Shown in pieces: positions 1-64,000 of a stretch of DNA of 64,000 nucleotides. The stretch is from NCBI GenBank assembly GCA_965113315.1, contig OZ220368.1, one strand, 5' to 3'. Below the pieces are notes generated by a model. It did no database searches. It was not told the DNA's origin and saw nothing but the letters and a program-made list of their open reading frames with translations. The position numbers were made by a program, and so were the translations under genes. Numbering within the stretch: the stretch's first letter is position 1; each line of letters opens with the position of its first letter. Origin of the DNA: Podarcis vaucheri. Lineage: Eukaryota.

Positions 1-583
1 TCAGCCTCTGCTAACACTGCAGGCACAAGCTTGGCGAAAGCTGCCCTTATAATATATATGTGTCTCCTCTATTTTGCTGAGCAACTCTCTAAAGATATCA
101 GCAGAGTCTGACCTCTTGTGGCAAAAATAAAAAGCAGAATAAGAAAGAGCCAGAAATAATGATACAGATTTTTCACATGGGATGCAATATTCTTGGGAAG
201 AAAGTACTGTTATTACAAGGTGGTCAAGACCCCCCAAGTATGAGATTCATAAGAAAACAGGGCCTTCAGTAGAAAATCCAGCTTTACTACCAAGCACAGA
301 ATAATCACTTTTAATATGTTGCATGTGCAGAAGTGTTAAACGCAATGTTGCTCAACATTGGTTGTGGTCTACCTTCTGTTTATATTAAAAGGTGGGTATT
401 GGCATTTTCGTGGCACCCTGCGACAGCACCAGCAACACTAAAATTCAGTTCTCTTGTAACAAGTTTTCTAATGTTGTTTCTTTTCCTCCCTCTGAATCTC
501 TGTCTCTTTCTCTCTCATTTTCATTTGTGTTTGACTGCATGGCTGCTTGCTGCTTTGGCTCCTTTTGATCACTTCACATTCAG

Positions 584-696
584 GTGAAGACTTGGAAAGG
601 AATGATGGATCTACAGCAAAACCCTACTACATGTCAGCTAGTCTACACCGAATTTTGGGGAAGAAGGAACTGAGTCCTAAGAAGTTAATGGGATAA
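584..696 (+). CDS. SLC44A5: SLC44A5 alternative terminal coding exon A, (C)[36 protein letters not shown]
   Basis: Pyrimidine tract and CAG acceptor at 581-583, phase 1, TAA at 694-696. [14 protein letters not shown] is the C-terminal motif of the CTL/SLC44 family. The paralog is assigned from tail-to-tail position with LHX8 (recalled synteny). Too short for the ORF track. Confidence 0.9.
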
Positions 697-3600
697 TTTT
701 GTTTTGTTTTGTTTTTTAAATGTAAAAATGGCAACAGTGTCAGTTTTAAGATAAAATAAGCAGGATCCATATTATTTAGGCTAAAGAATTTTTTTTTAAG
801 TATAAATGATGCTTGTGGTTAATGAATGATTTGTGTTTGCTTTGTACTATCTAAAAATGAGCAAATGGGCAACATTTAAAACCATTATTTAACAGCTGTG
901 AAACAAGGCCACATCATAGTTTTTATAGAGTGCCTATGGAAAAGTGTAAATGTGAAGCTTTTTTAATATTTAGCTCTTAGTGTTTAATAACTTTTCTAAC
1001 TCAAGATTTTGCTCTTTGAAATGACAGCCATTTTGATACATTTTTTATAGGTGTATATTTGTAAAGGATATTCAGGCAATTTTTGAAAGCACTACAGTGA
1101 TTCCTAATTAGCCATAAACAGATAAAGACTAGTAACCAGCAGGTGGTCCTAAATTTGTAATTATGGTGCTATGGCTGTATTTTTACTGTACATGCTGGTT
1201 GACAGCAACTTAAACTGTGATTAAATTGTATTGATGGTTCCCTATGACGAAGAGCAAATTGCTATGTCAGTCTCCCCCACTACAGATGTCACATGCAAGG
1301 AGGGGGGGAGAGAGAGATAGATTAGCATCATACTGAGTCATCTTCAAGAATGCAATGAAAGATTGTTTGAATTGCCTAGAACGAGAGTCATATTATTAAG
1401 GATAAACTGTTTTAAAAGGGTCTTGTGCCAGAGATAACATTTTAGGGATAAAATCTAGGCCAAGCAATAGCCTTTTCCATCTGATGCAATATTAAATCTG
1501 TGGTGTAATTTTTTTTAAAAAAAGATTAGTGGCACTGCTTAAGTGTGCCATGGTTTCGTCCTGTGTTGTGTAAAGATTTAGCTCTATCGGAAATACAGTA
1601 GGCCCACAGATTACATGAGGGTTGTATTATACATAGTCAAAACCCATTAAGTTCAATGATGGGTGGGATTGCCAAAGTATTTTTGCCATGGAACTCGACC
1701 AGCTCTTCCCCATTTAGGTTTTTTAAAAACTTCTTTTTACCGTTCGCGTAAAGCTGAATGCACACAAGTTAAATGTGCGTACGTTGCAGCCTTACCTTAA
1801 TCAGAAAATGAAATCCAACTTGGTACTGTTTTTTCCCCTGTGGAGAAAGCCCTCCTGGACTAGCTAAAAGCCCCAATTGAAGGTTTTGGGTTTTGTGGGG
1901 GAGGGGGGTTTGCTTTGCAGCCATCTCGACTGCTGCTAAGTGGAAGGAGAAATAGAATGAGATAAGTGTGGCTTAAGTTGCTTTGAGCCCCTGTATTTAT
2001 ATGAACATCCAATTATTTTTCATATGAGGAAAGAAATATGTGTCATGCTAATGAGCATCCTGGCCAATCACTGATTAAAGCAAGAACTACATCTGAGTGT
2101 CGTTTGAGAAAACACCAGTGATTGAACATCAGCTCAGTATTCCACATAATAAAGTACAGTTTCGTAATATTGAAAGTGCAGAAACATTGTAGTTCCCATC
2201 AACTATGGAAGGCAAGTGACCATATTGCTCCATAGACACAGTGGGAAAGTACTAACTGTGCGAAGATGAGAAACAGATATTGGAACACAGAACTCTTGGA
2301 GGTCTAATCTGTGTTGTTATATGTTCTTATTGGTGGAAACTGAGTGAAGAAACTAAACCTCAGAAAATTGAGAGGCTTCATCATGTTTATAGCCTTCGGT
2401 TAAGGACTTACTTTAAGGTAACTATATAATAGTTGCAGGATTTGGCTGAATTACAGTAATGTAATTTCTGCTTTTCTGCTTGTTTTGTTCCAGGGTCATG
2501 AGAGGCTTCTGAAATTAGTGTAGCATGTTGTGTTGGTTTTTTTTTTTAATACAATATTATTTTGTGCTCTCTAACCCCCTTCAACATAATGGCCCTCCAT
2601 CATTAAGGCAGGAATGACTGGCTATATTTATGGAAAGCATTCAATGAAAATTCATGCACACAATGACTAGTTATTTGTGGAACAGTGACCTGTTTCTTCT
2701 GCAAGTAATTGAGCATGTCTTGAGCTGACAATCTTAAAACTGGAGTTTTCCCAAATTCACTCAGGTGAACAGTTTGAACTCCACATAGCCATTTCATTTC
2801 AATGACAGACAGGTGTCAACCACCACTCCTTGGCTTATTACAGTGAACCTTGTTACTAAAAGAGGAACCCGTCAATGTTTAATATGGCCTGGAGACGTTT
2901 ATTTAACCCCCCTGTAATTTTACCTGCAAGTAAAGACTTGTATCAGGGTGAATATATTTTGGATTAGGATGCTTAAATCCTAGATAACTAGACAACTGGA
3001 ATACATTCGATTAATTTACTATGCACTCAACTATGTGCACACTTTCCAAGGCATGTGATCTATTTTCATTCCAGATGAATGTAGGCATGGGGTTAGATCC
3101 AGGGGGAAGTCAGATAAAGGGTGATGGTAGTAGAAACTGGCTTTCCCGCCCACTCCTCAACCCAGGAACTCCACCCATCCTCCTAAAAGCCTCTCAAGTG
3201 TCAGTGGACCTTGCTGAATGGGGTGGGCTATAAGGAGAAACAGGGACTCATTGAAAGCCATTTCACAAGCAAAGCGTCCACCTGTGGGAGGTGCCTCAAC
3301 TTGATTTTCAGAGGTCTCCTCCATGCTGCAGCCCACCCCATTCACCAGGGTCTTCCTTTAGGAATGATGGAGGAGGAGGAGAAAGAAATGTCAGCTTCTG
3401 CCAGCCCCCGGTCTGCAGGCTGGTCCAACTAATAATATGTACTGTAGTTCCTAAGTCTCAGATTCAATAGGAAGTGGGAAACAGGTATATTCTTGAATTA
3501 TTGATCATTTGCATACTATCAAGGTCATCCATTACTGGATGACCAAAATATAATGTCCCGAATACTGCTATAAGTTAATAAGCAATTGGTTATTGTTAGC

Positions 3601-4607
3601 AACTGGAGGTCCTGGAAGCAAATGTGTGTTGCCATCAAAAGATTTTTTATCGAGACACTTTGGAAGCCCTGAGATCAGCATCTCTGTGCAAATTGGGGAT
3701 GAGCATGAATATGCATTGGCAGAAGGCGGCTTATGCAAAAAACATCCATTGTGCTAAATCAGGCCAATAGTGTACTTACTCTGGTCTTACTGCTTTATCT
3801 CAATCAATTAGGCAAGACACTAGTCTGATTTTCAAGTTTGACATACCAGGATATATTTCAGTTCAGTATGCCCAAAGTTACCCGAGTTACAGCTTTAATC
3901 TGGAAGCTTTGTAAGCTGCACCTCTACAAATGTTTATGATACGTGTCCGAAGTGTCACATGTTTTTGAGGGGAACATCCTAGAGCCATTTTATCAATTAA
4001 GCAACTAAGAAAACTGTGAAAATGCAAAGCAATAGCACTGAAATTTGGCATTCATGCATTCATCTGAAGTATCTGCTAAATTGTTGCAAAGAGAAAACTT
4101 GGTATACAAAATTCCTGAATATCTTTCTCGGAAATGAATGTGCAAACTAGGGAATAATTTATTTTTTGAAAGATAAATACTTTTGAACTTGATTGATGTG
4201 TTTCTTAATCCTTGGGCCAAATCCTGCTGTTTATTATAATGTCAGTTTTATGCATAACGTGATTTAACATAAAAGCTAAAGCTTGATTAAAATGCACTTC
4301 CTCGCTTTTGAGTATTGGGCAAATCATTTCGAGGTGAGATGATTAAAATTTTTGATCCTGCACCCATTCATGTCAAAGGAAGGCAAATGTCTCATTGACT
4401 GAACTGGTGCAGCATCTGGCTGACGCAATGAAAAAGGGCTGATTACGTTATTGCACCAGCGTTTACAGTATAGTAAATGCCAAACCATCCAGTATAGAAA
4501 ATACACTGAGGATTTTGCTGTTGTGCACGAAAAAGGTCAGCAGGTGGCAGAATTGCCTTTGTATTACATTGGTTTGATTGTTTGCTCTTTGACATTCTTC
4601 CTCCTAG

Positions 4608-4714
4608 TGGAAGATTTAGAAAGTCATGATGGCTCTGCTGAAAGACCTTATTACATGAGTAAATCTCTGCTGAAGATTCTGAACAAGCAGAACATGCAAA
4701 CCAAGAGACAATAG
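4608..4714 (+). CDS. SLC44A5: SLC44A5 alternative terminal coding exon B, (L)EDLESHDGSAERPYYMSKSLLKILNKQNMQTKRQ*
   Basis: ttcttcctcctAG acceptor (4606-4607), same phase 1 as exon A, TAG at 4712-4714. It is the tail of ORF 4451..4714 and resembles the recalled mammalian CTL5 end (..LLKIFQEENPQTRKQ). Confidence 0.9.
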
Positions 4715-5795
4715 GAAATGCCCAGTGTCCTAAACCACGCAATCATGTTTCGTTTGATGCATTGTTTCTTCGATACGGTATTGATTGTCAGCTATCATTT
4801 GCGCATGTTTTAAACCAAAGCTATTGTAGATGTGAAGCCATCAAAAGTTTGTAACAGCATTGTGTGTGTGTGTGTGTGGTTTGTTTGTTTGTTTGTTTTT
4901 AATTCCAACAACAAAAACCATGGGAGCATTTTTTTATACTGAGATTTTTAAAATTATTTTTATTCTCTCCCCCCCCCACCCCCATTTTGCCTTTAATTCT
5001 TGTGGCTTGGGTATTTGAAATGAAAGATTGTTAAAATGTCTGGCTGCTTTTTCTGTTTTGTTTTTTTAAAAAAGAAAATATGTGAAAATATGTTTTACTG
5101 TTGCGGATTTTGCTTTGAGCGAGTGAAGAGATTTCTTAAAAAGTGAAAAGGTCCTTTTGCATTTAGGTGGTCATGGAATACATCGATGTCTCTTGATTGC
5201 ATTTAGAGCCTCGCCAGTCTCCTAGCCTGTACAGCTGTGTGCTCTATGACAAAGTGCCTTACTGGCTAATAATATTAACTAGCTTATGTTTTGAAGTTTA
5301 CAAGCGCCATTTGAAACACAGAGCTACTAACTGCTTGATGAAATAAACAAAACTGTCTTTCAGCTTACTTGAAATGTATTGATACGAATCTGTTCCTTTG
5401 CCCCTGTGTGAAATATTTGCAGTATCTACATTTTCCTACTATCATCTCCAAAAAAAATTAAAACAGTAGAGAGTGGTATTTTTTAGAGAATTGCTTAGGG
5501 ACATTTGGGTTTCTAATGCTTAGCTTTATCTGTGTCGAATGTATGCTGCAAGAAACCTTTAAGCAGGGCCTAGCTTACAGAACTCTCTTTTCAGAGGAAC
5601 TATCCATGTATATGTTTGGTGCATGGGACCCTGGTGCACTGGTTCCATGCATCCATTCCTCATACTCAGCCTGTGCTAACCTTCAGTTCGACAGGTGATG
5701 TGGTCCCCATGTAGGAAACATATGCAAAATTTTGAACAGTGTGGGGCCCCCTCCTCCAGAACTTCCCACTCTCTCAGTTTAAAGATGTTTGAGAC

Positions 5796-5995
5796 TAGGG
5801 TTGCTAACTGTCCTTTGTACCTGTGCCTTTTTAACAGTAGCCTGGCTGTGGCTTGTTGGAATGATCAGATGATAATTTCTCTCTCTCCATACTGTTAAAT
5901 GCTTCAGCTGTTAATTCCTGCATATTGAGCTGCTGTTAAAAACACAACTCCAGAGATTACCTGAAAAGCTGCCAAACTGATGTGGAGCAACCCTA
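5796..5995. mobile_element. Old hAT-like MITE within the SLC44A5 3'UTR
   Basis: Termini TAGGGTTGC...GCAACCCTA; no TSD retained. Confidence 0.45.
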
Positions 5996-7350
5996 ATGTA
6001 GGTTTACATATTCCTGGAGTTAATGGGGAATTAATTTTTTTCTTCTTCTTCTTGCTGGCCTTGTGTTTGCAGAATATTTCTTTTCTGATTCTAGTGGTGG
6101 TGAAATAACCGCTCTGCAGTTTCCACAATTAACATTATGCTGTCAATGGCATATGGCATAAATCCTGACAGAGCTGCTTCTTAAACAGATGTGGTATGTA
6201 TGTCCCTTTGGGCATGGAAATGCCTTTTTCCCCCTCACAATAATAGCTACAGTTAATAACAACTGTAGCATATAAGCCCTCCTAACAGGAGATAACAGTG
6301 GCATGCCAACCATAGCTATGGTGCAAAAAGTGCTTGTGTATCTTAGGCCCAAGGGGAGAGAGTAGACAACTTAGGGTGTAAATATTGAAATTCTTTGTCC
6401 AAATTAGTCACTTCCATAACTCCCCATACTATTTGTTCAACAGTAAAGGAAGGGAGGAAGCTTTCAGGACTGCAGCTTCACAACACCCCAACCTTAAATG
6501 CATTTGCTTGTCTGTAAGTTCCATTGATTTCAAGTAAGTGTGTCTACAGTCGGAGAGTTTAAATACTGGACCAGATATAAAATTGGCTTTATCAAAGTAA
6601 GAGAAATGGGACCAGGGTTTAATTTTTAGAGCTTCTCTTACAGGGACTCACACCTTCATAGAAGGTGGTTAGCTAGTCAGGGCTGTACCACACACCTGTG
6701 TCAATTCTTTAAAGAACTACACCCCTACTATTTAAATTAGAAGAAATGGGAATGAAAAGATGCATACTACACTTGTGTAAAGTGTTTATTGCTTTGTTGA
6801 CTAGTGTGAAATGGATGCTTTGTTTTTAGACTCTTGCTAAGATGTTATTTTATAAAACGACTCTTAATTTTATAACTTTTGATACTGAATTATTGCTTCC
6901 CTTGTAAAATGTTGGTAATTTGCACTTCACAGTATTAAAACTTAAGAACATAATGGCTTCTTCAGTTTTTGAAATGTATGGCTAATGGTACTAATATTGA
7001 TCATTCATGCAGTCTGTTTGTTTGTAAAAAAAAAAAGGGCCTATCAGCATCAGAAATATGTATTCATAAATTGCATGGTGGCAAATTAAAGACCTTGTTG
7101 TCAGTTTACCCTGTGATCACATTTCTACTTTAAATGTGATTTTAGAGACTGTCTGTTTTTCTCCCTTTTTTGTTTTTTGTGCCAGAACCAAATTAACATG
7201 AGCACACGGCCACCTGAGCTCTAAAATCTTTTTGCTTCTGCTGTGCAGAAATATTAGGGACATATTGTTGAAAATATCTTTTCAGAACTAAAATGTTTAA
7301 TATTTAACACAATTTGTTGTTCCTTATTGTTTTACAGCTCTTGAGGTTCT

Positions 7351-7356
7351 AATAAA
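7351..7356 (+). terminator. Probable distal poly(A) signal of SLC44A5 (3'UTR from 4715 to ~7375)
   Basis: AATAAA followed ~25 nt later by a U/GU-rich tract (ttctgtttttgttccttctt), after 2.6 kb of AT-rich UTR-like sequence. Another AATAAA lies at 5342-5347. Confidence 0.6.
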
Positions 7357-7409
7357 GATTTAGATAAAGAAAAAGCACCTTTCTGTTTTTGTTCCTTCTT
7401 AGGTGGCGA

Positions 7410-7601
7410 AGAGTCATAGCTTAGTAAGAGAGCAGGCAAAAGTAGTTGATTGCCAGGTTCAATCCCTGACATCTTTAGGTAGACCTGGGAGAGAACCCTG
7501 ACTCAAAACTATAGAAAGCTGCTGCCAGTCAGCATAGACGATCCTGAACTACATAGACCAGTGACTTGACTCTGTATAAGGCAGCTTCCTCTGTTTCTAT
7601 G
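7410..7601 (+). mobile_element. tRNA-derived squamate SINE (Squam3-like), diverged
   Basis: A-box-like catagcttagt, B-box ggttcaatccc, body gctgccagtcag...gactctgtataaggcagcttcct. Similar to the copies at 14811 and 15287. Confidence 0.7.
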
Positions 7602-8259
7602 CACCATAATTTTGAAAGGGTTCTCATTGTGTTATTGTTGTGCATAACCCCATTCTCATCACTTCACTGAAGCACAGAAGGATAGTTTTTGATATTCATG
7701 TACTCAAAAGTATAAGCAAGTATTAGGGCAAAACATTCCTAATTTCACATATACAGTACATTAATGTGGTCCAAACTAGCAGTGAATAACCAGGAACAAA
7801 ACCTTGCGGTGATAGGGGATAGCTCAGTGAAAGTGTCAGCCAGGTAAGCAGCAGCTGCGAAAAGGGTAGGATAGGCAGGGTTTTTCTTATGCTGTGGATA
7901 ATTTAAAAGTAAAACAGGCTTATGCCAATTTTAACAAACTTGAAGTCTCCTTGCCATTTTTCCTATTCCCCCTCCGCTCAAAATTTGCTTTTATGGAGGA
8001 AAGGTGCCCATAAGGAGTGAATTGCACACAGTTACTAAACTATTTTAACACTTAGTTGAGCTTCAAATCTTCCTCTAGTCACGCAAACAACCTGAGGAGT
8101 GTTGGATTCACTGTCAATTGAGCAACACAATCTGTTAGATAATATGTGCTCTGCATTAGGCTGTGGCAAGAGAGATTATAGGTGTAATTAGATACTTCTG
8201 CACAATTATTTCTAACTGTAATGGCAGCCTCACGTAGACCACACTGAGGTACCTTGAGG

Positions 8260-8845
8260 CATAGCTGTCAACTTACAGATTTGAAAATAAGGGACCAGCA
8301 GCCAAAATAAGGGACCTGCAGCCTCACCTGTTCCAGGCACTCCAGTCTTCCTGTCCTCCTGAAGTCTGGTCAATCTCATGCTGGTAGCTTCGAGAACACT
8401 GTCCAACCAACTTTGTAACCAGAGGTTCAACTGAATAGAATCTGAATCACATGCACCACAAGGCCTATGCAGCCTCAACTTAAGATGGCTCCCCGGCCTG
8501 GCTTTGCACTGCAAAATTTGCAGCAGCACGTGCAACAAAATGGCGTCCAGCATTCAAAAACCCACTCAGCTTGCATTAACTATCCACACACAAGGCATGC
8601 AAGCTCTACCCCCCCCCAGTCGTTCTTAGACTTCTTACTGGGTGAGCAACACAGCAAAGCAACACAGTTGGAGCCTCCCTCCTCCCTGGCCAGCAGGGAG
8701 GGAGGGAGAGGAGCTGCTTCCTTTGAAATTTAAGGGACATCATTTAAGGGACATTTAAGGGACATCCATCAATAAGGGACAGCAGCGGGACATGGTGCTG
8801 GAATAAGGGACTGTCCCTTCAAATAAGGGACACTTGACAGCTATG
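8260..8845. mobile_element. Non-autonomous hAT DNA transposon
   Basis: TIR CATAGCTGTCAA/TTGACAGCTATG, perfect 8-bp TSD CCTTGAGG (8252-8259, 8846-8853), subterminal AAGGGAC repeats. Confidence 0.85.
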
Positions 8846-11606
8846 CCTTGAGGTTACCAACACATGGGCTACAGTGCTCAGTGAACCCAATAGAAATGAG
8901 AAAATGCACTCCTAGCCATAGAGGACTCTTGTACAGAAGGATGTATCTATATGTCTTTAGGGGCCAGGCAAAAGCTTTGCAGTATAATCAAGTCTTTGGC
9001 CTTTTTTAGAAGTGGGTGGGACGTTTTCAAAACAACTACGTGGGATCTAATGTCGATTTGTTTGGTTATAAGTTGCTTTGCATTACCCTGGCCAAGATAA
9101 AGCAACTGACAAATTTAATAAATAAAATAAATTTCAATCAGCAGTGATGCAAAGCTTGTTAAAATGTAGCAACCCCTTCCACCTCTTCCTTCAACCCCAA
9201 CCCATTCTGTATTGCAACATCGGACCTCAGCACTGCATAATTCAGTGTTAATTATAGTTCCGAAAAAAGACACTGAAATTACTAGAAAGTGATCCAAGGA
9301 TCATCCTAAGGAAAGTAATGGGCCTTGTTTTCACTGGAGAGTTGCAGGATATTTCTGTTTTGAAAACATTTTTTTAAATAAAAAAATTAACAGAAATGTA
9401 TAATAGAGATTTAGATATTGTTAAGACCTGTTCATATTCAAGTGGGAAGAAAGTAGATGGTGCTGAGATTCTTTCATATGCCATGATCTTTACTCAGAAA
9501 CAGATAAAAGAAATAGTATTAAAGAAATATCACATGCATTGCTATTTGCTTAGAAATTCTTAACTAGGTGTACTTTTTTTGAAAGTAGAGAAATCATTTC
9601 TTTATCCTGCAACACACCTGGAAAACTTCATAGCACTGTAATAATTATTAACATATAATTGAACAACAATATATAATCCATCACCGCTAAATTCATCATC
9701 TCAGACTAAGGCAAAGAATGCATTTGTAATCTAAAAGTAAAAGGGTTGCTGAAAGTCCAAGACCTTTCATGTTCACTCCATATGCACAGAGTTGTTTTTA
9801 ATTAAATCTGGATTTCTTAAACTACTCCAGCATTTTCTTGCGTCACATACTACCTCTGAGAATGGACTGCAGTTATTGATTATTGTGTCTCTGCTCAGTT
9901 GCGAGACATAACTTATTGCAAACCTGCTTTCTTTCTCCTCTTTAAGGCATGCTCATAAACGGACACTCTGTGATTGATGTGTTTTATGTAGCTCATAGTT
10001 TTCTTAACTTTCAAATTACATTTAAATCTACAGTTGGCTGGATGCCATAGAAATCTTAATCCATCTCCAGATGAATTTTAAAACCAGGGCTCATTCTCTC
10101 TCTTATTCTGTGTCTGCATCATAGATGTCATGGTCTCTAAACTTGGTGTCATGTTCCTCCTGCAGTTGGTTCTCCTGCTTTTAAGCATAGGTCAAGCTGA
10201 ATTATTCGCTCTCCCCCACAGGGGGTGGGGGTGAGGAATATTACTCCAAGCAGAAGTCTGTATCCCTTGAGGAAAGGGCAACAACTGAGATATGGAAGGA
10301 AGACGGGAATAGTATCTGTGAGGATATATATGCACTAGTAGCAATTTTTCTGCACACAGGAAAAATACATTGGGCATATTTGAAGGGGATGAGTCTGGGA
10401 CAGCAGAGGGATGTCATAATTTTTTAGCAAGTTAGAAGAGTTGATAATACTGGGAAGATCTAAGCAGAGGGTGTCAATACATTGTGGGTTCTTTCCTCGC
10501 CCCTCCCTCCACCGAAATTAGGCTTGAAAGAAGCACCCTGCAGTAGCCAACAGAAGAGATTGAGGGGGGTGTTGCCCACAACTGCTTCTCTCATGTGAAA
10601 ATAAATCCAAAAAGTTTGACAATGCCTAAAGAGAAAGACCAAAGGGAAGTCTAGGCAACAGCATGCCCAGTTCAAGGGAGCAGAAATATAGTTTGCTCAG
10701 TCTTGAGATAGGTTAGTGGCAGAAACAGTTCCTTAACTATTAGGTAGTATCATATCAAATGGAAATAAATTAGACCAGTGCACACTGACACAAACAAAAC
10801 TGGGTCTGGCAATTCCTAATATAAGAGAACAAGGAAGGTGTTCATGGTGAGTTCCAGCACCTTTTTCAAGAAAAATAGCACAGTGCCTTCCTATTCTCAA
10901 AACCCCTGGCCATTGGACACACTAGCAGGGGCTGATGGGAGTTGAATTGCAACCATGCCTGGAGGACCAGTCTCCCCCCCTCCCTGCAGTACAAGTTGCT
11001 TATGGCTTTGTTCAATAGCTGGGCAAAAGGAAATGCAGCCTGCCACACCCGGGAATTTTTCACTAGTAAATCACTATTAAAAGAGACACATACAGCACAT
11101 TCTCTTTTTGCCTTCCCATGAACTCCACCATGTGCCACTTGTACATTCATTGCTGGTTTATTGTCGAAAACGGCTCTGTAAACGCATGTTTCCCCCAGAG
11201 CTGACAGATGTGTTGCTTTCAGGGGATGTAAGGAGAGGAAAAGGAAGGATTGTTTTCTTCCCTGGGCCACAATGTTTCTGGTTGTCATCATTTGCTACAC
11301 GTCTGACCAAATCAATTTCCTCCCTCGGTTCAATTTTCATGTCATCCTATCCGAAGGTCTCATTTCTGTTGGTTTGGCTGGGATAGGAGAGTGGTCTATT
11401 TTCATTTTGCTGCCTGAGACTCTTTTCTGTTCTTTGTGTGATTATTGTTATGATTGAAAGAAAGGGGAACGACCACTGGAATGGAAAGGCAGCACCAGGA
11501 AAACTCTCTTGCTCACTAGAGGCTCCCAGAGGTCATGGAATACCTTTGGGATGGCACCTCTTACTGGAAACCAAAGAAACTTGCTTCCTCATGAAGGAAG
11601 TATCAC

Positions 11607-11696
11607 CACAGCTGTCAACTTTTCCCTTTTCTTGTGAGGAATCCTATTCGGAATAAGGGAATTTCCCTTTAAAAAAGGGGAAAGTTGACAGCTATG
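11607..11696. mobile_element. 90-bp hAT MITE sharing its TIR with 8260-8845
   Basis: TIR CACAGCTGTCAACTTT/AAAGTTGACAGCTATG; TSD AGTATCAC/GGTATCAC (7/8). Confidence 0.8.
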
Positions 11697-14600
11697 GGTA
11701 TCACCCACCAACCTCCACGACAGAGACTGCCTGTGAACTGACAGGCAGAGTCTTTGATCAGGCTCTTAAACCTTGACCAAGTTGGGCTTCCCAATTTTAT
11801 TTTTCTTTCATTCCCACCCACCACCTGCTTTCCCTGTCCTTCAGACATAATCCCTTCAGAATCAGACAGACAGGTAAGCTGCCTGGGACACAGGCATAGG
11901 AATCCTTCTGTCACTGGGGATTTTCCCGCTCTTTTTTCCTGAAGCCAATAGGATAGCAGGATCAGAATGTTCCTCATTAGGGAGTTTCTTCTGTCCCCAA
12001 AGCCCTGAAGAGGTCCAGGGGAGACCACAGCTGCTGCTACTGCTGCTGTTGTCACCTCAGGAGTTCATGAGGATTTTAAAAGGTTTTTCTTAGGGGCTGA
12101 GCCTGTAATTTTTAAATAAGGGAGCATTTCCAAAGGCATCAGCAGAGATCCTGAATTAGTGCTTCTAAATATCAACAGTTTTTAAGAATTATTACAAGAA
12201 ATAAAATTACCTCATGAATCTGAGGAGTTTTAAGTATTCCTTTAAAGGATGGCTCTGTAGCTACCACAGTAGATACAACTATAAGATTAGTTCATCCCTT
12301 CTCAAATCTCATGAAGCTTCTGCCTTAACTGATTGTGCCTCATTTATCTGTGTTTTCACTTCATGACCTAAGGAACTCCTAGAAAACGCACATTCAGTTT
12401 ATGTAACTTCATTCAGTTTATGTAACTTAACTAAGGCTTGCACTTGATGATGGATGCAAACTTATTCTGTGTTTTTTCCCTTGCCTTTATTTTAGCAATT
12501 CAGTAAATAAATGTTGAAATTTTTTTTTAGTATATATGACAAGAGGATGCTTCTTTTTCTATTATCTAATGAAAAGAAATATTTTAATTTCCTAAAATTT
12601 ATATACTACTTGATTGTAGAAAAAACCCTCAAAGTAGTTTGCAAAAAAAGCTAAAACAATAAAATTATCACTAAAAATTACTATAGAATTTACTAAAACA
12701 AATTAGAACTCATTAAGATTTTCTAAACGTCTGGGTAAGCCTCTAACCCTTCCAATAGTCTCTTTTTTTAAAAGCAGCTCAAATGTAAGGAGCGCAAGGG
12801 AGCACAGGTGCTACAGGGATGGCAATATCCCATCCACAGAAGTCTGAAAATTTCTTACCTTACTAGAGAAGGTTATGCCACAAATAATTGGCTGATTTCA
12901 AGGCATTCAGGAAAGTCATTGTCCGCACTTGTTGGTAAACTTGTTTTTCCTTGGATCTCAAACTACTGAGTAGGTATCTCTCTTAACTTAAGATTTAGGT
13001 TGTGAACCTCCCCAGAGAACATTCACTTTACTTTCTTAGTTTTCTTGAAAGCAAACACATGGAAAGCATCAAGACGACAGTGGAGGCTCTTCTGGCAAGG
13101 GAAATCTGTAGCTTTTGTGGATCTCATGTACATGTATACTAATAATTTTCCCCAACTTCAGAAGCTGTGCTGAGAATTCAGATGGCTTTCTTGGGGGCAA
13201 TTGCCATGAACAAAAGCCCCTTCCACCCCAGGGGGTTTTCTACCAAAGCTGATTGCCTATGTATCAACTCACCTGCATCTGCGGTTGATTCACAGCAATC
13301 TCTATTTACCTAACCATTGCAAGTGGTTTTAATTTCAACTGGAGCTCAAGAGTTTCCAAGTGACCCTACAACGTATTGTGTGGGGGTTTTTCATTAAAGG
13401 AGTGGAATATTTTTCAGGTTCCGTGCTGCTTTTTCCAAGAACAATGAAGGGCTTCACATGGGATCTTATACAACTACAATGTTATAAGAAGACAACATAA
13501 CTAACCTCTATACCATTTCGTTTACTTTGATTCTAAAATTCACCAGAGTGCATTTTAGATATGGGCAGTGGGCATTTCCTTCATCTGGAGGAAAGTCTGC
13601 TTGTGTCTTCAGCCACCTTCAAGATGATCGTGTATTTCTCCAGATTTTGGTAGGACTCAGGGTCGAGTGGGCTATCCTTAACTGGAGCCTATTAAACTGA
13701 TAGCTTAGAGGCTGGACAGTTGGGATACTCCAAGTGTACAGGCCCTACCCACCTGTCAAATGTGGCCCACAAGGCAGATCCTGATAAGGATTTAGCTGAT
13801 GTGGCAGAATTATTCCCCATCCCTGCTCCAGATACACCACTTCTATGAAAAGTTAGCTGCAGCAGCAGGATATGATGATAATTGAAATATCCACTAGACC
13901 AAGGACAAGTTTACAGTCGGGAATTTTTTAGCCAGGCTCCTAAGCTTTTTAACAGATGAAAAATAGTGCAATGCTTCTTGGCAACTTGATTTCGGAAAAT
14001 ATTTTGATGTGCTGAAGTCAGAAACACAATTTTTCTCAAGATACATAATATAAGTAACCCAATCCTTACATTGTAAGCATTGTGACAAACCTTACAATAA
14101 GGTACAGGGCTTATGCTAGCACTGGAGTCTACGGACAGACCCCTGAGCATATTAATAACCAAGTTGTATTCAGCTGCGATAAAATTGCATTGACTCTGCT
14201 TAGAGATTGAAAAGTCCTATGGAGAACATAATTTAAAATTGCAAACATAGAATGCACAAGTTCAGTATGCACTATTGGAATCGGGAATTCATATGTCCTT
14301 GAAGTCATAATCTTGAACTTTTTTAATATAGATGTACATTTTCAATAACAAAGATACAACGAAGAGAAACAGATGGACTAGTCCAATATATTGTCAGCAG
14401 GGATGGTCACTGACATAACAAACGTTTCTGGAAATATAAAGTTGAATATTACTAGTATTAGTTGTTTTGTTTTGTTTTTTAAACCTACACTGGAGCCCAA
14501 TAAATAATCGTAATAAAAAAGGAATCTCTCTTAAGCCCTTAAAGTTTTATTTCTCAGGTGTCTTCATTATGCAATATGCTGAATTTTCCAGCGTCTGAAG

Positions 14601-14810
14601 TGCATGGACAAGGTCACAGTCTTTCATGGCTATATTTTGTTGAGCTTCTAATATTCACATAAGTCCTGAAAGGGGATTGGGGAATGAAAACAGAGTTTCA
14701 GAAAGAAAATGTGAGGATTCTGTACATGATAAAAGACTGTGGCATGCTGGGCCTTTGATCTGATTGCACAGGTCTCTTCTTATGCTCCGAAAAACAAGGC
14801 AGGAGAGAAG

Positions 14811-14988
14811 GGAAGGTGCCTTATACTGAGCCAGGCCATCGGTCCATCTAGCTCAGTATGGTTTCCACTGATTGGCAGGAGCTCTCCAGAGTTTCAGGCA
14901 GGAGTCTCTCCCAGCCTCCACCTGGGCATTGAATCTGGGACCTTCTGCATGCAAAACAGATGCTCTGCCGCTGAGCTACAAGCCCTTC
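14811..14988 (-). mobile_element. Squam3-like tRNA SINE
   Basis: Reverse complement of the same head and body seen at 7410 and 15287. Confidence 0.75.
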
Positions 14989-15286
14989 ACACGACTCGCC
15001 CTAGCCCACGATTTCAGCGGTTGGCTGTCCTGCTTTTGCATAGACACTGAACCCTTGGAATCAAACCCACATACAAGATGTGACCATGCTGTATTTACAA
15101 ACCATTTCGGCATTATATAAATTAATAGACAATCAAGTTTGGCCATTGTGGCAATCAGAATATTGGATTTTATGCAGCAGGAGTGGTCTTACGTTCTCTG
15201 CTTAAGAGTGGTGGTGAATCTCTCAGAGCAAGTTAGATACTTAAGATTATCACATAAGTTAGGCGAAATGGGGGCTTTTGCTTTGG

Positions 15287-15700
15287 GGAAGGGCCATAGC
15301 TCAGTGTTAGAACATCTGCTTTGCATGTCCCGGGTTCAATCCCTGGTATCTCTAGGTATGCCTGGGAAAGAGTCCCTGCCTGAAAGCCTCTGCCGGTCAG
15401 TGTAGACAATACAGTGGTACCTTGGGTAACATACGCTTCAGGTTATATACGCTTCTGGTTACAGACTCCGCTAACCCAGAAATATAATCTTGGGTTAAGA
15501 ACTTTGCTTCAGGGTGAGAACAGAAATTGTGCTCTAGCGGCACGGCAGCAGCAGCAGCAGCAAGAGGCCCCATTAGCTAAAGTGGTGCTTCAGGTTAAGA
15601 ACAGTTTCAGGTGAAGAACGGACCTCCGGAATGAATTAAGTACTTAACCTGAGGGACCACTGTACTGAGCTATGGTCTGACTCAGGCTAAGACAGCTTCC
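15287..15700 (+). mobile_element. Squam3-like tRNA SINE interrupted by a mariner MITE
   Basis: gggccatagctcagtg...ggttcaatccctgg...gtgtagacaata[MITE]ctgagcta...tggtctgactcag...cagcttcct. Confidence 0.75.
15412..15662. mobile_element. Tc1/mariner-pogo (Tigger-like) MITE
   Basis: TIR CAGTGGTACC/GGGACCACTG with TA TSD; inverted near-copy of 29579-29820. Confidence 0.85.
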
Positions 15701-15820
15701 TTTCCCCCTCCCCTATATTACAAGTTGTTCTTTGAACACAGTACATTTACTGTTTAGATTTCCATAGCAAATGCTACATTTCTACATCTCTCACTTGAAC
15801 CTACTGAAAACAGGAGGGAT

Positions 15821-15821
<1 letters not shown>

Positions 15822-15861
<40 letters not shown>
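15822..15861. repeat. (GT)20 microsatellite
   Basis: Read directly. Confidence 0.95.
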
Positions 15862-15863
<2 letters not shown>

Positions 15864-18800
15864 TTGCTTGTTTCTTTTGCCTTTAGCAAAAGTACATCAC
15901 ATGCAGTTTGAATTACGTTTCCAATGATATTTTGTAAGCTAATGGTTTTTTTGGCTGACCTGCTGACTTGAATACAAACGCTCCAAATGTTGGCTGTGCA
16001 GATTTGATAGAAGAGCTCGTGCCTTCAGAGCAACACTTTAATTTAAACCAGAAATATATGTATTTAACTTTGCTAACATGCACTCCTTAAGCAACATGCT
16101 CAAAGTTGATCTGGTAACAGAGTTTATCTGTAGGAGGGGCTGGAACAGGAGGGATCTCTTCCCCCATGGGGACAATTGGGAGAAATATTGTTGGTGTGGT
16201 TTGCAAGTGCAGCTGTTGCAAGAGAGAATTGTTAAGGGGCGGGGTGGGGGTTGTGATGGCGATTCCTGTTGAGACACTGTGGGAGGACTTTAGGGGTGGT
16301 TTTGTGTGTGTGTTTAAACCACAGTGTACAGAATAGTTAGTGCTGACATATGGTAATGTATATACTAAACAGAGGGGAACTCTGCTAGAGAAACACGGGG
16401 AAGGGTCAAGGGAAAGAAGCTGGGGAGGAATCAGATTGCCTTGAGATTGAACAGTTTTTATGTGGGGTATTGTTTTGGAAAGGGAAAGGATTTAATGAGC
16501 TTAGGTGGGAGGTTTGGTAGCGAAACAGGCAGGAGAGAGGAGGAAGGCCAGTTGGTTCTAGATTTTGGTCTCTAATCTAACAATATGCTGCAAAATGATT
16601 TTCAGGGCGGCTGCTGAACCTCTATCACAGGGATGGGGAAACCTCAAGCCTGTGGAATGACCCACCAAGTTTTCACCAAGTGGAAATAAGCATCATTTTG
16701 TTGTAGAAAAACAAATTGGCTGTACAGATCTGCCTGTCTCCCTTCCAAGTGATAAAGCAGATTGTCAGAATCCAAACACAAAACTAAGCTCTAACAAGAG
16801 TATCATTTCACATACACACCCAAAAACCCATGACTTCAGCCTTCTTTCAAAGGCAGCATTCCTTACCTGCCCTTTACCAATCAATGATTATCAACAACAT
16901 GAATGACATGTGTGGATATTTGGCAGGCTAAAGAACAAAGCAAGTTAATACTCAAAAGTAGAGAGCTAAACGTCTTCTAGTTATGATTGTGGGACATAAA
17001 AGTTATACACACACTTGGCCACTGTTATGTAACACTCCTCTGCACTAAATTGCCCTCCAAAATATAACATGCCAACTAGCTAACATACAGTGCATGCTTT
17101 AGTACAAAGTTAAACAAACAATGCAATTATTACTTTTGTTTCACTGAGATTTTTATTTATTAAACAAAATCTTTAAAGTAGATTACCATCATACATTGCA
17201 AAATAACATTCTACTGGTAATTCCCAAAATGCTTTCACCTGAATGCTTGGGAGTACACACAATTTCACTTGAGCTGGGAGCCACTGAACAGGAGAAATGA
17301 GCAGCTGCCATAGACCCATTGGCCATGGATTTTAAAATCCAAACAGCAGCATGGGCAACCACTCATTTAATACAGTTATAGACTGCTTTAGATGTATTTT
17401 AAAATCTGTAAGTAGTTTACTTAAAACTATGGACCAGACCACTTATAAGCAGCAACTCCCCACAGTTCCACCAACATATAATTTACAAGGTCCTTAACAA
17501 CTTGAGTCCAGGATACTTCAAGGGGCCACCTGATCACTGAAGTCTTCAAGGGATCACCGATGGTAGTCCTGCATGGCTCAGATCCACTAGGAATTGTGTT
17601 CAGCATTCTTGGCCCAATATTGTGGAATTCCCTTTCAGTTGATGTCAGACAGACTCTCTTAGTCTTGAACTCCTGACTCTTACTGAAGACTTTATTCCAA
17701 CAGGCTATTTAATTCTGATTTTATGTAGTTTTAACTTGGCATTAGTCTTATTGTATTGGGTCTCCTGTTCACCATGTGGACAATGACGGTAATTATTTTA
17801 TTCCAACAACTTGCATAATGCTTAAACGTTTTATAGTGTGTGCAGACAAGGTTTAAGTCACTGGAACCACAAAAAGGAGCCTCATTTATTTCTGAGCATT
17901 CCTGAGGGCCACATTCCTTTCTCGGGAACTTTCCAGGGGTCATGTGCCAAAGGTGAGCAGAGCAAGGAATATTCATTTTACCAGTACGTAGGCTGGTTTC
18001 TACACGAACTCCCACACGCCCCTCTATCCAGGCAACAAGAGGTATTATCAAATTTCAAGGACAGGTTAAAACACTGAAGAGAAATATGAATCAGAACCAA
18101 TAGAAGCTATGGCTGGAGAGAGTCCTGACAGCCAGACAGAGCTCTGCATTTGGCCCTTACATCTGGTGTTCCCCACCCCTTGCACAGTAGGGTTCCACTC
18201 AAATCAGTATGTATGTACACACACATAGCTCAGGATGAGTCTCTGAAGAGTTTTCCAGGAGTATACACTCCTACCACCAAATACATTTTGCTGATTAACA
18301 CTCCACTGTCGTGCTACACCATCTTTCCCCTTCATCTACCCTCCCATGGAGCCACCTAAGGCAGGTTGCTCAAAAGCAAGACTAGCCCTGGCACTTCCTC
18401 CTTTTCTGAAAGTATGCCTCTGGCCTTCCCTTTGCATAGAGTTAAAGGACCAAAAGTGAAGACAGGAACAAAAGAGTGACTAAGGCAGTGTGATGGCACT
18501 GAGACCTACTCTGTAAACCTTTCTTCTGTTCTAAAGCTAGCTGGAAACACTAACTGCAGGATTCTGGCATGTCTCTGCTTCACATGGAGGAAAGCAAGCC
18601 TGCAAAAGGATGCTTTTTGTTTTGCACCAAACTATCATTTTCACACAAGCTCTAAAGTACTTTTGCAACTTTTAAGAATGTTTGCTTTTTGGTAAGGCAT
18701 GGAATGAATATTGGTGTATTATTTTATTTTTAAAAAAATACAAGGCAGGGGATATTTGGGAAGGGCTAGGCCTACAGGTCGATAAATGGTTGCATCCAGC

Positions 18801-21800
18801 TAAGACATCCCATTAGCACAAGGACTTCCATCTGAACAAAAGGACTTCTTCCAACTCCTTTCCCTGTTTATCCCCCCAACGATCTGCTACAGAGAAGGGA
18901 GGGGAAAACCCAGAACAGATTGTGGGGCACAAGTCCTTGCACTAACCTGACAACTTTGCTAGATCAAACTCTGTGTTCAATTTGATATTAGTAATGCAGA
19001 TTGCAAGAGAGGTGGGTAAAAGAACCTACTGCAACTGCTCTCAGGGCCTTACGTCAGCCTTCACCAAAAGGGTTGTGATGAACCTATGGACCACCCTCCT
19101 CCTAATCTCTGGTTCAAGTCCCCTAAGACATCTTTACCAGGGAGTTTGGCTCTGCCTGTCATTTAAGCTGCCAAGAAGTTCGTGTATACAAGCTCCCTCA
19201 ACCCAACTTCCCACGCTCACATTGTTTCATTCTGGCGGCTTTTGCAAATCTGGAGGTGCATAGCGTGAGAGCATTGCTAATTTACCCTATGGGAAGTTGT
19301 GTTTTTTCTCCCCTGACTACTCAGTTTGCCTAAATTATGACCAAGTGTGACATACATGTAACAGCAAGAGGGATTAGTTGATGCTGGTTGGCCAGGAACC
19401 AGAATAATGAACTCTGAATGGAAATATATGATGAAAGTCAGACCAAATCTAACTTCTCTATGTGAAATCTGAAGTCTCAGTTGGTTACCCATGCACACTT
19501 CATTGCACGACTATAGAGAAAGGCAGGGTAAAATAATGGTATGCAGCAACCACAGAACAATTCTAAAACATGGGATGGAATGAGAGAAATGTGCTCTTAA
19601 GACCAGGTTCTAAATCAATATTTGCTTGCAAGGTTACTTACAAGCCATTATAGCATCTGTAATTATTAGAACCAGATCTATTGGACTAAAACTGCAAATC
19701 ATTTTCTAGGAATGGGTGGTCTCTGGGTACCATTACAAACATACTTTCTTACAAAACTTGCTAAAGCAGTGTGATAGCATCTAATAGTTTGAAAAACACT
19801 TGTTACGCATGCTTCTAACAACTAATCATTTCCTCTTTTTTTTTAAGGAATAAATGTAGGCATTTTCCAGCATTTTTGTTCCTGCACATGAGCCCTGTTG
19901 AAGCTGTACTCTCAAAAGTCAGATTATACTCTGACAACTACATGCAAAGGCTGCTTATTCCACTCAATTATGGGATCATGAGTATCAGACAGGGCTCAAA
20001 CTTAAAAAAGGAATCATGCTGAAAGACAACAAACCTATGTATTTCAGAATATATGAAGATATTTAGGTATCACAGTATTTACCTTTGCACTGTTTTTAAA
20101 GTTTTTTTCATGTTTTATTGCTTAAAAATTGTACAGATGTTTTATAAAATTGTGGCATATGTTTTCATTTTTTAAAAAAAGGTTTGAGGACTGGGAGTCT
20201 CAAAGTACCTGGAAGTACAGTCTCCATGATGTACTCAGTTTCTTTTTAAAGAACCACTAAGCAGGAAGAAGTCAAATCCAAGATGGCTACCTAACATGGA
20301 TGGGTTTTAGTTGCATCAGAGGGAAGTGGCAAGCCATTGCTCTGCCAGATTTCAGGTGACTTTCTTCTTCCATTGCAGCCTTGTATGACACAACCCACAT
20401 TGTCCAGAGGGCTGGGAGGATCCTGAATAAGCTTTTTGGTGATGCATGAGATTCAGAGAGAACAGAAAGAGGAAGGTTGGCTGCCCAAGCTGCCCTTGGC
20501 TCAGACAACCACTGGATGCCATTCAACATTTGTGAAAATTCAACAAGTACAACCAATACACACAAAGGAAGTCTCAAAAATAGTGTGTGTCCAAGCTTCA
20601 CAGTTGCAAATTTTATACTGAAACTTACTCTCCCTGGAAGTAGTTTTAGCACAGCTATTGTTTTACGTACGGCGCCATTACACACTTACGATCTGAGGAA
20701 TGAAGCATCTGCTGCATGACTTGAAGTTGGCTCCAACTGCTCAGATGTTGCAAGCCGCTCGAGCCAAGGACTACCTTTGCTTTGAAACATCTGCACACAA
20801 AGTGTCCTAAATATGAGAACTTACCACCAGTGAAGGTTGCTTTGAAAGTGCTCCAGGAGGTTGTAGTAGTATGCAGTATAGCTCCTGCTGTAGAAGCTGA
20901 AGCAATTCTTCCCTTAGCACTACCACTGATCCAGCACAAGAAACTGAATCCTCACCAAGAGGCAGGGAAGAGAGCAAGCCACTCTGGCTTGCTGCAATTT
21001 CCAGCAGCTTCTTCTAGTCACTGAAGAACTGACATGAGCACATATATGGCTGTGCTCTCCCACTTTCACATGCTAAAACAAAGGTAAGAGCTGTTTCAGA
21101 AGTGCTCCAAAATTCAAACTTTGAAATCTGCAGATCTGAAATGCTCATAACCATGGTGGAAAAGACCCATCTCCAAATTCAGTTCAGTAATATAACACTG
21201 CAATGCGTAGAAATTTACACTGAAAATGTAAATCTGCTATGGAGGGTTCTCAACCTTCTGGAGCAGATATATGGCGCTTAGGCAGGAGGAATTGCTGGGG
21301 GGGGGGGAGAATTCCTCCATGATTCGCTTATGGAAGACTTAGCTGTCAATGTACTGACATCCTCATAATTGTGAAGCAAGAAGCACAAGTGGTTTTAGAT
21401 GGTTCGTGCATGGTTAGGAGGAGACATCTTAGGAGAGGCTTTTCCTCTTCAGTGATGCCAAGGGTCCTAAAAGAATGAAGCCCTAGGTAGTATCTAGCTT
21501 GTCTATTGGCAAACATGGCTCAGTGTACCACAGGCACTGACACTTCCACCTGTCATCTTTAGGTTTTGGAAAACCAAAAATGTACAATTTGCCACAGCAA
21601 ATATACACAGCACCAAGACAAGAGTGATTGGAGGCTACTAGTTTCAGTCACATTGTTCACATAAACAAGTGTATATATCTCCCCCTTGACTAGATCAGGG
21701 TGGTTGTATTTAAATACGATGCATGTAAGCCTCTAATCTTTCACAGTAAGAAGAGACATGGATGTACGTACATGTACCTATATGCATGAAACTGTACCAA

Positions 21801-21895
21801 AGTTCAAGCTTTTGCACTTGGGCTGTTTAAAGACTGCCCTGGCCTTTTTAACATAGTACACAAGACATTGTGGAAATTGTGTAGCATGAAATATA

Positions 21896-22260
21896 AAGGT
21901 AAAGGTAAAGGTACCCCTGCCCGAACGGGCCAGTCTTGACAGACTCTGGGGTTTGTGCGCCCATCTCACATCTATAGGCCGGGGGCCAGCGCTGTCCGGA
22001 GACACTTCCGGGTCACGTGGCCAGCGTGACAAAGCTGCATCTGGCGAGCCAGCGCAGCACACGGAACGCCGTTTACCTTCCCGCTGGTAAGCAGTACCTA
22101 TTTATCTACTTGCACCCGGGGGTGCTTTCGAACTGCTAGGTTGGCAGGCGCTGGGACCGAACGACGGGAGCGCACCCCGCCGCGGGGATTCGAACTGCCG
22201 ACCTTTCGATCGGCAAGCCCTAGGCGCTGAGGCTTTAACCCACAGCGCCACCCGCGTCCC
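21896..22260 (-). mobile_element. Full-length Sauria SINE, young
   Basis: Head GGGACGCGGGTGGCGCTGTGGG, B-box GTTCGAATCC, (ACCTTT)n tail, perfect 14-bp TSD TAGCATGAAATATA (21882-21895, 22261-22274), CpGs retained. Confidence 0.92.
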
Positions 22261-22586
22261 TAGCATGAAATATATTTTGTAAGAATCCAAACCAACAGGG
22301 TGAAATGAACAAAACATATTAAAGTAGCCACAGTTTGCTGTTCTCTAGGTTATAAAGGGTATCATTGACATTTCAATACCATTTATAGTTAAGTAACTTC
22401 ATGTCGGATGTCACATCTACCAGTTCAGAGAAGGCTGCCAATTCATTAAATATTTATGTACTTAGAGCACTTACTGTGTCTTTCCTTACAAGTTCAACTA
22501 ATAGAATCAGGCTGTCCATTGTAAAATACTCGAGATTATACCATTAACGCAATAATATGTTTGCTAGTCATGCTACAACAGAAGGT

Positions 22587-22592
22587 TTTATT
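22587..22592 (-). terminator. Candidate LHX8 poly(A) signal AATAAA (an ATTAAA also lies at 22689-22694)
   Basis: First canonical hexamer downstream of the stop codon, ~470 nt away. Confidence 0.5.
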
Positions 22593-23062
22593 TAGGTCAT
22601 TTAGAGAATTCTGGCAACTGAACTTTTGCCAGCTCATGGACATAATCTTCAAAGTATAGGCTGCATGTAACTCAAATACAAGTAATACTTTAATAGCAAT
22701 AACTTACAGATACAAACTAATGATGAACTACAATTTCACAAAGAATTGTAAACATTTTGCACAACTGTCAGTCCTGTCTTTTAGCAAAGTGCTCTTTTGA
22801 TGATAAATAAATTAAACAAACACAGCTAGAATGGACTACTTCCAGACAATACAAAAAAAAAGGTGTTTCTCTTTAATAAGTCTTGTAAACATATTTATGG
22901 AGAAAGCCATAAAAGTGTCTTGCAGGCCAACTATACTTACATACCTGGGCAACAAAATCGTCTTCAAAATGCTTTGGATGTCATTTAAAGTTTAAACTGA
23001 ATACAAGTACAGTGGGTATCTCAGGGGTACCTCTTTAGTCTCATGTCCCTGAAATAAATGAG

Positions 23063-23139
23063 TTAACTGTGACTTATCGGCAGTTGTGTCATTGAATGGG
23101 GTAGCAAAGGCTGGAGTCCAAGAGCAGAAGGTGAATGAG
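23063..23139 (-). CDS. LHX8: LHX8 coding exon 9 ((A)[24 protein letters not shown])
   Basis: tttctatttttgtAG acceptor, TAA at 23065-23063. Confidence 0.94.
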
Positions 23140-26100
23140 CTACAAAAATAGAAAGATTTGCTGGTCAGCCTAACTAGAAGTATAAAAAAATATTACTTGT
23201 GAGTACAAACCCAACTGCACTGATATGGCTGGGATACCAGCAAGCGGCACCCATTTCACCAGCTGGTACCAGCGCTCATTTCTAGAATGAGAATGCCCCC
23301 CCATGTCTTTATACCCTGGGCAGTGCCTGTTACCCGATGAACTCTTTTATACATACAACTTTGCAGTTTGTGAGGAAGGTATCTTATTACAAAAATGCCT
23401 AATCCCACTGAATACAGTTCAAAACTATGCATAAAATGGGCCCATTGCAGCAAAACGACAACAAAATTGTGTGGTATCTTAAAGAGCCACAAATTTCATT
23501 ACGGCACAAGCTACTGTGAACTACAGTACTTTTCAGATGCACCTGCAGCTCCCTAAAGCTTATGGCTCGCTGAAGATTTCATAGCATTTAAGATGTCATG
23601 AGGCTTGCTTTATTATAATATGAAGCCCTTTACAATAAAGCCTTATTTGAAAGATGAAAGCTATTTAAACTCTGTCTAATTAGGCCTTCTTCCTTTCGAT
23701 TTAAGGAAAAGTTTCTAGCTTGACATAAACCTTTTGTATATGGAGGATGACAGAATTGTGGTGAACTTTTAAGTGCTATATAACGAGTATTTCCCCCCCC
23801 ATAAAGTTTTGAATACAGCATTCCCGTACAGAAGTCCATAAGAACATGCATTAAAAAAAAAATTGTGAACATTTTTAAATGTAAAAAGGTGAGCATGAAA
23901 ATGTAATTTGGGGAGGAAAGATCTGTGGGTCATTATTCAGAGATCCTCTGCTACAATAAAGAGCCCTAGATATTGTCAGTTTCAGAGGTATGGTTAAAAA
24001 AACACACCAAAATGCCGTAACACGCAAAAGGCCTAAGCTTATGCAAGGCTATTACTTATTTCCCAAAACTAGGGAGCAGAACTTGCCAAACAAAACAAAA
24101 AAGGTATGGTGTACTTCTGCACACACGGAAGCAAGACCAACAGCTTTGACATCCCGACTTATGGGCTATATGCTATCATGAGCACAAAGAATATATGGAG
24201 AATTTTTGCTTGCTTTCCGAGCAAAATATTTTTTATCAACCTCTCTCTGCAGCAGAGTACTAGGGACAACAATCTGAAAAGCTAGAATGTATTTGTCATC
24301 TAACAAATTTCTATCCTGCCTTTTAGAAAAAGTCTCACAAGGTGGCAAACAATATAAACGATAAAATATACAAAATATTCCAATCAAACACAGAAAAACA
24401 GTACAAGAATTTCCCAAGAATACCAGACACAAGAATGAGTATGTCTTTTTTTTGGCTGCCTGTGGGTTGCATGGTGCCCAACCCTGAGCAAAAGGGTGCA
24501 TTTCACATTTTCTTCTCTCAAGTCTATGAAGTAATTATAGCATGCTACTGTACCTACCATCCATGAAATTATGCAGAGCATTTAGCATTGTCGCATCCTG
24601 GGGTACATAGGCTGAGTAGCCCATTTCTTCTAACATTGGTGGAGAAAGCCTGGAAGGCTGGACTGTTGTAATAGGAGTAGACGAAGAGTGATTGGGGCTA
24701 ACGTGTTTCTTGTGGCGTGCTCTGCAGTTTTGAAACCACACCTAGGCACAAAATGGAAAGACACAAAAAGATGCACATCGTATTCGTTATCTGGCATTTA
24801 ACTACATCAAAGAAACAAAGTATTTAAAACCACTGAGGGCCTCTTCCATATAAATGCCAGTGCAACTTTTTCCCTGTGTGTGCTCTTTACTGAGGCCAGG
24901 TAGACCCAAATTAAAAAATAAGATACATCGAACTTTAGTACAAGCAACAAGTTGGGGGAGCTTCTAACGTGGGCTCCTGGTGTCATTGTTCACCACGGGT
25001 CACTAATCACTCACATTGCTGCTGGCACATGCAAGACAACCCTAAATTATGTTCCTTCAGCAATGTGAAAGTATGTGATGGAAGACATTAGATGTGCATT
25101 TTCTTCCTAAAGAAACAAAAAAAAAAAATCAATGTTTCAGGACTGCTGTAAAAGACATCACACAAGGTCTACTCTAGCTAAGGAATACTGATCAATAGAA
25201 AAACTGTTCTTTGGAGCTTTATGCTGCTGAGAAGCTCTGCTCACAGTACTTGTGAAGTAACTGCAGTACAGTTACCTGTATCACACGCCTGCTCAAGCCT
25301 GTTCTTTCTGCCAGTTTTTGGAGTGTTTGTGCATCTGGATTGTTGTCCTGAGCAAACTGTGCTTGCATTACCTGGAAAATGCAAGAAGTATTTTTTTATT
25401 TTTAAACTGTTTTTTTTTAACGTACTAGCCAGACTGCATAAGTAACAAGATGCAGTCATATAGCTCCAACCTCCAACAGCAGTTTGAGGAGTGCATTGTC
25501 CACATAAAAGACTTCTAAACCACATCAAGGCAGGCTAAGCTAACCCAATGACCAGATTAGCTCCAGCACTAGAATACAACATTACGTGAAAGAAAGAAAA
25601 AAAATCAAAGCAAGATTCCAGCTCATTTGTTACTAAGAGCTGGTTTCATGTGACGACATCATCATTATTCATTCAGATCATATCCATTTTATATGACACT
25701 TGTATTACAAAAATGCACCTTCATGTGGCAAGAACTAGTTGTTGCCCTATCACGGCCTCCTTTACAAAATGTCTGCAAATATGAACAATGTTAGTATGAA
25801 ACAGAAGGCAGAAGAAATTAGGAATGGCTATACTAATTTTTGCAAAGGCAAGTCGCATTAAGGCACGTTCATAGCACATATACACCACTGGACATGGTTA
25901 AACGTAACCTCTTGGTGGAGTTACCATGCCCAAAAGTGTACTGTGTGAATCCTACTGCGAAATGATTTTTGAAAATTAGCTTTTACTTCTTTCAGGAGCT
26001 TATTCAAGTTGAAAGTGGATTTTTGATTAGTGTACATTATTGTTAATTTGATCTTTAGTTCTGCACTGATAGTTCAGGAAAGCACAGACAAACTATAGTA

Positions 26101-29100
26101 TGTCATAAGCCTTTTCAGATTATCATTATAAGAGAGATAAAGGGCCATTACTTTACATTTTTTGAATGAAAACCTCATGGCCATTTTGGTGTGGAAGGAT
26201 TGAAGTTTCATTGAGTCAAGATACTTCTACACCTAGCTGTAAACTACTGGAGTTACTGATGGTTGGGTAGACAAGTCAACTGAATATTCAGTTGTTGATA
26301 TCAGAACCCCAAGTTATGACTTATATAAACTCAAATGGTCAATATTGTAACTGGACTTCCCCTTCCTTTCCTTCCCTGTGTCCCAAAATCTGCTCCAGAG
26401 AGTTGGGGGACACTACAAATATTTGAGGTGGTGCAGAGAGCTACAGGGTGAGTGAAAAAAGGGAAGTCCTGTTACAAGAACAGAAATCTGTTGCACAATG
26501 GGATGAACATCACTAGATGCAACACAATGGGCTGAACCCAGAGCTACATGAGTGAATTTTCATGCATGAAATATTCCTACCCCTATAAAGGGCAAGGAAA
26601 TGAGATTCTTGTCAATTCCATTAACCACTGCAGTCCTTTGATAAAATTGCCAAATAACAACTCCAAATTAAAAAGTATTACATGAGTTTAAGGCAATTAA
26701 ATGTTTACTACCTTAAAATTATTTGGTATTTTTAGATGTGGAAAAAGAGGTGCTGTTTACAATTTTAAAAGTAGAAGAACTATACCATGGGTAGGCAAAC
26801 TAAGGCCCAGGGGCCAGATCCAGCCAGTGGACAGTCCTGGAATCAGCATGTTTTTACATGAGTAGAATGTGTTCTTTTATTTAAAATGCATCTCTGGGTT
26901 ATTTGTGGGGCATAGAAATTCATTCTCCCCACCCCCTCAATATAGTCCAGCCCCCCACAAAGTCTGAGGAACAGTGGGCTGGCCCCCTGCTGAAAAAGTT
27001 TGCTGACCCCTGAACTAGACTCAGTGCATAAATAGTCCTATGGCTCAGATCAAAACACCTGTTTACGCACACGCAAGTGCTTTCCTGAATCTGCTGAAGC
27101 TAACCTATGTCGTATCGCCTGAGCAAAACTTCAAATACTGCTTCTGAAGCTCCTGTGGTATTATTTAACAGATGCTGGTAGAGGTGAGGAAAAGCTGTTT
27201 TGAGGGCTAAAAGCTCTGCTGTACATATGGAGCTTCCTGTGTATCCATTGCACTACCTGTTGCAACATTAAGGCTGCAGGTCTTATGCCTGTTTACATGG
27301 CAGTAAGCCTCACAGAACTCAGTGGACTTACATCTAAGTGGACATGTATAGGACTATATGGAAGGCAATTTTAACATTCTGAACAGACAGGCCATTGCTT
27401 CTCACTAAAAACTTAAACAGCCACTTTTATATGCACATAATAATGTGGATGTTATAATCCAAAACTAGGTTATTTCCCACATATGTAAGTAATACCAAAT
27501 GGATTACACCAGAAATAAATATTTTGAATAGGAACTGAAAACTTTTATGCCAGCAAACTTTAGATTAATTTCCCCCTTTTTCTGTTGCTCAATTTTTGCT
27601 TTCTAATTGCTTTTTATCAATAGAAATGTACCTTATCCTGTTTTATTAGAATGCTTTTAATTTTAAGAGATTGTAAACCAATGTGGAAGTTGGCATTTTG
27701 CCTTAAAAGGGGCAACTTAAGATTCAATGCGCATTGGATTTATTTATGCTTATTTGGGAGCAATGGTACTAAGCTACTGGACAAGAATGAATTATAAAGC
27801 AGAAAGTGGAAATAGGCAGGTGCTAGAGTGGTTGTGATAAGGAACTGCAAGTTTATCTACCACAGAATAAAAGTAGTTAACGGAACTCAGGGGTAGCATA
27901 GGAGAATGTGACATGTTCCTTTTCTACTAACATTGTTGCAATGCAATCCCCCCCCCCCCGAGCACAAAGACATCGGTTTTGCAAAGTTCATACTGACCCC
28001 ACCATTGCTAAGCTTCAGCCTCTGCTGATCTGAACATGACAGTGATGCCTGTGCTGAAAAGCCATGGTTTTGATTGCCACTTGGGTTTGGCGGCTATGGT
28101 GAAATGCAAGACACTGAAAATATCTGTTTCCTGTAAAGTTATATTCTGCACATTTTCTAGTACTTCTCTTCATGTTACACAGAATTGAAACTATTTAGTC
28201 TCCTATTATAATTATGTGTAGTGATGGAAATGTCTGGTTTAATGAATTTCATCAAGTAGTCAAAACAGATCAGCATTTACATTTCCACTTTACAGAATTA
28301 CCAAGCTGCCTTCTGGGAAACAGAAACGCTGAAGAGTAACTATTTCACATGGAACAACAGCTAACACTTGCAAGAATATTCCAGAAACATGCTGTGCCCT
28401 TGACACCAGGAGAAATATCTGCAGTGGAGAGAATTTCTTCATAACCAGCTATATTTAATATAATTATTAAGTGATGCAGAGCATAAAGTCATTATCCTCC
28501 CCCCCTCCCACCCCACACCAACAACCCACAGCTGTCTTTCATTAGAGGCATTGCACCATGCCAGGGCTCTACCTGAAGCTGATCTGCTGTGAAACTGGTC
28601 CGCGCCCGTTTTGCTGGTTTTGGGTGATTAATGTCTTGTTCTGTTAGCAATGCACCTTCCATACTGATACCATTACCTGAAATTAAAAAGAAGACAAAGT
28701 CGAAGTTTTGACAGTACCAACACCAGTCATTAGTTACAGACATTACGCTAGAATAGACTTCTTGTTTTGAATATGGAATTATCAATTTTTCATTATTTTG
28801 CAACTCTACATCATTATCTTGAGTTTGTACCAGATTTGGTATTCCATTTTTTTAAGCATGTTTCAGATCAGGGTCCTGGCTGCAAGCGCAGGCCTTCATT
28901 TTTATTTGGGGCGGGGGAGGTGTAGAAGAGAATCCATGAACCACCAAACAGGAATATGACATGGCCTTGATTAAAAACCAGTTTTATTCTGAATTGAGTA
29001 GAGAGAAAGAATGCTAAATGCTATGGACATTTAAAAAAATCAAGCTCCTTATAGTTCTTGTCAAGGGCTAACTTCAGATCATTTAAACTACAATCCAAAT

Positions 29101-32100
29101 CCCAAGTGGGGAGCAGCAGAGCTTAAAAGGAGAAGTAGAGTCACCAGCAAAGCCTTGCCATTCACACTGGCTGGTGTGGAATGGGAAGGGGGAGCATGAA
29201 AGTTACTGTGGCAGAGCTGGTGCGTCAATTGGGCCATCATGTGATGGTAGTGGAGTTGGCTCAGGGTCCAGCAGATCCAGGCTGAACCCAGCCCTTCCCC
29301 AACTCTGTAACACTGCATTACGGAACTCTCCACAGTCTGCCACCAACAGAGATCTTGCTGCTGGCCTCTTCCTCCAACTAGCACATTGAGTGGGAGGGAT
29401 GGTTCTGAGGAGAGTATGGGAAAACTATAGACAATCCAACTCCCACCCCCAAACCTGTCACAAAGGGGGTTTGAATTACAGTGTAACTCTATCCGCCCAA
29501 TGAGAAATGTTTACTACACCACTTCTTCGCAACTGTGGATCAAATGGAACTACATTGCTTGGGAAGGACAAACATGTACAGTGGTACCTCTGGTTACGTA
29601 CTTAATTCGTTCCGGAGGTCCGTTCTTAACCTGAAACTGTTCTTAACCTGAAGCACCACTTTAGCTAATGGGGCCTCCTCCTGCTGCCACACTGCCACTG
29701 CACATTTTCTGTTCTCATCCTGAAGCAAAATTCTTAACCCGAGGTAATATTTCTGGGTTAGTGGAGTCTGTAACCTGAAGCATATTTAACCTGAAGCGTA
29801 TGTAACCCGAGGTACCACTGTAATGGACTTGGGATACCATGCTTTGAAAAATCTGCAAACTTCAGGAGCAACAGTGGTGCCCCCCCTTTTTTTAATGAAG
29901 TGCAAACATAGCACCACTAGCATCCACCTACAAGCAATTATGGCAATCTGAAGTGGTCTGTGTGGCACGGAGAATTTTACTTTGCCAATGCCACAGATTA
30001 AAAACATTGGAGGAAAGTGGAGGAGAGGTAAAATGCTCCTTAGACAAGAGTGAAAACTACAGATGACCAACTTCTCATGCGATTGCATGCATGCTACATT
30101 TATACATTAGTTACAGAGCAAATGATCAAGTTAATCTGGTTTCCAGAATCAACTGGGGTGTGTGTGTGTTTTCCCTCCACATGAAACAAACAAACAAACA
30201 AAAAAAAAACGGAATACAGCCTAGGGACCTAACATCAAGAAGGAGAGTTACCATTTTCAACTTCTCGTTTCAGATTATCCAACATGCAGTCATAATGTAC
30301 CCTACAGAGGACTTTCTCTTCCACCAAAGCAAACTCCTCCCCTGTGGAAAGCTGCCTTTTGCAGGAGAAGCAGGCAAAGCATGCCAGGTGATACACATTT
30401 CCCTTAGCTCTTCGGACCCAGTCAGTGGAATGGATATGCCTGCCGCAGCGAGAACAACGAGTTCCATACCGTCTGTAACAAAAGAAGGGAAGAGAAAATA
30501 GCAGCCATTCATCATACAACTGCCACTCAAGTTAGATTATGAAGCTACATTACGGGTATTATGAAGTTCATCATAAATGCTACTAGTCTCATTGAAAGCT
30601 GGGGTTTGCTTAAGTTCCACTCAACTGCTTCAGAAAAAAAGGAGGATTGCCTGACTTTGCAATTAATGTTTGAACTTTTGAGATGACGTTCCCTTATGCA
30701 TTCTTGTGGGAATCATAAGATATCTCATAAGGACAAGTCATGCCGCTTTGAGGCAAGTCAGCCCAGGAGCCCTGTTATGTCATACACATGGCGTTACATG
30801 AGATTATACCTTGATGTAGCAGGGGTATCTTTAAAAAAATTGAGTTTAATACCTGCTATCCAAGACAGGAAGTGTTGAGTCAGGCAGAACCCTACACCTT
30901 TTCATTCTATAGCTTTCTTTTAAAAAGGTGTAGGCTATTCCTCCTTACTCCATACATATATTACCATCTGTGTCCAGGAGATGATAATTTATTACCATAA
31001 AAAAAAGGAGGGCAACTAATCTCAAAACTTTGTACAATAAAAAGACCAACAAAAAAACAGCACACAAACAGCAATGAAACTACAAAATAACTCAACAGGA
31101 ACAGTCCATACAGCTAGGCAACACCATGGAAAGTTCTTTCAGCAGTCGGCTTAGACAACTAACCAAAAGAATGTGATATTCTTATGAGGTGGATAGATAC
31201 CTCTGATCTAAAGAGTTCTAAGAGTCAGTGGAACCATCAAGACCTACATTGCTTCATCAAACTCAACTATGAAAAAAACAGAGGGAAGCCATAGTAGTGT
31301 TTCCCCTCTTTAGCTCAGGCAATGGAGGGAAATATGCAGAGAACAGCTGCTCTTTCAGGTACAAAGAGCCTAGGCCAGAGGTCGGCAACGTGCGGCCCAC
31401 GCTGGCTGTTTAACTGGCCCACGAGCCACCCCAGAACTGAGCTTGGCGAGTCCTGGAGGGCTGTGCTAAACCAGCGCAGCGCGGTGTGGGGACTCACTTC
31501 TGCAGCGCCGGAAATCATGTCTGCGCACACGCAGATGCCAGAAATCGCAGGCGAGAACCCAGCCCATGGAGGGTTCTCTGCAGGACTGATCCAGGCCAGG
31601 CCAGGTAAACCGACCCCTGGCCTAGGCCATTTAGGGCATTAAAGAGGTAAAAGGTGGGGGGACGGGACGTTTGCAATACAGGCTGCATTCACATGGCGGT
31701 TCATTCCATTTTAATGACTATTAAGTTCCATATTATATTTGCATAAAATTATTTATACCTTGCCCACCCCGCTGCGTTTCCCCAGCCACTCTGGGCGGCT
31801 CCCAAGAGGTTAAAAACAGAATAAAATATCAAACATTAAAAGCTTCCCTAAACAGGGCTGCTTTCAGATAAAAGTCAGATAGTTGTTTATTTCCTTGACA
31901 TCTGATGGGAGGGCGTTCCACAGAGTGGGCACCACCACTGAGAAGGCCCTCAAATATAATTTGGAAATTACCGTATTTTTCGCCCTACAGGACGCACTTT
32001 CCCCCCTCCAAAAACGAAGGGGAAATGTGTGTGCATCCTATGGGGCGAATGCAGGCTTTCACTGAAGCCTGGAGAGCGAGAGGGGTCGGTGTGCACGGAC

Positions 32101-33113
32101 CCCTCTCGCTCTCCAGGCTTCAGGAAGCTATCCGCAAGCCTTGGGAGCCCGCGGGAGTTCCTGCCGGGCTCCCTAGGCTTGTGGATAGCAGCCTGTTCTG
32201 GGGGGTTGGGGGAAGTAATTTTTTTTCTTTATTTCCCCCCCTCCAAAAAACCCCCTAGGTGCGCCCTATGGGCCGGTGCGCCCTATAGGGCGAAAATTAC
32301 GGTAACAGGCGAATGTTGTGAAAGCAGACAGCAGAATTCTGCACCAAATGAATCCCCAAGTACAGTGCATTGCAGTAATCCAAATGAATTGTTACTAAAG
32401 CATTATAATGGCATAAGTCTGACTAGAGCCATTTTACGACAATATTTTTCTGCTGTTTAGACACTATTCCCCTCCATCGTTGGCACTGAAACAGAAGGAC
32501 AAATGAGCTGAGAATGGGAAGATGTTGAGAATTAATTCTATGACTCTCACCAGTATACAAAACAATGTCAAAAAATCAATGCAAGTGAGCACTTGGTGTA
32601 TTTCTGAAGAGCATCTCACAGTTTCACATCTGTAGGCTTCATGGATCTGATTGTCAGTTTTAAAAACTGTTTCCAAGTTCTTTCTCCTGACTTTTCAACA
32701 GACATATTAGGTGTTATTCAGGATGAAAGGCCAGGTACTTTTATTACAGTCAGAAACCCCAAGCACTTTAGATAACAAAGGGTGAGTTTCTCCTTACACC
32801 TTCAATGGCAGTAGCTTACTCTAGCAGCAAAGTATTTCCATGTTTTATCTTGGTCTGCAAAGAAGAAACGGGAGTAGTTTACTCCCCAAAGTGTTGGCAT
32901 GCAACAGAAATACTTTCCTTCTGGAGGAAACAATTGCAGTTTGCGAGAGTAGATGGAAACAGGAAGATGGCAGTAGGGCTTAATCGAAAACATTTTTTGA
33001 AGTTATAATATTGAGATTGATTTCATCAGATTGCAAGTAATTCCAGATAACTACACTCTTCCAGCCATGCTCTATCCCAGACCACTCCATGACACTGTTT
33101 GTTGGTGTGTGCA

Positions 33114-33152
<39 letters not shown>

Positions 33153-36100
33153 AACAGATCTTCTGCAGCAATTCTTTCAGTCAGGATATATGCAAGTGAC
33201 ATTAAGCACTTTGTTAGCTCAGTGGGAGAAATAGGCTACAATCCTTTAATTTCCTGTGAGTGAGTTCCATTTAAAATCCATAGGATATGCATAGGATTCT
33301 GATGTTAGATGGACTGGAAAATATTCAGCTTTGAGTATGGTCCAGCCTGTGGACCACTTGTCGTATACATGCTGCGAGTTATGCAATTAAGAAGGGGAAC
33401 TGTTCCTAAAAAGATTTATTTGGTTTCCCAATTTCTGGCATGAATACTGCAGGTTTTGTTTGTTTTGTGAAGGGCCATATTTTTTCAGATTTTTTAAATC
33501 ACTAAAAATAAACATTTTTCAATTAAAAAAAATTAAGAGGACAACAAGATGTAGAGGGAATGGTTCAAGAGCAGCTACCCAGAAAGTAGCCTAATAATGG
33601 CTACCAAATGACACTAAAGCAAGGGATAGGGAATCTCTGTCCTTTTCGGGTATCGTTGGGCTCAACTTCCAATAGTTCTTGCCAGCTCAGCCAATAGTGT
33701 GTTTCAGTTATGAGCACTGCTGTGCAAATAAGCCCTTTGTACTAGGATGTGTCCATGCACATAAAACACAAAAATTCATGGGTCTACTGTCATAGTCTTA
33801 GTATTTTGTAATTACAAGATACCACCTGCCCTATAAGAGGAAAGAAGAGCGATGGAGGGAGGCAAACAACATCAGGTCTGCTCCAGTTGACTGACCCCCT
33901 CCAATAGGGACAGTTTTACATTTCATAGTTTCATATTATAAACCACCTAGAATGCTTTGACAAAGTTGATGCATACATGCAATAAACACATACGTAAATA
34001 AAGCATAGTATACCTGAAATAGTCTAGTTTGCAGAAAACGTCTTTGTCTTTGATATAGCAGCTGGTGTGTCTTCCCAAAGAAGTCCTACATACACTGCAA
34101 GAGAGACACCGCACATGCCAGCACAAGTCATTTACCTATGAAAGGAGAAATAAATTTTACATTTGGTAGCAGTGATTTAAGCAAACTATATAAACAGGGC
34201 TTGAAGAAATAAAGTTCACAGTAATACTTAGGACTCTCAAGTGTGAGAATCCACAGATCTAAAAAGCAATCACAAATGGAATTTATAATATTACTACTAG
34301 TAGTAATAATAATAATTTTACACCCAAGAGGGGCACAATTTATCGAGAAGTTCTCCACTACAAGCCCTACTGACACAAATGAGTCATGCCAGAGCTCTGT
34401 TTAATGCAAGGAAGAAAAGCCACTTGTGGAAATCCAGAAACAGCTTCTCTCCCCAGAGGGACTGTGCATCTACAGTGACCGAACAGAACAGCACAAAAGC
34501 ATCTTAAGGGAGAACTGTTTTGTTCCTGTATTCCCCAATTTTATTTGAGGGGGTGGTTCTGTTGATTTTCCAGTCCTGCTCACACAATTCACCTGAATAA
34601 ATAAGTTAGCAGCAATGGGTTATTTATTTTCATGCAAATGAGCAATAAGTATTCGTAAGTCAGCATGGGCATAAAAGACTTGAGGCAGAGGCCAAACATA
34701 CAAACTCTGATTTAAATGTAAAGATGTGATTTTAAGGCACCTTTCAGAAGGAAACACACAAACTCTAGCTCCTGCTCTCAGGGTTTAATTTGTCTCTGGG
34801 AGAATTAAGACTGCAAGTGGCTGGAGTCTCACTGGTAATTTAGCTTTGCTTACATGGCAAACAGATATACTGCAAAGTAATATAACAAGCTTCTAAAAGG
34901 TAGAGAAGGGGCAAGTATTCTGGAGGGTGAAGCTCTCATAGGCCTCCTCCAACACCACCCCTGCTGGTCAGGCTATAACAAGGGTGACAGAATAAAAATA
35001 TAAAGGTGTAGCCTTTACTTGAGCAATTTTCAACGACATAGCACATGAAAATGAGCTAGCACAAACATGCCCCAAGTCAAAAGCTAGTCAAGACTTTGGA
35101 CACAAGTTTATATTCAAGTTATTCAAGTTATTCTAGCCTTTAGAATAAGTGTTTGTGTAAGCTTTAACAGAACATTATGGGAAGAGGGCAACATAGCATG
35201 GATGACTATGGAGCTGTTTAATCCAGAAAGGCAGTTTTAGCTGACACCATATCACCTTGAACTGCACTTAAGGGGTGAAGTTGCCCTGCAGAGCTTACCA
35301 TTTAAAGCATGAGAAAGTGAAACACTTATTCAGCTGCTTGTTTATATGAAACTTACCATGGATCATTCACAACCGTAGTAGAGGTTATCTTGCTTGGCTA
35401 CATTAAGTGATGGAGCTGATGAATGATCCATGCTCTCAAACCAAACAGCCGATGTGCAATTGTTGTTGTTGATCACATAGCAAACTATATCCTAGCTGCA
35501 TTTATTACTTGTGCTGACAAGGTAATAGACACAACCAGAGTGAATTGTGTGAACAGACATTTTTTAATCCTCTGCTAGATCAGTGGCTCCCATACTTTTG
35601 GGGGACCACTGCCCCACTGGCTTCTTCAACTCACCCCCAGTGCCCTCTATATCCTATCTTATAAAAAGCATTATTCAAAACAGTGGTTTGCACAACCCAC
35701 CAAAGATGATAACACAGTAAAACTCAAAACAGTAGTAATTTTATATTTATTCTGAAAATATAAAAAATGAATTCATAAACTCTAATCTTGTAATTTAAAG
35801 AATATATAGCAAACAATATTGCATGAACTTTTTTTTATTGCATCATTAATAAAAACAAAAGGGTGAAGGAAATCTATAGCCTAAAATATTTATATGTAGC
35901 TACTTACCAAACAAACACAAACTTTCACCTACCACAGATATACAGAAAATTATTTGTAAGGGAATCTGTTACCTATTACCAATGATTGGGTACCTTGTAA
36001 CAATTCAGAATCGTAAATAAAAACAAATGTGACCAAAGGAAATGGCTTTGAAAGTGATAAGAGCAATAAAACATGAAATACCAAGGTGGTGTTTTTTTGC

Positions 36101-37730
36101 TCTAGTGCTCTAGCCAGGCCTTTGTAAAGAAGCAATCAAAGGCTTTGGAGTGGCATACCGCCAGCACCCACCCTCACCCCCACGCCTCTTAGTCCCGTCC
36201 CCCCCGGGGAGATACCATCCACCTGGTAAACCACTGTACTAAGTTTTAATAGCAAGAATAAAGTTTTTCAGAATATTTGTAGCTCGATTGATTGTCACTT
36301 AGCTATTTGGTAATAACCCAAGATACAGAACACTAAATAGATACATTAGTTGTCCACTATGCCATTTCAAAAATGCCAACAGCCTTACTAAAAAAAGCCT
36401 ATGAAACAAGAATTTAACGTTTGATAAAGTTAGAGGGATGATCAAATCAGTGAAGTCAGATGCTGAAGGAAAACTAATAGTCCTTGATGGTAATTCATCA
36501 CTGTATTAATTTTAAAAATGAATTTTTAAAGTTCTCTGTTCTTTAAGGTGCAGTGTTGTAACTGAAAGTTTGGAGTTTTGAATCAGTTTTGAACTACCTT
36601 TGATCACATAATAGTCACGTAACTGACTTACCATGACCTTCTGAAATGAACACGATGTACACAAAAGATACATAAACAACATTGCCTAAGCCTTGAAACA
36701 GCATAAACAATCCTACCAGCTATGATTGAACCCTGCTTGCAGAGTTTACCATTGCCGATTGTCGGTGGTATTTGCTGTAACCGTATAAACATACTCCCCA
36801 TGCTAGAAAAATTTACCAGTAAGCTACAATGCAACACTCCTGTATTTGTTTCTTCAATAATGGGAAGAGGGAAAGAGTATTTGCCACATTGTTTTCCCCG
36901 GGTTGGAAACAAAGTCACATCAGTGAAAAAGATTAACTACCTAATTCACAAACAAGCATTATTCTCTCTGACTTCACCACCAGTGCTAGGAGCAGCAGTA
37001 TGGAGGGCTACGGAACATGTTCATAACAACTGAAGTCAAAGAAGCACAGAGCTTCAAGGGTCCCCGAAATCTGCTCCAACTTCCCAATGCCTCCAATGAA
37101 GAAGAGTCCACCAGCTCCCAAGGAGCCATGCTACAGTGCTGAACAGCTCGAGAGGTTTCTTCTAATGCTGAACAATTGCAATTTCACTCCATCTTGCAAA
37201 ACAGCCTCACGTCTCCCATTAATAGTCTCTCTTCTAGGGCGGCTAAACACAACCAGCTCTTTCAACCATTCCTCATAGGATTCGGCATCTAGACCCACTT
37301 TGATATCTGGATTGCTCTCCTCCGAGCACCCTCCAGCTTGGACCTCTTGATGTGCGGCACCCACAACTGGACACAGAACTCCAGATACAGCCTAATCATC
37401 ACAAGTTTGATCTGCAGCATAAACAATTAATAGTCCCATGTAGTATTACCACTTTATCCTTGCAGTCTGCATTATGTTACTTTTTAATCAGCAGTTGGAA
37501 ACATTTTTGGAGACCTCAAGCTGTTTTATGCTAAGGGTTCATTCTTCATTCAAGTGTTTGACTAGGATCTGGAAGACTAGGATTTAAATCCCCACTTGGT
37601 CATGAAGTTCAGTAGGTGGCCCTGTGCCAATCACAAACTCTCAGTCTAAACTACCTCACAGGATTGTTGTGAGAGACAAAAGGAAGGGGGGAAGAATCAT
37701 ATACATGAGCTTGAGCTCCTTGGAGAAAAT

Positions 37731-37761
<31 letters not shown>

Positions 37762-40700
37762 CCGCCGCCTCGGTCCAGTATATCTGAAGGAGTGTCTCCA
37801 CCCCCATCGTTTTGCCTGGACACCGAGGTCCAGCGCTGAGAGCCTTCTGGCAGCTTCCTCACTGTGAGAAGCCAAGTTACAGGGAACCAGGCAGAGGGCC
37901 TTCTTGGTAGTGGCACCTGCCCTGTGGAACACCCTCCCACCAGATGTCAAAGAACAACAACTACCAGACTTTTAGAAGACATCTGAAGGCAGCCATGTTT
38001 ACGGAAGCTTTTAATGTTTGATGCATTATTGTATTTTAATATTTTGTTGGAAGCTGCCCAGAGTGGCTGGGAAAGATGGGTGGGGTATAAATAAATTATT
38101 ATTATTATAGCTAACAGGAACAGTAGTCAGGGATGATGGGAGTTGTAGTCCCAAAACATCTGGAGGGCCGAGTTTGCCTATGCCTGTGTTATGCCAAACT
38201 TCAGATGACAAATATCCACTCCCATATTCTGTGTGCAGATATGCTGCAATGCTCACACACAATAATTCTCCAAATGTGCCATGTTGGCAGGATAAACCCA
38301 AAAATTATTTTTAAAATCTTGTTTCATGCCTACTTCCTAAATTCACCCTATGTTAGCTGCCAGGCATTCACAGAACTTCCGGCAAACAAAAAAGGAAGAA
38401 AGAAAAAGATACAGACTAATTTCCTTTCAAATACAGGAGCCAACAGTTGCACCTCCATAAGCCCATACATATAATATTACAATTATAATCAAATATTAAG
38501 AATATCAAATGTAATCTCAGGTTGGCTTTTAATTTCTGGCACCTCAAAAAAAGGAAAAAGGAAAAAAGAGCACCAAAAGAAAATACATATCCAATTCAGA
38601 TTCATTTTCTGAGCTGGTGGTTATGATCACTGGGGATTTTGGAAATTTTGTTTCTTCATCCAAATTTTGAAAACTGGTAATTTACTTTTATGTCTCCAGC
38701 AAGCTTAAAGCAATGGAACATATTTATTCCTAATGCTGCAAGTGCAATCTATTTTGAACACATAACCTCCTTAGATTATCTGGCCAGGGCAGATGAATTA
38801 AAATTTTATATTCAGCCAGAAGACCTTTTACTAAGGCACCGTTTCATGAACTAAACAGCAGGATAAAATATATGCATTCTACAACACGTGACTCTGCATT
38901 ATGCTTCCAGATTTGTTTATATTTAACTTTCCACTTCAGATTTTAAAAGTATGGATGCTATTGAATGCTGCAATTCTACACACATTAACCTGAGAGTAAG
39001 TCCTACTGCAGCCAATGAAGTAAGCTCCTAGGTAGATATTTATTGTATTGTGTTGTAAAGTGGTATTTAAGACACTTCAGGAGTGAGCAGGAAAAAATTA
39101 AGCTATTTCCTAGTTTCAGCATGGCCCAGATTTGGAGTCTCTTATATCTACTGACAAACTCAAGACAGTCTGATGATTGTGAAATCCAAATTATCTGGCT
39201 TTTTACAACAAAACCAGACTTCAGTTTTGATTAGTGCCTACTAACCCATGATCTAGTGCACATATGACATTTATAAGCTGAAGAGGAAACTTCACTTGAG
39301 TAAGGCAGCTTTTAAAACCTGCAACATAATTCTGAGTTTGAATTTGTCAAAACAGTGGCCCTGTTTTGTAGCAAATATGTGCACTAAACACATGATCCTA
39401 AATGATCCTAACCGAAGGTTAAGACTAGCCCAGTAGTCAAGGAATTTTGACTGCAAAGAAATAGTGTTGCAAACTCAGTGAGCAAATCTCCCTAAATATA
39501 TAATGATTTCAGGTTTCAGGTTTCTCAAATATCCAAGTAAAGTGAAATAAGTTACTGTACTGAGGGTGGTGGGAAACCTCTGCAAAGGCCCATAGCATTT
39601 TCTAGCAGTACTTTTTGGAGGTGATTCCCTGCAAAAGAGCTCTTAAAAAAACAAACTCGTTCAAAAGGTACTATTGACCAAAGAAGCGTGCTTTTTAAGT
39701 AACTTTCAATGATCACCTGCTGGAAAGCACAATCTCTCCTAGTCCAGAGTGTATCAGGAGGTGATCCTTTCAGGAGAGCAAAAAATCTAGGATCCTGGCG
39801 GACAGATTGGCCTTCCTTGAAGCCCCACTGTGAGCTCGAAGCCCATTCATTTCCCGCTCCAAGGCCCAGGCTTGCAAGGCCCTCCAACTCACCTTGAGAA
39901 GGTACTTGTCGATTATCTCCTGGCCGCAGCTGCTGCAGATGCACTTGCTGGGCGCGCATCCGCCCGGGCCCGAATTCAGCGAGCGCGGAGAAGACGAAGA
40001 AGGCGAGAGCGGGGTGGACGGCGAGCACGAATCCTCGTCTCCGGCCACCTCGGGGCTGACCTGCCACACGGACACGAGCAGATGTCAAATACACACGGGC
40101 CTGCGACCCCTCCCCACGGGCCTGTTTCCCTCAGGAGCCTCTCCGAGGCAACTCTCGTCCTCTCCCCGCCGCCCAATCATTAGATCCAGCTGCCCTAGCG
40201 AGCGCTCCCTTAAACCAGCCGCCTCAGCCGAGGTTCCCCGCCAATACTACTGATAAAGTAGCTGATAATAGGGAGAGGAGCTCCCCTCAGTTCCTACTAT
40301 GGTTGAATATTCTCTCTCCCTGGCGCCCTTCTTCGTGTTTGTGCCCCTTCGCCCTCACAAATCTCCCTCAGAAGAGAACCCAGCCCGACCTGAAGGCCAC
40401 CCAGTGAGTGCCCTGACTGGGTCGGGGCAGGTGGGAGAGACTGCGAAGCCACGCGCCCGCCTGGCCGCCCGCTAATGCCCCGTTCCCGCCTTTCTCGCGC
40501 TGCCCACACACAGAGTCCCCTGTCGCCTCAGACACGCCGTCTCTCCTTCAGCTCCCTTCACAGACTAGGAGGAAAGTCCGTTTCTCGAGCAGCGCTCGTC
40601 GCTCCATCCCACCCGCGTCTCGCGGACTTACCAGCCCCGTCTCTCCCGCGCTTTTCCGTCTTCTCCCAGTCGCGGTCGCCGCCGCCGCCGCTGCTACTGC

Positions 40701-43665
40701 TACTCGCCCACACTCCTCAGCCATGAGCCTCGGGAACTGCGAAGAAAGACCAGACGGCTGAGCTCGCCGAAGGCCGCCGAAAACTGAGGCTCGTCATAGG
40801 AGAAGGAAAGAGGGGCTGCCGACCATCCTTCCCTCCCCTCCAGCCAAAACTAAACGGCGGCAATTAGGGGGCGAAGTCGGCCCCGAGGCATAAGCGCTTC
40901 AATGGGGCCCTTGAGCACTAATTGCCGCTCCTCCAGCAGCAGCCCGAGACCTCGCCCGCCCGGCGCTCGTGCCGGGCACGATTTAAATGAAAATGCCTCA
41001 GCTTGCGCGGCCTCCAAATACCCTCCGCAATTAGAGCCCGCCTTGCCACTTCCAGCTTGGGGCCTCCGAGGTGTAAATTGCCACTTAAGCACTCGAGCCG
41101 AAGTCAACAGGCCGAGGGGCTGCTGCTTAGACTCGAGGATTTATTTATTTCGTTAAGCTGAGGCCACAGAAAAAGGGGGGAAGAGGAAGAAGGGAATGTC
41201 ACCAGAAGAGAAAGGAGGAGAATAGAAACCAGCCAGCTGAATTTAATTCGGGGGGTCATTAAACACAATGGCCCCCTTGGCCAATTTGGAGGGAGGGCGC
41301 GCGCTTGATGAAGCCGTTTGGCGCGGCCGAGGCCGAGCGAGGCAAGGGACAAAAACGCTCGCGCCAACTCCGCCTGGGCGCTGCGCTCGCCTCCATTAGG
41401 CGCGCGGAACAAAGCCGGCGGAGGGCGACCCTCGGCCAGTCAAGCCCGCGCCCAAAGCCCCCTTTAGCTAAGCAGCCGACTCCATCCAAAGTCGCAGGGC
41501 AGTCCTGAACCCGATTACTGTTTCCAATGGAGCTTTGCTCCCTGGCGAGGGATGCCACCTCGATGCGGATTAATTACCCCGCAATCCCAGCGGTTAAGAT
41601 GTCAGTGAGGGCGAGTGTGGGCGATGCATGTCCGATCCACCTGAATCGCCAAGATGAAATGGGAGAGAGATCATCTGGAGCGGAGGTAGCGGGCACTGCG
41701 CCCTCCGACATCATCCCTGACCATCCGGCGCCATAGCCGGGGCCAAACAGAGCCCGTCCCTATCTAGAGCGCCCCGATCCGGGGTATCAATGGGTCTGCC
41801 CAGAGTAGCCTCGTGGAAGGAGGCCGAGCTAGTTTCGGGGACACATTCCTGACCCCGCGGAATAATTTTAACTAGGTTGCAGCTAGTCCACCGGCTCCTT
41901 GCTTTGCCGAAATCTTTGCGACGGAAGAGGCTGCGCGCCATCCACCGTCCCGGGCCTACGCAGAAGCCAGCCCTGCATGTTTCCACGGGACTTGTTCCCC
42001 ACCGGCGTCTATAGATGCAGCGCACGATTTGACGTTTCCCATGCGCAGGTAAGTAGTATACAGCACAATGGAAAGAGGCAGGAAGGTTACAGCAAAAAAA
42101 GGGGGGAACACTATCCCCCAGAACCCTTAAAAAGCCAACCCAAACCCAACAGGCTCTACTCGAGCCCTTGCAAACAATTTGCTCTGGTTTAAATGTCTTT
42201 TCGTTTTGGCTTAAGCAAGGCTTCTATTTCCATCTGCCATGGGTGCTTTAGTTGAGATTCCTGCATTGCGAGGGGGTTAGCCTAGATGACCCCCGGGCCA
42301 GGGGTCCCTTCCAGCCCTACGGTTTTATGATTCCAGTGAATAAGTATATTGCATTCATTTTTAGAATTCCTTGAACAGAGACTAGGAAATGCGGCGGCCC
42401 TTGAGGGTTTGGCGCACGGTCTGGTTTAAGGCTGCTTGCGATCACTTACCCCGGAGTAGCCCCATCGAAGGCAGCCGAGCTAGTTTGGAGGATTCTGACC
42501 GCGCCGATCGCCACAGATGTAGGGGGAACCCAAAACCGCTGGAATTAACTGCCTTTTAAAAGAGGGGTGAACAGGAGGCAGATACGGGTCTGCTGGCAGG
42601 TCTTTGGTTTGCAAAGGACTCCTGGCTACCAACTGCTGAGCAGCAGCAACGAAAAGACTTGCCCACCCCCTCTAAATTATGCTGCCGACACGGAGGGATG
42701 TATGGATGCGTTGGTGGGTGGACCGACCGCGAGCTCCCATCAGTTCTGATAAACTCAATGCAGATTCTTTAATTCTAAACGGTTTGGCTTGGGCACCAAA
42801 AGAAAAAGTAGGTCATGCAAGCCTGACGTCTGTCACCCGCTTGCTTTAGGGACAGTTCGAAGCGAAATCGGGGCACGGTAAAAAAAAATCCTCAAAAGCC
42901 AGCGATGCCTTAAGGGACTACTCCGTTGTATGAAGTCGAAGCGGCGTCCTTCGTAAGAAGTGGAAGCGGTGTCAGTCCTCCGTGCGCCAAATATTCGATT
43001 TCTCTCTTTCGCCTGCAGACGTTTCCTACTAAACTTGTTTTCGTGTGCTGGCGCGCGCTTTTCTTTATTTCTTTTTTTCCCCTTTTCAGCTGGAAATTCA
43101 GGTATTTGTTTATATTTTAGATCTACAGTTAAAAACACACCCCAAAAAACCCGTAGCTTTCCACACACAGACACACCAAGTAAGGGGTGTCAAGCGCTTA
43201 CAGACGTTAGGTGGAACCGTGCCAATTTGCCTTCAGGAGTGGAAGGGGAAGTCGTTTCCACCACACGAAAAAGCGCATTTCAAAGGAAGAGGAGGGGTGG
43301 GGGTGGGGATACTTTATAAAATTACGAAATGTAATTAAAATTACATTTTTTGGGGGGGGATTCCTGGACGGGTCTTAAGCTGCGATGAGCAAACCGCTTA
43401 ACGCGAAATATTCGCCCCCCGCTGCAACGAAATGAAACTACTCCGGAGCAAAGGGCATAGCAGCTGGTATCTCTGGGGGCAAATTCGGATCCACTCCACT
43501 TTTACACAGACTGCGAGGGAGGCAATCGGCTTAAGGAAAAGGGTCTCTCGTCTTCGCAGGGGGAAGAAGAGGCAGCGGGCTCACCTTTTCCGTCGCGAGG
43601 CGAAGCGCAGGCACGTCTTTGTCGTCCAGTTTACACACAAACATCTGGTTGCTCTTCCAATACAT
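23063..43665 (-). CDS. LHX8: LIM homeobox protein 8, complete 9-exon CDS: join(43665-43585,40736-40632,40060-39893,34135-34014,30472-30252,28676-28573,25371-25276,24741-24558,23139-23063), 385 aa
   Basis: Manual splicing gives 1158 nt with all introns GT-AG and phases 0,0,0,2,1,0,0,1. It encodes two LIM domains, an LHX6/8-type homeodomain ([13 protein letters not shown]...[11 protein letters not shown]), the N-terminus MYWKS and the LHX8 C-terminus [18 protein letters not shown]. Confidence 0.96.
24558..24741 (-). CDS. LHX8: LHX8 coding exon 8 ([20 protein letters not shown]...NALHNFMD)
   Basis: Homeodomain helix 3; TAG acceptor, G|GTAGGT donor. Confidence 0.96.
25276..25371 (-). CDS. LHX8: LHX8 coding exon 7, homeodomain ([32 protein letters not shown])
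   Basis: ttttccAG acceptor, CAG|GTAACT donor, 96 nt. Confidence 0.96.
26786..27012. mobile_element. hAT MITE in LHX8 intron 6
   Basis: Termini CATGGGTAGGCAAAC/GTTTGCTGACCCCTG; TSD AACTATAC/AACTAGAC (7/8). Confidence 0.8.
28573..28676 (-). CDS. LHX8: LHX8 coding exon 6 ([34 protein letters not shown])
   Basis: Within ORF 28492..28803; CAG acceptor, CAG|GTAGAG donor. Confidence 0.95.
29579..29820. mobile_element. Tc1/mariner-pogo MITE in LHX8 intron 5
   Basis: TIR CAGTGGTACCTC/GAGGTACCACTG, TA TSD, internal TAACCTGAAG repeats. Confidence 0.88.
30252..30472 (-). CDS. LHX8: LHX8 coding exon 5, LIM2 ([32 protein letters not shown]...KREVEN)
   Basis: Within ORF 30235..30519; CAG acceptor, G|GTAACT donor. 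Confidence 0.96.
31376..31619. mobile_element. hAT MITE in LHX8 intron 4
   Basis: Termini CAGAGGTCGG/CCGACCCCTG; perfect 8-bp TSD GCCTAGGC. Confidence 0.85.
31750..31950 (-). mobile_element. L2/CR1-group LINE 3' fragment
   Basis: Reverse-complement similarity to 37885-38107 (agggccttctcagtggtgg...tggaacgccctcccatcagatgtcaa...cccagagtggctggg). Confidence 0.75.
31971..32302. mobile_element. Second mariner/pogo-type MITE family, young
   Basis: TIR CCGTATTTTTCGCCCTA/TAGGGCGAAAATTACGG, TA TSD, CpG-rich interior. Confidence 0.85.
33114..33152. repeat. (TATC)~10 microsatellite
   Basis: Read directly. Confidence 0.95.
34014..34135 (-). CDS. LHX8: LHX8 coding exon 4 ([40 protein letters not shown]), LIM1
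   Basis: TAG acceptor, AG|GTATAC donor, LIM Cys/His spacing. Absent from the ORF track. Confidence 0.96.
35581..36236. mobile_element. Probable old hAT-like non-autonomous element
   Basis: Termini CAGTGGCT.../...AACCACTG with an AT-rich interior; TSD not convincing. Confidence 0.4.
37555..37729 (+). mobile_element. MIR/CORE-like squamate SINE
   Basis: ctctcagtctaa.ctacctcacagg.ttgttgtgag core, shared with 53775-53970. Confidence 0.7.
37731..37761. repeat. (GTA)10 microsatellite
   Basis: Read directly. Confidence 0.95.
37769..38108 (+). mobile_element. L2/CR1-group LINE 3' end with (TAT)n tail
   Basis: End-of-ORF2-like sequence, gggtggggtataaataaa and a microsatellite tail. Confidence 0.8.
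39893..40060 (-). CDS. LHX8: LHX8 coding exon 3 ([12 protein letters not shown]...[17 protein letters not shown]), start of LIM1
   Basis: CAG acceptor, AAG|GTGAGT donor, 168 nt. Confidence 0.95.
40632..40736 (-). CDS. LHX8: LHX8 coding exon 2 ([35 protein letters not shown])
   Basis: ttcttcgcAG acceptor, CTG|GTAAGT donor, 105 nt, phase 0/0. Similar to mammalian LMSEECGR...GEEGL. Confidence 0.88.
42245..42334 (+). mobile_element. CR1 LINE 3' tail (a similar tail lies at 47255-47306)
   Basis: gggggtt..ctagatgac...ggtcccttcca..ctacg.ttttatgattc, typical of a CR1 3' terminus. Confidence 0.7.
43585..43665 (-). CDS. LHX8: LHX8 coding exon 1 ([27 protein letters not shown])
   Basis: GCC-ATG Kozak context and AAG|GTGAGC donor. 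Matches the recalled mouse Lhx8 N-terminus MYWKSDQMFVCKL. Confidence 0.9.
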
Positions 43666-44169
43666 GGCACTGGGCTGGGAGCGCTCCTCACATACCAACT
43701 CCAGAAAGGACGGAGCCCCCACTCCCTCCCTTTCCGCGCAGGAGAAAAAGAAAAGGAAAAAAAGCGACTTGGGCGAGTTTCGAAAAGTGTCAAGGAGATG
43801 ATAGCCAACGCCCGGCCCTCCTCGTCGGCCTCCAGTCCTTGCTCCGAATGGCCTCCCCCTCGTCTTCTCCGCTTCCCTCTTCCCGAGCTCCCTACCCGAC
43901 TCCACTGATGTCAGACCCTGGAGGGGGGGAAAGTTTTGTTTTCAAGTGGGTGGAACCTCTTCCCGCAAAAGCCTCTTGGCTGGCTGCTGGAGCCTCACCT
44001 CCTCGTGTAAAACCCGCCTTCTGTACATGTTCAGATCTTTATCGCTACAAGCAAGCGCGCTCCAGGGAGCGGGTTTTTTAATATATATATATAAAAGGAG
44101 AAGTGTGTGTGTGTCGGGGGGGGGGGGGAGAGAAGCACAGGAGTATGCTAACTTTGGATTAGTCACTTC

Positions 44170-44171
<2 letters not shown>

Positions 44172-44210
<39 letters not shown>
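44172..44210. repeat. (CT)~19 microsatellite in the LHX8 promoter region
   Basis: Read directly. Confidence 0.95.
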
Positions 44211-44212
<2 letters not shown>

Positions 44213-47200
44213 ACCTACCCACCCCGCTTTCTCCCCTCCTTCTTGCCGAACCTTGCGCTTTCTATGTCCGGGGAACCCAAGCCAAGGTGGAGGGCGCAAC
44301 AGGCAATCGCGTGGCTTCCACCATCCTTAATCGCAGCAGCAGAGATTGCATAAACCTGGAGTAGAGAGAGAGGAACTGCGTTGGCCTCAGACGGTTCTTT
44401 AGTACTGTCTCTGCCATTAAGGGAAAGCGGTAGAACATCTGAAGAACCCCAAACTCCGATTGGGGAAGGGAGAAAAGAATCAGATCGCGGGGAAAGCTAA
44501 CTAACTTATAAAGTCTTGCGCTGGCGGGGTGGGAGGTCGGCGGTCGTGGAGTGGGAGACTGCCCCGGACACCCCCTGCTTGCTAAATTCGGTTTATCTCT
44601 CTTAGCTAGAGGCGCGACGTTTTCTTGACAGGGCGGAGCAGATTGGGACAAGGGCCGCGACGTCCCAAAGGACCGTTGCACCTTACGCCAAGCGAGCCCG
44701 TTTCTGTCAAAGCAGGGGGCGACAATCCGGTGGCTTCGCGTTGACTGTTTCTCGGAAAGCGTCGAAGGCAACCTCTCTCTCCCCCCACCATGTGTCATTC
44801 ACCTTTTTTAAACACAACAACACCTCTCTTCTCTTCTCTCCCTAGCCGCAAGGGGAACGGCCAGCGATTCGGGGATCGAAAGCTAAAACCAGATTTCTCC
44901 GTCGCTGAGGTGAGTTACCACGTTTATATTCCGGAGACCGGGATTCGGATTTTTCCAACGTAGTGTCTGAACGTCTGGGTATTCTTTCAGCAGGTTTTAC
45001 TTCAGATTTGACAGTCCTATTCGCGAGGTCAGAGAGAAATGAAATGAGCACTCAAACATGCATGATCTGATGGATTTAAGTCCACAAAGCCTTGGAGAGC
45101 ATAATAAATATGCCAGGTCTTTACGAGCTTCATCTTGAGTAGGGAGAAGTCCTTATAACTTTTAGTCAAATTTACTTCTAGTTACGCGTGCAGAGAATTC
45201 TATCACATCTCATCCTTATTTCAGAAGTAAGCCTCAGTGGATACAGTGGGGCCGATTCTGTAGTTACAGCCTCTGGTTTAGATCCTGAACATCTTACTTG
45301 ACAGCAGGTCGAACTGCTTGTCCCAAGCAAATGCTTTTGTAGGATCTGCGAGCTACACCTTGATCCTGTGCACGTTTGTTCACCAGGCAAGTCTAGAAGG
45401 GCTCCCTCCCTCCCGTGGCCGCAACTTTAGCCAGAACATCATTCCTTTCCAGACTACAAACAACCGCAGATTCTGTGCAATCCTAAATCGCCCCTCTCCT
45501 CCTCTTCCCCATCTGAAAATCTCTCCTCGCTATGACCTCATGGATGGAGCTGCTGGTTGTTTGTAGTTTTATTTTCTTCTCTCTCTTTTTGCGGCGTGCC
45601 GCGTGTCTTTCTTTTAACCGGGCTCATAAAATAGATACCCGGGAAGGCCGCATAGGTGCAGACAGAGCTGATCGCGAGTTAACTGCCACGGAGTCCATTG
45701 GAGCTTTTATTCCCCAGCAAGCGTGCCTAGGATCTCAACCCCATAGCCGCGAAACCCTCCCCCCCCCGGCTTGGATGCCTCTCAGAAGTTAACGAGACGT
45801 TAAATTTGGAGACAAGCTTCCCTAGGAAGGTGAGTGTGCTTTTCTGGAATCCCGAGGCTACAGCCACTGGCGCTAGCTAGAGCGGCTGATCCAAGCAAGT
45901 CGCGCGACGGCGGGAAAATCCGCGGAGCGCAGCGAGCCGTGGCTCTCAACATTCCAGGCGACAGTAGCCTAGACGCCTTTGGAGGGATGATCTCAGGACG
46001 GGGCAAACCGGCGCGCTGGCCTAGGCGCAACTGCCTGAGCCTGCTGCGGGAAGAGAGAAGCAGACGTGGGCTCCAGATCGAAGTTAAGCTTCCAGGGCTG
46101 CCGGCCAGACCTAGCTACCCCCTCTTCTCACCTCCCTTTCCCCAGGGTTTCTTTCCATCATATATATATATATATAGCCCCCACGCGGCAACGTTCACCT
46201 CCAGTCAGGTTTGAAAAACAGAATCTTCATCCAAAATTTTAAAATGGCTCAGCTTGCTGTTGCAATTAGCTCGGCATCCCATACAAAACATCTGCCCCAA
46301 ATTTGGGCTGTCATTTGCCAGCCTCGCTTGGTCAAGCCCCAAAAAACCCAGATTCCACGATCTTTCCCGACATATTGCAGGACGAGGGTGGGGGAGTTAA
46401 AAATGCCCCAGTAACCTGAACAGGGAAGAGGTTATTGCAGGTGATTCAGTGTCTCAGTGGATCATCACCATCGTTTATGCGACGCCCTTGCTTTCCATTT
46501 AGGAAAATGAAAGAAAATATGCTGGAAGATAGCTTGCCCTTTATTACAAAATGCACAGTTTGCATTCAGTCGGACTTTTATTTATCTGCTGTATCTCTTT
46601 TCACTCCCAAGACTCGCTGCCGGTTCATCATCTTCCATCGTTTCCATATTTCTTCCATTAAATCGCCCTCTTTGTGGGTCTGCTCTTGTTCTTGAGGCTA
46701 TTATTAGCCTCCTGCCACAGCTCGAACGCGAAGCGATGGGAGGACCGCCAAAGCTCTGATTCACCCGCTCCACGGCTCCTTCCCAGCAGTATTGGCCAGG
46801 CAGCCCTCTCCACCCATCGCGGAAGTCGTATCGGCACTTCCGGAGGAGGGCCAAGGGGGGGGGGTGGCATTTAACACCACGAAAAGCAGGCTAATAGGTC
46901 TTATCCTTTGTGTCTGAATGAGAAATGTGTCTATATGAGACGGTTACCCTTAAACAAGGGGATGCAAAATCCTCTCACACACAACTGAGCAATGTTGGTG
47001 ATGTTGCCGTTGCCCTCCTCCACTGTAAACCACAAACTTTTTGAGTGTGTCTTGGGATTGGATTGAGATAACTCCATACTTGGTTTGGAGGCTGATTTGC
47101 AATAACCCAATAGCCTTCCTGTTACTTTGGCATCATAGTGTACCATACTCGTAGTGTATAGCCAAAACATTGGCCTTGAAACTCAGCAAAGGAATGGGGA

Positions 47201-50200
47201 TTGATTTTGTTTGTTTGTTTGTTTGTTTGTTAAGGCCCTTTAACTAACTCACCCAGGGGGTTGGATTAGATGATACTCGGGTTACCTTCCAACTCTACGA
47301 TTCTATCTCCTGGATCTTCTTTTGCCCACCGCCCAGCAGAGGAGAAACACGTGTTTGGGGCCTTCACCTGAAAGGTGCAAGCAATTACAGCCCTGGCAGG
47401 AGCCTCCCCGTTTCCCTGGGAGGTCTCAGACTTCTTTAATCTGTCGAGAACGGACTAATGACTGGTGCGGGACGGCGAGATCGGAAATGAGATAGAATCA
47501 AGGGAAAATAATTTGGACACCAGGAAGCCTGCATTTAAGCTGCTTAGAGAAGAATCGTGCTTTAATTTTAGGACTCCGCCTTGGGCTGCTTTCTCTCCCC
47601 TCCCACCCACCGCGGGCATTTCTGGGGGCACCGTTAACCCTGTAGGTGCCTAGCGTTGTAGTCTGGTTTCCTTGTGTTGGGAAAAGCTTTGGTGCTGCCA
47701 CCAGATACAGAAATGTGTGTCTTTTATCTGTAGCAATCCTTATGCTTGCCACCTGCTACGATTACCCTGCAGTCCGCTCTGCCCACTGACTCCGATTCTG
47801 TGGTGATTGCTTGTAAGTATGTATGCAAAGCATCGATCCCCAAAACACCTACGTGGTCCGTCCGTGGAACGTTGCTGCAAACAATTCTGCTTTATCTGAC
47901 TCTCCCCAAGACTTGCTTCAATCATTTCAGAGACGGCCAACAATTCCCAACAAGGTCTCCTTAATTTCTTGAGTCGTTGAAGACATATTAGCAAGCAGTA
48001 AAGGTTTAAGGAGATTTGAGGGGTGCTGCCGAGAGAGGTTAAAACAACTCGGTTCATTTCTTCCTCAGGGTTTCTCTTCCTCTCTGTCCTCGGATTGCCC
48101 TTTCTTATCTGCAAATGATAAGGAACGTCTGCAAAAGGTTGCGAAGCCTGCTTTTAGCATCCAATCGGTCCACGATTTACACAACAACAACAACGACGAC
48201 GACAAAATCTGGTTGCAAGTAGGGGGGGGGGTCCCCAGCAGGATTGTGGGGCAAGCTGCAAAATCTAAAGTAAGCGGAAGATCTTTCAGCCAAAAGTTGC
48301 AACCTTAAGTCCTAGGGAAATCAGTGACAAGATTCAAGTAGTATGAGAAGATACAGTATTGGAATCTGCAAGACATTTCTGACTGCGGCAAACATTTCCT
48401 GAATTCTTCCCATTCATTAGGATGATTGCTGTGGATTTTGTGCAAGAATTTGGAAAACAGCGTTCAAAGCAACAACCTAGAACATTTAAAGCATGCCCGG
48501 ATGGCATTGCTGTTGTGTGCTTTTGCCTTCTCACCCTTTACCGGTTTACTCTGATGTAGATCTCATTATGTGCAGTGGAGTTTGTTCCCAAAGAAGTGGC
48601 AAGGCAAGAAAGAAAAAAAGATGGAGGGCTTTAAAGTGCATTTCTATCCTGGTTCCTACCTAAATGCGGAGGGAAAGCCTGCAGGAAGATGACAGGACGA
48701 CCTTCTAAGGTCGAAAACCACATTGCCGAACGTGTTGAAAACCCGATGGGATCTGGAAAGCGGCGTTGGAAAGCCTGCCCCGAGATTTCCAAACAAAAGT
48801 TTTGTTTTCTTCTTCTTTTCACTGTGCTTCGTTTTTCACATGGCGCAAGATGTATTCTTGTGGGTATTTCTTATTCCCCAACGCCCTCCTAAAATCGTTC
48901 GGCAACGTGGGGAGAATTTGGAAAAGTAATGGCGTGCCAGGGCCCGCCTCCCTACAGAAATAAAACCAACATTAAAACAAACACACAAAAAGTCTCGAAC
49001 GTATTCGTTAATAATAAATAATAAAAATAAATAAAAATAAGCTTGCGTAAATAGATTCCGATTACAGTGGTCAAAGTATATCAGGTCCAAAGGAGAGAGA
49101 TGGAGCGTGGTCTTTACAACTGGCTAGTGCCCAAAATTATCCCATACTTTTGTTAAATACATTTCGAGGAAGGGAAAATAATGCCAAAAGGTAGCGAAAT
49201 CTTCTGCTTTCTCCCCAAAGCGATATTCAGAACCCAGTGCATCTAGAAATCATGTGGCTAATAGTGAATCTGATGGCCACTGGTAAACATTTACTTGAAA
49301 AAATAATAATTCAGAGCAACTATACGCCCGAGCGAGCGAGCTTCAAACCGTAGCTCAATTCCAGGCGTTTGCCGCTGTCCCCTGTAAAAACTGGAGTGGG
49401 AGAGAGAAATCTGATGAAAGCTTATCAGTTACAGTTGGTTGACAAGGAAAACGCTGCTCACTCGAGGAATGCTAACTGCACATTGTTGCTGTGTGCGCGT
49501 GCGAACACATTGTTGATAGTACTAAGAAATTATGTAGGGAACTTGCAGACTCTTATGGTTTGTGCTTTTGAGTTGGGGTTAGTTTATTTTGAAAGTCGAC
49601 TGAAATACATCTCCGTTGTCCTAATTCTGAATTGGACAATTTAAGATGCCATCTTTTTATACCTCCCGCCACCATTTTTGAAATTCTATATCAAGTGTAA
49701 ACAACAACAACAACAACAAAAGACGAGGGAAGAAGATAAAGGGGGGAAAGGAGAATTTCCCTATTGTTGGGAAGCGCGAAAGTGCGTGGGTTGTGTGCGC
49801 ATTTTCATATAACGTGGGTCTTTCTAATAGCCTTCAGCAATAATTCTGAATGCTGAAGAAAGAGGAAAGAATACTGAATAATTTGGGTGGAATATTTTTG
49901 CATATTGTTTTTGTGGCTAGTTCAAATCTTCCAAAATGCAGCAGACAATACTTTTCGGAACGGGTGTTGGGGCGGGGATGTAATATTCCACCCCATTATA
50001 TTTTGGTCTGACTGCAGCTTTTTCCTCCCTTTTGCAATAAAGGCCAAAAGTATACCTTTTTTGTGTATAACGTCTTCGGTCGAGTCAGTTGCAAACACCA
50101 CTGAAATTGTCAACCAATACGACTCCCTAACATCGTTTAACTAAGGACTAAGAACCAAGTCTTTAGCTGCCCTGCGCAGCCCGATCCTAAGCAGCGTTAG

Positions 50201-53200
50201 AGGTGCCACTGAAATCACAGCGCAGCAACTGCTACTAATGTTCGTGTTTTGAATCTCTTGTAAACGCAGGTTGGGTTTTTCGTTGTTTGTTTCCTAGCCC
50301 AGCTCATAGGCTGGGTTCTCTGCACCCAGTTACCTACAGGCGTAAATTCTCTTTGTCGGTGAAACTTCGTGCCTCAGTGAATCTTGCACTTGGATATTTG
50401 TTGTTGTTTTGGGAGGAAAGGCCTCCTGAGTCCAGCAGGGCGTGCTTTCGAGGCGGATTACATAGGACTGTAGTAGTAGTGCATGTCTTTTCAGAAGTAA
50501 ATTCCATGGAATTTCCCCCCTCCAATGAAAAAAAATATGGCATTAAAATGAGCAGGAGCTAATGGTATTCCTTCGAATCGTGTGCAGGAGTCGTTTAATT
50601 GGGGGACTTTATTCTAAATAGTCAAATGATGGGTTGGATATTGATAGGCAGAAAGTAACAGTACCTTCGCTTTCCACCGGATCCTCGTGCAATATCCAGT
50701 GTTTGGAGGTTTTAAAATATCTGCTTATATTCTCTCTTTGTGCTTCTCTAGAGACTGAAGGAAAGTCTCCAGAGACTGAAGTAAAGGATAGGTTTTTGTT
50801 TAACCTTTATTCAGATTAGTTTCTAGGAAGATTGGTTCACAACATTTGCACTATAATAGAGTAGTGCTTAACTCAGCATGACCACTTTACTGATAAATAA
50901 AAACCACTCCTTTCCTAAATATAAGCTTTATTTGGCACTCCGTTAATTGCAATGGAATTCACTTTGGTCTTATAGCCCAATGTAAAATATACAATCCCAT
51001 CATTTGCAAGTTTATATTCAGCAGGGAATTCCACTGAATTCACTGGGATTTCCACTGAATTCCAATCTATACATACTAATGGCACAATCCTATATGTATC
51101 AACTCAATTCAGTGTCAAGTCAATTCAGTGAAGAAACTTACTCCCAGGTAATTGTGTATAAGGTCGCAGCTTAGCTGTTATGTGCCGACAATTGGGCTGC
51201 CTGTGATGCAAATAAGTGATAACAAAGACAAAATAAAACGGTCTCTTTCAAAATGCCTAACTGAACAAATTAGGGATTTCTGAAATAAACTCCCTAAACC
51301 CCATTGCCTGTGTAATTAGACTGCAGTATTTCCCTGTTGTGTCCAACATGAAACCCACAATTCTGCTGCACAAGTAGTAACAGTGCAAAGCAATGCATAT
51401 TTATTCTGAAGTAGAATTTACTCCCTATTAAATGTGTTTATGATTGTAGTTTAGGACTAAGTAAACATGCATACGATTTCAACTGTGAATGTCCTCAGAT
51501 CTGTACCATAGGATGAAAGCAAAAGATGTGGGATTCTCCCATTTTAACTGTTGGTACCACTCTCTCTTTGCTGGAGCATCATAATAATCTCTGCTAGGAG
51601 AAGAAATTGTGTGCAAATGATGCTGAGATGTGCACAAGAGTCTTATAAAAGTAATGTCGTATAAATGTCACGTAAAAGCAAATGACAGGTAGGATTGGGG
51701 CCTAGATTTAGAGCAAGGTATAAACATGCATTGCCATTTAGCTGAACTTGTGGCAAACGAGGATTATGCTTCCACATGGCAGTTTATTGTGGACTCAGGG
51801 CTGATCATGCATGCAGGTTTTGTGCAGAAGCCACATGATGTTGCCCTCATTAAAACACCACCTTATATATTCCTCCCTATTTATTCTAGATTTGCCTTTT
51901 CTGGGCGTGGGGACTGATAAGGTTAACTACCCACCCCCGTAAGAGAAATTCTGGATTAAAGGGTAGTGGCAATGTGTAGCAGGGAAGAAAATATGGGGTG
52001 GCAGTTGGATGAGGATGACTTAATGTGGATGCTGGGGGCGGAGGGAATGCTTGCATGCATGAGCACTACAGAATCCATAATAAACTGCTGTGTGGAAGTG
52101 CCCTGTGTCTAGATTTGCTGGAGGGAGCAGGTGGTGCTCAGATTTGAAACCAGTCTGTAGTGTCATAGGTTCTATCCCATAATAGATAAAATAATAATAT
52201 AGATTCTTTAAGGATACGCAGGCAACTTTTCACTTACCTCTGAGCAACCACAGCTTCCCTGCCTTACAGAGTCAAGCTACCCTTCTAATTGGTACTAATC
52301 TGTGTAATTGCACGCTCAAGAAAAATGATGGAAAGTAAACAGGTGAAGGAGAGAAGTATATCTGCATAAAGCACCCAATCCAGATTAAGTTAGTGTGCTT
52401 AAATCACAGCCTTATGTGTATTTACTCAGAATTGGTCCTACTAATTTCAGCTGGTAGGTACGTGTACATAAGACTCCATCATATATCCCATTGAGTTAAT
52501 AGAATTGCGGCTGATGAACTTTCACCAGATTGCTTACTGGGGCAACCGTATTTATTCTTCCCAAATTGCAGAGTGACTTTAAAAGTTTTCACAGTATGTC
52601 ATGACTTTTTAAAGTTATTTTTCACCAGCAAAAATAATTGTATAAAAAGCAAAATGTTAACAACATGAAAGGCACACTGCTTATATAAAATATTTGTTAA
52701 TCAGTGGTACGGGGGGTGGGGGTGGTGAGTGATGAAGATGTGTTTGCTGTGTGTTTGTTTGTGTGTGTATATGTATACATATGCATACTGGTAATGACAA
52801 CTTGTTTGGCCCCCTTTTGTGAGCACGCTATGGGGTGTCTAAATTTCCCATTTCCTTCAACCCAAATATGCCAGGAACTCACCCCCAGTTCTTCTGGGCA
52901 GATTAAATTTGTCATCCCTATGCCAGATAAATTTCTCCCGCCAATCAAGTTGTGTAATAAGTTAAAATATGAAAAGACAGGAATGTAGCCATTGTCTAAA
53001 CTAAACCATATTTGATGGATGGGCCCAAATGATACTTCTCCTGGCAAAGGTATATGTCTATGTGTGGGGTGGGGATTAGCTTACAATGATTCAATGAAGC
53101 AGGCAGTGGAAAAACACCACACCAGAGAATGAAGAGACCTCTGGGGCTTTAGCCAATTGAGGGATGGATACAGCCTTGAACCTGCAATTTAGGATAGATG

Positions 53201-53774
53201 AAAAGGAAAGCAGGTCTCCTACATCTTTAGTGGTAGTGGGGAGTTGAGTCTCTTGAAAGAATTCCCTCTTCTGGACAACTATTCAAGCAGAAGATTCCTG
53301 TCATCTTTATTTAAATTATTTTTAACGTGGCCACTCTACTGGAGTTGGATAAAATGAGTTTTGGGAAGCAAGAGTTGTAATAATGGGCAGGCATTAAGAA
53401 TGAACAAAAAACCAGGCTAGCTATGAGGCAGCAAATGTCATTTGTTAAGGATGCTGGGAATTGCTGCTTTGTAAACTACAGTTCCCATAAACTTAAATGT
53501 GCTTTAAATGTATGGTGTGTACACCAACAGAGTCCTACTAGCAGTAGTCCAGGTGTGTTTTATTTCCCTGCCACCACACTAATAACCTTAATCTCAGACT
53601 GTTTTGATTCATTACAAATTGGCTTGAAGCACTGTGTAGTTAGAAAGTCACTGTGATGTAGTGGTTGGCTCAGGTAAGAAATGTGGTGTGACTGAAATTG
53701 GCCCTAACCGTTTGGTTGTGCTTGCTGGTGCTGATGGGAGTTGTAGTCCAAAACATCTAGAGGGCCTATTCCAG

Positions 53775-53970
53775 GGTTAGAGTGCTGGCCTGGGACCTGG
53801 GAGACTAGGGGTGAAATTCCCACTCAGTCATAAAGTTGACTGGGTGATCTTGGGCCACTCACTGTCTCTCAGTCTAATTTACCTCATAGGGTTGTTGTGA
53901 GGGTAAAATGCAGAAGAAACGAACAATGTACACCACCTTAAGCTCCTTGGAAGAAATGCAGGATGAGAAT
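53775..53970 (+). mobile_element. MIR/CORE-like squamate SINE
   Basis: Homologous to 37555-37729. Confidence 0.7.
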
Positions 53971-56159
53971 ATTGCTGCTGCTGCTGATATCAATATAGTT
54001 AATGTGTATGGGGAACTGAAGTGTGTTGGTTAACTTTGGACTGCCCTACACTCCACTCCACAGAGGTGGTGTTCCTATTCTAACTATTGTCATGCACTCT
54101 GAATTTGGGATGTACACTCTGTCTTGCAGCAACCAGTGTAGTAAAATGTAGTAAAATCCAGACTGGCCAAGGCCTATTACACCTACACCAAATCTTGAAG
54201 CTGCTTCAGCCACAGAGGCCTGACACTCAGGACCAGTCCAATATGTTTTGGTGCCTAAAACCAAGGTGGCACCACTTTCCAAAATTCCACATATAGAGGC
54301 AACTGGCAGTTGAATCTTACTTCAGCACTGAATGCGTCCACTGCATTTGAGGCAGCAGGCAAGCTTATGGAGTGTAGGTAGACTGTTTGACAATGCACTT
54401 ATGTCCTCCAAGGTTTTGTTGGCAGTTCCCCCCCACCCAGTATCCTCACCCCACCTAATGATGTGGATGGCCCTGCTAATAATCAGGAATGGGAATTTGG
54501 AAGTTTGCTTGTGCTGCTGTAGAGTATTGAGGCTAGGGACACAGCATGGTCAAAGGATACTTGCATATGAGAGAGGTGATGTTGCACATTGTGCCACATT
54601 GTAAATAATTTTTATCCTGTCTTTCTACAAAATAATAATACATCAAAGACCATGCATGAGATCAGGTAGTCCTCATTTTCATGCAAGTACAGAACCCTTT
54701 ATTCCAGCACAGAAGAGCACCAATTATTCCTCTCCCATGGGCTGGCAGAGTCAGTTCAGTCCTGAAGATACTATGTATGTCACTGACATGCTGCCACCTG
54801 CAGCTCAGTGATTCACCATGCAGGGAAGCTGCTGACAGATCCAACCACACTTGACAGTGGGTAACTCAATAGCCCCAGCAGCAGCAAAGGAAGAGAGTAG
54901 CTTGGAGTTTCTTGACCACTGGAGTTATGCCACTAATGGTACTTAAAATTTGAACAGCATTTGTTGCCTAACCCAATAACAGTGGCATCACTAGTATGGC
55001 TACAGAGTTCCATGTGGCCTGTGTGATGATTTCCCCCTCCACGAAATCATTTATTTAATTAGTTAAGACAATTTCTATACCCTTAATATATTAAAAACAT
55101 AGCTAAGCAGCACACAACAAAACTAAAATAGCACTAATATGACAAAATGCACAATTAATTCATCAATACTAACTACTAAAAAGTACAAAAATGCAACAAA
55201 GTGTTGCATACAAAGTGTTGCATACAAAATGTAGCATGCAAAATGTTGCTGTTGTTCTGTCCTCACTGGGGGAAGGAACTATTCTCAGAGGACAGGTTTC
55301 AAATATCCATGCTGAACTTTATTGATGGGAGCCACTATCCATGCCTACATCAGGCTGTGTTGGCAACTGAGCCACAATCAGGTAAAGTGAATAAGAGGAT
55401 TTGAGGCACAGGAAAAGTTTATCAAGTTGGGATGCCAGTATGTTGTCCCTCTGTGCACTTTCTAGTGTCTGCCACATCTCAAAGAAGAAAAAAGGAACGG
55501 AATCTCCCAGTGGAGATTTCACTCCTCGCCTTTCATCACTGATTTGCCACCCACCTGAAAGGAAGACAATGGCTGCTACCTGATACAGAAAGGATTCATA
55601 TCGACTTACCCAGAGGAAGTATACTCTACTGTATGAAATATAATGGAGGGCCTGGATTCTCCCAACATTGCAAAGCTGTGTAGGATTACTTCCACCACCC
55701 CTCTTCACCATACATGGAAAGCTGAATAATTTCAAAGGTTCGGAAATTTTGTGCATCTGTGTGCATTTTGGGCTCTTTCATTTTGCAACTTGCCTACCCA
55801 GGCCTAGATAATACTGATATTGTTTGTTTACTTCCTTTTGGAACTTTCTTCCACCATCTTGTTGAAATGTTCATTAGCTCACATCAAATTGCATGATCTG
55901 ATATCTCCAACAATGCTAGTTAGTTCCTCTTTAAAACATCCTGCTCATTTGTTTGAAATAACAGTCAGTACCGCTTTCTCAAGTTCACATTAGTCTGGAC
56001 AGTTAACAGCTTTCTAAATTGGTTCCATGCCTTGGTTATGCTAGATTCTGATGAAGAGACTAACAGCACAAGTCTGAGCACAATTACTCAGAAGCAAGCC
56101 TTGCTGTCTTCAGTAGGATTTCCTAATCAGGGACTGTGTTAAGATGTATGTTGTATGTT

Positions 56160-56432
56160 GGCATTCATCTGTGTCTCAAGACACAATGGAGTGTGCCTCT
56201 GGGGGACAGAGTGAAGTCAAACCACTGTGTTAGCAGCACCAAAGTCACCTCCCCAAGTCACAAGCCTGGGCATTGTGCATGAAGGCCCTGGGCTGCCCAG
56301 ACAACAAGACCCTCCTCTCAGCCTCACTGATGTGGTCCAAAGGAAAGCAGAGCAATGCATTTGGCACAAGCTTTGTTGCCAGAGTTGGAGGTATACAAGG
56401 TACCATCTAACCATCTTAGGGACTCCACTCCA
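56160..56432 (-). mobile_element. RTE-type retroposon 5'-region fragment
   Basis: Recalled similarity of ctttggaccacatcagtgagg...gtcttgttgtctgggcagcccagg to RTE 5' regions. Confidence 0.45.
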
Positions 56433-56669
56433 CTTTCTCTTTTTAAGCTTGCTTCCAGCATTTTTAATACTACTTGCTCTATTACGGCTCCAGTTCTAAA
56501 CACACTTATTAGGGGATGTTCAATATTAAATTTAGCAAGAACTAAAAAGCATCTAAGCAAGCAGAGTGAGCTTTCCTCCCAAAAATTATTCAAGTAATCA
56601 GAACACTCCTATGTGTGGGATAGGGTATATGGATGACAGCTCCATAGGGTAGCTCCATGTTTCATAGAC

Positions 56670-56789
56670 CAGGGTTTCCCAAACTTGGGTCTCCAGCTGC
56701 TGTTGGGACTACAAATCCTACCATCCCTAGCTATCAGGACCTGTGGTCAGGAATGTTGGGAACTGGAGACCTAAGTTTGGGAAACCCTG
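56670..56789. mobile_element. hAT-type MITE with 27-bp TIR
   Basis: CAGGGTTTCCCAAACTTGGGTCTCCAG/CTGGAGACCTAAGTTTGGGAAACCCTG; TSD 6/8. Related halves occur near 38110-38187, 53730-53770 and 61538-61656. Confidence 0.8.
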
Positions 56790-56794
56790 TTATA

Positions 56795-57030
56795 TACAGA
56801 TTCATGGAGGATATAGTTCTTGGCAGATTCTATCCATGATGGCTATGTTTTATCTCCATTGTTAGAGGCAGTATGCTTATGAATTCTGGTTGCTGGAAAC
56901 AGCAGGAAGGAAGGGGGCTATTGCACTCAGGCTCTGCTTGTGAGTGTCTCATAGACATCTGGCTGGCCCCTGTGATAGGAGAACACTGGGCTAGATGGGT
57001 CTTTGGTCTGATCTGACAGGCTTCTTCCTA
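56795..57030 (+). mobile_element. CR1-group LINE 3' end
   Basis: ttcatggaggata...ctgggctagatgggtctttggtctgatctgacaggct terminus. Confidence 0.55.
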
Positions 57031-57499
57031 AGGTGTCATTTTACAAAGTAAAGATGGCTGCCAATATCCTAAGCATAAAGCAAAATTCTTGTTCCATTCT
57101 ACAGAAAAGAACATTTCACAACTGATGTGTCTTACTTGGGAACATGTGCACAGGGAAATTCCTATTTAATTTTCAGTTTAAAAAGAAGAAAGGTGGAAGA
57201 ATTTGTTGCATGCATGCCTTATTACCCTATTGGTATAATGTGCCTTTTGACATACTAACAATATATTATTGTCTTATGTTATTACGTGTGGTAAGCAGTA
57301 TTTATTTGCAGTGAAGTTGGATAATGAGATGCAGTATGCATGCTAGTTTGCTGAATTTTGTTTTACTGGAGGAAAGAGAAGTTGGTAAAGAGAAGATACG
57401 TCAAAATTTTATTCAGAGGGAGGGGGATGGAGAAGAGTAATCGGTTTAATTTCCAGGTAAACATATAGCTGTGAAGTAACGGTAGCCAGAGAGAAAGTG

Positions 57500-60070
57500 A
57501 GGGCTGGAATGGGCGTGAAGCAGGACCCCTAGCCAGGCCACAACAGAGGACTCAGGCGGATTTTGCCTGTGGCTTCAATTCGATTCCCTGCCGTTTATCA
57601 GATAAATAAACAGGACAGGTTTTTGTTTGGGTTTTCGCTGGCCTGACCGAGGGAGGTCCAGTCCCCTTGGGGCGAAGGAGCACGGATCTTGTGAATGACG
57701 CTTTGGGGCCTTCTCAAAATGCAAAGTCGCTTTCTTTAGACAAGCGTTTGCGTTTCTGTAGGCTCCTTTCCCCCTCCCACTTTCCCCTTTCCTTTCCCCT
57801 TTTTTTGTGCTGGCTCACCGGGCGATCCAAGCAATTACTTCATCATCTCCCACCCAAGCAGCCAGCAGGGCGCTCGGCTCGCTCCAACGACCCACGTTAG
57901 GGAGGAAATAGAAGCTCCACGGAGTTCAGTGGCGCTTATTCGCAAGTAACCGCGCATGGGGGGGGGGAAGGGTAGAAAGACAGACAGACATAAAGAAAAT
58001 TCTCCAAAGTATTAAGATTGGTCTTTCGGACCAGGTGGAGGGGTAATGCACGCGCCTTTTCTTAAAACCTAATCTCTCTCTTTTTCTCCCCATTTTTCTG
58101 TTTTCTTCCCCCTTTCTCTGTGTATTAAATTCTGCCACCACGCCTGCTCAGTGAAAGAACTAACATTATCCAAATATCAGGGGCCCCGATGCAGCTTCTT
58201 ACTAGCAATGTTGCAGGCACCTTAAAAACAACAACAACAACCTAGCATAAACTTTGAACAGTAGCATAAAGAAGGATATGCTTTTTTAAAAAAGAAACCC
58301 AGCCAGACCTCCCTTCCCCCATGTCTTCCTTTCCGCGCCAGTGAAAAGCGCCTCCTGTCAGGCCTTGGTGCGGTGCGATCCTGCGCCTGCTTACTCCAAA
58401 GCTAATTCTACTGAAGGAAACGATTCGTATCTGTTTTGTCTTCGATTATTGCTTTCCCAAGGGGCAGGCGGCTATACAGAGGGGAACGGGGAGACGCTCT
58501 TTCTGCCATCCTGCCGGATGGAGCCCTGCGCAAAGGTGCGCACCGCACCATGCCGAGTTGGAAAGAGAGAGGTGGAGACAATCTGCCCCCTCCCCGTTTA
58601 AAATTATGTCACGCCTAAAGCATCCTGACAGACTCATACAGCAGCCGGAGAGGGAAACGGTCCCTTCCAGAACTAAGATTTAAATGTCAGAAAGTATCGC
58701 TCTATCCATGTCTATATCTGCGCTCACCCAAGGAGATTAGCAGTGCGCATGGTCCTTTCGAAAGTGAAATGAGCTACTGAATAGAAAGAACGCTGCCCCG
58801 AAGAGTGAACAGTGGAACAGCGCAAACTGTTAAATCCTATTGAGCTCAGTGGCATTTCCTGCCAGGTAAGCGTGTATATTGAATTCTAGCCTAAATCTTG
58901 ATCCTGTGGGAGTCAAACAATTACAGAATGAAAGGTCCAGCACGCCTAAAAGGCAAGGCTAGAAATGAAGAAATGCTTTTAACCAAGGGCAGCCAGTATT
59001 AAAATTGCAACAGGCAAGGCACCCTTGTTACACCGAACTCTTCCTCTGGTTGTGCAAAGCGTGGCGATACTAAGAGTTGTTCGCCCAGTGTTCAGTGGCG
59101 CCTGCTCCCAGATAAGTAGGCATAGGATGGCAACTTGAGAGTTGAACCCAATCCAATCCCACTCAGGCGTTCCACACTGAAATCAATGGGCACGATGCTG
59201 TCCACTGATGTCAAATGGATCTGCTCTGAACAGCACTTAGGTTTGGGTTTGCTGCTTTGGAATAATAACCACTCCACCGTGGTTGTCCCCTCACGATCAC
59301 ACACTCACACAGATTTACAAGCGAAGCTCCATATTTAGGGATAATGCACGCTCGGAAACGCGGCGGAAAACCAGCCTCTTGAAAGAGCTGTGTGTTGCTG
59401 AAGAACCAGTCAGTTGTAGTAGATCCTCTGGAGGCTCTGGAAAAAACAATTCTCGCTCTCCTCCTCCTCTCTTTCCCCTCCTGCTCACAGGATTCCCCGA
59501 TCTCTTGGGGTTTGTCCTGGCCGGGTCTCCTGCACAGTCTGGTGCGCGCTTCACTCCGTCCTGCTTGGACAAGAGGGCTCCGAGTGCGGTTCCGGCTGTC
59601 CATCCATCCTTCCTTCCGTCTTCCCTGCTTCGCCTCCCCTGCAGCCCTCCAGGGAAGAAAGGATTGGAACGCCTCCATCTCTCCTCCAGGATAAAGGCCG
59701 TGAGAGGTACCCTGTATCTTTTCACTCACACCCACAAAAACCTCCATGGCAACGGGGCTCTTCCCGCAGGACACCCTGCGCTCTCTCCCCCTCTCCGCCC
59801 TCCGGCTACAGCCGGAGCCAGAAAAAAATCAGCAACGGAGGCCGAGGAGGAAGGACTCTCGCTCAGCTGCTCTCCCGGAGCCGCTTGGAATTGGGCTGCG
59901 CCGCTATTCGAAGCAATCCCCGCCGCTGCTTCCCGAAACTGCTCATCTTCAGCTTTTTGGTGGGGGATGGAACTGTGAGGCTTTCCTGCGACTGGATAGG
60001 GGGCAGGCAAGAGAAAGGCAGCCAGGCCCTGGGATCTCCTTTAAAATGTTTTTTTTCCCCTTGCGCAGAA
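57500..60070. promoter_or_regulatory. Second (distal) CpG island, candidate LHX8 enhancer or non-coding promoter
   Basis: Abrupt CpG/GC enrichment with no recognisable coding exon. Confidence 0.65.
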
Positions 60071-60818
60071 TCCAAAGATGGACTTTTTAGGTTCTTTGCA
60101 AACTGGGCCTCCAGATGTGGTTGAATTCTGCAGCTCCCATGGATCCTGCCCACTGACCTAGGAATAGAGGAAGGTGCCAGACCATTGCTCCGTCTAGCTC
60201 TAGCTCAGGGTTTTCTACTGGCAGCAGCTGTCTAGGATTTTAGACAAGGGACAGCTTTAAGTACCTGGAGATGCTAGTGATTGGCGGTGGGGAGCTTGTG
60301 CATGCAAAGAACAGGAAAACCAGAAGTTGGCCCTGGGGGAACTTGACAAATCAGTGGTCTCCAGCTTGTACTGAACCAACTTCATTTGGTGTGAAGTTTG
60401 CAAAATCTAATTCTCCCCTCTTCCCACCACAGTTTCAGCAAATTGCAACTTTAGCTTCCTTATTCACTTTCTATAAATGAAGCTTGATTTCAGCAGAGTT
60501 TAACCCAACACAAACAATAGTGATTGTAATTTCAGGTTTCCACGCTATTGACTGCGTGGAAGAAAAAATACCTTCTATTGAACATGGTCTTGAAAGGAAC
60601 TGTGTTATTTGCCTCCCCCCCCCCCATTTCTTCCATTCTTCCTTTTTTGGTTGGGTGGTTGTGTGATTAAATCAACCCTACAATTTCCCCTGGAGATGTT
60701 GTGTGTAGAATGGGTAATATTATGATTTTATGTTGCCCTGATACCATCATCAAAGATGGGTGGGCTGTTTATCCCTAATACTTGTGTTAAAGTCCTTGCC
60801 AAAGAAGCCAAGGCCTAG

Positions 60819-60822
<4 letters not shown>

Positions 60823-60860
<38 letters not shown>
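60823..60860. repeat. (AC)19 microsatellite
   Basis: Read directly. Confidence 0.95.
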
Positions 60861-60862
<2 letters not shown>

Positions 60863-61873
60863 CGCCTTCAATCATAATAATTCCATCTGATCCATGTGGT
60901 GGCTGCCATCCAGATATTTAATAACTGGAAGAGGAGTTAAGAGAGCAGGTAAAAAACCCATTCACAACTCCACCAAAGGAAGGGAGGGTTCTTATGTTCT
61001 TTGGCTTCTCTAAAGGGGCATATTTTGCATGTATACAGTCATTTCAGGTCTCATGACATGCATCATACCCATGAAGGAACAACAGCACAGCAAGTAATTA
61101 TGGAATGGAGGTTTTTATACATATATAAAAAACAGCAACACTATATGACATAAACAAGAAAAACTAAATACTTCCTTCTGGCCACCCTGGGAGACAGAGG
61201 CAACTCCAGGGCAAAACAAAAAAGCACAACAACCTACCTCCAAAACCAAGGCAACCAAGAAGCAAATTAGATTTGCTATGGACTGAGCTCTGTCTCAAAT
61301 ATTATTGGTATCTTCCCCAAACAGAAACAAAGTTATGTTTCACATTAAAGGCTTGATCCTAAACCTATTGACTTGGAATCAAGCCCTATTGATTTCAACT
61401 GGCTTTATGTCCAAATTTTAAGAAAGGCATGAAGAGTTGTACTGTTCCCAAGTCTTTACCGTATCTCTATGAACACTACGAGCCATTGCTCCTTTTGGAT
61501 TTCCTGCCTGCCATGAAACAGCTAAAGCTCTATAAACCAGAAGTGGGGAACCTGTGGCCACACAGAAATTGCTCCCATTGGCAGCATGGTCAATGGCAAT
61601 AGATAATGGGAAATAGAATCCAACAACATCTGGACGGTCACAGATTCCCCAGCCCTGATCGTAAGAGAGTGGCACAAGCTGCCAAACTGGCTTGTGTCAG
61701 AGGTTCCATGATGTCGTCAAAGAAATGGTTCAATAGGCAAATAGGTTAACCAATCCACATTCCTCGGGGACTACGTCAAACAAAGACAACCCTGGATGCC
61801 ACAAAGCAGGGAAGACAGAATTTGAATTTGGGAAAATGATGTGATTATGTTATTCTGTAACACCATGTATGTT

Positions 61874-62097
61874 AAAATAAAAAAATCCCTTCCAGTAGCA
61901 CCTTAAAGACCAACTAAGTTAGTTCTTGGTATGAGCTTTCGTGTGCATGCACACTTCTTCAGATACAGATATCTGAAGAAGTGTGCATGCACACGGAAGC
62001 TCATACCAAGAACTAACTTAGTTGGTCTTTAAGATGCTACTGGAAGGGATTTTTTTATTTTGACTATGGCAGACCAACACGGCTACCTATCTGTAAC
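61874..62097. mobile_element. Penelope-like element remnant: 92-bp inverted arms plus a short unpaired 3' extension
   Basis: Arms 61874-61965 and 61970-62061 with 2 mismatches and a 4-nt spacer; contains the CTGAAGA...GAAA hammerhead core typical of PLE pseudo-LTRs. Confidence 0.75.
61929..61966 (-). ncRNA. Minimal type I hammerhead ribozyme motif
   Basis: GTAT-CTGAAGA-A-GTGTGCATGCACAC-GAAA-GC-TC^ATAC: stem I GTAT/ATAC, palindromic stem II, minimal AGCT stem III. Confidence 0.6.
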
Positions 62098-63539
62098 TGG
62101 AATTTAAAAAAAACAACAATTATGAATGAGAATCCTAACACACATTTTTATATATAATTCCATTATCTTAAGAAGTAGCTACATGGTTGTAGTTATAAAT
62201 GGATATGCTGCAGGAATGTTATACAATGATGCCTTGTACAATCAACTAAGTGTAATGCTTCTATGAGATTCTTTGAAGGGTGTGATGGAGTGACTACTAT
62301 CACTTGCATAATTTAACAGTGATTACACATAGCTCAACCTGACAATCCACATATCCTAATCTGGCAGTGCATAAAAATGTAATATTTATTATGATAGTGT
62401 TAGTCTCAACTAGACAGAAACATATTTGTTTCTAGACCAAGTTGGCAATCCTAAGTGTATTTTCTAGTGTAAGTTCAACTGAAAACAATGTGACTTATTT
62501 CTAAGTAAATTTACATGATATTGTGCCATAAACTGTAATGTAAACATACTTAACTGGGAACCTAACCCTGTTGAGTTTAAAGGGAATTACTATTATTTTT
62601 AGTATAGGCTTGCATCATAAGGTGGCAAATCTTGCATTATCTTGTGCCGACATCATCAATAAACCTCATATTTAGAATCTCAGAATACTGGACACAATGG
62701 TTCCATGGCCTATCACAGCCTATCAGAGCCTTATCTGTGGTGGCCCCACACCTAACAAATTCCTTTCCCAGGGAAATATGTGTGAGTGGCTCTAGAAAGA
62801 ACCTTCAGGGCTTCATAAAAAATTCAATAAATCTACATTTGGTTGGAGTGCGGTCGTTTGAATTTTATCTGTAGCTGCCCATTAATCAGAACATTGTTGG
62901 ATTTTATTGTGGTAGGGGGAGGTGATCTTATGTGATTTTATTTTTAAAAATTGTGAAGTTCCTTGGGAGGGCTATGCTGAAACACAGCTTGGAAAACTTT
63001 TAAGCCAGTCAATAAATTCTACAAAATGGTTTGGACAGGCAATAGTGAAGAACACATATGGTATGTAGGCCTCACCTCTCCAATCCTGTCTACATCCTAG
63101 GGTTCTACAAGCTGAAAGGTTTCCATTGTGACTCAACAAGCAGGGAATGAAGTTACATTCACTGGACCTATATCAACAAAGGCACCCAAGTCAGAAATAA
63201 CCCAAGTGATTTTTTGTCTGCAAAGAGTTGTGCAAATTCTTCACAAAAGGCTATCAAGTGGTCCAAATTGTCTTCTCATAAGGTGGATCACAGTACGCCA
63301 TTGACCAGCCCCAAAGGTGTGGATATTATTATTATTATTAAATTTATATACCACCCTTTATTCGAAGATCACAGGGTGGTTTTCAACAAAAAACCACCAA
63401 ATAATTCTTTAATTGAGCTCTAGCCCATGTTTGGTTGGGTTTGCTCAGAGTTTTCCACCAGCTTCACTCTAGTCTTCAGTCCAGTCATTTTATTGGTCAC
63501 AGTTCCCTGGAAAACCAGAGAACTCATTTTGGCTTTGTT

Positions 63540-63870
63540 CCATGGGAGGGGATGCTTGGGATTTGTGTGAACTGTCCTAATCATTTCTCCATTCCGGAAA
63601 TTGACCAGAGCTTCATCAGAATCACCTGCCAAGGTGACAGCAAAGTCCCTGAGAGGCACCAGGAAACCATCTGGATCCATCAACCTCCTGGGGTGGTTCA
63701 TCCTAATTGGTCCCCCACCCCTGCAGAGGTTCTAAGTCACAGCAAGTCAAAACCCCACCAGGTGGTGGTGAAGTCGCCACTTCAAATGTTACTTAAGTCT
63801 CACTGGGTGGACTACTCGTGTTCAATCCCACACCTGTATTATGGGAATGGGGATGGCCTGCCTTAAAAGG
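63540..63870 (-). mobile_element. Degraded L2/CR1-group LINE ORF2 fragment
   Basis: Translates as GGGPIRMNHPRRLMDPDGFLVPLRDF, resembling the post-endonuclease region of squamate LINE ORF2. A LINE-like tail lies at 63327-63388. Confidence 0.6.
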
Positions 63871-64000
63871 CCACTATATTAAGCTGAAATATGGATTGTA
63901 AATCATGATATGTTGTACTGAAAAGTATACTTCGCCCAGTAAAACATCCTAAAAGTTAATGAATGAATGAATTAAATAACAAAAAAAGAGCAAAAGTCTA

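Follow-up and report, generated by a model that had tools for sequence, protein, structure and literature searches.

A head-to-head Penelope-like insertion in Podarcis vaucheri, probably primed from both 3′ ends of its target

Results

A palindromic insertion upstream of a LIM-homeobox gene

The window (the whole stretch of 64,000 nucleotides analysed here, from Podarcis vaucheri contig OZ220368.1 of assembly GCA_965113315.1) holds LIM-LIM-homeobox exons on its − strand at about 24.7, 28.6, 30.4, 34.1 and 39.9 kb, belonging to a gene that we take to be LHX8. An insertion of 228 bp (61874–62101), which by comparison with the empty site replaces 8 bp of target DNA, lies about 22 kb to the 5′ side of the 5′-most LIM exon that was found. 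A CpG-rich stretch at 57000–60000, about 2 kb from the insert, is a possible regulatory region; it is separate from the island at 40–50 kb, where the LIM-homeobox gene has its 5′ end. An unrelated palindromic element between two of the LIM exons (31969–32305) has terminal inverted repeats that are long but imperfect, encloses a 26-bp hairpin and looks like a DNA-transposon MITE.

Most of the insertion is a palindrome, whose arms (61874–61965 and 61970–62061) are complementary at 90/92 positions, the mismatched pairs being 61939/61996 and 61901/62034; an alternative delimitation gives arms of 95 nt at 97%. Its folding z-score is −27.9, and 0/200 shuffles were equally stable. The recomputed pairing agrees with the first-pass annotation, which had described two 92-bp arms around a 4-nt loop (61966–61969). 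The left edge that it gave for the insertion, 61874, also stands, but its right edge, 62097, falls short, the element reaching 62101.

We number the element so that position 1 is window position 61970. The short arm (− strand) comprises positions 1–92, and its outer end is start site 1, a U-rich tract directly 5′ of the start codon of the element's open reading frame (ORF). The long arm (+ strand) consists of the portion common to the short arm, which holds both arm differences (61996 and 62034), and a one-sided ‘tail’ (62062–62101, positions 93–132) whose outer end is start site 2 and which resembles the tails in PMC3846280 and PMC11167929; what we say of published work, cited by accession or DOI, refers to the sections available to us. 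The tail encodes the first 12 codons of the ORF, with the ATG at 62066. The arms meet head to head at 61966–61969, where TATA-like and initiator-like motifs in a longer copy predict that the RNA of the element has its 5′ end, and the insert is thus predicted to be the 5′ UTR and first 12 codons of the element, without a promoter.

An intact hammerhead motif and its altered counterpart

In the left arm (61929–61966, − strand) the first-pass annotation had recognized a hammerhead core with a 4-bp stem I, an additional A preceding stem II and, where stem III would be, AGCU, and we find the same: the core CUGANGA/GAAA/UH, stems I and II and the palindromic 15.2–16.2 are all present, forming an intact minimal type I motif with the features described in PMC4209133. 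The motif layout likewise confirms the predicted cut site between 61933 and 61932, that is, between element positions 33 and 34. Stem II had been called perfect. This holds for its sequence, 14 nt that form a perfect palindrome and might also pair from one molecule to another, but not for the helix, which can form 5 bp with a 4-nt loop and not 7 bp. The right arm (61969–62006, + strand) reads GGAA instead of GAAA at 61996, so that one of the two arm mismatches falls in the core, as already noted; its stem I has in addition lost the first pair, with A instead of G at 61969, and the motif is predicted to be inactive. Two random mismatches among 92 positions would strike at least one of the 13 core bases with a probability of 0.26, and the core mismatch therefore needs no special explanation.

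An Rfam search gave no hammerhead model match at the palindrome up to E 10; the matches there were to microRNA hairpin models alone, below gathering scores. The genome also contains an older, decayed second hammerhead-bearing family (L280, L291, L295–L299) whose downstream pLTR sequence is related. Comparison of the stems with this family revealed compensatory changes: seven older copies keep the motif with other stem letters, and 3/9 pairs are changed on both sides. The covariation score of 0.293 was reached by 8/500 shuffles, in a comparison of two families found with a search pattern that fixed the core and outer stem II. Covariation thus lends the hammerhead modest support.

At this locus the ribozyme would have little opportunity to act. 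The read-through RNA has a predicted fold of −168.9 kcal/mol, and imposing the hammerhead costs 57.7 kcal/mol. Whichever strand is transcribed, the sense motif comes after its perfect complement, and we therefore predict that the hammerhead is locked into the long hairpin and neither folds nor cleaves here. It appears to be a passenger of the pLTR, at an insertion predicted to have no promoter of its own.

An empty site in other runs and the age of the insertion

Contigs from three sequencing runs (X9, X3 and X4) span the site without the insert, and X9, X4, X8 and X18 have the same 8 other letters between 61873 and 62102; the insert is present in X1, which is probably the source sample. X9 shares its organism label with X1, yet 15 of about 970 flank bases differ, as many as in the other organisms, and the case for polymorphism within the species rests on that label. 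Among the listed carriers of the insert sequence there were no RNA runs. Run X18, guessed to be RNA and from another organism, yields a 1131-base contig over the empty site at depth 8 (flank 61665–61873), which may reflect transcription or DNA carry-over.

The copy at 61874–62101 is associated with an 8-bp target deletion and no target site duplication. An 8-base match that could be taken for a duplication is an A-run inside the arm, and the empty site shows the deletion. Copies of Penelope-like elements (PLEs) without a duplication are also described in PMC3846280. Judged from these sequence comparisons, the insertion is recent.

The arm belongs to an endonuclease-positive Penelope-like element

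The first-pass annotation had proposed a recent Penelope-like insertion. This is borne out by the empty site in five runs and by linkage of the arm to an ORF with reverse transcriptase (RT) and GIY-YIG domains. The right arm plus 40 bases returned 908 first-look candidates in the genome, and the 40 that were scored are 98–100% identical. Longer genomic copies extend upstream into a GIY-YIG endonuclease frame, and one of them, L108, has a complete 910-aa ORF whose start codon, at position 97, lies inside the arm. Against Pfam this ORF scores 47 bits for RVT_1 (cut-off 29.6) and 24.6 bits for GIY-YIG (cut-off 22.6); it is a single frame, RT followed by a C-terminal GIY-YIG domain, contiguous with the arm. 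The family accordingly includes an EN+ Penelope-like ORF, of which the stump at our locus holds 12 codons only. L108 itself is arranged as a partial tandem, in which 1549 bp are repeated at 99.8%, and the hammerhead lies within the pLTR.

The nearest named proteins to the L108 ORF are from turtle, at 69–70% identity. The ORF has one CX4CXXC motif in its linker, at residue 769; a CX2-5CXXC zinc-finger-like linker between RT and endonuclease is common to the Neptune and Nematis clades (PMC8557442). By its protein sequence the family is an endonuclease-positive PLE with a Neptune/Nematis-type linker. We call it Neptune-type on the basis of this linker and on our assumption that reptile elements of such kind are Neptune.

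Upstream of its position 1, L108 has a TATA-like box that begins 30 bases before an initiator-like A, itself 4 bases upstream of position 1, and we predict that element transcription starts at this A. Both near-full copies that we fetched (L108:1970-2959 and 7352-7867, L109:5355-6999) lie within or beside LINE-like coding sequence, surroundings that might provide read-through transcription. Another copy, L111 (G000:C19:107236200-107240200), is two-armed, sits within telomeric-type hexamer repeat, and has both arms 100% identical to L108; on that identity it is a very recent insertion.

The palindrome is one of many and its GGAA arm is a rare decay product

A search for the palindrome centre with a loop of at most 14 bases gave 847 and 833 matches on the two strands (control, 0 and 0). 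The locus is ordinary, one of about 850 similar palindromes in the genome. Exact matches to a 23-mer over the intact core number 11,660; the GGAA form of this 23-mer has 76, which are scattered, none in a head-to-head pair. Inspected by eye, the first 100 listed of the 11,660 intact cores include 48 that form 24 head-to-head pairs and no tail-to-tail pairs within 700 bp. In 48 aligned palindromes (from 54 loci, six with short arms being left out), GGAA occurs in 0/96 arms, and 10/96 arms have lost the core G by decay of its CpG. GGAA is a rare mutation by decay of one arm, at background frequency. The first-pass annotation had drawn attention to a pair with one intact and one mutated hammerhead; these counts do not support a meaning in it. 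They also led us to reject the ideas that GGAA marks a subfamily that is spreading or serves as an off-switch under selection.

Arm ends follow a two-site rule across the family

We examined 55 short palindromes, 54 from contig C1 and the one described here, picked by a pattern that allowed a loop of at most 14 and demanded that each arm extend to position 1. In 45/55, one arm ends at 83–98 and the other at 123–138; the other ten, off this long-and-short pattern, are older or partly deleted copies. Target site duplications of at least 8 bp flank 43 of the 44 canonical palindromes other than ours, with exactly 12 bp in 21, as compared with 70/1980 shuffled flank pairs. At the inner side, both arms stop no more than 5 bases upstream of position 1 in 52/54 palindromes; the pattern would have admitted arms that extend 8–14 bases upstream, but there are none. 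Copies chosen on other grounds behave alike, with 18 of 25 scorable (of 50) also stopping near position 1. A splice acceptor as the source of this 5′ boundary is disfavoured by the junction sequences, which have no constant upstream exon.

Longer copies extend the rule. Among 49 long copies, taken from the 150 best endonuclease hits and including five selected as visibly paired, 19 are two-armed, 29 are one-armed and one has no pLTR end. In each of the 19 two-armed copies one arm uses the first and the other the second of two start sites, which lie about 35 nt from each other, and the one-armed copies end at 87–102 (14 copies), at 123–142 (14) or at 50 (one). By impression and not by rigorous count, duplications look shorter and more variable in one-armed long copies (L067–L150) than in two-armed ones, which would be expected if an unprimed overhang were trimmed.

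The arms of a pair also share their ancestry. In 14 long copies the two arms agree at 279/286 diagnostic-site comparisons, where independent draw predicts 122 disagreements, and in short copies they agree in 11/11 and 11/12 cases at two subfamily sites. By our estimate, mutation at 0.65% would account for roughly as many discordances as the three noted at position 79 among the first hits, a set selected for that variant. These comparisons indicate that both arms stem from one source lineage. We rejected two different RNA templates per palindrome on the agreement in long copies; one RNA copied twice and two RNAs of one source both fit the data.

A common lineage is also what would be seen if the 3′ end of a single cDNA snapped back and copied itself into an inverted arm, akin to the self-priming on an antisense template proposed in PMC3846280. 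Such folding back would suit the many junctions that lie on internal palindromes or microhomologies and, at our locus, the containment of the short arm in the long one; the locus taken by itself is compatible with it. As a general rule it is contradicted by the long copies: the arms are non-nested in 10 of the 19 two-armed ones (by at least 306 bases in nine), the site-1 arm extending further 5′ while the tail is present on the site-2 arm only, so that neither arm can have been copied from the other. Moreover, the outer end of the short arm is the alternative 3′ end of one-armed copies (14/29), for which copying gives no reason, and in copy L144 the inverted arm is the tail only. We therefore consider a fold-back origin improbable. 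The number of similar palindromes, and one junction sequence that recurs often among the matches listed, might instead suggest that the palindrome is itself mobile, as a hairpin RNA or MITE-like unit copied whole from a master locus. However, the junctions and both outer ends vary between copies, and the same end rule applies to arms from 36 to more than 2000 bases; this origin is very improbable.

A possible footprint of ribozyme cleavage

Most short copies include the entire ribozyme and begin at the predicted transcription start, from which we conclude that uncut RNA is the usual template, as it is the main one in vitro (PMC11167929). A minority may record cleaved RNA. Among 44 palindromes with arms ending near positions 30–39, both arms end at 34, at the predicted cut, in 12 (8 with a 2-base overlap and 4 blunt or with an insert). 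The comparison junctions are 4 at equal overlap at position 35 and 10 at a 4-base overlap at position 30; all these counts were made by eye. For 12 versus 4, p = 0.04, and for the overlap class alone (8 versus 4), p = 0.19. The cut-site palindromes that we fetched are normal two-site insertions and carry a subfamily letter that precludes a longer microhomology. A control window for two-arm junctions contained 95 loci that were mostly microhomology-driven, with small peaks of their own (first 50 inspected by eye).

Single arms give less. A purine directly before the cut site occurs in 67 copies; the corresponding counts are 64 for position 38, the control, and 20 for position 32. The 59 distinct cut-site hits comprise 12 point changes, 20 cases of a 4-base microhomology, two of a 3-base deletion and 25 other junctions; 25/59 compares with 7/30 junctions at position 38 (p = 0.10), and at position 32 12/20 are also junctions. 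Given so little single-arm excess over the controls, we rejected the idea that the 5′ ends of templates arise mainly by ribozyme cleavage. As a sign that some templates were cut in vivo, the footprint of junctions at the cut site is suggestive but a weak hint, with a chance that we place a little under even.

A separate case is L167/L168 (G000:C18:9551725-9551977), in which the two arms, separated by about 200 bp of other DNA, share a 3-base deletion whose end coincides exactly with the cut site.

Discussion

The insertion is a recent, dead-end copy of the first ~130 bases of a Neptune-type PLE, its two head-to-head copies having probably arisen by priming from both 3′ ends of the target. Under this model the element protein, probably as a dimer, would make a 12-nt staggered cut, and each 3′ end of the cut target would prime reverse transcription of uncleaved element RNA, the two ends using one each of the two internal start sites about 35 bases apart. 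Both cDNAs would run off the 5′ end of the RNA and be joined by microhomology or short templated inserts; at the copy described here, both overhangs and 8 further bases would have been lost. Of these steps, the geometry of the cut, the dimer and the way in which the cDNAs are joined are our inference. The paired end sites, non-nested arms, 12-bp duplications and common lineage together favour two-ended priming on sense RNA, for which the family data provide good support. The end joining of our own copy, with its 8-bp deletion and no duplication, is unexplained by a clean version of the model.

Published work supplies several of these elements. In vitro, two internal start sites, cutting and extension of both strands, a predicted dimer and a dispensable ribozyme are reported in PMC11167929. 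How PLEs build inverted ends with a one-sided tail is treated as open in the available sections of PMC3846280, PMC8557442 and PMC11167929. In the PLE literature that we searched, mainly titles and the starts of abstracts with few subscription journals, we found no statement of two-ended priming or of a cut-site footprint.

A role in the host, with the locus acting as a regulatory ribozyme or dsRNA source for the LIM-homeobox gene through one active and one silenced hammerhead, is scarcely credible: the intact core is on the same strand as that gene and X18 has a contig across the empty site (which may be DNA), but the insertion is absent from five other runs, one of them sharing its organism label with X1, GGAA is no more frequent than background, the core G is lost at a CpG in 10/96 arms, and the distance of ~22 kb from the most upstream exon found and the fold penalty of 57.7 kcal/mol argue also against the self-cleavage on the LHX8-sense strand suggested by the first-pass annotation. 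We see no sign of function at the locus.

Much of what lies here has precedents, as the first-pass annotation had stated for minimal hammerheads in PLE pLTRs. In metazoan PLEs these are known from reptiles such as turtles and snakes, with opposite-strand pairs 100–700 bp apart (PMC4209133), and cleavage of hammerheads as dimers is reviewed in PMC6765202. The motif described here shares with those of PMC4209133 the type I core, 4-bp stem I, extra base before stem II, G10.1-C11.1 pair, palindromic 15.2–16.2 and lack of stem III; it differs in its stem II, a perfect 14-nt palindrome, and its activity is putative.

The unit of inverted pLTR, one-sided tail and duplication is also published, for Pen2a_Av in PMC3846280 and as a general scheme in PMC8557442. 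Our family has the same inverted 5′-truncated copy with a tail of 30–40 bp at one end. As in Pen2a_Av, the inverted head-to-head pLTR is 30–40 bp shorter than the direct one, the tail runs into the first codons, the pLTR contains TATA and initiator motifs and the duplication is short. Unlike Pen2a_Av, the stump consists of the transcribed part of the pLTR only, with no internal ORF and an 8-bp target deletion, and the duplication in the family is nearly fixed at 12 bp. The layout is thus not new; the family data add mechanism.

The closest functional parallel is Poseidon PAc of Anolis carolinensis (PMC11167929), in which two internal RT start sites also bound the tail, the ribozyme is dispensable for insertion and uncut RNA is the main template. 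PAc belongs to another clade, the linker here being Neptune-type. PMC11167929 found no difference in start site between strands, whereas every two-armed long copy examined in our family pairs one start site with each target end, one of each per insertion, a pairing that the available sections of that paper do not report. Tandem non-LTR retrozymes have head-to-tail units, each with an intact hammerhead (10.64898/2026.07.22.740005); ours are head to head with one core changed.

The family may be read as recording a fixed 12-nt staggered cut, two fixed priming sites and at least 12 palindromes made from self-cleaved template, a composite that is tentative and that on balance we doubt. Priming from a second strand has a counterpart in LINE-1 twin priming, where the second target strand primes internally and leaves an inverted 5′ segment inside one target site duplication. 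There the segments are mostly non-overlapping and the second site varies; in our family both sites are fixed, and the overlap of the arms is usually complete.

The insertion can be used as a presence/absence marker. The very young copies in the family yield sharp predictions for work in vitro, namely a 12-nt stagger, one start site per target end and independent arms. If the composite reading is true, the family would provide population-level evidence of cutting in vivo by a metazoan minimal hammerhead, of which we found none in the portions of the literature available to us. And if the cut-site class is real, it would mean ribozyme activity in the living vertebrate germ line.
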